NCBI GenBank assembly: GCA_030248215.1
Contig: JASANG010003765.1
Location: 1-64,000, forward strand
Direction of reading: 5' to 3'
DNA: 64,000 nt
DNA from: Enoplolaimus lenunculus
Taxonomy: Eukaryota
The notes beneath the pieces were generated by a model that was given only the letters and a program-made list of their open reading frames with translations, was not told the DNA's origin and did not search any database. Made by a program: the position numbers and the translations under genes. This document shows, piece by piece, positions 1 to 64,000 of this stretch. Each line of letters opens with the position of its first letter. Position 1 is the first letter of the stretch.

Positions 1-755
1 ATTATTTCTACTATTATATATACAAACGTATTGTCATTCAAGATCAACTGGAACCGGTGTTCATTCGCTATATTTAAAGAAAATTTGTCGAAGTATTAAA
101 CGTAAACGTTTTCATAAGATCGGAAGCGCAGAATTTCGCTTTGGTATTTGGATTTGAATCTCGTCGCAAAGGTGTTCTGCAGAATCGTATCGGTAAATAA
201 TTGAATTTTGATGTGCTACATAAAGTTACTCGTAACGACATACGCTTAGCTATTTATTTAACTTGAAAATACTTATTTGTTTAGTACGTATATATGCGAA
301 ACACGTTGAGTGGACAATTACGAAAACATTGGCTTATATGATTACAAATTAGAACAACAGATAGCGTAGTTCCGGTAAAGGCACGGTAGGTAGATCGGTA
401 CCCCTGAGAAACTGTAAGATTATGGGTGATTTTCCGACGTATTTGAGGCAGCTGATTTCAAATCTGTTATTTATATTCTCTTGCAGGCCCGAGTTTCAGC
501 TATATAATGCAAAGCCTAACTTTTGCCATCATTTATTTTGGCAACCGGTCTCACTTGCGTATCAAATGGCGCTCACACATGTCATAGCTCTTTCAACAGT
601 GATCAAATTCAAGGTTTTGTTATAAAATTTAGCACTAAATTTGCGTTTGTCTTCTCGCTAGAATTTTTCGAATTTGCCACTGACCATTAAAGTTAATATT
701 CCGTCCACATTTAGCAGAAATCGTTGTAAGGTACATTTACTTCTGTACCACGAGA

Positions 756-3700
756 ATGGTAGTGCTGGAACCAAGTGTATCGCGGTTTGGTTAAGCACTC
801 CAGGCAAAAATTGTCACTAAGGTTGATTGGGATACAAGATATTACATATTTTAGACAACACTACATGATAGACTAAGAATAAATTTATTAATTAGTTTAG
901 AGGAAACCACTGTGAGTTGTGTAGCGTTTACGAATACTTGTAAGTTAGCATATTTGTCGACTGTCGATACGTTTGCCTCGTCACTTATAGCAGAGTCTAC
1001 AGTAATTGTAGCGTTTTATTATTGTTGTTGTTGTTATTATTATTATCATTATTATTATTATTATTATTGTTGTTGTTGTTATTGTTATTATTATTATTAT
1101 TATTATTATTGATTTTTCATTATTTTAGCATCATATCGAAGCAACACTGGCCGCGTTATCATTAGCGGTCGGCCAGAACCAGTTCGGTACGGAAGTAGCA
1201 GCTCACGCAAGTTTCGGAAAGCATGTGTTTGTTTTCTGATTTTGATTCTGTTTGCTGCTATCGCTGCAACTCTTGGCGTTGTTGTGGCTTTGTACATTAA
1301 GCGAAACAAAGGTCAATCGACAAGCCCAAGTCCTTTGTCAACTTCCAGCGGTTTAACTTCGACAACAATATTTTCAACTGCCACTACTCCAGGTAAGCTT
1401 TGCTTTAATACATACTTGGGATTCTGTAATTGTTTAGAACATCGACAGCGTGTAATTTTAAGTTAAATATCGGACACGAAGCCTATAACTCATTATGTGG
1501 CACTGTTGCGAAAATAATTGTGACAATTTTAGGGGTTTTTAGTTGTAATTATGCAAGCGTTTGTTTTGAAATTATATCTGATGTGTTTTAAAGTGTATTC
1601 ATATATGTCGTGGCCGATCTGCTATTCAGTCCACTGATTTAATTGGCCAAGGCCGATTGGGGGTTGATCTTCGGAAAATAATTACCGAAAAAATGTGTTT
1701 TTTCATTCTTTTCCTTTTTTCCGAGGGGGTGGAAAAAATTGAAAAAATGGAAAATATTAAACGATTCTTAAAGATACCAACGGAGAATTTTTCCATTAAA
1801 TATAATTTACAACTAAAATGATGTACAATAACGTTTTTAGATGACATGTAACTACTTTACATGCAATACATTAACAATAACCGTGTGTATATGTCCAACA
1901 AGACACATTATATGTCTGAAAAGAGCGAAAATTGCAGCATATGAATATATTGATTTCTGAACTGAAGCTTTGCCACGAGATTTGATGTAAAACTACATAT
2001 ACATCTTGTTCGGTTCGCTCATCAGGTTTCACCGATAGTGGGGCCAACGTTAGGGCGCTCAAAATTGAAAGCTTACCTTTACCGCATGACTTAACACAAG
2101 AAAACGTCTATAGATTCAACCTTGCTTTGCTCGGGAGGTTTTAGCAACTGAGGAGCTTTTGATGTCATGTCAGAGGACTCCCAGAAGCGTGTTGGGGTTC
2201 AATATATACTTACAAAAACAAGTGTGACTAGCTAAAGACGAATATTATTAAATATTTCCCAATCAGACGTCTGGCTAACGAGATATTGTCAAATAACTAA
2301 ATTTGGCGAAGAACCATAATCGCAGGCAGCGCGCCAAATCAGTTGTTTGACAACAACTCGTTAAGCAGATGTCTGATCGCAGAAAACTTAACGCCAATCG
2401 ACTCAGCTGTGTAAACTGCGTCAAATGATACATAATTTGTCTAATTTTCCAAAAAAATTTTTGGGTCCAAAGGGCTGCTGACCTTGTGGCCTTAAAAATA
2501 GAATTTCTCGAAAATTCAGGTTTGGGCGCGGAATGATTAGGTGATATGTCATCAGAAGCTGAAATAGGCAAAAAAATTTAAAAATCCGAGCATTTTTGGG
2601 TAAACGCCGGCTTAGGGTTGGATAACCGATCACTACTGAGACAATGAATAAAATTATTCATTTTTTGCCATTTTTTCCGGAAAAATAGGAAAAATTCATT
2701 TTTTTCGGTTCTAATTTATTTCTGGACAAAAACAACCCTGTGCTATATATTGTAATAGCAAGTTGGCCTGGGCTAAACAGCTATTAAACTTATAGACCAA
2801 CCAGATTGGAACATTTGCATCACTGTTGTTTTGCGAAATCTTACAATCGCTATTTGGCCTTCGCCAAACTGCTATTTGCTTCGAATAACAGATTTTCCTA
2901 GACCAATTGGTAATTGGCCTGAATAGCAGATTGACCTGCGACATATATATATACTACACGCCACTAATTGTTACGAAATTACAAAAGCGAAACTTGCTTT
3001 ACAAATTTTACGCTAAAGAATTGACATCGTGATGGAAGTGTTATTAAAACCTGTCTAAACTTTGTGTTTTCATTCTTTAAGCGTATCCTTCGTACGAATT
3101 CAATGCACAGATCGAAGATATATCACAGCCATATGTCGAAGCGTTTGCTGATAGTACAAGCAAAGAATACAAGAACTACACAAGCCAGTTTAAGAAAAAT
3201 GTAAAGTTATTAACCAAGGTGTAACCGGATATCCGGTTCCGTTATTTTGAATCTTCACGTTTCTGATTTTCGTTAATTTTACTTTCCGTTTACACCCTGT
3301 TATTAACCACTCCTCACACACGTGAGATAAGAAAGAATCATTGCATACGCGCAATACACACAAAATGCGCAGGGTTAAACAATTAATACACGTATACGCA
3401 GTACAAAACTTTCCCAAGCTGTTGTAGCGCCCACGGAAAATAATTTTGCTGTTAAGCTAGCTACTTCCACTGTGCATAGTGCTAGTTTGCATAACATTAG
3501 TTGTACTTCCGCGTTGACAACTAGTTGCGGATTTTGTAGTCGAGAGAAACGGCTAGGTAGGATTTGTGGTGGTTCGTAATAGCGGTGTATGCTACATATT
3601 GTTTTTGTTCTTATTGTTTCATTGTAGGTTATATTTTGTGTTTTGTTGTATATTGTTATAGGTGTTTTTGTGATATCTTAAATAAATATAAAATTGACTA

Positions 3701-6700
3701 TGGTGGCCGGGCCGCTTTTGTTTTTCGTCATATTGAACACCTTCATAAATGGTGACCCCGACGTTGGTTTCGACGTCATTCGTCAAAACTTTGCATTTTT
3801 GTTCGTGCGATGGCCACAGCCGTTTATGCATCTCACAATCAATGCGATTGGTTGGTCCGCGGGTATAGTGCTGATCGTCGCGGTTGTCGACGCAATTGTA
3901 GCATGTTTACGGTGGCGCTTTGGGAAAAAACTCAGCGATAAACGTCGGCGACAAGAATGTGGTGTTCGCACGAGTCGCAAGAGAAGACAAACATACGGCA
4001 ATGTAAAATTGAGCTTATTGTCTTTGTTTACATATTTATGTTTGCAAATTCATGGGCATGATTATTGTGTTGCATTGCAGAATAATAGTGTTTTTGGGTG
4101 TTCTCGCATTTCTTATTTGTATGTTTCATGCGAGATTAGTGTGTCACATGCTTCGAAAATTTTGCGCCAGCAGCTCGTGAAGAAGCGAATAAAGTTTGAG
4201 AGGTATTGCGCGGGTAAGATAGGTTTTAGTCAAGCGTCTGCGTTAAGGCTTTTATTGCTTGTGGCGGGGGATATTGAGTCTAACCCCGGCCCAACGTTAA
4301 ATTTTGTGACTCCGCGTAATGAAGTGATGTCTTTATTCTCAGGTCCAACGTTTTCTTGTCGAAAAAGTGTTTTTCAGGCCCACGTAGCCTGCATTACGTC
4401 TGTTGAAGCTGTTTCAGATGTTCTCAATGTGTTATTTGCACATAGTAAGAAGATTGCGTCAGCCACACACAACATTTATGCATATAGGTTGAGCGCAGGT
4501 AGTGGGGATGATTCTGGCTATCAAGATGACGGGGAGACTGGTGCTGGTCGGCGGTTGCTTAAGGCTATAGAGCTAGCTAGCGTTACCAACGTAGTGGTCA
4601 TTGTTACGCGCTGGTACGGCGGAGTACATTTGGGGGCACATCGTTTTAGGATTATTTGCTCCCTTGGATGTGATGTACTCAAGAGTATTCAAGTTGACCG
4701 ACACTTGGTGATGCACAAAAAGTCTCCTCAATTATTGAATGAGAAACGCGAAGTTACGAAGGCATCGAGAGCATCAGAAGTTTTGACGAGTTGCAGGAAA
4801 CTGCCGTTACGACAAAAGAAAGTCGTTGAAGATTTCTTCCCCAGCTCCACATTTTGCAGTAACTTTGACTCTGGTCGTGACCGTGTGGACGGGCAGACAC
4901 GACGGCTTCTGGTGCAACCAGTGCAAGTAACAGGTAAAGGCAAGGACACTAGAAAACCTTTTGCTACAGTTGTGCGCCCATTTCCTGGTTTGTTGTTAGG
5001 ATTTCGCTTTTATGTGGTGTTTTTTGTTGTTTTGGTAGTGTGGATTAGATTTTTGTTATCTGCTGATGCGGAAATTATACCACGGCCACTCCGAATTATC
5101 ACGTGTTCTCAGCGCGTTTCTTGTATGTTATTTGGTACTAGTGATCGGCACGCTACTCAGTTGAGAATTTTGCTCCTAATGGCAGGCATAGAACCAAACC
5201 CTGGGCCACCGAAGTTGGATATCTCCGCGTTAGATAAGTATAGCAGGGAGACACTTGCACGGGCGCTGCAGTTAATTAATGAAGATGACATGGACTATGT
5301 CATGCCAGGTACAAAACGATTGATTATGGATGCTTTAGCTTTGTTTCCATCGGGTATAGTTAGTGTCGCGTTAAAGTGGGCGGACGGCAGACCGCAAAAC
5401 ACATCAGCAGAAGCGGTTGTAGATAATCGATTACCAAAACTTCCCGAATTTTACCAGCGAGATGTTCGAGTGTGGTTTACTCAGATAGAACCGTTAATCG
5501 AGGGGTTTTCGGACACCGCCAAGCGCAATGCACTATTAAACGCGCTTCCAACGAACGTGATGATTGACAGTGGCACTACAGCAACTGAAAGTTATTCTGC
5601 CATCAAAGATTGTGTACTGAATTACTTTGGCCAAAGTGAAGAAATGCAGTTGCGCAAATTGCTGGAACAGCAAACCTTAGGCGATAGGAAACCTTCGGTT
5701 CTGCTGCGCCAACTTCAATCTAAAGCGCCCGGTCACGCCGAACTCGTCAAGCTTCGTTTTATGGCTGCTCTTCCTGAAAAAGTAAGAATTTCGTTAGCAG
5801 TTGTAGATGATATGAATATTGAAAAACTGGCCAATCTTGCTGACAAAATATTGGAACAGTTGTCACCGGGAGTTGATGCTGAGGCTGGCATGTCAGCGGA
5901 AATTAGAAACATTAATGCTGACACCGCTAGCGTATTGCGTGAAGAAATGAAAACAATGTCGAACAGCATAGCACAGATAAATAAGCGAATGGAGGGTCTG
6001 AATAGATCGCGTGATCGGCATCGGCAAAATGGGCATAGGTATTCCCATTCTCGTCGTTCTGGGTCTAATCACCGTTCGTTGCCGCGCCAGAGGTTTGGCA
6101 ATCGGCAACTTTGTTTTTACCATTCAAGGTTCGGCGTGAGGGCCATGAAGTGTGTGAAGCCATGTGACTGGATTGTTAAAAAACCGGGAAACGTGTGGTC
6201 TCCGGTTCCACAGCGACAGGAACCGGAGTCCACACAATAAACGTCGCAACGCCCGAGTTTGGAATATTTTTGGCGGATACCGGCAGTGTTAAAAGTTTTC
6301 TCCCGAAGTTGTTTCGAACAAAAGATTGTGTTGATAATAATTCGAGTGCGCAAAACTTTTATGCAGCAAATGGTTCACTTGTAAAAACTTATGGGACGAA
6401 GGAGATAACTTTCCATATTCCCCAAATTGGTAAACAGTTTTCATGGAATTTTATTATTGCTGACGTTTTGCAACCTATCTTGGGGTCCGATTTTCTTAGT
6501 GAATACAATCTTGCTGTTGATTGCAGAAACTGCCATTTGATTGATGGATCAGCTATAATTAGAAAAGGGGATAGTTATGTTACCAATTCTGTTGCAAGTG
6601 TTGCCTCGCCTGGTGCTATCTGTTCGTTGGTTAGTAACAATAATGAAGATCTCAAGAAATTATTGGTCGAGTTTTCAGCACTGTTTAATAAGCCGTTGTG

Positions 6701-9700
6701 TGGGAGTAGTGTTCGTCATAAGATAACCCATAAAATTGAGACGAAAGGGCAGCCAGTTTTTGCTAAGCCGAGAAGAATTTTCGGGTCTAAACTTGATATT
6801 GCAAAAAAATCATTCGAAATACTTGAAAAACAGGGTGTGGTTTATAGAGGAGAATCCCCTTGGGCTTCCCCCCTTCACATGGCTCCTAAGAATGATGTTG
6901 TAAATCCATGGCGGCCATGCGGTGATTATCGCCAACTGAACAAGATCACGGTTCCAGACCGTTATCCTATGCCTAATATAACAGATTTGACTAATCGGTT
7001 AGGGAATTGCAACGTCTTTTCGAAGGTTGACCTTGTTTCCGCCTATCATCAAATACCGATTGCTGAAGAAGACCAAGCCAAAACAGCTATTACTACGCCT
7101 TTTGGTTTGTTCATTTACCGGCGCATGCCTTTCGGATTGCGCAATGCTGCGCAAACTTTCCAAAGATTGATGGACACTATTTTGTGTGATTTACCCTTCG
7201 CAATAGCTTATCTTGATGATATCTTGATAGCTAGCGGTAGCTTCGAGCAGCACGTGAAGCATTTGCGACGGGTTTTTAAGCGTTTGGAAGATAACGGTTT
7301 GCAGCTTAAAATGAAAAAATGCGAGTTTTTTGTTTCTCAAACATTATTTATCGGTTTTGAGGTTTCATCTAATGGTTTTAGGCCTATTTCGAGCAAAATT
7401 GATGCTATTTTGAATTATGAAAAGCCACAGACGGTAAGGAGTTTAAGACGTTTTGTTGGTATGGCGGCTTTTTATCACCGCTTTATCCCTAAGTTCTCTG
7501 AAATTGCCGCCCCCCTTACAGATCTGACAAGAAATGTTAAGAAAAATTCGAAACAACACTTGGTCTGGAATGCCGTGGCTGATAGATCATTTACTAATCT
7601 TAAGAAAGCATTAAGTAACAGTCGCACTTTATGTTTTCCTGTGGAGCATGCTGTTTTAGAAATTACAACTGATGCGTCTAATGTGGCAGTTGGAGCTGCT
7701 CTTAATCAGGTGGTTAATGGGCAGCGACAACCATTGTCATTTTATTCTCGTAAGCTTACAGATGCTGAAAAGAAAAAGTCGACCTTCGATAGAGAACTGC
7801 TTGCTATTTATGCTGCACTGAAGCATTTCAATTGGTTGCTTGGTGCTGAGTTTGTAATTCGTACTGACCACAAGCCTTTAACACATGCATTGGGAATGAA
7901 AAACGCAACGCCACAACAGGCCCGTTGGCTTTCATTTATTTCTGAACATAGCTGTTCTATTGAGCATGTTTCAGGCTGTGACAATATAGTGGCCGATGCG
8001 TTATCACGTTCTGGCTGTTTGGCGGTTCGTTTTGGTGACGACGATGCAATTGCTACTGCACAGCTGCAGGATCACGCTTTGCAACGGTTCTTCGAAACAA
8101 CGTCATTACCACTCCAAAAACTTGTTGTGAATGGTAAAACGTTAGTTTGTGATGCAACTACTGCATCGTTGAGAGTTTATGTTCCAGATTCGATGAGGCG
8201 CGCAATTTTTAAAGGTATCCACAACGTAGCTCATACTGGCCCGAAACCTACATTACGAACTATCGCTGAACGTTTTGTTTGGCCAGGAATGAACAAGCAA
8301 GTTCGTTATTGGTGTAAGGTCTGCAGCCAGTGCCAAACCAGCAAGATAGGTCGTCACACGCGAAGCCCTGTCGGAATTATTCCCACATCTGCCAGGTTGG
8401 ATACGATTCATATAGATATTGTAGGCCCTCTGCCAAATTCTGGTGGCTGTTCGTATCTTTTAACCATGATAGACAGGTTTACACGATGGCCTGAAGCGTG
8501 TCCAATTCCAGACATGTCAACTGTTACCATTGTCAATGCTTTTATCACTTCTTGGGTAAGCCGTTTTGGAGTTCCTCGTGTTATTATTTCAGATCGGGGA
8601 GCGCAGTTTGAGTCAGCAATTTGGTCCGAACTAATGCAGCAGTTGGGCATCGAGCGGAGAAGGACAACGGCATATCATCCATCCTGTAATGGTGCCATAG
8701 AGCGTTTTCACCGATCGTTGAAGGCCGCTCTGCGCTCGAAATGCGATTCGTTTAACTGGACAAAGCATTTGCCACTTGTTCTTTTAGGTCTCCGTTGTGC
8801 TATCAATCGAGATGGTTTCAATCCAGCTCAAGTATTATACGGCAAAAGTTTAGATTTACCCATTCATTATTTTTTTTCGAAAACACCTGAATATAAAGAG
8901 TACTCAAATCAATTTTTAGAGCAATTTTTCTCGGGGTTAAATAGTTTTTCAGTTCCTTCGCGGAGCCACAATGTTCCGTGTTTCGTACCGAAGGATTTGG
9001 GGTCGTGCAAATTCGTTTGGGTCAGAAATGCTGTACCTCGCAACGCTCTACAACCGCGCTATACGGGTCCTCATAAGGTCATTCAGCGGGATGGTAAAAC
9101 GATCGTTCTGGAGCAAAATGGAAAAGAAACTCGTGTGTCAATTGATCGCACAAAGCCCGCCTTTCTAGACGTGACCGTTGCTCACGGGATAGAGCACGGG
9201 TATCAACAGCTTAACGGAAAGGGCGATGGGCACAAGCGAGTGTTTAAAACGATTCTAAGAGCGAAGGTTACAAATTATAAAATGTTTAACCCTGCAACGC
9301 TTGCACACGGACATGTAGTGAGCGCTAAGGTGAAAAATTTTCCATCTTGGCCCGCACGTGTAGTTAGTATTGTTAATACACCTTTAGAAGCGCTTAGACA
9401 ACCAAAAAATACATGTGCAGTTCAATTTTTTAAAACTAATAGATATGCATTTATTCGGTATTCTGACTTGAGCCGTTTTACATTTAACACACAAACGAAT
9501 AATTCTGTTTTACGTTGTGCCTTACGTTTGGCAGAGGACTCTATTGAGAAGATTGGACTCTTCCGTGATCGTGTAAACAAAATACCACATGACACAGTTC
9601 ATTTGAAGCATGTTAGTTTTTTTGGAGGCATTAATTATCTAAAAAACCGGCGCTCCGCTCATAACGGCGGGGGTAATGTAGCGCCCACGGAAAATAATTT

Positions 9701-12700
9701 TGCTGTTAAGCTAGCTACTTCCACTGTGCATAGTGCTAGTTTGCATAACATTAGTTGTACTTCCGCGTTGACAACTAGTTGCGGATTTTGTAGTCGAGAG
9801 AAACGGCTAGGTAGGATTTGTGGTGGTTCGTAATAGCGGTGTATGCTACATATTGTTTTTGTTCTTATTGTTTCATTGTAGGTTATATTTTGTGTTTTGT
9901 TGTATATTGTTATAGGTGTTTTTGTGATATCTTAAATAAATATAAAATTGACTATGGTGGCCGGGCCGCTTTTGTTTTTCGTCATATTGAACACCTTCAC
10001 TGTGAGAGTTCTCTCAGTGCTTGAGCTTCATCCTCGTGTATAGCTGACCTCAGCAAAAAAAGCTCTCGGCACAGAATCTTTGCTTAAATAAAGATATCAA
10101 ATTGAAATGGAAAATGTTCGTACTGTGAAACGACGTTTTCTATAAGGCATCAATGTGCGTTTCAATTTTAAATGATGCAATATAATTTAACAAACTGCAT
10201 TTCACTACTGCGTTTTGCTTTATAAAGATGAACTCGGGTGTGCTTGACTTACTCTGTTAATTACGCCACCTCATATATGCACCAAAATTTAAATAATCAT
10301 GCCGCACTATATTTTTTCAACCTAAATTTGTAAGCGTATATATCTATTGTTGCAATACTTATATTTATCACTTTTGCAGTTTAGCGGCTTTTTTGAACCG
10401 TAACGACAGCTAAGTTTTGATGATATTGAATTGGTTTAATTTGCACAAAATGTGGACAATGTGCAAAGAAATAGGCTCTCGGACAAAGTCGTTGGTCTTA
10501 GGTGATTGGCTTAAACTTAGGCAAAGGCTAACATTTTGTGAGACCCTTTCCAGATATAGAAATTTATGTATCATGGTTTGTGTTACTATCGATTTTGGAT
10601 TTGCAACTCTGGTCAAGCAAAAAAATAGCGACACCTGTCTGAGACCGTCAGTTGTACCCTGATGTTAGAACAATGTTCGTAGTAACACATGCAAATTTAC
10701 AGAAAACGCGTCTGATTGCTAGAAAATAACGATTGCTGTCTAAACGGTACAGTGGCGGATCCAGGATCTCAAAATGGGGCTGGGGCCAAAATTTCACACG
10801 TAATAAACTTACTTTTGACCCATACACAAATCACGAACTATTGTCACAAAATTGCTATATAATTTTTGTCGAGATGCTGTTGGGGGCCACGGCCGGGGTG
10901 GGCCCCCCATGGATCCGCCATTGAAACGGTATGCCTTAGAACCGCGTCAAAGACACACAGAACGCTTTTTGTGTTTTAAAAATTCGTTTATATTCGTTGT
11001 GATAAACTCTAAAAAACGTTTAGATTTCACTGTTCAAGCGATTCATTTTAGATTTTGTGTGCTTGGAGCTACTTGAAACATGGTTGATTTTACGGAAATA
11101 TTCAATCAACCTAGGCAACGGGTTTGTTAGCTTTTTATCGGAAAAAAAACAAAAAAAAGCTTTAAAAAATTGAAAAACACGCACTTCTAGTTCAACAAAT
11201 GCAAGGACGGTTAATAGATGCTAAATCTGGTACCAAAGAGATACTGAGACTGTCACATGACTAGTTTACTAAATCTATATGGGGTACACGGTACATAAGT
11301 GTCAGATGCCCAAAAATGCCACCTGCCACTTTGGTGGCCACAAATCTTTTGAGTTTGAGTTCGGTATAGATTTTCCTCAATAGAATTTGTAGTTTCATTG
11401 TTCACATGAATACAACCAAAAGTTTAGTTCAAAACTAAAAGTGTTATTTAGCTGGAACGTTGATCAAGCAAAAACAAGAAAATGAAAATATATAATATAT
11501 ATACAGCAATAATTTTAATGCTAAAGAATTCTGTAGTGAGTGACCCGAATACGAGGATGGTAATACTATATTTTACCTCTCCAGAAGGTGCCCACCACAA
11601 CCCGTTATTCGGTTACGGACTGTAATTAATTTTCATTCCCCCTATGTAGTTAGACGGACCTAACGTCGTTTTCTATATCTTTTCATTAGTGTAGGACTGA
11701 CTTTTGCTGGTTGCCATATGCGTTAGTTTTTTTCTGAATTTAATATAGTTTATAAGGGTTGATTGAATCAATGTCTGTTACATATATGAGCAGCACGCGC
11801 TATCCTGTTTTGGTCTAGTTTATGGACTCAGTTAGGACTTATGGACTCCATCCATAAACGGACTCGGAGTTTTATTAGGGATCAAGGGCGTTCCCACGGA
11901 GGGCGGGCATTGGGGGGGCCGTGCCCCCAAAGTTTTCGCTGGTGGACCCCTTATAGACTCGGTCTAAAAGTAAAACAATTTTGAACTGCAATTGTAGGGG
12001 CCCCAAAATTATTCGGTGCCCCCAAATAGTGACACGTAAAATTTGAACCTCTCCTATAAATCTATCTTTTTTGTGTGACTACAAAACGGTTTCCTTCTAA
12101 AATCATCGTGAGTAAAATCAGACCTCGGCTGAGGCAACAAAAATTACGTCACTTTCCAATTCAGCTTCATCACAGATACACAGAGCGCAAGTACCAAACA
12201 AAGTCTGGTATATTCAATCAAACAGGTATTACAAAATTCAGCAAATCAGATCAGCGCCGTTGACAATTACGCAAAACACGAACCGAATGGAAGGCGTGAG
12301 ACAAACAATTCGCCAAACTTTCCGCGACTATTTGTCGCTGTTCCGCAAGTTATTTGCTAAAATTAATACATTTTTAAAAAGAGATTTTTTGCACCACTTT
12401 GATAAAAAATGGCCGATTTTCCGTTGATTTTTTCCGATGACCAGCCTTGACTTTAAACTCAAAAAGCGTTCAGAACTGGCTTTTTCTTTGACACGTTTCT
12501 CTTTAATAGTATTTTTAATGTTATCATTTTTGCTGTATATTTTTTAGGTATCGACTGGATTTGATGAAAACATTCGTGATAGTTACAGTTTAACAGTTGA
12601 CATTATAGATTTGAAAAAGTATGTTCGATTACTGTCACCCGATACATTATACCGAGAGTGCATAATGCAGCATGCATGGAAAATAGTACTTATGCAGTTT

Positions 12701-15700
12701 GAGTACACGGTGCGTTCAAAAATCATAATCCAGTATAAGTTACGTTTTGGTGCCCCGCCCTATTTATATATGAAGGTATACCCACTGAACGTATTTTTGC
12801 AATTTGAACTTTTGCAATAATCGTCAGCACCGAGTCGCTTTGTCTATATGCACAAAAGTAACTTTTTAAACTGCTTTTCATTAAGTTCATAGGGGGTCCA
12901 TATTCCATACGTCCGCCGGGTTCATATAAGCTGTATTCTAGGCTACTCAAACATGTAACACACTCAGACAACCCGTATAAATGGCAATTAAGAAAAATGC
13001 ATCAGAGCAAGTTGGTTCAGCTTAAATGAAAAAATATAAAAAAGAAAGATGTTGATCCAAGTCACAATGAGTGAATTTAGAACAAATAACAGTTCGCAAC
13101 AGAATAATAGAGGATATCCTCTGGAAATGCAAAATAAATATCAGTCCCCCTTGTATTTGTGTCGCTTCGAGATTATGCATATTTTTGGACATAAGCCTAA
13201 GCGTAAAAATAAGTGTTAATCTTAGGCCTAAGTCTAAGAGCCAAAGCAAAAATAATCTACGATCTAAACCTACTGTATTGATATGGACCTAAAAGTCACT
13301 CTCATAGGTGAAGATTCCTTTTTCACGATTCATATCTTGACGCTTGCTGGTTGTCTTATGTAAACTTAGCATTAACAGATCAGCGTTAAAAATACCTGAT
13401 ACGGAGTTTATTATATAAAATTAAAAGGTTCACCGCCGCGGACCCTTTTCCTGCTTCACCCACTTGATATTTAAATCTGCTACAACACCATTTTACATTT
13501 TAGCTCAAGCGAGTTACCTGCGACACAAGCGTTTAACACATGGAACAGTATTAATACCATCAAAACAACGGAAGCATATGTTGTTGTTGACTTCAGTATA
13601 TACTTCTTTAAATACCCCAACGCAACAGATGCACCACCAATTGATGATAAAACAGTCAGACAGGGTCTGGAGAACGCAACCTCCGATTGGAATGTTCGAG
13701 AAGTTACAAGTAAAAACTAAATAACAACATACAATTACAAGTTAGCTCGGTTGCTGACCCAACATATTAAATGGGTCAAACAGTAAGACGCGTAGCCAAG
13801 CTTAAAGCTTGCGAGGGTACAAAATTGTGTAAAAAGAAATTTTCTTACCTCTAGGATCCAGAACTTCGTTCCAAACGCTGTGCAATGACGTTTTTCTTGT
13901 TTCCTAAAATTGAGGAACGTTCGTTGTATGCACTTTGGTTTAGTATGTTGAAATTTTTTCGTATCAATAAGCTTTTATGAGAAACCGTCGAAGTTTGCAC
14001 AAATAATGCACTTTTGGATCGAAAGGGGGGTATCGGCTATCCTGGCATTGCCCTTAAGCGACTAAAACCAACGTTTTGTATTAAGGTTTGGCAATAAATG
14101 GCGAGTTTTTTTCTATTTATCATCTTGCCCACCCTATCCTTAAATATTTAGTGAGCCGTCGGTTGTATGACGTCATATGCGCGCAACATTGTGTTGTAAA
14201 TATCGTGCAATTGTACCGACGTGCTCAACTATAGTTAAAACCAATCACAAATTCATGTAGAGTTAATGTCCACTAAATAATATTTAAAATTGTCAACTTC
14301 AAATTTTGTAGATAAGCGTTTGGCGAGTTTTTATTTCTATTAATCATCTTGCCCACCCTTTTTTTAAAAATTTAGTGAGCCGTCGGTTGTATGACGTCAT
14401 ATGCGCGCAACATTGTGTTGTAAATATCGTGCAATTGTACCGACGTGCTCAACTATAGTTAAAACCAATCACAAATTCATGTAGAGTTAATGTCCACTAA
14501 ATAATATTTAAAATTGTCAACTTCAAATTTTGTAGATAAGCGTTTGGCGAGTTTTTATTTCTATTAATCATCTTGCCCACCCTTTCCTTAAAAATTTAGT
14601 GAGCCGTCGGTTGTATGACGTCATATGCGCGCAACATTGTGTTGTAAATATCGTGCAATTGTACCGACGTGCTCAACTATAGTTAAAACCAATCACAAAT
14701 TCATGTAGAGTTAATGTGCACTAAATAATATTTAAAATTGTCAACTTCAAATTTTGTAGATAAGCGTTCGAATTTCAATATGAATGTTTGAACTGAAACT
14801 TAATATTCCCGTGATCGATTCCCAATTTTGTAATGATGAGTTTGTGGCTTTGAAGTTACCGTAAATGCGTATCGGAACATCGGCCCATGTAAAGATCAGG
14901 GGTGGAATGTTTTTCCGTGGGACTAGTATAAGCTTAAGCTTTAGACTAATTTTTTGATTGGCTTAGGCTTACGCTTAGGAATAAGCTCATCCTTGTGCTT
15001 ACGCTTACGCTTAGGCTTAGGAACTGTTCCGCTCCTGTTCTTTACATTGGCTAGAACATCGTTGAATAACTGTAGTAATTAAGGTTACTGTGACAATGAC
15101 ATATAACCAGAACCATAGTACTTTTAAGTTATGGATGTGTTTCCTAAAATTTGGTTTCAGACACTCGTGAGGTTCGAGCTCACGACACACGGCTTACCGG
15201 TCCACTGCTCTAACCACAAAGCTGCGCTGCAATGCAAAATTTCTGTTTTACAATGGTTCTATATACCGTAAGACTTGTAGCAGCGATTAGATGCGTATAT
15301 GAACACGCCGCGGAATTGTTTACTCCTATACTCTAGCTCCTTTGAACATTTGTGTGTTTCAGACGATAACGTTACAACTCCATCTACTCCAGCAGCCACA
15401 TCAACTCGATCAGTTTCGACGGGATCAACTGGTGCCATTAGTTCCGCTTCAACGGCATCTGAGGCAAGCACAACGTTCTATTCAACAGAATCGTCGCCGA
15501 GCGCAGAAACAACTGCTGGCTTTTCGAGTATGACGTCAGAAATAACGACAGCAACTCGAACTGCAACGACGGAAGGATCAACTACAGGCCTTTCGACCAC
15601 AATGACAACTGAAACAGCAATTTCTACCTCTTCGATTACGACAGTTACTGAAGCAACAACGGCTTCTCTAACTGTAACAACTGCAGAAACAACTACAGTT

Positions 15701-15979
15701 GCTGCGACTACAACGACTACACATGCAAATACAACCATCGTGACTACGACCGTAGAAGCAACTACAGTTGCCGCAGTTACAACGACTACAGAAGCAACTA
15801 CAGTCTCCACATCTACGACTACAGAAGCAACTACAGTCTCCACATCTACGACTACAAAAGCAACTACAGTCGGCGCTAATACAACGGCTGCAGAGCCAAC
15901 TGCAGTCGCCGCGACTTCAACGAGTACAGAGACAACTACAGTCGCTGCAAATTCAACAACTACAAATACAACTACATAA
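756..15979 (+). CDS. Spliced host gene: type II single-pass membrane protein with a SEA domain and a C-terminal Thr/Ser-rich mucin tail (about 436 aa)
   Basis: Phase-consistent GT-AG exons: 756-789 (tentative ATG exon), 1129-1392 (TM segment ACVCFLILILFAAIAATLGVVVALYI), 3082-3200 (YEFNAQI...YVEAFADSTSKEYKNYTSQF, SEA N-half), 12548-12618 (LTVDIIDLK), 13504-13709 (YVVVDFSIYF, SEA core strand) and 15363-15979 (Thr-rich tail to TAA). The exon lengths sum to a multiple of 3. Confidence 0.8.
1016..1110. repeat. (TTA/TTG)n microsatellite immediately upstream of a splice acceptor
   Basis: Directly visible trinucleotide repeat. Confidence 0.95.
1606..2943. mobile_element. Non-autonomous DNA transposon in a TA-rich site, with a nested hAT-like element (about 1660-2740)
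   Basis: Imperfect terminal inverted repeats (TIRs) tgtcgtggccgatctgctattcag / ctgaatagcagattgacctgcgaca flanked by ATAT runs. The inner segment is bounded by ggggttg...caaccctg and carries ggaaaaa subterminal repeats also seen near 17.1, 18.0 and 60.1 kb. Confidence 0.55.
3423..3745 (+). repeat. 5' LTR (323 bp)
   Basis: Runs TGTAGCGCCC...ACACCTTCA and is a direct repeat of 9677-9999. Contains AATAAA at 3681 and the ORF1 ATG at 3700. Confidence 0.97.
3700..6240 (+). CDS. gag: ORF1 polyprotein: TM/polybasic protein - 2A - IMPACT (UPF0029) domain + TM - 2A-like motifs - Gag
   Basis: 846-aa ORF from the ATG at 3700. Motifs LLLLVAGDIESNPGP (ends 4293) and LLLMAGIEPNPGP (ends 5208). Gag core PKLPEFY..DVRVWFTQIE, LGDRKPSVLLRQL and CFYHSRFGVRAMKCVKPC. 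Confidence 0.9.
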   Translation: MVAGPLLFFVILNTFINGDPDVGFDVIRQNFAFLFVRWPQPFMHLTINAIGWSAGIVLIVAVVDAIVACLRWRFGKKLSDKRRRQECGVRTSRKRRQTYGNVKLSLLSLFTYLCLQIHGHDYCVALQNNSVFGCSRISYLYVSCEISVSHASKILRQQLVKKRIKFERYCAGKIGFSQASALRLLLLVAGDIESNPGPTLNFVTPRNEVMSLFSGPTFSCRKSVFQAHVACITSVEAVSDVLNVLFAHSKKIASATHNIYAYRLSAGSGDDSGYQDDGETGAGRRLLKAIELASVTNVVVIVTRWYGGVHLGAHRFRIICSLGCDVLKSIQVDRHLVMHKKSPQLLNEKREVTKASRASEVLTSCRKLPLRQKKVVEDFFPSSTFCSNFDSGRDRVDGQTRRLLVQPVQVTGKGKDTRKPFATVVRPFPGLLLGFRFYVVFFVVLVVWIRFLLSADAEIIPRPLRIITCSQRVSCMLFGTSDRHATQLRILLLMAGIEPNPGPPKLDISALDKYSRETLARALQLINEDDMDYVMPGTKRLIMDALALFPSGIVSVALKWADGRPQNTSAEAVVDNRLPKLPEFYQRDVRVWFTQIEPLIEGFSDTAKRNALLNALPTNVMIDSGTTATESYSAIKDCVLNYFGQSEEMQLRKLLEQQTLGDRKPSVLLRQLQSKAPGHAELVKLRFMAALPEKVRISLAVVDDMNIEKLANLADKILEQLSPGVDAEAGMSAEIRNINADTASVLREEMKTMSNSIAQINKRMEGLNRSRDRHRQNGHRYSHSRRSGSNHRSLPRQRFGNRQLCFYHSRFGVRAMKCVKPCDWIVKKPGNVWSPVPQRQEPESTQ
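3750..3764 (+). promoter_or_regulatory. Primer-binding site complementary to the tRNA-Trp 3' end
   Basis: TGGTGACCCCGACGT, 4 nt after the LTR, matches the canonical tRNA-Trp PBS (TGGTGACCCCGACGTGAT) over 15 nt. Confidence 0.92.
4243..4293 (+). other. 2A/StopGo ribosomal-skipping motif 1 (LRLLLLVAGDIESNPG|P)
   Basis: Perfect D(V/I)ExNPGP consensus preceded by G and a Leu-rich helix. Confidence 0.9.
4339..4680 (+). other. IMPACT 'ancient' domain (UPF0029/YigZ family) within ORF1
   Basis: RKSVFQAH, KKIASATHNIYAYR, DDGETGAGRRLL and NVVVIVTRWYGGVHLGAHRF are the signature motifs of the C-terminal domain of eukaryotic IMPACT/Yih1. Confidence 0.92.
5161..5208 (+). other. 2A-like motif (LRILLLMAGIEPNPG|P) immediately before the Gag moiety
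   Basis: IExNPGP with a Leu-rich upstream helix; the conserved Asp is replaced by Gly. Confidence 0.7.
6186..6247 (+). promoter_or_regulatory. -1 programmed ribosomal frameshift signal (G GGA AAC plus H-type pseudoknot)
   Basis: X XXY YYZ heptamer in the gag frame at 6186-6192 and a 7-nt spacer. Stem 1 is CTCCGGTTCC/GGAACCGGAG (6200-6209/6219-6228). Loop GCGAC can pair with GTCGC (6243-6247). pol is in the -1 frame. Confidence 0.88.
6195..9833 (+). CDS. pol: Pol polyprotein (aspartic protease, RT, RNase H, integrase, C-terminal PWWP), expressed by -1 frameshift
   Basis: FLADTGS (protease), RMPFGLRNA and YLDD (RT), TTDAS/DRELLA/TDHKPL/ADALSR (RNase H), H-H-C-C zinc finger and HIDIVGPL...SDRG...ERFHR (integrase), and a GPY/F-like PRYTGPH. 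No stops over 1212 codons. Confidence 0.97.
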   Translation: MVSGSTATGTGVHTINVATPEFGIFLADTGSVKSFLPKLFRTKDCVDNNSSAQNFYAANGSLVKTYGTKEITFHIPQIGKQFSWNFIIADVLQPILGSDFLSEYNLAVDCRNCHLIDGSAIIRKGDSYVTNSVASVASPGAICSLVSNNNEDLKKLLVEFSALFNKPLCGSSVRHKITHKIETKGQPVFAKPRRIFGSKLDIAKKSFEILEKQGVVYRGESPWASPLHMAPKNDVVNPWRPCGDYRQLNKITVPDRYPMPNITDLTNRLGNCNVFSKVDLVSAYHQIPIAEEDQAKTAITTPFGLFIYRRMPFGLRNAAQTFQRLMDTILCDLPFAIAYLDDILIASGSFEQHVKHLRRVFKRLEDNGLQLKMKKCEFFVSQTLFIGFEVSSNGFRPISSKIDAILNYEKPQTVRSLRRFVGMAAFYHRFIPKFSEIAAPLTDLTRNVKKNSKQHLVWNAVADRSFTNLKKALSNSRTLCFPVEHAVLEITTDASNVAVGAALNQVVNGQRQPLSFYSRKLTDAEKKKSTFDRELLAIYAALKHFNWLLGAEFVIRTDHKPLTHALGMKNATPQQARWLSFISEHSCSIEHVSGCDNIVADALSRSGCLAVRFGDDDAIATAQLQDHALQRFFETTSLPLQKLVVNGKTLVCDATTASLRVYVPDSMRRAIFKGIHNVAHTGPKPTLRTIAERFVWPGMNKQVRYWCKVCSQCQTSKIGRHTRSPVGIIPTSARLDTIHIDIVGPLPNSGGCSYLLTMIDRFTRWPEACPIPDMSTVTIVNAFITSWVSRFGVPRVIISDRGAQFESAIWSELMQQLGIERRRTTAYHPSCNGAIERFHRSLKAALRSKCDSFNWTKHLPLVLLGLRCAINRDGFNPAQVLYGKSLDLPIHYFFSKTPEYKEYSNQFLEQFFSGLNSFSVPSRSHNVPCFVPKDLGSCKFVWVRNAVPRNALQPRYTGPHKVIQRDGKTIVLEQNGKETRVSIDRTKPAFLDVTVAHGIEHGYQQLNGKGDGHKRVFKTILRAKVTNYKMFNPATLAHGHVVSAKVKNFPSWPARVVSIVNTPLEALRQPKNTCAVQFFKTNRYAFIRYSDLSRFTFNTQTNNSVLRCALRLAEDSIEKIGLFRDRVNKIPHDTVHLKHVSFFGGINYLKNRRSAHNGGGNVAPTENNFAVKLATSTVHSASLHNISCTSALTTSCGFCSREKRLGRICGGS
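9300..9545 (+). other. PWWP domain at the integrase C-terminus
   Basis: GHVVSAKVKNFPSWPARV...CAVQFFKTNRYAFIRYSDLSRF...LRCALRLAE matches the PWWP pattern GDxVWAKxKGYPxWPAxV...VxFFGTxxxAW...L..F plus the terminal helix. Confidence 0.88.
9666..9676 (+). promoter_or_regulatory. Polypurine tract
   Basis: GGCGGGGGTAA directly abuts the 3' LTR. Confidence 0.8.
9677..9999 (+). repeat. 3' LTR (323 bp)
   Basis: Identical to the 5' LTR and followed by the TSD CTGT. Confidence 0.97.
10750..10923. mobile_element. hAT-type MITE
   Basis: TIRs CAGTGGCGGATCCA / TGGATCCGCCATTG with a perfect 8-bp TSD AAACGGTA (10742-10749 and 10924-10931). Confidence 0.88.
11531..11880 (+). mobile_element. Degenerate copy of the CTGTAGTGACCCG MITE family
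   Basis: Shares the TIR start and internal motifs (ctctccagaaggtgccc, ttattcggttacggactg) with 24384-24825. Confidence 0.55.
14099..14768. repeat. Tandem repeat, 3 x about 223 bp, intronic
   Basis: Near-identical units start at 14099, 14321 and 14545. Confidence 0.95.
14881..15060 (+). mobile_element. MITE family with an internal (TTAGGC)-like hexamer array
   Basis: ggcccatgtaaagatcagggg head plus ggctta repeats. Related copies at about 33640-33775, 47457-47619, 48112-48322 and 59270-59440. Confidence 0.7.
15161..15230 (-). repeat. tRNA-derived sequence (SINE head or tRNA pseudogene)
   Basis: The minus strand reads gcagctttgtggttagagcag...gtgagctcgaacctcac, with A-box-like and B-box-like motifs and a T-arm stem. 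It is not a perfect cloverleaf. Confidence 0.5.
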
Positions 15980-18900
15980 TACTTTTTTCATTTTAATTTG
16001 TAAATCACATAATGTGGTTTTAGTATTGGTGCAAAAAAGCAATTCTGGTTCTGTGCTGTGCACTTTAAATTAGCCTCAGTGTTGGTCAAACATTACCCAA
16101 TCAAACTAAGAATACGATATCAAATACGTAGTTTTTTTCTGTTCTGCTAAAGATCGTAGAAAACCAATTCTAAAATGTTCTACGTCTTCCGGCGTATTGG
16201 TATTTGGTTTGAGGGTTTATTGGTCAAAGTGAACTTTTAAAAATGGCTGTTTAATTTTAAAATCAGATTGTTTGACTTGTTGGCCTTACTGAAATTGCCT
16301 CGGTTGATCACAACTATAAAAGCTGATCTTGTGCCGTTTGGTACGGGGTTGTCAAGTAAATGAGAACTAAGCATGCAAGCAAGTGTTTTTTAAACATTTT
16401 TTGTCGGTTCTTCATAAAATGTAGTTTTGTTTTGTTGGTGGCCAGTGAACAACATGATTTTATGGTATACGATTGTTGGTTTTTTTGAAATATTGAAGTG
16501 AAACGTGTATATTATTCTATGTTGGTTGTTTGAGCAAGCGAAAGAAAATATTTTAGTGGTACTTTGCAGTGTACTAATAATGAAACAACTATTTACTGAG
16601 AAAATGCTCAAATAGGCTCTTATAGCCTTATTCTATGTTCATCCGCATTATCAAAAAATGATATTTCACGCAAGCATAGTTAATAAAACATTAAACAATA
16701 GAGCATGAATGTCCACAAATCAGACACTTCTCCATGTACAAGTATCGGAGTACCGAAAAGAAAAAGGGTCTCTTGTATATTTGGCCCCGCAAGCTTGAGT
16801 ATAAGCCTAAGCTAAAGCCAAAGCTTAAGCCAAAGTCTATGCCTAAAACTAACGCTATCCCTAGACCTATAAGCAGGAGTGTACACAAAGGTCATAGAGA
16901 AGATATATACATTATATTTTTTGGAAAAACCCGAAAAATGCACCTTAACAGGGTGTAAAAGGTGCAAACGCTAAAACGTTATCTCGGTCGCTATGCTAGG
17001 TCGCCAAACCTTATCACAACACATGACGGCTAGCAGGAAGACAGGTAACCGCAGATTTGGTTTTTTCCGGAAAAATTGAATCGACCGGAAACAAGGTTTT
17101 TTCATTTTTTTCAGAAAAAACGGAAAAATTGAAATTCATGTAAGTACTAATGCTTCCGTAGGCGCAAAAACGCTGATGGATAATTTGTTTATTGAAAAAA
17201 TGAGTTTGAGAGAATCAAATGACTATTTTATTAAGTGTCAACATTTGTTAAAAACATAATGATAAGCATACGGCACACACTGAAACTTGCGGCGTGCGTT
17301 GAGTCCAGCAAAAAACCTGCATACAAGTTTTGTAGTTTTATTGATATATGAAAAATGAAATTAATCAAAACTGAGGTTCCGAACAAAACACGGCCTGTAT
17401 CTGTAATAAAAGTTGCATCACAGAGAAATAGTAAAATCTCAAGTAGATATAGCAATCACCTTAATATTAAGATTAAGGAAGTATATGGTAGCAGGAATGC
17501 AAACAGGAATCCCTGTTAGATTAGGAAAGCTTTTATATGGCATAGTTTTTGGCACCGTAGGATTGCTATGGCGAGAGCAGACACAACTCTACTCGCCCTG
17601 CGTCAACCTCTGAAGAGCCACCGTAGCTTCAGAAAAGTGCCGTTGAATTTAGAACCTGTAAACATGTGTTTTCATGATCTTTCCAGTAGGTTAGGAGAGG
17701 CACGTATGCAACAATTTTTCCAACCAGCGAATGCAACGGTGGAACCAAGATTTTGTATTTAAAGATATAGCGCTAACATAGCATTTGGTTTCTGGCGCGC
17801 TTTGCTCGCGGATATTCCCCTATATCTTGTGAGGTCCATCATATTAGAGTTTCCCGGATCCGCACTGATTCCTCCCCCACTAAGTCAAAAATACAATTTA
17901 TCACGGTTTGTGAGATGTTTTGTCGCTGTTTTGCGAGTAATTTAATGAGAATATGATAAAAAGATTTTTTCCGTTTTTTGCGTTTTTCCACCTTCTCGGA
18001 AAAAACGGAAAATAGTGGAAAAAAGCCGTTCTTTGCGTTGGTTTTTTCAGGCATCCAACTCTGGGTAACAGGTTTTTTTCAGCATTCTGGTGTGAAATTG
18101 AACAGCATTGCCAACTGGGCCTAAACGTAAACCAGTCTCTATGTCTTCCAGCTCCAATGTCTTCTAGTGGCCAGTTGGCAGACACCTATAATTAACATGG
18201 GCCTATAAAATTGCTCAAATTGAAAATTTGCATATTTGAATAAGGAGCTTCGCAACGAATAGAAAAGTGAAGGGTCAAAGTTCTGACGTCGGGTTCACTG
18301 TCATGGGCGAATCCAAAAATTTCTGGCGACAGAAACATATGTATGACAATTCGTGGGAAACCGGTACCAAAAGCGCATCAGACCAGTTTTAAGCTTGGAA
18401 GGAACTTTTTAAATATTGACAGACTCAGGAAACAGTTGAACGTTATGCCTACGTATATCTGGTGATGTGGGTCGGACTGATGCATCATTGATATGAGCAC
18501 AATTTTAACAATCTGCACGAGCGCAGCGAGCGATAAAACCAAACACATTTTCTGTATTAACTCCGACGCGGAACCACAGCTTGGAGTACATCTGTTTGTA
18601 AGTACGTAAAAGCTATACGTTACTCGCAACCAACCACATGCGGAGGAAGAACAGTGAAAGAACCCTCCTGAACGAAGCGAGCTAGAAACCGGAGGCAAAT
18701 TTAGTAATAAGGTCAGACAAAATTATGTCTTGCCAGACTCCAACGAAGAAAGGTTTCATGTTTTAGGTTAAGTTAGATTTTCCTATCACATAATGACCCC
18801 ATTCAAACACACCGGATGTTCCGAAGATAATCACTCTGACGAGAATATGCAACTGATTCTTCAATTCTATTGTGTGTTTCACGCGGAAGGTTGGTACCCC

Positions 18901-21900
18901 CGCCCGAAAATGCGGTGTCGGGTACAAACGTAATGCGAGCTGGTATATACTGTTTGTCCGTTGCAAGAAGCGTACATTGTATACCGTTTTCTATAAAGTC
19001 CTCAGCGATTCTTGGCAGCATTAGCTTATCCATTTAGAGCGAGAAAATTGTACCGAACTATTACCTTTAAAACCATTTGAAAAGTAGCAATTTTTTGTTC
19101 ATTGAACGCGGATAAATACCGGTACAGGAGCCCCTTGCAGAGCGATCACTGTGAAACGCAAGACGTTCACTAAGGCGTGTGGCCATGTTATAACGGGTGT
19201 ACTGCAAAAAAACGTGAGCAGTGAATGGAAAAACATGCGAAAAGATGTGTGTTTTGATTAATGAATCAAAATTCGCGTTAACATTTCTTTATAATTGCCG
19301 TGACTACAAAAAATCATAGACACCATTTTTTATTCCGTTATTTATTGACCCTGCTCCGAATCTTTCTTCCGGTGGTCAGTTTTCAATCACTTGTGGTGTG
19401 GCGACCCGTATAAGAACAGAAGGAACGATATTTATTTTGCCTCATTTGAAAGTACTCCCTGCTTTCTGTTACAACTGTTATTTACTTTTAAAATTCACTT
19501 TATGTTAGTTGTACTCGACTGCCTTCATTTTATGGTTCTTCTTTGGAATAGAATCGGCTTGCGTCAAAGTTTTTGTTGATTGCCATGTCCGTTAATCTTT
19601 TTTGGATTAAATGAAGTTTATGTGGGTTGTCTTCGCGGAGCGTCTGTTAATATTTAAGCAGTCTAGCTCGTTTTTCTGCTTTGTCCTCTTCTACGGACTC
19701 TTGTTAGGAACATATGGATTGTATCCACTAACAAATCTGATTAGGAATACAAACTCCTATTGATTAAGACTCAAAATGGGGAACCCTCATATTCAGGTCA
19801 CTACAGTAATCGAATGCAAGGTATCGCAAGTAGCTTTAATGACTGGCTGTTGTTTATACTTGGTTCTAATTTTCACAGCTTATGCCCATTGTCTCAAATT
19901 ATAGCATCGTCTATCAGCAGTTGGTTATTGGTACTGGACATTTCGAAGCAGCCAATGGAGAAGTTAAAAATTTTTTATATTTTTTACATTTATTCATTGG
20001 TGCTTTTGGTGTCGTGGCGAGTTTGTCATTTGCAGCTGATGCCGTTCGCTTGTTAAAACACCTATTGCAAACTGGTGATGGGCGCAGCACAAACATAAGC
20101 ATACGGGCCTATGAATATGAAACTGGACAATCAAAAACTGTGCCCCATCAATAGCATATATATCCGGTTGTACGCTTTTGAAATCTTCATTGCGTGCAAA
20201 GTAGATATTTCAAATTGAGCTAAAAGCCATATATATATATGACTGTTCAGATTTTTCTGAAAATAAGTAGTAGCGAAACTATTCTTTTTTTTGCTATGGA
20301 TTCAGTTTGGTTCACGCAAGTGTACCACTTTTTCAACGTCGGGAGCGGACGCCGATATAGAAAAGATCGAAAATTGCTCAAGTCTAACTTTGTTTTCGTC
20401 AATTTTTTTCAACATTGCATAATACTTGACAATTTGTGTTCAGGCCCGAAGCTTGCTTACTTTGCTAGGGGGGCTGAAAAATTTTCACGAGGGGCACACA
20501 AGAGTTTGTTTTTACTTTACACGTAAAGTTGACAATTTTCTGTGTGGGGCGGGCGCAATTATTCCAAGAGCGGGGGGGGGGGACGCTAAGCCCCCTGACC
20601 GCCGGTCTGGCTATGGGCTCGTCGAGTTAAAAATATTTCGATCCTTGTACTATGTTTTTCTGCAATCTTTGGGTTAGTTTCGGCAGAGACTCAGCTGTTT
20701 AAAGTGTTTTATATACAATACTTCAATGAATGATTGATTAAGTTGTTAAATGCAACATTTGAAGTGCATTTTCTACGCAGAACAAACAAATGTCTATAGT
20801 CTGAAGTTTATGTTGGTCTTGGTACTCAAGGTTAAGCATGTTAGCATCCAAATTCAGGTATTTGACGATTTTATGCAACGGCGTCAAAACCGGACGTTAA
20901 TAATGAATGTTAATTTCAGGTATTTTTGTTAAAAATAAATATAAATTTTATCCCAAAGCTCAACTGAAAACTTATTGACCGATCAAAAAGTATTTTTAAA
21001 ATTTTTGACAACTACAGCTATACGTGAAAAATCTCGATTATGCAGATAAAACCGTAAATACAACTTTCTGCCGTATTACCGAAGCATCTCAGTCACACGT
21101 TATGGCGGATTAAAGGGCCGCCCACCACGCAACGCAGTCGTAGGCCCTTTAAATGAGATCAAAATCAAAATTTGGATTAATATTCAGTACTGAAACCGCG
21201 TTTGGCTTGTCGCTCGATTGGTGTGCGAGCTGTTTTTTAAATATATACAACTCGGTATCCGCTATCAGAAATTTCAGCATCCTCCGCTGTCCATAGACCA
21301 TGGCGCTCGCGGCCCGACAACATAAACCGCTTAAACGCGTACACTTGTAAACATTTTTCGCGACTCTAGAGTTTGCTGTTTGAAGATGCCTTTCGCAAAT
21401 ATATTCATGACGTGTAAATATGCTCGACCCTTATATAAGCAGTCTAATATGAGCGAACCCAGAACACAATTTTACAGGTTGGGATTTGCGGAACCTATGC
21501 GATAACGCATATAACCGCACAACTGATGCCGCCGGATTCGCAGCATTTTTCAATTTTGTATTTGTCAAATGCGTTTGCTTGGTAGTGAAAAAGCACCCAT
21601 TGAACCACTGCTGTATCCACCGGTCTTTTACGCTAAAAACCCCTAAATATACACAGAAAGCACATTAATACTTAAAAGTTTTTAGTTTTGACTTTTTTTC
21701 TCGTTGTGCTCACACTACTGGTTTCCGGAGTGTCGTGCGAAAACCACTGAGAGAAACTGCGCAGTTTTTAGATTTTTATTACTGTCGGCAGTTCACCAGA
21801 ATATATACATCTTCTAGATATACATATACGTCTGCGTCTGGTATATCTTCCGTTGTGTCGTTTATTGTACCTGGTTGCATTTTGCCAGAGGCCAATTGAG

Positions 21901-23627
21901 CTTTTATGATAGCCGAGGTTATGCGCCATATATACCTAAACCTAGCGGTACACTTTCAAATTCAAAACAGAGTTTTGTTTGGTGAACCTCAAATATACAG
22001 CGTAGAATAAAACGCATGCGATGAACAGATATTTTAAGAGGTACTGGAACCAATGAGCACTTTACGAATAGATGAGTACGATATACATATAAAGCAAACG
22101 GAAGCTGTCTTGCCTTAACGTTGGCGTATTGTAGTACTTCGATGTCGACATAATGCAATGCATTTTTTTGATGTGACTTTATTTTTTGATCATAAAGCAC
22201 TTTTACCATGATTTATTTAGTATCCGAGAAGTGGTTGGTCAATTAGTGCAGGATTCGTATTTAGAAAAAAATTGAAGTGGGATTTCAGATTGAAATTCGC
22301 AAAACATACTGAATAATGTAAAGGAGTGGCACGCCTAAAGGACAACCTTTTTTGACACTTACAATAGTTCAACGGTGGATTCTTATGCACTAGGTAACCG
22401 CATGATGTTGTTTTTGTGAAAATAAGCTCGGATACAAGAACCGGCACTGATCGATATGTTGAAGCGTACGGTCTACTGCTACGCCTGATTCGTAGCATTT
22501 TTTTTACATATTTGACCATTTTTAAGTAATTCCAAGCGGGGTTCACGGGCACCAAACCAACCCCCTTTGGATCCGACCCTGATAAATGATTTGTTTATGC
22601 GTCCCTAATTAGGTTGGCTGTGACAGAACGTGTTCAGTCTGTAATAAAAAGTTTAGGCATGAAGTGGATGTACGCAAAATGAAATGTTTTGCACAAGGCT
22701 GTGAGTCTTTTATTTTTGCGTTTTGAGGTTATAAAATTTTCTGCAAACGTATAACCTAATGACAAAAATTTCGGTCAATCTTGTCGGCTTTGGTATAGGC
22801 CAGTAGTTTCGCGCTTCAGGTCACACGTTAACGGGTGCCAGACGTTCACACGTTAGTTTTAGTTTCAAAAGTGAATGGTGTAAAATTTCAGTTCCAGTTT
22901 ATCTAGGTACATCCTTAAAAGTTATATTTTGGGGGGAAGGCACCGAATAACTTTAAGAGGTCCTACAATTGCAATTCAAGATTGTTTGCATTTAGACCAA
23001 ATCTATTTAGGGGAGTACGAGCCAAATTTGGGGAGAGGTAGGCATGCGGAGACCACTGATATCTGTCCATTGCGTTTTGTAATTATGTCAAAAAAACTGG
23101 AACGGTTCTCAGTCAGCAAAAATACCTTACGATTTATTTAAATTTAATAAACAGTGATCGGTAAAAATTACCAGGTCCGCAATAGAAGTTTACAGGGCTG
23201 TTGTTGAAATTTTGACCACGGAATTAACGATGTCTGTTAGGGGCATCGCCACTCCTACCCGTATAGGCGCGATACAAAAATTTTTTTTCAACCTTCACCT
23301 TTTTTTGAAACATAATTTGCTTGATTCGTTTGCGGTTGGGTGATTACATTTTTTAAAAGAAAATGCGAATCCTATATTGGCTCTCGCCATTCAGATACGG
23401 GCTCTCAGTCCAAATTTAGCCCTTATTACGCCAGAGATTTTGAACCTGCAACATTAATTATAACTGAACCTAACGCTTAGCCTAGTCTGAACTAAAGCAT
23501 AAACTTCTATTTTAACGGCTTGCAAGTCCACGAATAATCTGTATGTTTCTGAAACCAGTTATTGGAGGGCCATACATAGGAATGAGTCTACAAATTTTTT
23601 TATGATATAACTTTGGTAATAGTTTTA

Positions 23628-24067
23628 CTATTGTGACCCGCGTAAGAGGGGGCGGGGTAATAAGGGAGTCCGCATTTTGAGTCCCATTCCATAAATATCC
23701 GTATTCCTAATAAGTGTCCGTAACCGAATTCAGTCCCTAAGCTGTAATTAGAGTTCATAATTGTCAATTATCCCTAATTGTAGTGCAAAAATGACTCGAG
23801 ACCCAAATATAGTTGAGTTCGAAACCTTCAAGCATACTTAAGTTTTGAAAGTACATTCCTAAGTATAACCTAGCATTATCACTCAAGCTTTCGATATAAG
23901 ACAAATAAACGTTTAATGCATCGGCTAGTTGCAATACCAGATATATCACTAAGAAAGGCTTGCGGAGGGCGGGTTAAAAATAAATAACATTCCGTTACCA
24001 AAATAACGGGGGTCCCTCTGTAGAGGCCAAATAAATATCAGTCCCCCTCTTATCCGGGTCACTACAG
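23628..24067 (-). mobile_element. TA-flanked MITE (CTGTAGTGACCCG TIR family)
   Basis: TA|CTATTGTGACCCG ... CGGGTCACTACAG|TA; an inverted homolog of 24384-24825. Confidence 0.8.
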
Positions 24068-24383
24068 TACTCTTTCTGAGCCTAAACCGTTGTAACAACT
24101 GAGCAACTTTGTCAAGAACTTCACAATAAATTTATTTGCATTCGTTGTTGCTCCGAATTTAGGCTTATTTTTCTTACACAACAGTTGTTACTGCCACCCT
24201 CGCTGTGGTCAGAGTTTCATTCTTCGCTGATTTGTGAGTAGGATACAATTGAATTAAGCATTGGTAGACAGAAGCAACACGAAGTTTTATCAAATTTTGA
24301 AGTTTGGATTTTACTAAGCAGTAACTGTAGATATCAAAAGTAACAAATTTGGTGAAAGAAGGTTGGCGTTGTGTATTAACCTA

Positions 24384-24825
24384 CTGTAGTGACCCGAATA
24401 AGAGAGGGGACTGATATTTATTTGGCCTCTCCAGAGGGTGCCCTGCTTGTTATTCGGTTACGGACTGTTATTTATTTTTAACCCACGCTCCGCCGCCCTT
24501 CGTTACTGATATATCCGGTACTGGAATTATCCGTTGAATTAAACGTTTATTTGTCTTAGTGTCAATAGCTTGGGCGATAATACAAGATTATACTTAGGAA
24601 TGTACTTTCAAAATTTACGTACGCTTTAAAGTTTCGAAGTCTACTTTATTTGCTCCTGGAGTCATTTATACGCTACAACTAGGGATAATTGACATTTATG
24701 AACTCTAATTAGGGCTTAGGGACTCTATCCGCTTACAGACTCTTATTAGGGATACGGACTCCAATTGATTCGAACCCAAAAAGGGTACCCCCTCTTATTA
24801 CCCCTTCTTATTCGGGTCAATACAG
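24384..24825 (+). mobile_element. TA-flanked MITE (Tc1/mariner-like TSD)
   Basis: TA|CTGTAGTGACCCGAATAAGA ... TCTTATTCGGGTCAATACAG|TA. Confidence 0.85.
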
Positions 24826-25249
24826 TATAGTGAAAATAGCGGAGGCGGAACCCGAATGTTTAACTGCAAAACTTTAAAAGACGTTTTGTTATTATGCGAC
24901 TATAATTGGTGTGTGTAAATATTAAAGCAGGTCAGCTAAAATTTTAGATAACGAATGCACTCAAAATTTTAAAAATTCTGGTTAAATTTTGTTATTTTTA
25001 TTTCGCATCGGACAATTGCAACATATTTGTATGAAAATGGTTACACGATTTTTAAGTGATTTATGTGTCATCTACTCTTTAGCTGCGCCCACCGTATAGA
25101 AAATAGCAAAGCCTATTTCTCTACTTCTGCTTCAAAAGAGCCAACAAAAGACATTGAGTGAGTAAAATTCTGGCAAACGGTAAATTACAGCAATTCTAGC
25201 GATTTTTTACAGTTAACAATAAACAATCATACATACCTGCGTTTACCTT

Positions 25250-25635
25250 CCTGATATTCGGTTACCGACTGTTATTTATTTTTAATCCGACCTCCGCCGC
25301 CCTTCGTTACTGATATACGTCCGGTGTTGCAACTGTCCGTTTAATTACACGATTATTTGTCTTGTATCAAAAACTGGAGCGATAATGCAAGGTTATACTT
25401 AGGAATGTACTTTCAAAACTTAAGTATGCTTTAATGTTTCGAACTCTAACTTTATTTGGTCCTGGAGTCAGTTATGCACTACAATTAGAGATAATTGACA
25501 GTTATGATTTTAATTAATTTTTAGGGACTGTGTTCGCTTACGGACGCTTATTAGGGATACGGACTCCTATTGATTTGGACTCAAAATAGGGACCCCACCT
25601 CTTATTATCCCCTCCTCTTGTTCGGGTAACTACAG
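25250..25635 (+). mobile_element. 5'-truncated copy of the same MITE family
   Basis: Colinear similarity to 24450-24825, ending in CGGGTAACTACAG|TA. Confidence 0.8.
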
Positions 25636-28600
25636 TACTAATAGCAATGATTTGCTTTCAAAAAATACGTAGCAATTTTAAAATCAGTTATTGTATAATG
25701 CTTTTAAATTTAAGTTTTTCAACCGCATTTCAGTTTGACAATGAAACTCTCTACTGAACGCAGCCTGTAGTCAAGAGAGAGGCTGTGGTCTTAGCCCCCT
25801 GGAAAATTTTTGACCCCTAGAAAATTTTCTACCGTGCCTGTCAGTCAACAAACCCCTTGTATGCTCCACCTGAAAATTTTAAACTCGCTAGTAAGGTGAG
25901 CTGGCTGTGATCCTGACTGAACGTAGTAGCAGAAAGCAGGAACAACAGCTTTTTGAGAAATATTCGAGCCTTCGATTGTATTATAATCGGGAACATTTAA
26001 ACTCATCAGCCTGACAAAACACAATACGAACATATTAAAAACTACTGAGCAATGACAAAATATTAAACTGTATGATTACAATAACGACTCAGCAAATCTG
26101 TTAAAGATAATATTTATATAATTTCAAATTTTATTCAAATTCAACATTTTGTTGAGCTGATTAGGAATTCTAGCTAGTTGGCTGGCTACAACACGTAAAC
26201 GTTACCGCCGAAATATGTGTCCCAATGGTATATTAGTTAGATTTGTAAGCTGTAAAAATGAACGCTTTGACCACTAATACTTAATATAAATTTAACTTTT
26301 GTCTGGCGATATTTATGTGCTCCTGTAATACCTATAAAAAGAACACGAGATCAGTATCACAACGGTTTTAACTTGGAATAGCTAGTTTCAACGTAGAATC
26401 ATGAGCTTACTAGCTAGCTACATAAACTGTTTTAAAAAGTTTAACATTACCATTTTTTAAATTTAAGCATTTATATGGTGCGTTCATCTTTGTACATTTT
26501 AGTTTGATATTTCTGTTTTTATGCTTTGTATCAGAGATGGATAAAGCCGGTTAAAATGGCTGCTGAAGGTTCCCTTATTTCTCAATTTCTGCCTAGTATT
26601 CTTTGGAAAAAATGACTAATTATTTTTAAAAAATATTTTGCTCAATAATTGATCACTAGGCCTAGGATATATTTTTACATTGCATTCTTTATACTTTGTG
26701 CCGCAATAAATTATTATGCAACATACTTTACAAGTTTCGTTAGTTTTACTTTCATAAAATGTTACAAATGTTGTTTTGAAATAGACCTCTCGCCAATTGT
26801 TAACAGTTCTCTGCTAGCATGTTATCCTTGTTATCCTTTTCCGGACACGAATTCGGTCAATATTCATCCAATTCAGAACAGATCAACGGAAATGTATGAT
26901 TTAAGCCGCAAGTTTTTACTGTTTATCTGTGCTTTTTGCTTGCAGTTAAGTGTTTTACGTTGGTTTTGAGTTTTACAGTCAAGAATACTTACATTATTCT
27001 TTCACTTATGAGCAAATTTACGATGAAGGTCGCAGGCGCGTTGCCAGGATCTTCAATTGGGAGGGTTCTAGTTAACCTTTAGATATCGTAATGGTTATCG
27101 TTTGAAGAATTCGCGAACGAAGCTAACTGAAAGCTTAACCCGTGTGAAACGTGTGAAAAACACAACCTCGCAAATGAACGAGCATGAAGCTAGACGTAAG
27201 TTTAGTATAGATGAAATACCTTTCTAACAGTGGCAAAACGTTTTTTGGTTCATGATTTGGGGTCTCGGACCAACCTATCCCCTGCCCACAAAGCAAATTA
27301 AACTTGTGCAATTTTGTCTAAACTTGAAAGCTGCGTTTTTTTGTAATTTTACGAATGGTTTTATCAGAATTATTACCAGTTTTCCGGAAGCACACAGGTA
27401 AGTCAGATTTGAATTAAGTTTATCAAGTTTAGAATTCATCGAGTATGTTTGCTTGTTCTTGGTGTTATTACGAGCTTGGCGCGTTAAGTACCGGTGCTTT
27501 GTTACAAGGATTGTTCATAAAATGCAAACTAACCGTGGCTATTGAACTCGTACCTATCTTGAAGCTTCGGTGTACAATCCTTGCTTCGATAGCTGGAAGA
27601 AATAGTCTACGCCACGCGCCGAGTTAATATTCTGGCTTTTAGGCCTTTATACACTGTACTAACAACTGCCACTGTTATTTTCTGTATAAACAACGTCCTT
27701 TGATTTATTTATAAAACCAGCGGTGCCGCTGGTGAAGTGTGATCAATATGCCGTGTCAAACATTAAATGTTGTGTGGTTTAGATTTTAGAACGTTGCCTT
27801 TCAAATCCGCAGCAACCAATAAAATACTCGTCAAAGTGCTTGTAAGATATGCAACTCATGCATTTTAAAAAATACAACACAAACATTGCTCGATGCAGCA
27901 GATTATACGTTGGCAGCAATGTCTTGTTCTCGTTTTTGTGTCATTCATGTCTAAATATGAAACCGATTAATTGTATGAATTCAATGATGCTAAGTGTGAT
28001 TGGAATTTTGATTTAAAATTTGGCCAATACTGCTAATTTTGAAAAGTTGTGAACTAGTTTAGTTTATTAGTTTATGGCTAACATCGACGCAGGCCCGTAT
28101 CCAGCTTACCTTGCTACGTTTGTGTGGCTAAAAGTTTATCAGGAGAAGTATACAAGCGTTTTCGATGTATACAAGTAAGGGTGAAAAATTTCTACGAGGG
28201 CTAAATTCTTCCAGGGGTTCTGAGCCGCCCTGGCTCTCTCTCCCTCTCTGGCGACGGACCCGCATTGACATTCTCTGCGATTACACGACCTAAAAATTGA
28301 CTGACGGGCCGAGGTTATACACGCACTACTCTAGGCTTAGTATCTTGAGGTGGACAGCAAAGAAAACTTATTAAAATCTTTCGAATCGGTCCGTTGCGGT
28401 AGCCAAGAGGGTCAGACTCAGCTTTTTACGCGACTATTTGCCTTTCTATTTATCTTCGTCTTTCAAAGTTTTTGCGCCGTTTGGAAATAATGCTCAATTC
28501 CCACATCGAGACCTTGAAACTTTTGGTCCCTTTTAAACATTTTGGGTTGGCCATATCTCAATGGTCCTAGCGTTCTTGGATTTTAGAAATATACCGCTAG

Positions 28601-31600
28601 TATGGCTGAAGTTTTCACCACATCGCATCTTTTAGACCACATCTAGTGGCCCTATGGCAATACAATATTGTTCTTCGCTTGCTTATTGTAAACAAGATAC
28701 ATTTTGTTCAAAATCCATGGCTGTAAACAGATTAATCAACTTTTGCATCGTTTATTGCGTCCAATAGCAGATACAGAAATTTTTGACCAAGGGCGCATTA
28801 CATATGGGGTGAAAAACTCGTGAGCGAATCAGGCAAGCAGTCAAACGCAATTTTCGTGGTGCAAAAGTAGAAATCTGAAAAATAGAATTTTACCACGCGA
28901 GGGAGAAGCCAAACGCTATTTTTGGAACACAAAGCAACAATTCTAAGGTTGAGGCGTTGCCAATTTAATACGCCCTTGATTGCATCACAACAGTAAGAGT
29001 AGCACATGGCACAGCATATGATTTAACAAAATTTTTGACTCACGGTGCCCTACGGCGCCGCGCGCTAAGCATAGCGCCACACTAAGTCTTCGTGTGAGAG
29101 TAGATACTGCCAAAATATGAAATATACAATTCGAAAACTTCGGGGCGAAGTGCATAGTGTTCCCGAAACAGAATTATTTTTCAGTTTGCATAGTTTTTAT
29201 ATTCTAACTGTCCAACTTTGTGGACGAAACGTATCCGACGGAAGCAGATGAAGGTGGGGGCTAAGACCCCCCGTAAAAACTAGAAAATCTTACTTGTTGA
29301 TCCTGTGAAATACTTACATGCACTTCGAGAAATTTATTTAGCTGCTCTAGCAAGTTGAGCTGGCTACGGATCGACTTTGGAGCCCTTGGCATACGTATCC
29401 ATCCGAAACAGTGTTGTTTATTTCGATCAGTAAAACACGATGGGGTGACCGCAGTAAAACGATCCTTGGCACCACCCGCGCACGTACAAGTGCGTGCACT
29501 TGATGAAATATATAACATTACTTTTCAGGTTGTTCTTTTCATTCCAGTCCTAACTGTCGGAATAAAAACACGAATACCAACCACTACAGACAACGCCACA
29601 CTGACCCGTGTGTTGTCTTTTGGGCTGCCCCCAATGGGTCGGCCGTCTATAATATTCATCCTAACCAATCTTTTCTCGAGCGTTCACGCTGTTGTGGGAG
29701 AGTGAACGATAGCCGACGGCAGTTTGGTTATTCAGTAAAATCCATGAGTGTGTATGTATGTATATATTAAATATATATATAATATATTATATATAATATA
29801 TATGTATATATATTTAAGTATATATGTATCTTATTCATGCATAGAGGTACCTCGTCAATATTGGAGTTCTAGTACAAAATAATTCTTATACTGTTACACC
29901 ACAGATAAGCGGCTGTCACAGTCTCGGTTGTGTATATTTGTATATGAACCGGTATTTTCCTGGGTCTTTTCGCCGATGGCTGGGAGTGTCTGAATATTTG
30001 GCAGCAAAAAAGCTAAGAAATACCGGACACTCACACACGACTATATTGATATCGTGCATGAAGTGTGTGTGCGCGTGCATAGAAGAGTTTGTTGAAACAA
30101 ATACAATAAACACGATCGCTAGCGTTTGAAACCTGTATGCGTAGCAGCTTCATGGTACACCGGCCGGTGTAAGAGGGGTAATCAGTGTGTTCAGAACGAT
30201 TCAAATATCCCCCCCTGGCAACGTTTTAGAGCGTTGGTGTTGCGATATCAACCGCATGCCCCTGCGAAATTTATTTTGACCGACAGTATGTTGAACCCGA
30301 TACGTATATAGGGATTAGTAAACCGATGGACAAGACTATGTTATGCGATGTTTATTGGATACGCCGCTTTTGCAATGTGTGGCGCCTGCTTTTTTTTTTG
30401 AAAACCGTTTAAAAGCTGGAGCGTATCATCATTAATATAACTCGACCCATACCCGAATAAAAGCGATATTGTCATTCAACTGACACGCAAGCAGCAATCA
30501 TAAGCTGTTCTAATTATACGCATGGTAAAAACTGTATTTTAAATACAGTCGTTGCCCGCCATACGCTGGCAAAATTTCGTTCCGACCGGATATAGGTGTT
30601 AAACGTAGGAGGTTTTTGAATCCATTATTGCAGCAAGCGAAAATTTTGAACTCTACACGTTAATTGGTTGATTATAATTTTAGAACATGTACTTATTGAA
30701 GCAATGCTTGAAATTTCGGCCATAGTAGTTTGAGCCCAAATTCAAAAATTCGTTTATCGAAAGCAGGTATAACAATTAAAATTAAAAACACCCAAAAACT
30801 GAAAACTCAAACTTTGCGTAAGGGGCATATGCTTTGCTAAAAATAGTACGCTTCTTTCTAGTGTAATGGATTAGCATTTTAATGTCTCGAATGTAAATAA
30901 AGTATAACGAAAGCAACCTGATGCGTTTTGAGTAAACGAAATTTCATATATCCTCATCAAACGAATTATGAAACAAATAATCAGCCGTTGAGTAAAACAA
31001 TTGACGTAACAGTAAATATTGCAAACCCATCGTGCATTATCTATTCGGTCTATTGTTCATTTACGTTATTGAACAAAATCCTTGAATAAAAGCCTTTTTC
31101 GAAGTATATATATTGCTGGCTCAAATATTGCAGCTAATTCCCGAGTGACTTTATTCAGTACAAAACATTTATTGTCGTTTGAAAAAGACAGAGAAGATCG
31201 GTGTCATCAAAAACACTTATCGCACACTTGTATCCAACGTTACGTTACAGTTCGGTGTGGTATATAAGCTACGGCCCACAGACTTGTCGAAGGCAGCTTA
31301 ACATATTAGCAAAAGCCATAAAATCCAGAAATGACATATCTTTTTACGATCAACTGTAAACATTCTGAAGCGGGTATTAATACAGTGACAGCTCAAAACC
31401 TAATTTTTACGTCAGATTAAGTTCGTCCTCGTCTTTTTTCGCTGAAAACCGCCGGATAGTAAAAGTAGTCCGCTTGTGGACATGAACACAAATTTGCACG
31501 TATGTCCTTAAAGAACAGAAATTTATATGTATGTATATATGCTTTGAATTATATGTCTATAGCGCTGTTTTTGTTTACTTTGCCCACAATCTTTAACCCT

Positions 31601-32214
31601 AAGCTTGAGTCCAAATCTAAGCCTAATTCTGCTTTAAGCTTGAGCATAAGTTTAGATCCACATCAGAAAATTTCGAAACCAAAAGGGCAATTGTATGAGC
31701 CTATACTAAAAATATAAATAATATATAGATAAGTACATATGTTCTTCCTAAATATATATGTAAAGTTTTATATATAGGTAGGTATGTGTGTAGCAAGTAT
31801 AGGAATAACCAGTGTCAATTGAACAAAAAACTCGCATGCACATGCTTCTTATAATTCGACACATTCGCTCTTGCGTTATCGCTAACAGGAAAGCGTTTGT
31901 TCTAAACACACCGGGACGTGGTCAAAATTTCATTTCGGGGGACTTATATCCAAGGAGTTGCAGCTTTTTGGACCGAGCAGAGCGGGCACGAACATTTTTC
32001 AAATTCTAAAATCCACAATGTTATCCTAAAGTATGGCAATTGTTTGTGTTTTAATAACGTTTGAAAAAGATCCGAACGCAATCTTCGTATTCATTGACAG
32101 CAAACATTTTTAGGTTTACGCTTGAGTTACCCCGTCTTTTGTAGAGTTTGCTACGAGCATCCCAACGGATTATGTATACGTGAAATATTATTAGTCAGTG
32201 CAGAGTTAAATAAT

Positions 32215-32400
32215 TTCAACGTGTATGGCGTAGTGCACAATACAAACTAGACGTGAGAGCGCCCCTTGGGCTCGCGCGTCAACGTGTTATAGTTAAGTAG
32301 CGATGGTAAAACGCCTTCAACTCCAGTCTACGCGGTTGAAATCTTCGCGTCAAATTTAATTTCAAACGAAACAGAAAATATTCATGTGAGAAAGGGTTAA
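32215..32400 (+). mobile_element. Partial copy of the piggyBac-type MITE at 39122-39384
   Basis: Shares the 3' end aaacagaaaatattcatgtgagaaagggTTAA and the internal gggctcg.gcgtcaa motif. Confidence 0.7.
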
Positions 32401-34859
32401 ATATTTTTTATGCTCAAAAATAAAGTACCCCGTTTGACCGTCTTAAGCTATGTTGTTAAAAGTCGCATTGATGGTCAGTGTGCACTTTCCGAAACGCATA
32501 AATCAGATTCAAAGCCTGACTAAGCTCAAACCGAAGCCATGCCAAATGCTGAAATCTTCGAGCAATATGAGTGACGAAGTGCACAAAACCGAGTTGATTT
32601 CAAAACATTGTGTTAATACTTTTTATATACGTCTACCAGTTTATTTCTCCGAACCGCAATTGCTGGGGGGGCTTTAAGGTTAAATTTGCTATGGTTAGCA
32701 GAACTATTCTTCATTTCGTAAAACTTGGCAATCCTTCAGAACCCGTCAATATTTTTGTAAACTGGCAAAAAATATCTCAATGGCGAGCCTGTCGCGAAGA
32801 TAATCCCATATAAAACAAAATCCATATTGTTATCCTCAAGTCCGTTAAAAGTTCCTTATATTGTCACTCCAGAAATTAAAGGAAAAGGATAATATTCCCT
32901 TTATCCCTCGAGTTTTGTATACGCCTTTGGCACGTTCGGCATAAGACACACACACAAGTGCGGTTGTACATGTATGATAATTTTGTCACCGTCATATGAT
33001 TTCGTTCTAAGGCGCACTTTGCGCACATGTTTAATGTGAATGTGTACTGGCTGTTGTGTGTGTACGTGAGCGGTTGGTTGTGTCCATTTTTTGTGTTCCA
33101 GGAGAGCCCCTTTCTATCAGTGCTTTCTAGTCTAATATTGCGATCACACAGTGGTTTAGACACTATCGAAAAATAGAGTGTTTGTTGAGAGAGAGACGTA
33201 TATTTTTCTAAGTCCAAGCATGTGTATATATATAGCGGTTGCATCTTTTACAGCGGAATAATATAGTGATTGTTATTCTAACACCAGAGTTGTTGCGCCT
33301 GATGTTTAGAATACGCTTGTTGTCAAACAGATTTGTTTCAAGCAAAGCTGACAAATAACGCACGTTTTGAGTTTGATTTTTGCGTATATATTTGTTTCCG
33401 ATATTTGAACAGTGTTCCTTCAAATTAAGATTTCCTTATTTTTATTTCATGCCCATTAATCAGCATTAACCTCTATGCAAATTTTAAGTAATATTTTAGC
33501 AGTTTTTTTTGTTCATGACTGTTGACTGAAGCGTATATGGGAAAATAGGATAATATATCCTGTGCGGAAATATCTGATGAGATTGGAAAAAATCGCGGTT
33601 GGAGCGTTTAAAATAAAGTGCTGAATGCCAAAGGTCATAAGCATATTCCTAAGCCTAAGCCTAAGCGTAAGAATGAGGATATTCCTAAGCCTAAGCCAGC
33701 AAAAAAATCAGTCTAAAGTTTAGGATTATTCTATTGCAGTCCCACAAAAACGTTCCGCCCCTGATCTATACTTGGGACTAAAACTGATATTGCTTGCTGC
33801 TTTTCTTTTTCTCGTTCGCGAAAAAAACGAAATTCAAGTTACGCCTCTGGTAATCGGGTTGTATAATTTTATTCTCTATTCACATTTCACCCTGTCTTCT
33901 GAATACCTATGCATTCTAGAGTTTTGTCAAACTGCGAACATTCATCGTTTAAGAAAAGTTATTGTTTTTATAAATTTTAGAATAACTTTGGGATTTTGTT
34001 GTTTATGTAAATTGCAGTAATTAGCATATTTTGTTTGCAGAAAAGCGTTAAGTTGTGCTATGCTTATACTGGTAATATGTTATGACTTTAACTCGAAAAT
34101 AGTGTTATAATTATCTATGGAAAACAGCATGATTTTAGCTTTGCCAGAAACCTGTGAAAATCGTTCGATTTTATTTCCTCTTACAGTTTGCCAGGATCGA
34201 AGTTATCACATCCCCGCCCATGCTTGCCGTTTTTGTACCACCCCAACATGATTTATTTAATGAAACTTTATGTCGTACTTGCGAATAAATAGGCATAAAT
34301 TCTTAATTATTTCAAATTTAAAGCACACTTTCAACGTTGAAAAATTTCATATCGAGAATAAATACTCGATGATTGACAAAAAAGACTCGGCCTATCACAA
34401 CGAGTTTCGGTTGATTGCAAAGTATTTTCAATTTTTCGTGCGTTATCCGTTATCTTTCGTTACAGTGCAATATTATCAGATCTCGGCGATATTTTAATTC
34501 GATTCGTTGCACTTTTCTGGATTCTATCCGCGAATTATACTTTAAGGCCTAAACGTTCAATTTTAAGTTGGGGTTCAGTTGGTTAAGCATACTGCTGATT
34601 GCCCATCTTTTTCAATTATCCACAATGTAATTGTTTTGTTTCTGAATATATTACCACAGTTTAACTTAAATTTACTCTTAGTGAGTGGAAATTTAGTCCA
34701 AATTCACTTGTCTATACACCTTACATTATTGTAACTTAGGCAGTAAACAAAAACGAGGAGTTCTTATAATTGAAACTGATTGCTAAATATCAGTTTTGAC
34801 AGCTGTTAACAAACAGGTTGGTTTACTCTTAGACTAATTTAAAATCTTACGTATTTTAG

Positions 34860-35440
34860 TTTAAGCTAAGCTTAGTGAACTCTCAAATACACATAATTGC
34901 TGAGCTGAATTTGTTACTTAAACCAAAAATAAGTTTACTTAAAATCGTGTTAAACTTAAAAACATGTTAGTTTAAGTAAAACTTGAAATTCTAGTTTAGT
35001 TAGTCCGTCCAGGCATTTGGGTATTACTTAAATTAATATTCAAGCTTAGTTAAGCTATAATTTAAGTTTAAGTTTTTTAGAGAGTAGTATCATCGACAGT
35101 TCGTTACCCACACAGCTTTTCGTTCGGTAGTTGGCAGCATTTAAGCCTAAGTATAATCCTAAGCTTCACGGTTGAAGACAAATTATTATGTCGGTGAGAT
35201 TTCGGTTTGACAAGTCGTCGGTCAACGGATGGTCATGCGCCGAATTGTCGCAATAGTACTCTCTAAAACTTGAACTTAAATTATAGCTCAACTAAACTTG
35301 ATTATTAGCTTAAGTAAAGCCTAATTGGCTGGACGAACTAACTAATCTAGAATTGCAAGTTTAACTTAAACTAACATGTTTTCAACGTTACACGAGTTTT
35401 AAACTTACTTTTGGTTTTAATACCAAATACCGCCCAGAAA
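34860..35440. repeat. Two diverged, oppositely oriented copies of an AT-rich repeat (about 34860-35086 and 35257-35440)
   Basis: ...ttaagctataatttaagtttaagttttttagagagta is the approximate reverse complement of tactctctaaaacttgaacttaaattatagctcaa..., extending about 190 bp. Confidence 0.7.
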
Positions 35441-35444
35441 TAAT

Positions 35445-35868
35445 GTACTAAGAATTTATAATGTTTAGTTTAATCAAAAAATATGTAAGCTAGTCTAGAA
35501 AATTAGTTTAATATTGCGGGATTAGCTTAGTACTAAGAATTTATAATGTTTAGTTTAATCAAAAATATGTAAGCTAATCTAGAAAATTAGTTTAATATTG
35601 CGGGATTAGCTTAGTACTAAGAATTTATAATGTTTAGTTTAATGAAAAAATATATAAGCTAATCTAGAAAATTAGTTTAATATTGCGGGATTAGCTTAGT
35701 ACTAAGAATTTATAATGTTTAGTTTAATGAAAAAATATGTAAGCTAATCTAGAAAATTAGTTTAATATTGCGGGATTAGCTTAGTACTAAGAATTTATAA
35801 TGTTTAGTTTAATCAAAAAATATGTAAGCTAATCTAGAAAATTAGTTTAATATTGCTGGATTAGCTTA
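35445..35868. repeat. Minisatellite, 5 x about 85 bp
   Basis: Units gtactaagaatttataatg...gcgggattagctta start at 35445, 35530, 35614, 35699 and 35784. Confidence 0.95.
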
Positions 35869-36468
35869 AGCTTAAATCAAGTTACTTTAACCGGCTCTAT
35901 TATGATAAAATTCTTGCTATGCAAATTGTTCGTCAAAGGCTTCATTACGAGTTGTTATTTACCGCATCGTTATAAGTTGCAACCTCCAAATATATATTGT
36001 AAAATATAGAAACATTAAGCAGGAGTATCAGCTTTCTATTACATGACCCAAAAAGGTTTTTATAAGCGGCTCACCGATGCTTCACTCTGTGATCTTCTGA
36101 AACTGTAATACTCAGCGGTTATATTTTTGCGATATAAAATTACCTGTTTACCTTTGCTAAACTTTTATTTAAAAAATGATTATATATCCAAATCCACTGC
36201 TTAATAAAGTGCTTGTTGGAATTGCAAAACATCCTGAGTTTTGAACAAATTTCATTGAAAGTTAAAGTTGAAGCAATTCAAATTGAGGTCTATCGACAAA
36301 GTGAAAACCGCTACATGGGATGAGGTTTGTTATCACGCGCAAAGTAATACAGTATTTTATACAATTCGTAGTTTTTTTCTACTGTGAAACATGAAAAGTT
36401 AATTAGAAAGTCAAAATCGTAGGTGTTTTATAGAAGCCATGAACAGGCTTTCTGAAATCAACAAGAAA

Positions 36469-36527
36469 TTATTATTATTATTATTATTATTATTATTGTT
36501 ATTATTGTTATTATTGTTATTATTATT
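36469..36527. repeat. (TTA/TTG)n microsatellite
   Basis: Directly visible. Confidence 0.95.
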
Positions 36528-39121
36528 GATTGTGGGGCACACTATCAGAAAACTTGCTATCATTGGCAACTTTCAGTCGCATAGTAGTAGCGAATCCAAG
36601 GCGGATGGTGGTTTATTCCCCTCAACGGTCATGTCGTGTTGAAAATTTTCCGATACATGTAGTTTATCTGAATCTAAAATGTGTTTTTAGTCAAATCGGT
36701 GAAATATACGGTGGAACGATAATTTAAAATTTAAAAATTTTCCGCCTTCAACACAATTGGTCAATCTTAAAACATTGAAAATTTTGCTCAAAAGCTGTAA
36801 ATCCGGGAAATTTGGACTGCAATACACTTAGGCGATGGTCGAATTTAGGCAATTCAGGACTTGGATTGAATAGCGCACCGGACCGATACAAATTTATAAT
36901 TTTGCATGAGTTTCTACCGCTAATTTTGCGTTTCAGTTCTCCTTAGTGACGCTTGCAAAGTTTCGTTTAAAACATGTTGTTGAACTAAAACGCAAAAGCT
37001 CAATGACCCATTATTTAAACCGCAAATTAGCCCTCGGCAATTAAGTGATAGCTTCAGTTGACATTTGAATATTTTTCTATTCTTTAAGCAAATGAAACGT
37101 GCCGCGGCTAAGTTATCCGCGCCCCCACTGCCTAAAACGCAAACTTTCTTGTGAGGTATCAACCAGGGCGCCTTATCCAAAAAAGGAGGACACATATACA
37201 AAAGAAAACTCGCGAGCGAGATGCCTAATAAGCGTGAATAACGCAATACTTTTAACCTAAATTGCAATCCTGCAGGCTTTACAAACGGTGTCACTCTTAG
37301 GCGTAGGATGGACAGTAGCCACGGTGCTGAAATAGAATTGTCAGTGCACAGAAAAAAATCAAGATTTCTTGTTTACAGTAGCACCGATAGGTACTAAGAC
37401 AGTTAGCTGTAACCTCGACTTGTGTTTGTCGGTAGATTGATTTTGGTGCTTTGAATACTTAATGTTTTGAAAAGTTATAAATATTTAAACAAACACTTTT
37501 CTTGCAATTTGAACGTTTTGCATATGGTACAGAACTAAACTACTAAACTAAAAGTTTATTTGTTATTAGCCAAGTCATTGGTTGCTAAGTTTACGGAGTT
37601 ATGATTTTATTTTTTTAAATTTAGTGTTAATACTTCAACGTCCATTTTGAAAATTTGGCTCTTGTAGTCCCACCACTCGCTAAAGCTTATGCTCAAGTTT
37701 AGGCTTAGGCTTAGGCTCAGGTCCAGACTAAATACTTGGGCTTAGGGTTTCGAAAAACGCTTTTCTAAGCTTAAAAGCCTAAACTTTTGTCCTAGCCTTT
37801 GCCTAACCCTAAGCCTAAGGCTGAGCATTAATTTAAAATGTGGGAAGGGATAGTGTACAAGAGCCAAAAATTTTATACAGGCTGTAAGCAGGGTGCAACC
37901 AGAGGTCTGCCTTAGGCTAAATTTTTTGGCGGAGGTATTGGCAGTGCTCAAGCCCAAGTCCATTCCTGCACTGTGGGAAAGCTGTGTTAACTGACAATTT
38001 CTTTGCACTACTATAAGTCAAACTGCTGCCAAACGTTCTGTTATTATATTACAAAGATGATTATGATGTCTGGTGTCTTTGTAAATGTACTGTTTTTCAG
38101 CAATTATCCAATAGAGTCAAAAAGCTTAAGCTTTAGGCTATTTTTTACTCAGGTTTAAGTTTCGACCTAGGTTTAGTTACAGGCGTATCCGTTTGTGAAG
38201 CTTAAGTTTACGCTTACAAATACTTATACTACTGTTACACCCCTAAAAGTGACACCGGCCATATATATACAATATAGTTGTCAAAGTGCTGGTTCACACT
38301 GCACGTTGCCCAACCGCATTCTCTGCGCAACTAATTTAAATATCGCTTTAAAGCTTCATGCGCGCAATGAACAGGAACGACGCTCGGCGAAAACCCGGTA
38401 TTATTTTCCCAAAGGCATATAACGGTTTTGCTGACACTGATATATGATTTGGCAGAGTTGCACACTGGTATATTTATATACTTAAAAAATCTTTACCATT
38501 TTTCTTTTATTATTTGACGTTTGTAAAAAACGTAATCTGGTGCTGCTGCTGTACCTACGCAAACGTTTAGAGCTTGTTGTGTATGACCGGTAATTCATGA
38601 TAAAATGACATTAATCATGATCACACACATTAGATATGCGTATGCAATACCTTACGTGAAAACATAACTCTTGTACCCTCTAACGAGTTTAGACTTAGGC
38701 TCAGGTTTAAGCTTTTGCTTGATCGGGCTTTTGTACACTTCTTCCCACATGCATAGGCTTAGGTTCAGGTTTAGGCTCGAGCTTTGGGTTTTGTCTTAGT
38801 TTTCGGAAAAGGTTTACCAAAGCTAAAGCCTAAACTTTTGCTTAAGCCTTTTCCTAAACCTACGCCTTTAAACGTGGGTTGGAAAGTATACAAGAGATCT
38901 TATGTTTTGTGACTTGTAATTCACTGTAGTAGGTGTATCAATAATTTAATGGTCATCTCGAGGATTACAAGCCTCTAACGAGCCTCAACCTGCAATAAAA
39001 TATTTTTGAGCACATATTTAATTCAGTACCTTTCCATGACTTGAACAACTAAATTCCGTGCCCCAAATTTGAATTTTTCAAATTTCTCTGTTAATACGGT
39101 ATACAATGATTTTTCTCTTAA

Positions 39122-39384
39122 CCCCTTCTCACATTGAGTTGCCTATAGGCAACTCAGCGCAGTGTATATACGTTATATAATATATATCGCACCGTGTTTG
39201 ACAATTGCAACACGTATACATAGTACTAAATCACCACAAGACGTAAGAGCCGCCTCGGGCTCGAGCGTCAAGCTCCTATAGCTGAGTGGTGATGGTATAC
39301 GCCTCCCACTCCAGTCACTGGAGTTCGAATCCTAGCATAAAAGTAGGTCTCAGGGAAAACAGAAAATATTCATGTGAGAAAGGG
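39122..39384 (+). mobile_element. piggyBac-type MITE with internal tRNA-like A/B boxes
   Basis: TTAA|CCCCTTCTCACAT ... ATGTGAGAAAGGG|TTAA, with internal TAGCTGAGTGGT (39279) and GGAGTTCGAATCC (39320). Confidence 0.82.
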
Positions 39385-41605
39385 TTAATAGCAGTATAAA
39401 AGTTCTGTCTGAAAAGTTTAAAAATTCAAATATTTTAACGCGCTTTGAAGATGAACTGAATAGCATTTAAGTTTACTTCGATCTGACTGTCAGTTCTTGA
39501 GTTATAGTACAAATTGCTCGGACACTGTCCAGTTTTCCCCAAAAATTAATGTTTTGTAAGTATAACTCGGGAATCAGTTTTCGGAACGAAACAATATTAA
39601 CACTTTTCTCTTCAGTTTTGCGTTCTGTGTTAAATAACATAATACTTTGAGCCCGCATGGCATTTATTTCTTGAGCCACAAATTCTTTCTTAAGATCGCT
39701 CAGAACTAAAATGTTTAAATATTCAAATTTGAGCATAAAATAAAGAATTGTAGAAAATCGAATGATGAGTAAAATTTTCAAACAAAATTATTTTTTGCCA
39801 ACACCGATTAAATATATTCATGAAGAGTAAAAGTGTGGCTAGCAGGTCAATAATTATTTATCGTTGAGCGAGCTTACTTCAAAAACGTGTCCTAGGGAAC
39901 GATTCGTTGTATCAGTGTAGTAGCATGCCAACCGATTCCGCAACTGTTCGTTGCTGTTTGATTTCCTTCTTCCAGTACGTAGCTTTCTTTGAACAAATAC
40001 TTCTCATCAGTGTGACTTATTTGTTGTAAAGCGGATAATTCCGCCGCATCGACCATGCCTCGTGACGTTTGTGCTAAGACTACTGTTGAAGGGTGATTTC
40101 AGTAAATCCCGCTGAACTAAATTGCATTCTTTGCACCGCTATCTATACAGCCCCCTTGACGAAAAAGTTTAGAACTCGATGACTCTTGGTAATCAACTCG
40201 AAATATCGTGAACAATTACCGAGGTGTAGCACAACATTGTGATCAGAGCTGTAAGTGGGTAAACATTGTTTTACCCGCGCTGAGTATTACCCGCGTAAAT
40301 TTTATTTATTTTGCCCGCAGGTATACCCGCGCAAAATTTCTTTACACACACTACCCGCCGTTACTCGCCCTTATTTTTATTGTGTTCAATACAACTGTGT
40401 AATTTTACAGTGTATAGATGTTAAACTTTGAAACAAACCATTCAGTAAAAAGTGTATAACGCAGTATAATATTGCGCATAACACCCATCACCGGTAAAAC
40501 TAGGTTGTTTGTCGATGGGTGATCATGATAAATGAATGAAAACTTTCTTGTATGTACGAAATCATTATAGATACGATGGTAAAATCACACATTTCTTTGT
40601 CTTCCGTCGCAATTCCTCTTAAAACTTCATTCAAAAAACCTATGAACATTCTGTTCCAAACTAAAGAAAAGGCCAGCTTGCATACCTCTCTGCTCGAGTG
40701 GTTCAAAAACATAGAAGACAAGCAAACTTAGTTGTAGGAGGATACCCAAATACGTATTGAGAATAGGTTAGTCTCTGGTGTTGTGGTGGTTTCAGTCAAT
40801 GTCATTGTTCTAATACAACTACCCAAAACAAAGGAAGTAACATAAAAATAAAGATCTTAGAATGGTTAGTTGTTTTACGCTCATGAAGTTCGTTTGTGAT
40901 TCAGGGCCCTTCATTTGAAGCTACGAGTTAAGGATCATAATCCTGCACAGAAAATTTTATTCCAGATATCTTGAAATTATCCGGATATCCGGAATAAAAA
41001 CATCCGGAAAAAATGTCAAGATATCGAACTTGAAAAAATACCCGATGCCCATTACTGGTTGTAACTCTTTGATACACTCTGTATCAGAATTCCAGCGGAA
41101 TTCTGATTTCGGTTAAAATGTTGATAAAATTTGCATTCCGATTCCGATTCCGAATGAGTGTTATTCTGATGTCGGAATTCCGATTTTTCGGTGATTGAAG
41201 TATTGGTAAAACACTAGCCCTCGTTACAAAGTATAATTACGGGTAACTCTGAGAAATGGCAGGACTCTGTTAATATATATCATGTTAGATACAAACTATT
41301 TTTACTGACAATGTAAACAATAATGTATACATACAATCCTGTGGCGACAAAAGTAATACACTTATTTTTACTAAAATTTAAATTCCGATTCCTATTCCGA
41401 TTCCAGTTCCGACACAAAAGTTGATTCCGATTCCGCTCCCAACACCGTGTGTTATCTCGACAGCTTGATTTGGATAAGTATTATACGTGTTACGTATGTA
41501 ACACGTATACAAATCCATGTATATTATATGAAATGCATAGATATCTGGTTGTAAACGTTGCCCATGAATGTTTTAAAAATGTAAATAAACAGAGGCGTGT
41601 ACAAG

Positions 41606-41683
41606 TCGCTGTGGCGCAGTTGGTTGGTACCTGAGTCACAAGTGGACAGCGTATGGGCTATTGAGCAGCGGTTCGACTGCAGC
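41606..41683 (+). repeat. tRNA-derived SINE-like head
   Basis: A-box-like TGGCGCAGTTGG and B-box-like GGTTCGACTGC. Confidence 0.45.
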
Positions 41684-42842
41684 TTGAAGCTAGTTAGTTA
41701 TAAATATGTTGTTTCTACGCTAACTTCACTGATTTCTTTTCAATAATACATTTAGTTCGCCATTTTCACGAGATTTTCAAAAGTAGCTGAAAATACTGTG
41801 ACTTTGACCCTTTGCCGCATTTAAATGTACTTTCGAGCAAGAATTTGAATTTGGGACTACGGCACGGATGAACCATTTCAGGGGTTGCTTGTTTATTTGC
41901 TTGCATTCGGTTGTGTCAGCCAGTTGTTTGTTGTTCACACAATTTTTATCACATAAACATACTGATAATAATGACCACTGGTTACTTACGTTTAGGAGCG
42001 TATCAGTAGCAAGTTTATACCGAAGCTTAAGTGTCACGACAGTTCTACAACTGAGTCTTTAAAATATAACAAACAATTGGTCTAAAGTCTAAGTCTATGC
42101 TGTTGCAGTCTGATATCAGCACCAAATCTGTATATAAAATTTTAGTTCAATTTTTGTTATGGATGCCATCACCCTGGCTATCTTGCTGAATTCGTCAGTA
42201 ACCTTTTGCCGCTCCTATATCGGCTCCAACAGAAAACTGTTCTACATATGTGAGCCTTCAATCTGCAATGAGTATAGGCGTACTGCTCATTATATCAGAG
42301 GGTTTGTCCGAACCATTCTTGCTCAAAAACTAAATTTCATTGCCTCAAAATATACTAAATCGTCCGCAAGATTTCAACTATAGTGCAGTTTCTTACTATT
42401 TTAGCGTGTGCCCTGCAAAATCAAGAATTGCCTGAAAAATAAACATTTTTGCCGAATCATACGGCTACAGCCACGCTCAGGCTTCATCTCGTGAACCGTT
42501 GGTGTTTGTGCGATCGACAATACAGACCCAACATTGAACCAACCTGTCATAGTCACTCAACGAATAAACCATGCTAAATCAGACTATTTTACTATGATAA
42601 ACTTTATTTCAGATTTAAAGAGGAATCTTTTCAGTGGCGTCATAAACCATTATTGGTTTTGAAATTGCCGACACAGCGTGTCATTTAGGTTAACGATAAT
42701 TAGAGGCTTTTAACCAAACTAGCACAAACGGTACAAAACGAACAGAAGCAGAAGTCTTTTGGATAGCGATTTTTCTCACTTTGTATACAATTTTTACACA
42801 GTATTGTTCTTAAAGTTAGGGTTGCGCTGTGCTTGACGTCTG

Positions 42843-43025
42843 GCGCCGCCCATCACCGTGCGTCACCCATACGTCACCGTCCGTCACCGTACGTTATTGT
42901 ACGTGAGTTATTTGCGTACGATACCGCACGGTGACGGACGGCGCCGTACGGGTGACGTCCGGCACCGTACGGGTGACAAAAAGTGCGACGGTGCGTGCGG
43001 GTGACGGACAGCGCCGGGCGGTGTG
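42843..43025. repeat. GC-rich fold-back repeat of (GTCACCGTAC)-like units, probably a MITE
   Basis: tcaccg repeats on the left are mirrored by cggtgac/gggtgac repeats on the right. Confidence 0.6.
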
Positions 43026-46000
43026 AGAAGTTTGTGATTTTGACTTAAGCCTGTACCCTGTATCGCCTGTTATGTTCTTTCCGCGATGTATGCTTATCGC
43101 TCTGATTTAGTAAACGCGGCCGGTAAATGTTTATTATAAATCCCAACCCGAAACCCGTATAGCACAAAATATCCAATATTAACACCAGCAAATTACAGGT
43201 TATGCAATCTAACTGGCAACCCGAGCCGGAATCCTTAAAGCCGACGCCTGAATCTGATTTAATCCAGCCACTGGCTCTACCGTACCCAATACTTTTACCG
43301 TTTTCCAGAATCCGTGCAATTCTAACCCCGTTAGAATTACACTCCGTTAAACCGTGTACTCTAACCCCGTTAGAGTTACACCAAATTTTCCGACCAATCT
43401 AACCCCGTTAGATTTGGCCAAGCCGTTGTAGAATATTAAATCTAACCCCGTTAGATTTATTAGACTACTTTTTCCCAGGTTTCCTTTAATACCCCAAGTT
43501 CCTTTAGCACATGACACCAGTATCCGATACTGGGTAAATTCTGCGCCTTGCGCAATGCCGGTTAAATCCGTAACGCCGTAATTCCTTCACATACTGCACG
43601 CCTCCGTGACTATTCTTAAATTAAATCCGTTAAGTCCTACTTACCCAAGTCTCGCTTAATCCAACCGTAAAACTTAGTAACAGCAATAAGTAAAACTACG
43701 TGTAGTGCACCAAAAATATCACAACCGTTCAGTACTAGCTCAGAATCAAGAATGATTCCGGTCCTGGCTACCCCTGTTTGCACCTCGACCTCATTTGCAT
43801 TTCTGCCGACACCCACGATTGGGTGTCCGCGTTGCGGTTGAGGTCCAGAGCCAATCACCCGGTTCTAATCCTGTACGCCTACACCATATACAACAACAAC
43901 AACAAATAACAACCAATCATGTCGGACACTCACGACATGATGACTTAGACTAGCTAAGTCGTTAACCGCAAATCGAGCCGTCACATTTATACAACATTAT
44001 TCAATGGCCACGCAGGGCCCCAGGTAAGTTACATTGCGGACACAGCCGCCATAGCATAGTTTTACCAATTTCTACGCCTTGCCGCAACGCCTAAGCCTAA
44101 CTTAAGTTCTAAGAGAGACTAGGTGGAGCCAGAGACTCCCTTAAGGTGTGGTTTTGATATAGGATTTTATTTTATATTTTAGTTTTAGTTTGAAATAGGT
44201 TAAGTGTGGCACAGCCACCTACAGGCGGCACCGCACGTCAGCAAAAGTATAGCGCATCCCTCACGCTACAACCGCTAAAAAGTTACTCGATACACGTAAA
44301 AGATATTGCGGATTCTGCATTATTACAGTTCTTTTGGCCAATGTGACTTACTAGTCAACATGGAACCTCCACCGGCCAAGAACTTGTATATCTGTGAAGC
44401 TTTGTGCAATTTTTATCATCTTTAGTTTTGAGCCGATTAAGTTGGAGAATTTGACTATGAAGTTTTTTATGAACAGCGCCGCAGGTAAAATTTTTCGAAA
44501 ATTGAATACCTTCGCAAGCGAAGCGAGCGAGAAGCTAGGCGTAAATTTTTGTACCTAATTTTAAAATCATGACATACGTAGTGATTCGGGTTGGGATTGA
44601 GCGCGCGCCCACCCCCTCTCCCTTTCGCTACACCCCTGATCGTATAATCATTTCAGGTTTTAAACACTATATATATTTTCTTATTTGTGCCGAAAATCGT
44701 TATAAGCAAAACCATTTTATCGAAATGCTAAAACGTGAAGCGGTTTAAAACAACAAAATTAACCCACGGGAAACTGCATGAGCCGCGTCAGGTTAATAAT
44801 ATTTGTTTTTAATGAAATATATAATTTTTTTACGTGTCACATGTGATATGCTCACCACATACTTTCCGCTAAAACGCAATATTAGATGTGTTTTTAGACA
44901 ATGATCTGACTGTTTTATGAAGCGGCGTTTTCGTAGTTCCCGTTTCTTTGCTTTTAAACACGTTATATTTAGTTTTTTTTTGTTTCATTTCTTTTTCTGA
45001 TATCCTCAAATACATGGACGTGAGCGTAAGTTTATCTAATTGTGTCGAGCAGGAGTGCAACTGCTATCACCCAAAAACGGGAGGTGTGTAAAGTTTTGCC
45101 TTTGGATCAATCAAACGGGGTGCATCAAAGTTATGGTGTTTGGCCAATCCGGTGAGCAACACTCCAGACACCGCTGTTCCCGTGAACGCGGTAAATATGT
45201 GCAACAACCTTTGTAGGTGCATTTTCACAGCATTTAAAGTTAAGGTATAGGTTTAGGCAAAACTTTTAAAGTAAGTAAACATTTTCCACCTAAGCATAAA
45301 AATGTCATCGGACTTGTACATGGACCGTGTGTGTCACCTGGCACAAGGTGATTGGTCGTGCAAAAATTTTAAACAACCAATGGAAACCCTCGAAATTCGC
45401 CACACTTATACTACTTGATCGGTCCAAACATCATACCACTGAACAAGCAAAGTTTGAGATCTAAAGTTGCCACAGCTCGCTTGTTTGAAACGTTTTTATT
45501 AACTCGGGATAAGCGGCTACATGCATTTGACCATATGCCTGTTTACATTCAAAGTATCTATTGTATAAATTCTGTAAATTGAATATAACATATATTATTT
45601 AAAAATTCTACATTAAAATTATGTCTTGGAACTACAAAAGTACTGCGATCTTGTGTGTTTGAGTTGCTGAAAGCGTTCAAAATTTGTCAGATTATACGCG
45701 AGCAAGATTCCGAACGCAATTTTACTATAAAATAAAACAAAACAAAACGTCAGTTTGCTACAATTCGGTCACCAGGTTTCGTCTTAGATCCGCTCATTCG
45801 CTGCAGACCAAAAGTGTACAATAAAGTTTCACGGGACAAGCGAGCTAAGCGATCGAGAAACCAGGCGCATATTTTGCATTCGTCCTATTAAAAAGTCTAT
45901 TTTTTAAATTGATTTTGTTTCCCAACCCAGGGCTCATTTCTTACCACCCATCCACAGGAAAGCGGACTTGTGAGGCGGTAAGTGTGGTCCAGTGATCCAG

Positions 46001-47456
46001 GCCACGCCATGACAGTTTAGTGAAACACCTGAACGCTTGTAAACACATGCAACGTGCAGCACACGGTTTAGAATACGTGGCTTAACCATTCTTTTAACGC
46101 GTATTTATTAAGCAAAGTATCTGGCATTTTTTGTTGCTGTTGCGACAATCCAACAGCGGACTCTCATTAACCCACGCGTGAATTTTAATATGTCTTTTAT
46201 TTGAAGTTCAAATTATTAGCTGTCAAATTTTAACTCTGAAGTTTTGTGTACACAAAAGCTGTCGGTGTTTTTTTTTTGTGTGTGCGTTGACGGTTTCTTA
46301 AAGCTTTACGTTAACATATTGCCATAGGCGTCGCAATAATATTTCATTGCGGCGTGTGCAAGTAGGGTCCCGTAGAGAAAATCAACGTTACAACGTCGGC
46401 AAAAAATACCATTTTTATATTTAATGTAAAAAATTGCACAGCGAAGCCAACTGTGATGAAGATGCACTTCATTGTATATACATGTGCACCCATGTATATA
46501 TAGTACACGTAAGAATGAATATGGTTGCGCGACTATTTACAGTCATAGCGCTTCTGACACCGTAGAGGATTGATTAAAAGCCAGAATGGGATTTTATAAG
46601 TTCTAAAGTATACACAGGCAGACGAGTGTTAAAGTCGATGAAATACTCTTGCTTGCTTATATAGACATTTACATATACATATATATAATATATATTCATA
46701 TATTCATATATTCATGTATATATGTATATATATAATATATGTATTCATATATTCATATATATGTATATATATGTTGCGTTTCACACATTGCAACGGCGTT
46801 CGGAAGCTTTATTTTATTCCTGTCAGTCACAAAAGCAGCCTACAGCGATCTTGAACGTATCTGCAAAACGGTTCTTATGATAGTATTGAATCCACTTGCA
46901 GCGGTGTGCAGGTTGTCCATGGGCCCAGGTAAGCAGTCAGTTAGTATCGGAAATACCGCCAAAAAATGATGGAAACTGAAATTGAATATATCAGAACAGG
47001 AACTGAAATTAAAAAAACACCGTATTTGCGCTGTTGTAGTTCATAGCGGGCGAAGTATTTTTTATAAAACAACACTAATTCAAAGGGCAGCAATAGAAGG
47101 CTTTGATGTCAACTAGCCAGATTAGTTTTTGTTTCAGTACTACAAAATTAACATCGTAATTTTAAATTACCGTAAAACATTACGGTTTTTATAGCTGCTC
47201 GTTGTAAAATTTTAACTTTTAAAACCAGATATGATTTGAAATATTGGAACCGGAAAGTGATATAAATGCATGAAATAAAAATAGGATACTCAACCCGCAC
47301 AATCCCCGCATACCTCTGTTCATAGAAGTTTTGAGATCCTCTTTGGGCTAGAAACAAATTTGAACACAAACATATACCTGGCAACGGTATTTCCAGCTGT
47401 GTGCTCGCGTTTAAACTGCTCTGCTATTACAGATTCAGCCCAAATTTATAGCGGAT

Positions 47457-47619
47457 ACGGCCCATGTATAGAACAAGGGCGGAACCGTAGTATAAGCATA
47501 TTCCTAAGCCTAAGCCTAAGCATAAGCCTAAGCCTAAGCAAAAACTTAGTCTAAAGCTAAACTGACTCTATTATAACGCCTCCGGAAAACGATCCGGCCC
47601 TGTTGTATACATGGGCCGT
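47457..47619. mobile_element. MITE with about 28-bp TIRs enclosing (CCTAAG)n
   Basis: ACGGCCCATGTATAGAACAAGGGCGGA ... TCCGGCCCTGTTGTATACATGGGCCGT. Confidence 0.75.
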
Positions 47620-48969
47620 GGATACAGAATATTAATGAATTTAAAAATATATATTTTAATTTTATTTTTTTATCAAGTCATACTATATTATTATAAAGGT
47701 TAAAATATAATTTGTTTCACAGGTACGTTTTTGCTATGCTCTGCGCCTGTTTCAAAATTAAAATTTCGTTTGTTTCTGATTATTACGTTTTAGTTGTTTT
47801 CTAAACTTCTATGCTTTCAACAGGCAAACTGAGACCATGAAAAGTTGCCGTCTTATATAATTGCAAAGAATGTAAATAGAAAAAACAATGTCTAAACTAA
47901 AATAGTTGTTATTTTCAAATAATCCAAGAAATAGTAGTTTGCTAGCGTGATAGCTAAACATAAAACTAGTTCGAATTGTGGTAAGTATGCCCACTCAGGC
48001 ATGGGTCAATTTTTGACAACAAAGGTAACTGATAATAACTTGAAAATCAACAAGAAGATTCGGGAGATATAGGCCAAACAAAAGTTTGCGGATTATGACC
48101 GTAGCGAGGTTCCATGTAAAGATCAAGGGCGGAACGTTTTTCTGTGGGACTAGAAAAGAGTAACCTTAAGCTTTAGACTATTTTTTTTGCTTGGCTTAGG
48201 CTATGCTTAGGCTTAGGCTTAGGAATATGCTCATTCTTACGCTTAGGCTTAGGCTTACGTTTAGGCTTAGGCTTAGGAATATGCTTATAATACTGTTCCA
48301 CACCTGTTGTTTACACTGGCCGTAGCGAGCAAGAAATGTTTCTTGATGCCTTCGTCCAAAATGTTATTCTGAAACCTGTCAAAGTACCGTTGTCTCATGT
48401 CAACAGACTTTTCGGGTAATACCATTCGATCGCCTTTGTATATGCCTCTGAAAGAATATCGGTTCATCATAATTTTCAATGTGACTTAAGTATTATTTTA
48501 TTCATTAAACACATTCAGCTACGGAATATGACAACTATTGACGTAGTTAGCAATGCAGGCTGCTTTTGCAATTTATACTATATAAATTTCGTTATTGCAA
48601 GTTTCAGCTGTTAAATAGTAATTATTTCTGTTGAAAAATATACGTTTGAATATATTCAACATTTAAACAAACTCGACAATATTTATCCACGTGCTCATCG
48701 GTGGAAAGAGCTATTGGAAATACACTTCAAAAAAACTAATAACATAATATGAACTCAATTATTGTTTCAACTACTGACTCGAGCAATCGTTTACGAAATA
48801 AAGTAGTATACCGTTGTTTTAAGAAATAGTATATTTCTCAACTTTCAGCAACTAAAACCAGGCGACAAACGAGGTGTTACTGTTCAGCAAATAAATAAAA
48901 TCGTTCGACAAATAGTCAAGAGCCAAGAAGCAGTTACACGTTAATTATACGAGTGCATCAACATGAATT

Positions 48970-56088
<7,119 letters not shown>

Positions 56089-59000
56089 AAACTTCTCAAG
56101 TATTTTCTGACCATTTTCATATATGCTCTGTGATACACATTGACAAAGCAGAAAGTTGCTTTAATACCTGGTACCTTAAAAATCGAATACTTCAAAAATT
56201 CAAATTTGGGTGTTAAATAGTCAGAGTTAAATTTGAAAGAAACTCAAATCTGCAACAAAATTTCAATATGAAAGTGAGGACTCTTGATAAGATCGATACT
56301 AAACAGACGAATATTGTTTGCACTGCGTTGCCCTACGTATATACTACCTCCTGTGAGTTGAATGCAAAATTAGAACAACAACCGTAAAAATGTTATTTTG
56401 TAAACAATGTTACTTTAACCTTTTGTGTTATGCTCTGTTCAAAGCAGTTTTCTAATTTAGCATAACCAGAGTAAAAGTATATATGAAACTTACTGTTCAG
56501 CGTTTCATAGCGTAAACGGTTAGTGAAAGCAACAGAAACCGATAGTGATCAAAATAACGGAAACGATAAACAGATATTTCAGTAGAAAAGTTGAAAAGCT
56601 GTCTGATTTTTCTACTAATGCAACTAAAGTATATTTTTTGCAAATATTTAACATGCTAGTAAACCTGTCTAATAACAGCGAATGCTGTTAAATATTTTAA
56701 GTTGTAGATAACTTTTATTTAAGTGTCAAATCGAGTATTTGCAGCATATCTGTTTTTATTCAATAAGGAAACGGATACAGATTTTCCCCGGAATAAAACA
56801 GATATCTGGTTAAACCGTCGCGTTTATCCATATTTTGTAAAGCCGGAACTTTAGCGTATGGACAAGTCTAAAAAAGACTGTAACCGGATATCCGCGTCCA
56901 GCAAACATCGATGTTCGTTTCTGCTATAAAGATACTGGTAATTACCATTTATCGATTTCGTTATTGGTACTATCTGTTTTACATTCTTGTTTAAAACACC
57001 AGATTTCTCTACGACTATCCAGTTGGAGTTTAGAATGCGGGAACAATAAAATGTAGCATAAACTATTACGTAGGATCTATGACTAAATTGTGAAAAGATT
57101 TTTAATACCGATGAAAATAACTATAGCTTAAAATATGGTATTGTTGAAGATTACGCAAGCCTTGCGAAGGATGTTTGTGCGTTTCATTTCAGTTATATAT
57201 ATTTCTTTAAATGTCATTATTCGCTTTTTAGAATAAAATCGTCTATTTTACAGTCGCATTATGCATGTTCTATTGCATTTGGTGCACCTTCATTTGCGTA
57301 TATTGTAATAGCATTTCTCCATTTAATACACAAGCGGTATTTGTTAATTATTGCGTTAATACCTCAACTGATTCCATTTGCATCGCCGATTCAGAGCCGT
57401 GGCCAGGCTATCCCAGCACCAAGAAGCTTCTGGCTCGAGAAATGACGTTAAAGGTGCGCTTTAATACCATCTGTTTGGAGTCTGCGAGCTATCATTGTAA
57501 ACATGTTTATGTCCAAAATGAGTGTACTATAAAATACTATTTAACATACCAGTACTTTTCTAAGTACTGTCAATGTGTACCGGCTATTCACACTATTTCT
57601 ACAAACAGTATGGTTTCTACTGTTTTCGAACGTCTTTCAAACAGGCGGGAGACAAATGTTTGAAAGCATAAACTTGAATGCTCCATTAAGTTTTGCGATG
57701 AATTATTAAAAACATATAATCTGGCTGCTGGAGCGCAATCAAAATAATTTTTGTTTCCTTATGTTGGCCAGATAATATACCATGTCAGCGTTTGTTATTT
57801 ACATTTCCAAAAAAATTTTATACTCCGCATTTGCGCATATCTTGAAAACCATTAATACGGTTCACGTTAAATATTTGACGAGTCTTACATTTAATTAAGC
57901 AAGTGTGATATTCTAAATCTGAAAGTGTGTCATCTAACATAAAATCACATCTCAAAAATTTGTAGACTTGCTGTAAAAGCATACCGAAAATCTAATTCAG
58001 ATTGTCACGAGGTTTGCTTGCGAACTGAAGCAGATCAGGTAATTTTTGTCGTTGAGCATAATATCGATCAGGAAAACCTTGGGAGTGACGCGAGCGAGAA
58101 TGCAAGCGAAATTTTATTATCTTATTATAAAAGAAGCCTACGGTTTTGTTTCGACCGGGAGGACGTTCGATCCGTGGTTCCGCATAGATCCGTCCGTGCT
58201 TCGCACGACACAACGCAGCTGGAAAAAATTGCAGCTGGAAGTCAACAAATTTTGCAATAGCCGGTGATGAAGCAAAATTCAGTAACAATGTATATTTGGA
58301 AATTTTGCTAGTTGCCAAAAGTTTGGCTGTTTGAAAAAATCTTTGCAGTTATAGGTTCATAAATTGTGTTGTCACAAATATACTCGATTACAGGGCACAT
58401 TTGTTAAAAATACTGTTGTGCTGATACTGAAAAATGAATCTACGACCATTCGTCGGCCATCAGCTTGTCACCCGTCATTGTCCTAAAGAAAATGAATAGA
58501 AAAGCATAATCCTGCGGTTGATCCTACAGCTACGCATAATAATTGGCGACAAATTGTCGAGTCGATGAAATTTCAGGGTACAAGTTGTCGGGCGACCACT
58601 TGTGATACGCTGTAATACCGATACAGATGCTTTAATTGTACACCATACTGCAAAGTTAGAAAATCCTAAATGAAAATTGCCGGGAACTATAGAGCGGATA
58701 CTATTGTGCCCTGAAATATAGGCTCCCTAGGAGTCAAGAAGCTACATTGCAACATTTCATCTACCATAGTTTTGGTTTTGTGCGTTTCCTTTTAATTTTT
58801 CGTACAATTTTACGAAAAAAGTTGCCCATATTTTGAAAAAATAAGCGTGAAACCAAAAAGTTTTGCAACACCTGGAGCTTCGGCAAAAATTCTATGTATG
58901 GAAACGGTCAATTTTTAGCCACAGCCAGACTGCTGGTTGTACCCTGGTGTACTGCAATGCAGCCCAAACGAACGAAGCATATATTTAGTCACTTAGTGAC

Positions 59001-59089
59001 CAGAATAAGAGAAAGCACTGATATTTTTTGGTCTCGCCAGAGGGAACCCCCTGTTATAACGTACAACAGGAGTTCCACTTCCGGCTACG

Positions 59090-59830
59090 AGGGTGCAACC
59101 GGAGGTGAACAATACCAACGAAACTTGCCGGAGCCGGTGGTGATGCGAAATTAGGTAGTAAAAATGGTGGAACATTAGCAAACTTTAGCCAATATCTGCA
59201 ATATGTTGTTAAGTTGTTCGGTTTTACAATAATTTTCTTCGAGATTTCGGAAACTTTTTAAATGAACCTTGTGGCCAATGTAAAGAAAAGGGCCGAACAG
59301 CATTATAACTTATAAGCATTCGTATTCCTAAAGCCTAAGCCAAAGGCTAAGTAAGCCAAGCAAAAAAAATTAGTCTAAAGCTTAAGCTCTCTACTGCCGT
59401 CCCTCAGAAAAACGTTAAACCCCTGATCTTTACATGGGCCAAAATTGTGATAAAAGTAAACGAAACGCGCTAAACAGAGAATTTTTGCAAAATTATGCAA
59501 ACTGTTATTACCGAAATTGCCGGAACCTCCGGCAAAAATTTTTCCGGAGCCGGAGACCGATTTCCTGCCGGAGCCAGACCTCCGGTTGTACATTGCAAAA
59601 AGATGGTTAGTCAATTTGACTCTCTCCGAACTAGGCTTTTGTGGACTACACAAACTAAGTCAAATTCGACTACGCCAGAGTAAAATTTGACTCCGCCAGA
59701 GTCAAATTCGACTCACTGAGCGAGTCGAATCTGACTCAGGCAGAGTCGAATTTGACTCAGTTTGTGTAGTCCGGAAAAGCCTATTTCGGAGAGACTCAAT
59801 TTGACTCACCATTTTATGCAGTGTACCCTG
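59090..59830. mobile_element. hAT-like MITE (AGGGTGCAACCGG TIR) with two nested MITEs
   Basis: Left TIR gagggtgcaaccggaggt. The right TIR acctccggttgTA|...|ccctg is split by the 59591-59823 insertion. A TTAGGC-family copy sits at about 59270-59440. Confidence 0.7.
59591..59823. mobile_element. Near-fully palindromic MITE with a TA TSD
   Basis: TA|CATTGCAAAAAGATGG...CCATTTTATGCAGTG|TA, with long arms and repeated gagtcaaattcgactc units. Confidence 0.88.
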
Positions 59831-60558
59831 CCACCTACTGCTACTGCAGAAAATAGAAATCCGGTTGCATGTCTGTAAAAATCAATCTTACTTCGAAAAC
59901 AAAGAAGACAAAAATACGTTTTTATTGGCACGTAATGACAAATCACAAAGCAGCATCGCTAACAAAACATTTGGACGATCATCTGTGAATAATCAGGAAA
60001 AATTCAGGCGGCGAGCTGCAAAATTAACATTATGTACAACTTTGCAATCACTTAAAAATTGAAAAAATGTGTTTTCTTGCCTCACCAAAGATTCGTTGCC
60101 GCACCCAAAATTAAAAAGGAAAACAATTTCGTCGCCTTCCCGCAAATGGAGAAAATGCAAAAAAATTCGTTGCCTGATCCAAAATTAAAAAAAATGGAAT
60201 AAATTTCGTGCCCAAACACTACGAAAATATATTTATGGAAAGCCACTAATACAAGTAATGCCTTAAAACTCACTTTCAACAGTCATAAAATGCCGCAGAA
60301 ATGTACCGTAAATGAAACAACGCAGAAATTGCTTTGCTTTGAGCAGCTGAAAAGATTATGCAACGCTTTGTCTCTCGAAGTGCAATTAGCTAGAACTGGT
60401 TATAGTGATCGCAGAGTTCCAATTTTTTTTACAAATTACAGACAACAAAAAATGGTACCCCATGGCACGCAACTAGAATATTAATTCAAATAACTTTTCA
60501 AAATACACGAGTTTCTAAGTATCCCATCTACAGTGCTTTAATAACAATAGCTATCATA

Positions 60559-63500
60559 TTAAGGAGCCAACAGGTACTGGTCATCCGAAAATCCAACCGC
60601 AGCTAGTCTTTCCGTTTCCGGATAGCTGCCGCTGCTTAGCTTGTATCCGGGCGGATGTATTTTGAATATTGTCACGGCGTTTACCAACGTTATTTCTACG
60701 TTTCTTGTTTGGGTGTATGCTGATAAAAGTCTTCAATTTCAACATATCCGTTCCTAAAATTAAAAAACACTAAATCGTAAAAATACCAGACACTTATTAC
60801 TGTTCAAAACCGTCAGTGACTAACGAAACTTGTAAAACAAAACAGTATTTTATGCGAAAAATTCATTATTGCAATCTTGTACAATCCAACGCAAACGATA
60901 CGAGTTTACCTGCAGCAACATCGCTAGTGGATAAGGGGGTTGACGCTGAGAAAAGCTTTGCTACTGGATGACATTAGCTTTATCCAGGGTGCAACCGGAG
61001 TTATTAAACACCGGAACCGGAAAACAGGACACTACACTTGTTACCAAAAAATTCATTTTAAAAGCTATTTTATTGAAATCCTATGTGCAAACACTCATTT
61101 AGAATGCCTAAGTCCTGAAACAAATGCAGTAGTTGGGAAAAGAATGATAAATGATGGAGTATCCCAGACAATTTCAGAAAAATAAGTTAGGATAATAATA
61201 TGTCAATTTTTCTTTAATTTTCGAATAAGAAAAATTTTCAGTACCGAAAATACCGGCAAATTCCGGCGAAAAAATACCGAATTCATTACGGAAACCGGAT
61301 ATCGAACAATACCGAATTTACCTGTCGGAACTGGAATTCCGGTTGCACCCCGGGCTTTGTGGTATATACAAATGCAGTCAGGACAGAACCAGTGCAGCAG
61401 TACACAACCGTGAGTGCCTCCAAACCCGAGGTTTTGGAGCTGGTACGAATTTTCTTTGATTGCGTCCACACTCGTTTTTTGCAATCCGAATGAACTATAT
61501 TCTTTGGTTGTTACCAGTTTGCCGCGTTTATAGACGCGGTTACAGTAACGTCTCAAACAGCGAATGTAACCGCATTCGCAAACGACTAGAAATTTAATAC
61601 TACGTAACCGCGGGAGCCATCGCAGCTAATGGCTGCAGGCAATAAAAATGAATAGCCAATGGCTTTGAAAACGCAAAACAAATCGCATAAAATATATAGT
61701 AACATCTCAATACATACAGAGAAGTAAGCACGTGTACCTTTTCTGACTTTTGTTTAAATGAAGCAAAAATAATGACAATATTCTGATTACATTTTCTAAA
61801 ATGCTACATTTCTCACTGCAGTGGAAACTGGATAGCTAACGCACAGGTTTATCACTGCCACAATTAAACGCAAGTGTTCATTTTTCCGAAAAAAGTCCTG
61901 AAAATGAATTAACTCCTCATCAACTGGTGTGAGAACAGAGTAACGTCATTTCAGCCGTGGTAATTATTATAAAACAAACTTACTTCTTTTCAGTCATGAA
62001 GATGTATGAATTGTGTTTCATAACAAACGCATTGATTGCTTCGACAATCAACCTATTATCGTCAAAATTCTTCGACACTGGAACATCTTGTGCAATTGAA
62101 AAAAGGCGACGCGCTACAATGTCGGGAATCGACGCCCGGCATCGCGTACCGTCAAATGCGTCGATAAGAATCACAAGAACTTTTAGTGCAAATTTTTCAA
62201 CAGCTACCTATAATTCAAGTAAAATTATTGTTCTGTAAACATGGATGCATTAATAAAAACACACTAAAACATATTTAAGGTGGCAGGCTATAACTTAAAT
62301 TTACTTTCAGCAAGAGTGTTTTTGAATGACGGGACCTTTGCCTTTTAACAACTACGATTTCCGCACATGCGACTAGCGTAAAACATTTATGCAGCAACAT
62401 CAAAAGCTAAATCAAGCAGGAAATGAATAAAATTAAAATAATACTATATAATAATATGGGTAAATTCTTACATAAGCATAACACCTTTTGCAGAACACAG
62501 GAAACTCAGCAGTGTTGGAAATGTACGAACCACACAAGCAACAGACCCGTTGATACACCAGAGATTCGTTGAATGATATTATATACGCGCAGATAGTATA
62601 ATTTCCATCACATCCTTGTTGCACAACGGAAGCGCTAAAACAAAGGCAATCACGAAACTGGAAAAGTACGGAATCAGGACCTTCTAGGAATACAATGAAG
62701 TTAGCTTACCTATTGATCTCGACAAGCTCAGTTCAACGGTACCACTGTTATGACTGCATGATTAACACCTCAAAACCTGGGTCCCCGAAATAATATTGCG
62801 CAAAGACGGACAGATTTCAAAAGGAATTATCTATCATTCACATATTCGTAAAACATAAGCTATACTAAGTTTATTACTTTGTTTTTTAGAAAAAAGTTAA
62901 AATTAAAAGAATGGCAACATTGAATTCAGCGCCTGAGATTTAAAAAAGCTAATTTTCATTAAATTCCTAAAAAAAGTCCATTTTCCGTACCTCCGCCACG
63001 AAACATACAAGGTAAAAATGGGCGTCTATTTTACATACACAAATCCATTGGTTTTTGATGAAACCAGGCAGACAATGACTGGGTTTCTGGGACATGATGC
63101 AAGTTGGATTATAATGAAATAAATTAGTATTTCAAACACGTTGTACAACTGTGACTAAAGTCAGCGGCTTTTAATAACAATTATAATTACCCAAATCGTG
63201 ATTGGTACATGAAACCTGTAATAATTTTGAGCTTCGAATGGTAACTTTGCAATAACAGGTTTACTAGAAATCACCAGGGGCCGAAAATTTATCGAAACCC
63301 TCCGCTTGCAAACATAAGTGTCTTCCGTGGTTTATATCCGAAATCGGTTTAAAATAAGAGGTCAATTTTAACCGAAAGAGTTTCTCTCGAGAAAATGAGC
63401 AGATAGTTTTCCTCACAGATCTATGTTAATAAATCAGTATAAAACCTGAAGTTTTTATTTCCTTCAAGCAAACCACCATTTTGCCACTTACCTCACTGAT

Positions 63501-64000
63501 AGCAGAGGTCGTTCCCATTTATCTGGAGTATTAAACGCGGATTGACATATTTCGTCAGAAATGCGGTTCGATCTATCTGCTATAACACTGTCACTCAAAT
63601 ATCCATCATTAACAGACACTGCAGTAATCGAATGAAGATTGGACGCCCGTTGTTCGCTATGGAACAACCTAGGCACCACTGAAGAGTGAAATCCTCCTAA
63701 ATTTTTGGAAGGGGTAATCAGTCCAGCCATTGCTGGTAAAATCCTTGCACGATCATCTCCAATATTTCTTTTACGCCTTCGAATCAATCGACTAAACTTC
63801 GGACTGGTAAATGTTTTTCGCTGTAATGGTCCTGTCTTTGATGCCGAGTTTTCGCTTTTGGATTTCGTTGTAAGTGTTTCAGAACTTGCGTTATCTTCAG
63901 AAATACTAGGCTGATCAATTTCGCTATCAGACGAAGTTTCGCTGACATCAATTTGAGCCAAATCTTCAGGCGGTTCATAAATCGGATGAATACATGATGT
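60559..64000 (-). CDS. Partial spliced gene (5' end outside the window): Ser/basic-rich region followed by Cys-rich, PHD-finger-like segments
   Basis: Candidate exons >64000-63492 (donor GTAAGT), 62634-62472 (QRVCCLCGSY...VFCKRC), 62207-61984 and 61585-61322 (VCECGYIRC...HWFCPDC), with possible terminal exons near 60.9 and 60.6 kb. Splice phases are not fully reconciled and the product is uncertain. Confidence 0.5.
60985..61352. mobile_element. hAT-like MITE (CAGGGTGCAACCGGA TIR)
   Basis: CAGGGTGCAACCGGA ... TCCGGTTGCACCCCG; both flanks contain gcttt (degenerate TSD). Confidence 0.7.

Follow-up and report, generated by a model that had tools for sequence, protein, structure and literature searches.

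Positions 3423 to 9999 of the 64,000-nucleotide stretch analysed here (the window) are a complete, intact and recently inserted LTR retrotransposon of the CsRn1 type of Ty3/gypsy elements. In our preferred reading, to which we give a probability of roughly 70%, it belongs to a sub-clade that we did not find described, in which predicted 2A (StopGo) peptides split hydrophobic leaders from Gag, and in which a PWWP domain of the HDGF/LEDGF type on the integrase (IN) likely tethers it to H3K36-methylated chromatin. The element was assigned to a sub-group because relatives from other samples share both the 2A skip signal and the PWWP reader. In the literature searched we found no description of this combination, or of the sub-group, in agreement with an initial annotation made from the sequence, whose author knew of none.

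All features given below lie on the forward strand. The two LTRs (3423 to 3745 and 9677 to 9999) are each 323 bp long, start with TG, end with CA and are 100% identical, and they are flanked by the target site duplication (TSD) CTGT (3419 to 3422 and 10000 to 10003). The primer-binding site (PBS), TGGTGACCCCGACGT, lies 4 nt past the 5' LTR (3750 to 3764); its first 14 bases were found again in 13 of 91 CsRn1-like loci, and the PBS of the CsRn1 clade is termed a tRNA-Trp site in the available text of its description (PMC2582038). The initial annotation had named these ends and two intact ORFs, and had called the element a young member of the CsRn1 lineage. The identical LTRs, the TSD, the PBS of the clade and a Gag with the motif CX2HX9CX3C bear this out, and both frames are intact (846 codons of ORF1, and a Pol frame open from 6180 to 9833); the PPT that it listed is present as a purine-rich run adjoining the 3' LTR (GGCGGGGGTAA, 9666 to 9676), and is a weak one. 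Contig depth indicates a low-copy family of about 2 copies. Independent Logan contigs of three runs (two samples, one study) cover 3716 to 9999 collinearly, in spans of 3716 to 7154 and 7130 to 9999, each piece showing no more than 5 differences, and this collinearity excludes an assembly artefact as the source of the ORF1-Pol structure. The chance that mis-assembly joined the region ahead of Gag (the cargo) to a retrotransposon is practically negligible given these contigs, the identical LTRs with matching 4-bp TSD, and a 2A-Gag junction common to 14 relatives, and we found no point in its favour.

ORF1 (3700 to 6240; 846 aa) contains, in order, a first leader, a 2A motif, an IMPACT protein, a second 2A motif and Gag. 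The ORF1 ATG is placed within the 5' LTR, 46 nt short of the LTR end, and the frame therefore runs through the PBS; the same LTR also contains an AATAAA (3682 to 3687). No earlier ATG follows the stop codon at 3682 with which the frame opens, and the context of the ATG is A at -3, G at +4. The roughly 500 extra codons, divided by 2A-like motifs, that had been noticed before Gag are 502 codons with NPGP at aa 195-198 and 500-503. Segment 1 (3700 to 4290; aa 1-197) has a hydrophobic N-terminus, a predicted membrane helix at aa 48-70, a basic stretch, and 2A motif 1 at its end (QASALRLLLLVAGDIESNPG followed by P, 4231 to 4293), where GDIESNPGP agrees with the canonical GD(V/I)ExNPGP (PMC3708506). 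Segment 2 (4291 to 5205; aa 198-502) comprises the IMPACT/UPF0029 domain, a basic disordered linker, a predicted C-terminal membrane helix (4987 to 5055; aa 430-452), which with that of segment 1 makes up the two strong hydrophobic helices of ORF1, and 2A motif 2 (RHATQLRILLLMAGIEPNPG followed by P, 5146 to 5208), the counterpart of the 2A preceding Gag in 14 relatives. Motif 2 lacks the Asp, an important determinant of 2A activity (PMC3708506), and its octet, GIEPNPGP, is that of the active 2A1 of grusopivirus A1, for which the available tables (PMC11512398, Tables 1 and 3) report the same in vitro translation profile as for FMDV 2A. The two motifs have 13 of 20 residues in common and no detectable nucleotide similarity, and thus the peptide has been kept while the DNA has not. 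Assuming equal residue frequencies, about 3e-6 octets of the form [DG][VI]ExNPGP are expected by chance in 846 random residues; ORF1 has two, one of them exactly at the start of Gag. A point against translation of the whole frame is that a transcript beginning 3' of position 3700 would have an out-of-frame AUG as its first.

A full HMMER search with ORF1 returned 7965 matches at E<=1e-3, and among the best 150 of these, 14 have the layout of leader, 2A and Gag. These relatives come from samples other than this one and share 32-42% Gag identity with it; their leaders are 85-147 aa long, with one of 340 aa, the N-terminus is hydrophobic in 8/14, and the consensus RHxxxLRWLLIxSG(D/N)VExNPGP stands before Gag. 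A Gag tree built without leader and 2A placed all 15 2A-bearing Gags, including that of this element, in one 18-row group (SH-aLRT 100), and P0147, one of three members of the group without a 2A, starts with 'MP' precisely at the StopGo junction. As judged from these comparisons, the Gag-proximal leader and its 2A are a conserved trait of the whole sub-clade and no one-off of this copy. Among CsRn1-like loci, [VI]ExNPGP occurred in 1 of 91, as an unrelated motif far from gag, and tblastn of 79 ordinary CsRn1-like metagenome loci detected the cargo or the PWWP tail in none and Gag in 44. In a further control, Gag starts 7-50 aa ahead of the conserved Gag motif in 13 of 14 relatives examined, and the remaining one has no usable Gag start and looks damaged. 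The initial annotation had viewed the region ahead of Gag as a cassette captured by this element, and this holds only in part, since the leader and 2A next to Gag belong to the sub-clade, and among the elements compared so far only this family has an IMPACT domain in ORF1, with no Gag and IMPACT motifs together in any other of the best 150 of 7965 ORF1 relatives. The recurrence of the architecture in relatives, a check that it had proposed, extends in the same way to the leader-2A-Gag layout and the PWWP tail (8 relatives, below) and not to IMPACT.

It could be argued that the leader region is untranslated, that Gag is made from an internal AUG (e.g., M529 or M533), and that the upstream frame and its motifs are incidental. 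There are in-frame Met codons soon after the second 2A, and Gag of ordinary CsRn1-like relatives starts just past the PBS. Nevertheless, we regard this as very improbable, since chance is not expected to leave 502 codons open at 45% GC, the 2A peptide has been kept across 14 families and between the two dissimilar DNA copies here, and the ATG at 3700 has the context described above. We also think it unlikely that the 2A motifs are mainly translation attenuators, which would stall or terminate ribosomes and keep Gag and Gag-Pol output low without yielding separate working proteins, since particle building requires Gag in large amounts. In 14 relatives the 2A coincides exactly with the Gag boundary, and there is a relative whose Gag begins with Met at that junction, which fits release of a native-like Gag. 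The GIEPNPGP octet, moreover, comes from a 2A that yielded downstream product, although some 2A sequences in the same source, as far as its available text goes, end translation and leave the downstream product undetectable (PMC11512398). Attenuation is favoured by a 2026 preprint, available in part, in which most of the retrotransposon-associated 2A-like peptides tested lowered protein abundance instead of skipping (70% of ORF1p- and 59% of ORF2p-associated ones reduced abundance; 10.64898/2026.06.17.732966).

Gag (5206 to 6237; aa 503-846) carries the CHCC knuckle CX2HX9CX3C at 6112 to 6165. The predicted -1 frameshift site is the slippery heptamer G_GGA_AAC in the ORF1 frame (6186 to 6192), with a hairpin directly 3' of it (6193 to 6235; -38.7 kcal/mol, z -6.7) that was equalled by none of 200 shuffles. 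The Pol frame (6180 to 9833; 1217 codons stop to stop), in -1 relative to ORF1, ends 157 nt inside the 3' LTR and has the order PR-RT-RH-IN-PWWP, with PR (DTGS) at about 6252-6554, RT at 6885 to 7364, RNase H at 7566 to 7946, the IN zinc domain at 8181 to 8345, the IN core at 8403 to 8681, and the HDGF/LEDGF-type PWWP at the IN C-terminus (9309 to 9494). The initial annotation had predicted a PWWP-tailed integrase and expected domain searches of ORF1 and Pol to return UPF0029 and PWWP; both were found above the Pfam cut-offs, with 42.8 bits for PWWP (cut-off 25.6, E 7.9e-11) and 95.9 bits for UPF0029 (cut-off 27, E 1.8e-27).

The best solved relatives of this PWWP are LEDGF/PSIP1, HRP-2, HRP-3 and HDGF (E 4e-6 to 1e-4). 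The PSIP1 cage residues M15/Y18/W21/F44 (PMC3663649) correspond to V/F/W/F in the element, which keeps three of the four cage positions, the fourth being changed from M to V. From this likeness, the tail likely tethers integration to H3K36-methylated chromatin and so would steer insertion. A histone-methyl reader directs integration both in tethering of lentiviruses by LEDGF/p75 (PSIP1) and in chromoviruses; lentiviruses borrow the PWWP protein of the host, whereas in this element IN itself includes the PWWP as a fusion, and chromoviruses likewise carry their own reader at the IN C-terminus but use a chromodomain. Fusions of Chromo and PHD domains with TEs have been described, and a PWWP-IN fusion is not among them in the available text (Grau-Bove et al., 10.1101/2021.11.30.470311). 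The PWWP tail recurs in 8 of the best 120 Pol relatives, where it aligns with that of this Pol, and in a Pol tree made after dropping the PWWP columns, nine PWWP Pols and two C-terminally incomplete Pols formed one group (SH-aLRT 100), so that by sequence the tail, too, is a clade trait. Two pairs of records appear to link 2A-Gag to PWWP-Pol, as judged by matching source and contig size and not by DNA: P0135 (2A-Gag) and P0019 (PWWP-Pol), both Logan records with equally sized contigs (4838), and P0143 and P0015, both JGI records (7129).

The UPF0029 (IMPACT 'ancient') domain of ORF1 (4360 to 4659; aa 221-320) matches 6 relatives at all 28 columns that do not vary among them and has a confident predicted fold (pLDDT 80-95). 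Its identity to any relative found is at most 47% and its branch measures 0.81 against a median of 0.4, and divergence of this degree in an intact domain suggests long retention. UPF0029 also lies between PR and RT in P0021, a sister Pol of the PWWP clade, and at the C-terminal end of the LINE-type ORF1 proteins P0005, P0006 and P0008; the P0005 model matches the human LINE-1 ORF1p trimer as well (2yko_A, E 8.6e-5, 160 columns), and through it the solved UPF0029 relative Yih1 (6bqi) was found. That retrotransposons have taken up the domain more than once suggests that it brings some advantage to do with the ribosome or with translation. The RWD domain is reported to be the part through which IMPACT/Yih1 competes for binding to Gcn1, and the role of the ancient domain is called elusive (PMC4503747, available in part). 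The element's protein shares the domain with IMPACT, Yih1 and YigZ and differs from IMPACT/Yih1 in that a basic linker and, C-terminally, a membrane helix take the place of an RWD, and is therefore not an IMPACT/Yih1 orthologue. A simple reading of this segment as a GCN2 inhibitor is unsupported, since Pfam detects no RWD domain in it.

It is possible, though less likely than not, that only the single leader and 2A of the clade are functional, and that the second module and the IMPACT domain of this copy are a neutral passenger. Template switching or duplication would have brought them in, and their separation from Gag by the 2A peptides would be the sole reason why they are tolerated. The frame must stay open for Gag to be made, and thus the open cargo frame is no evidence of function. 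Among the variants listed for near-identical copies (an incomplete list), the cargo has 6 nonsynonymous and 1 synonymous variants (pN/pS about 1.8) and Gag-Pol has 1 and 4 (pN/pS about 0.07; Fisher p 0.07, falling to 0.03 when one site contributes both of its alleles), and variants are four times denser in the cargo (4.6 versus 1.1 per kb, binomial p 0.015). It follows from this difference that the greater part of the cargo is under weak constraint or is diversifying; the variants fit relaxed constraint on most of it, and constraint on the cargo as a whole is not evident from them. Segment 1 is an orphan with no detectable relatives, and beyond the 2A core its likeness to the leader of the clade (3.5 bits; 200 shuffles reach up to 2.1 bits) is not significant. 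Kinship with a host gene family can be demonstrated, by sequence, only for the IMPACT domain, and the earlier description of the cargo as host-derived effectors stands for the kinship of that domain and not for segment 1 or for the term effectors, while the proposed look at selection among family members gave no sign of constraint on the whole. Against a neutral passenger stand the intact invariant columns and confident fold of a domain so diverged, its presence in the sister Pol and in LINE-type proteins, and a surplus in contig depth at the IMPACT motif that matches the depths of two diverged sister contigs added together (111.2 = 46.4 + 64.8, run X2), a hint that the domain is also present in diverged sisters within this genome.

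In the preferred reading, of leaders released by 2A peptides, translation of a single genomic RNA would begin with the AUG at 3700, within the LTR. Predicted StopGo between G197 and P198 would free a membrane-type leader of 197 aa, and a second such event between G502 and P503 would free a protein of 305 aa with the IMPACT domain and, C-terminally, a membrane helix; the Gag made next would have a nearly native N-terminus. Slippage by -1 at GGGAAAC, in some of the ribosomes, would yield Gag-Pol. The ancestral module of the clade would be one signal-like leader followed by 2A and Gag, and the lineage of this copy would have gained a second leader-2A module, plus the IMPACT domain between the two 2As. 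The signal-like leader may bring the translating RNA to the ER membrane. By analogy, Ty1 RNA is reported, by another route, to be brought to the ER while Gag is translated; Ty1, in the available text, differs in having no separate leader or 2A, and the parallel is one that we infer (PMC3945221).

With the CsRn1 clade (CsRn1, PwRn1, AgCR-1 to -14) the element shares the Gag CHCC motif CX2HX9CX3C, the 4-bp TSD, the PBS, a gag/pol overlap with a -1 frameshift, the PR-RT-RH-IN order and the lack of a chromodomain, but members described in the available text have a short Gag and no leader, 2A, IMPACT or PWWP, unlike the 502 codons before Gag and the PWWP on IN found here (PMC2582038). The 2A-like sequences of APE-type non-LTR elements (L1Tc, Ingi, Rex1, CR1, L2, Crack) similarly place GD(V/I)ExNPGP, with a Leu-rich tract ahead of it, near the N-terminus of a retrotransposon ORF, and are proposed to free an N-terminal product from the main protein; those sit in ORF2p, and once in ORF1p (PMC3708506), whereas here the motif occurs before Gag of an LTR element, twice, bracketing a folded host-type domain. 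For LTR elements, 2A receives a passing mention in the available text of two 2026 preprints, whose figures or supplements may list such elements. Plant LTR elements with aORFs have extra coding capacity like that of this element, in separate ORFs and with no 2A partition mentioned in the available text (PMC7264820), and orchid Ty3/gypsy elements carry an m6A demethylase domain in-frame, again with no 2A partition mentioned there, as a host-type domain that has, as in this element, become fixed in a lineage (PMC9289625).

Positions 3423-9999 hold a complete, real and intact LTR retrotransposon. Its LTRs (3423-3745 and 9677-9999) are identical, measure 323 bp each, begin with TG and end with CA, and are flanked by the 4-bp target site duplication (TSD) CTGT (3419-3422 and 10000-10003). 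Four bases after the 5′ LTR lies the primer binding site (PBS), TGGTGACCCCGACGT, whose first 14 bases were common to 13 of 91 CsRn1-like loci and stood just upstream of gag in those checked (e.g., L010, L013, L039, L001). Presumably the site matches tRNA-Trp itself, as the published account of the clade has it; no tRNA genes were found in the 64-kb window, which hence offers no direct partner for comparison, nor were any Rfam families. ORF1 (3700-6240, 846 aa) begins with an ATG inside the LTR, 46 nt before the LTR end, and the PBS is therefore coding; an AATAAA is present at 3682-3687, and transcription would start upstream of 3700. The Pol frame, -1 relative to ORF1, is open from 6180 to 9833, and the overlap contains the slippery heptamer G_GGA_AAC (6186-6192, ORF1 frame), with a hairpin directly 3′ of it (-38.7 kcal/mol, z -6.7) that was equalled in folding by 0 of 200 shuffles. 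The identical LTRs, the TSD, the PBS and the two intact ORFs named in the initial annotation all held up, and its polypurine tract proved to be a tract preceding the 3′ LTR that is only moderately purine-rich.

The interior of the element was covered collinearly, with at most five differences per piece, by Logan contigs from three DNA sequencing runs (X1, X2 and X3; two samples, one study), and since these independent contigs are collinear, the structure is not an assembly artefact. Contig depth over the interior was ∼1.5-2.3-fold that over the unique flanks, pointing to about two copies of the element per genome. One contig from run X3 (depth 31.5 of 103) had a 1-base insertion at 6193 and a 1-base deletion at 6199, a compensated pair in the 5′ arm of the frameshift hairpin, just past the slippery site. 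Very high-copy repeats lie on both flanks (2687-2973 and 10723-11000), with summed depths in run X1 of about 9,600 and 80,000, compared with ∼16 for the unique flank.

The element has the characters of the CsRn1 clade. Its Gag carries CFYHSRFGVRAMKCVKPC at aa 805-822, which fits CX2HX9CX3C, the CHCC signature that defines CsRn1-like Gag in the available text of PMC2582038, where the PBS of the clade is given as a tRNA-Trp site. The 4-bp TSD, the gag/pol overlap with a -1 frameshift, the PR-RT-RH-IN order and the absence of a chromodomain are further traits of the clade, and the best Pol and Gag relatives were CsRn1-like, with CHCC Gags and named matches from Schistosoma, cestodes, Calliphora and Trichuris. 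A chromovirus would carry a chromodomain at the integrase C-terminus; none was found there, and Pfam gives a PWWP domain instead, behind RT, RNase H and the integrase zinc and core domains. Gag also gave a sub-threshold match to DUF7041. The domain search proposed in the initial annotation returned both domains that it had anticipated, the IMPACT 'ancient' domain (UPF0029) of the cargo at aa 221-320 of ORF1 (95.9 bits; cut-off 27), with 28 invariant columns kept, and PWWP (PF00855) at the integrase tail (42.8 bits; cut-off 25.6).

NPGP occurs in ORF1 at aa 195-198 and aa 500-503, and ORF1 can thus be read as three segments. Segment 1 (aa 1-197) is hydrophobic at its N-terminus, contains a basic stretch as well as a strongly predicted membrane helix at aa 48-70, and ends in LLLLVAGDIESNPG, directly before P. 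In segment 2 (aa 198-502) the IMPACT domain is followed by a basic linker and then by a predicted membrane helix (aa 430-452); the segment ends in RILLLMAGIEPNPG, again directly before P, and Gag occupies aa 503-846. In an AlphaFold model of segment 2, built from a 7-row alignment, the IMPACT domain was predicted with pLDDT 80-95, the linker as disordered, the hydrophobic stretch as a helix, and a further helix was placed immediately ahead of the second 2A motif (pLDDT about 70). No relatives of segment 1 were found in any search made. Its atlas look-alikes were rejected, the best score (0.79) being at noise level, and a profile of sister leaders lacking the 2A core matched segment 1 at the collinear place with a non-significant 3.5 bits.

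The first motif, GDIESNPGP, conforms to GD(V/I)ExNPGP, the canonical probe of Odon et al. (PMC3708506, as far as its accessible text goes). The second, AGIEPNPGP, does not, as it is without the Asp, and the similar GVEPNPGP is found in two related proteins, P0131 and P0135. The second motif ends in the octet GIEPNPGP, which it shares with grusopivirus A1 2A1 and which is found in active picornavirus 2As; in vitro, the translation profile of this 2A1 matched that of FMDV 2A (PMC11512398, Tables 1 and 3, from the portion available). The two tracts have 13 of 20 residues in common without DNA similarity, so selection of codons has drifted under a conserved peptide. A suitable tract upstream of a 2A is helix-prone and about 15-20 aa long; the Leu-rich tract ahead of the 2A is conserved in 14 relatives, and no scoring rule for this upstream tract is known. 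A canonical 2A motif, KQKLLLLCGDVEANPGP, was also seen at L036:742; an ordinary CsRn1-like element follows about 4.5 kb downstream, and the motif probably belongs to a neighbouring non-LTR element.

The arrangement of a leader, a 2A and Gag recurs in other elements. A word-based protein search with ORF1 gave only IMPACT-domain matches (6 of 7999 candidates), and a word-based search with the Gag region among proteins of 465-1481 aa found none; this size window left out relatives of 355-460 aa, which were later recovered by a full HMMER search of ORF1 against 1.84 billion cluster representatives. That search gave 7965 matches at E≤1e-3, and among the best 150 of these, which were examined, the top matches were Gag proteins whose alignment begins upstream of the second motif. 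NPGP was present in 15 of the 150, and 14 of the 15 are genuine 'leader, 2A, Gag' proteins (P0131-33, P0135-40, P0142-44, P0150 and P0187), with the consensus RHxxxLR(W/I/L)LL(I/L)xxG(D/N/-)(V/I)ExNPGP and leaders of 85-147 aa, one of 340 aa, which in 8 of 14 cases have a signal-like hydrophobic start. In a 52-row tree of the Gag core, from which leader and 2A had been removed, all 15 2A-bearing Gags, the element's included, formed an 18-row group (SH-aLRT 100) together with three rows without 2A. One of these three gene models begins at an internal Met, and another, P0147, begins with MP exactly at the StopGo junction, reading MPINFD... where its sisters have NPG/PINYD...; either P0147 has lost leader and 2A and now starts at the junction, or its gene model was cut.

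Among ordinary CsRn1-like relatives, Gag starts 7-50 aa ahead of the conserved Gag motif in 13 of 14, and the fourteenth, without a usable start, looks damaged. The pattern [VI]ExNPGP was found in 1 of 91 fetched loci, 4.5 kb from gag. A scan of viral_contigs found no relatives, and among the matches listed from metagenome_contigs there were only ordinary CsRn1-like loci. The closest DNA relative in genome_contigs, L080 (53% Pol identity), is uninformative on the leader because its gag carries a frameshift and its 5′ region is unrelated. This locus and those up to L091 are CsRn1-like retrotransposon contigs from assemblies (genomes and MAGs) that bear bacterial or archaeal labels, most likely through eukaryotic contamination of the bins.

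The PWWP tail is likewise found in other elements. Pol had 3914 relatives at E≤1e-3 among 7999 scored, and PF00855 was present in 8 of the best 120 of these 3914, with tails that align with the element's own; the PWWP-tailed integrase of the initial annotation is shared with these relatives. In a 37-row Pol tree, in which the PWWP columns were dropped by the fill filter, nine PWWP Pols and two C-terminally incomplete ones formed one group (SH-aLRT 100), apart from 26 other CsRn1-like Pols. The 2A-Gag and PWWP-Pol traits are very probably carried together by single elements, because the 2A-Gag P0135 and the PWWP-Pol P0019 agree in source and contig size (both Logan, 4838 nt each), as do the 2A-Gag P0143 and the PWWP-Pol P0015 (both JGI, 7129 nt each). 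By tblastn, the tail or the cargo was matched in none of 79 ordinary CsRn1-like metagenome loci, and Gag in 44 of them. The tail is closest to the PWWP domains of LEDGF/PSIP1, HRP-2, HRP-3 and HDGF (E 4e-6 to 1e-4), which account for the first 17 of the 20 PDB sequences matched. Residues M15, Y18, W21 and F44 form the aromatic cage of the PSIP1 PWWP (PMC3663649, accessible portion), and V, F, W and F are aligned to them in the element and F, W, W and F in its relatives; by this alignment the element retains the cage.

The IMPACT domain is, so far, particular in ORF1 to the element's own family, and none of the best 150 of the 7965 ORF1 relatives combined Gag and IMPACT motifs. No match in ORF1 at E≤0.01 was obtained for the RWD domain, through which IMPACT/Yih1 binds Gcn1 and which the host-type matches P0004 and P0007 carry (PF05773); because it is absent, the element's protein is not an IMPACT/Yih1 orthologue. 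Other retrotransposon proteins have the domain too. P0021, a PWWP-clade Pol that is 47% identical to the element's and branches near it, has a UPF0029 domain inserted, intact, between its protease and RT, a site (alignment A1 columns 145-290) that differs from the ORF1 location in the element. Three proteins of ∼500 aa (P0005, P0006 and P0008) run from a disordered N-terminus through a long coiled coil and an RRM-like domain to IMPACT/UPF0029 at the C-terminus; the predicted structure of P0005 gave matches to Yih1 (6bqi, E 2.6e-9) as well as to the human LINE-1 ORF1p trimer (2yko_A, E 8.6e-5), so the domain has been taken up by LINE-type ORF1 proteins too. Family-invariant IMPACT residues are kept in P0021, P0005, P0006 and P0008. 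A tree of 50 IMPACT domains was too poorly resolved to separate one capture from several, including for the element and P0021, and a supposed 'TE-type' signature, DDGExGAG, was rejected, as it occurs in 12 of the 50 domains, including those of host-type-length proteins. In P0141 (569 aa), an acidic repeat region is followed by three IMPACT-like domains in tandem.

The element is representative of a sub-clade whose defining features are 'leader, 2A, Gag' and a PWWP on the integrase, and to these its own family has added IMPACT. Translation would begin at 3700, and StopGo would free two products in turn, a leader of membrane type and an IMPACT protein whose membrane helix is C-terminal, with Gag starting at Pro503; a -1 frameshift at GGGAAAC would yield Gag-Pol, and the PWWP would tether the intasome to nucleosomes methylated at H3K36, in the way that LEDGF tethers the integrase of lentiviruses. 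The ancestral leader of the clade resembles a signal sequence, and on this ground we propose that it takes the translating genomic RNA to the ER; Ty1 is an ER precedent by another route (PMC3945221), and N-terminal signal sequences of 2A-like type are known (PMC4981915), both according to the parts of these papers available. The full reading is of an unrecognised, widespread animal-type LTR sub-clade that has arrived anew at two devices of viruses, in which the StopGo-freed leader serves ER targeting and Gag release and the integrase has its own LEDGF-type PWWP tether to H3K36-methylated gene bodies; IMPACT, in addition, would promote retrotransposition and would have been acquired independently by LINE-type ORF1 proteins and, on two occasions and in different places, by LTR elements. 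We give it about one chance in four. If true, it would provide a handle on what the universal IMPACT domain does at the ribosome; that the domain acts on ribosomes or translation is held with low confidence.

Descriptions of 2A/StopGo recoding come from RNA viruses, from non-LTR retrotransposons and from a small number of cellular genes. With 'leader, 2A, Gag' as a conserved design, LTR retrotransposons would join this list as users of StopGo in regular gene expression, and they would supply a natural, diverged set of 2A peptides. We found no literature description of a sub-clade with this design and an integrase PWWP. For 2A in LTR elements the literature found held only passing mentions: in their available parts, one preprint notes a Ty3-like RT with a 2A-like peptide at its C-terminus (10.64898/2026.06.17.732966), another counts 'LTR retrotransposon-like' contigs in aggregate (10.64898/2026.09.24.754024), and two systematic 2A papers name retrotransposons only via citations of non-LTR work (PMC12338488, PMC12846837). 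The figures or supplements of the two 2026 preprints may hold clade members. Literature on PWWP, integrase and gypsy yielded, in the accessible portions, LEDGF work and a survey of TE-chromatin fusions that discusses Chromo and PHD. Whereas lentiviruses obtain their tether from the host, the element has a PWWP on its own integrase, which would be nature's counterpart of the tethers constructed by hand in vector engineering. From a LEDGF-type PWWP one would predict that insertions fall in transcribed chromatin with H3K36 methylation, contrary to the bias of the chromodomain element MAGGY, which reportedly favours heterochromatin. To our knowledge, the IMPACT ancient domain, conserved in all kingdoms, has no known activity, and its repeated recruitment by unrelated retrotransposons would be a new lead to its function. 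That function is called elusive in the Yih1 literature (PMC4503747, available text), and no literature linking UPF0029/IMPACT with retrotransposons, LINE-type ORF1 included, was found.

Differences among near-identical copies or individuals in long Logan contigs, a small sample in which only the variants listed are counted, bear on constraint in the 502 codons ahead of Gag. The 1506-nt cargo had at least six nonsynonymous variants (D19E, K76T, R82H, K250Q, S359P and S391T) and at least one synonymous variant, and 4468 nt of Gag-Pol had at least one nonsynonymous and at least four synonymous sites, one of them with two alleles. For these listed variants, pN/pS was ∼1.8 in the cargo compared with 0.07 in Gag-Pol (Fisher p 0.07, or 0.03 when both alleles were counted), and variant density also differed between the two (binomial p 0.015). 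Taken at face value, most of the cargo would be under weak or diversifying selection. Inside the IMPACT domain, the variants listed were one synonymous and one at a variable position. Diverged sisters in the same genome are 80-88% identical to the element in parts of gag and pol, and the surplus depth at the ATHN motif of IMPACT is as large as the depths of the sister contigs added together (111.2 = 46.4 + 64.8, run X2); these matching depths hint that the sisters also carry the IMPACT domain.

Elsewhere in the window, positions 48945-54354 contain long open frames (738 and 852 codons) that are rich in poly-Asn and poly-Gln and without a Pfam family, possibly a low-complexity host gene. Tandem repeats are found at 14099-14768 (224 bp x 3, 97% matches) and at 35445-35868 (85 bp x 5, 97%).
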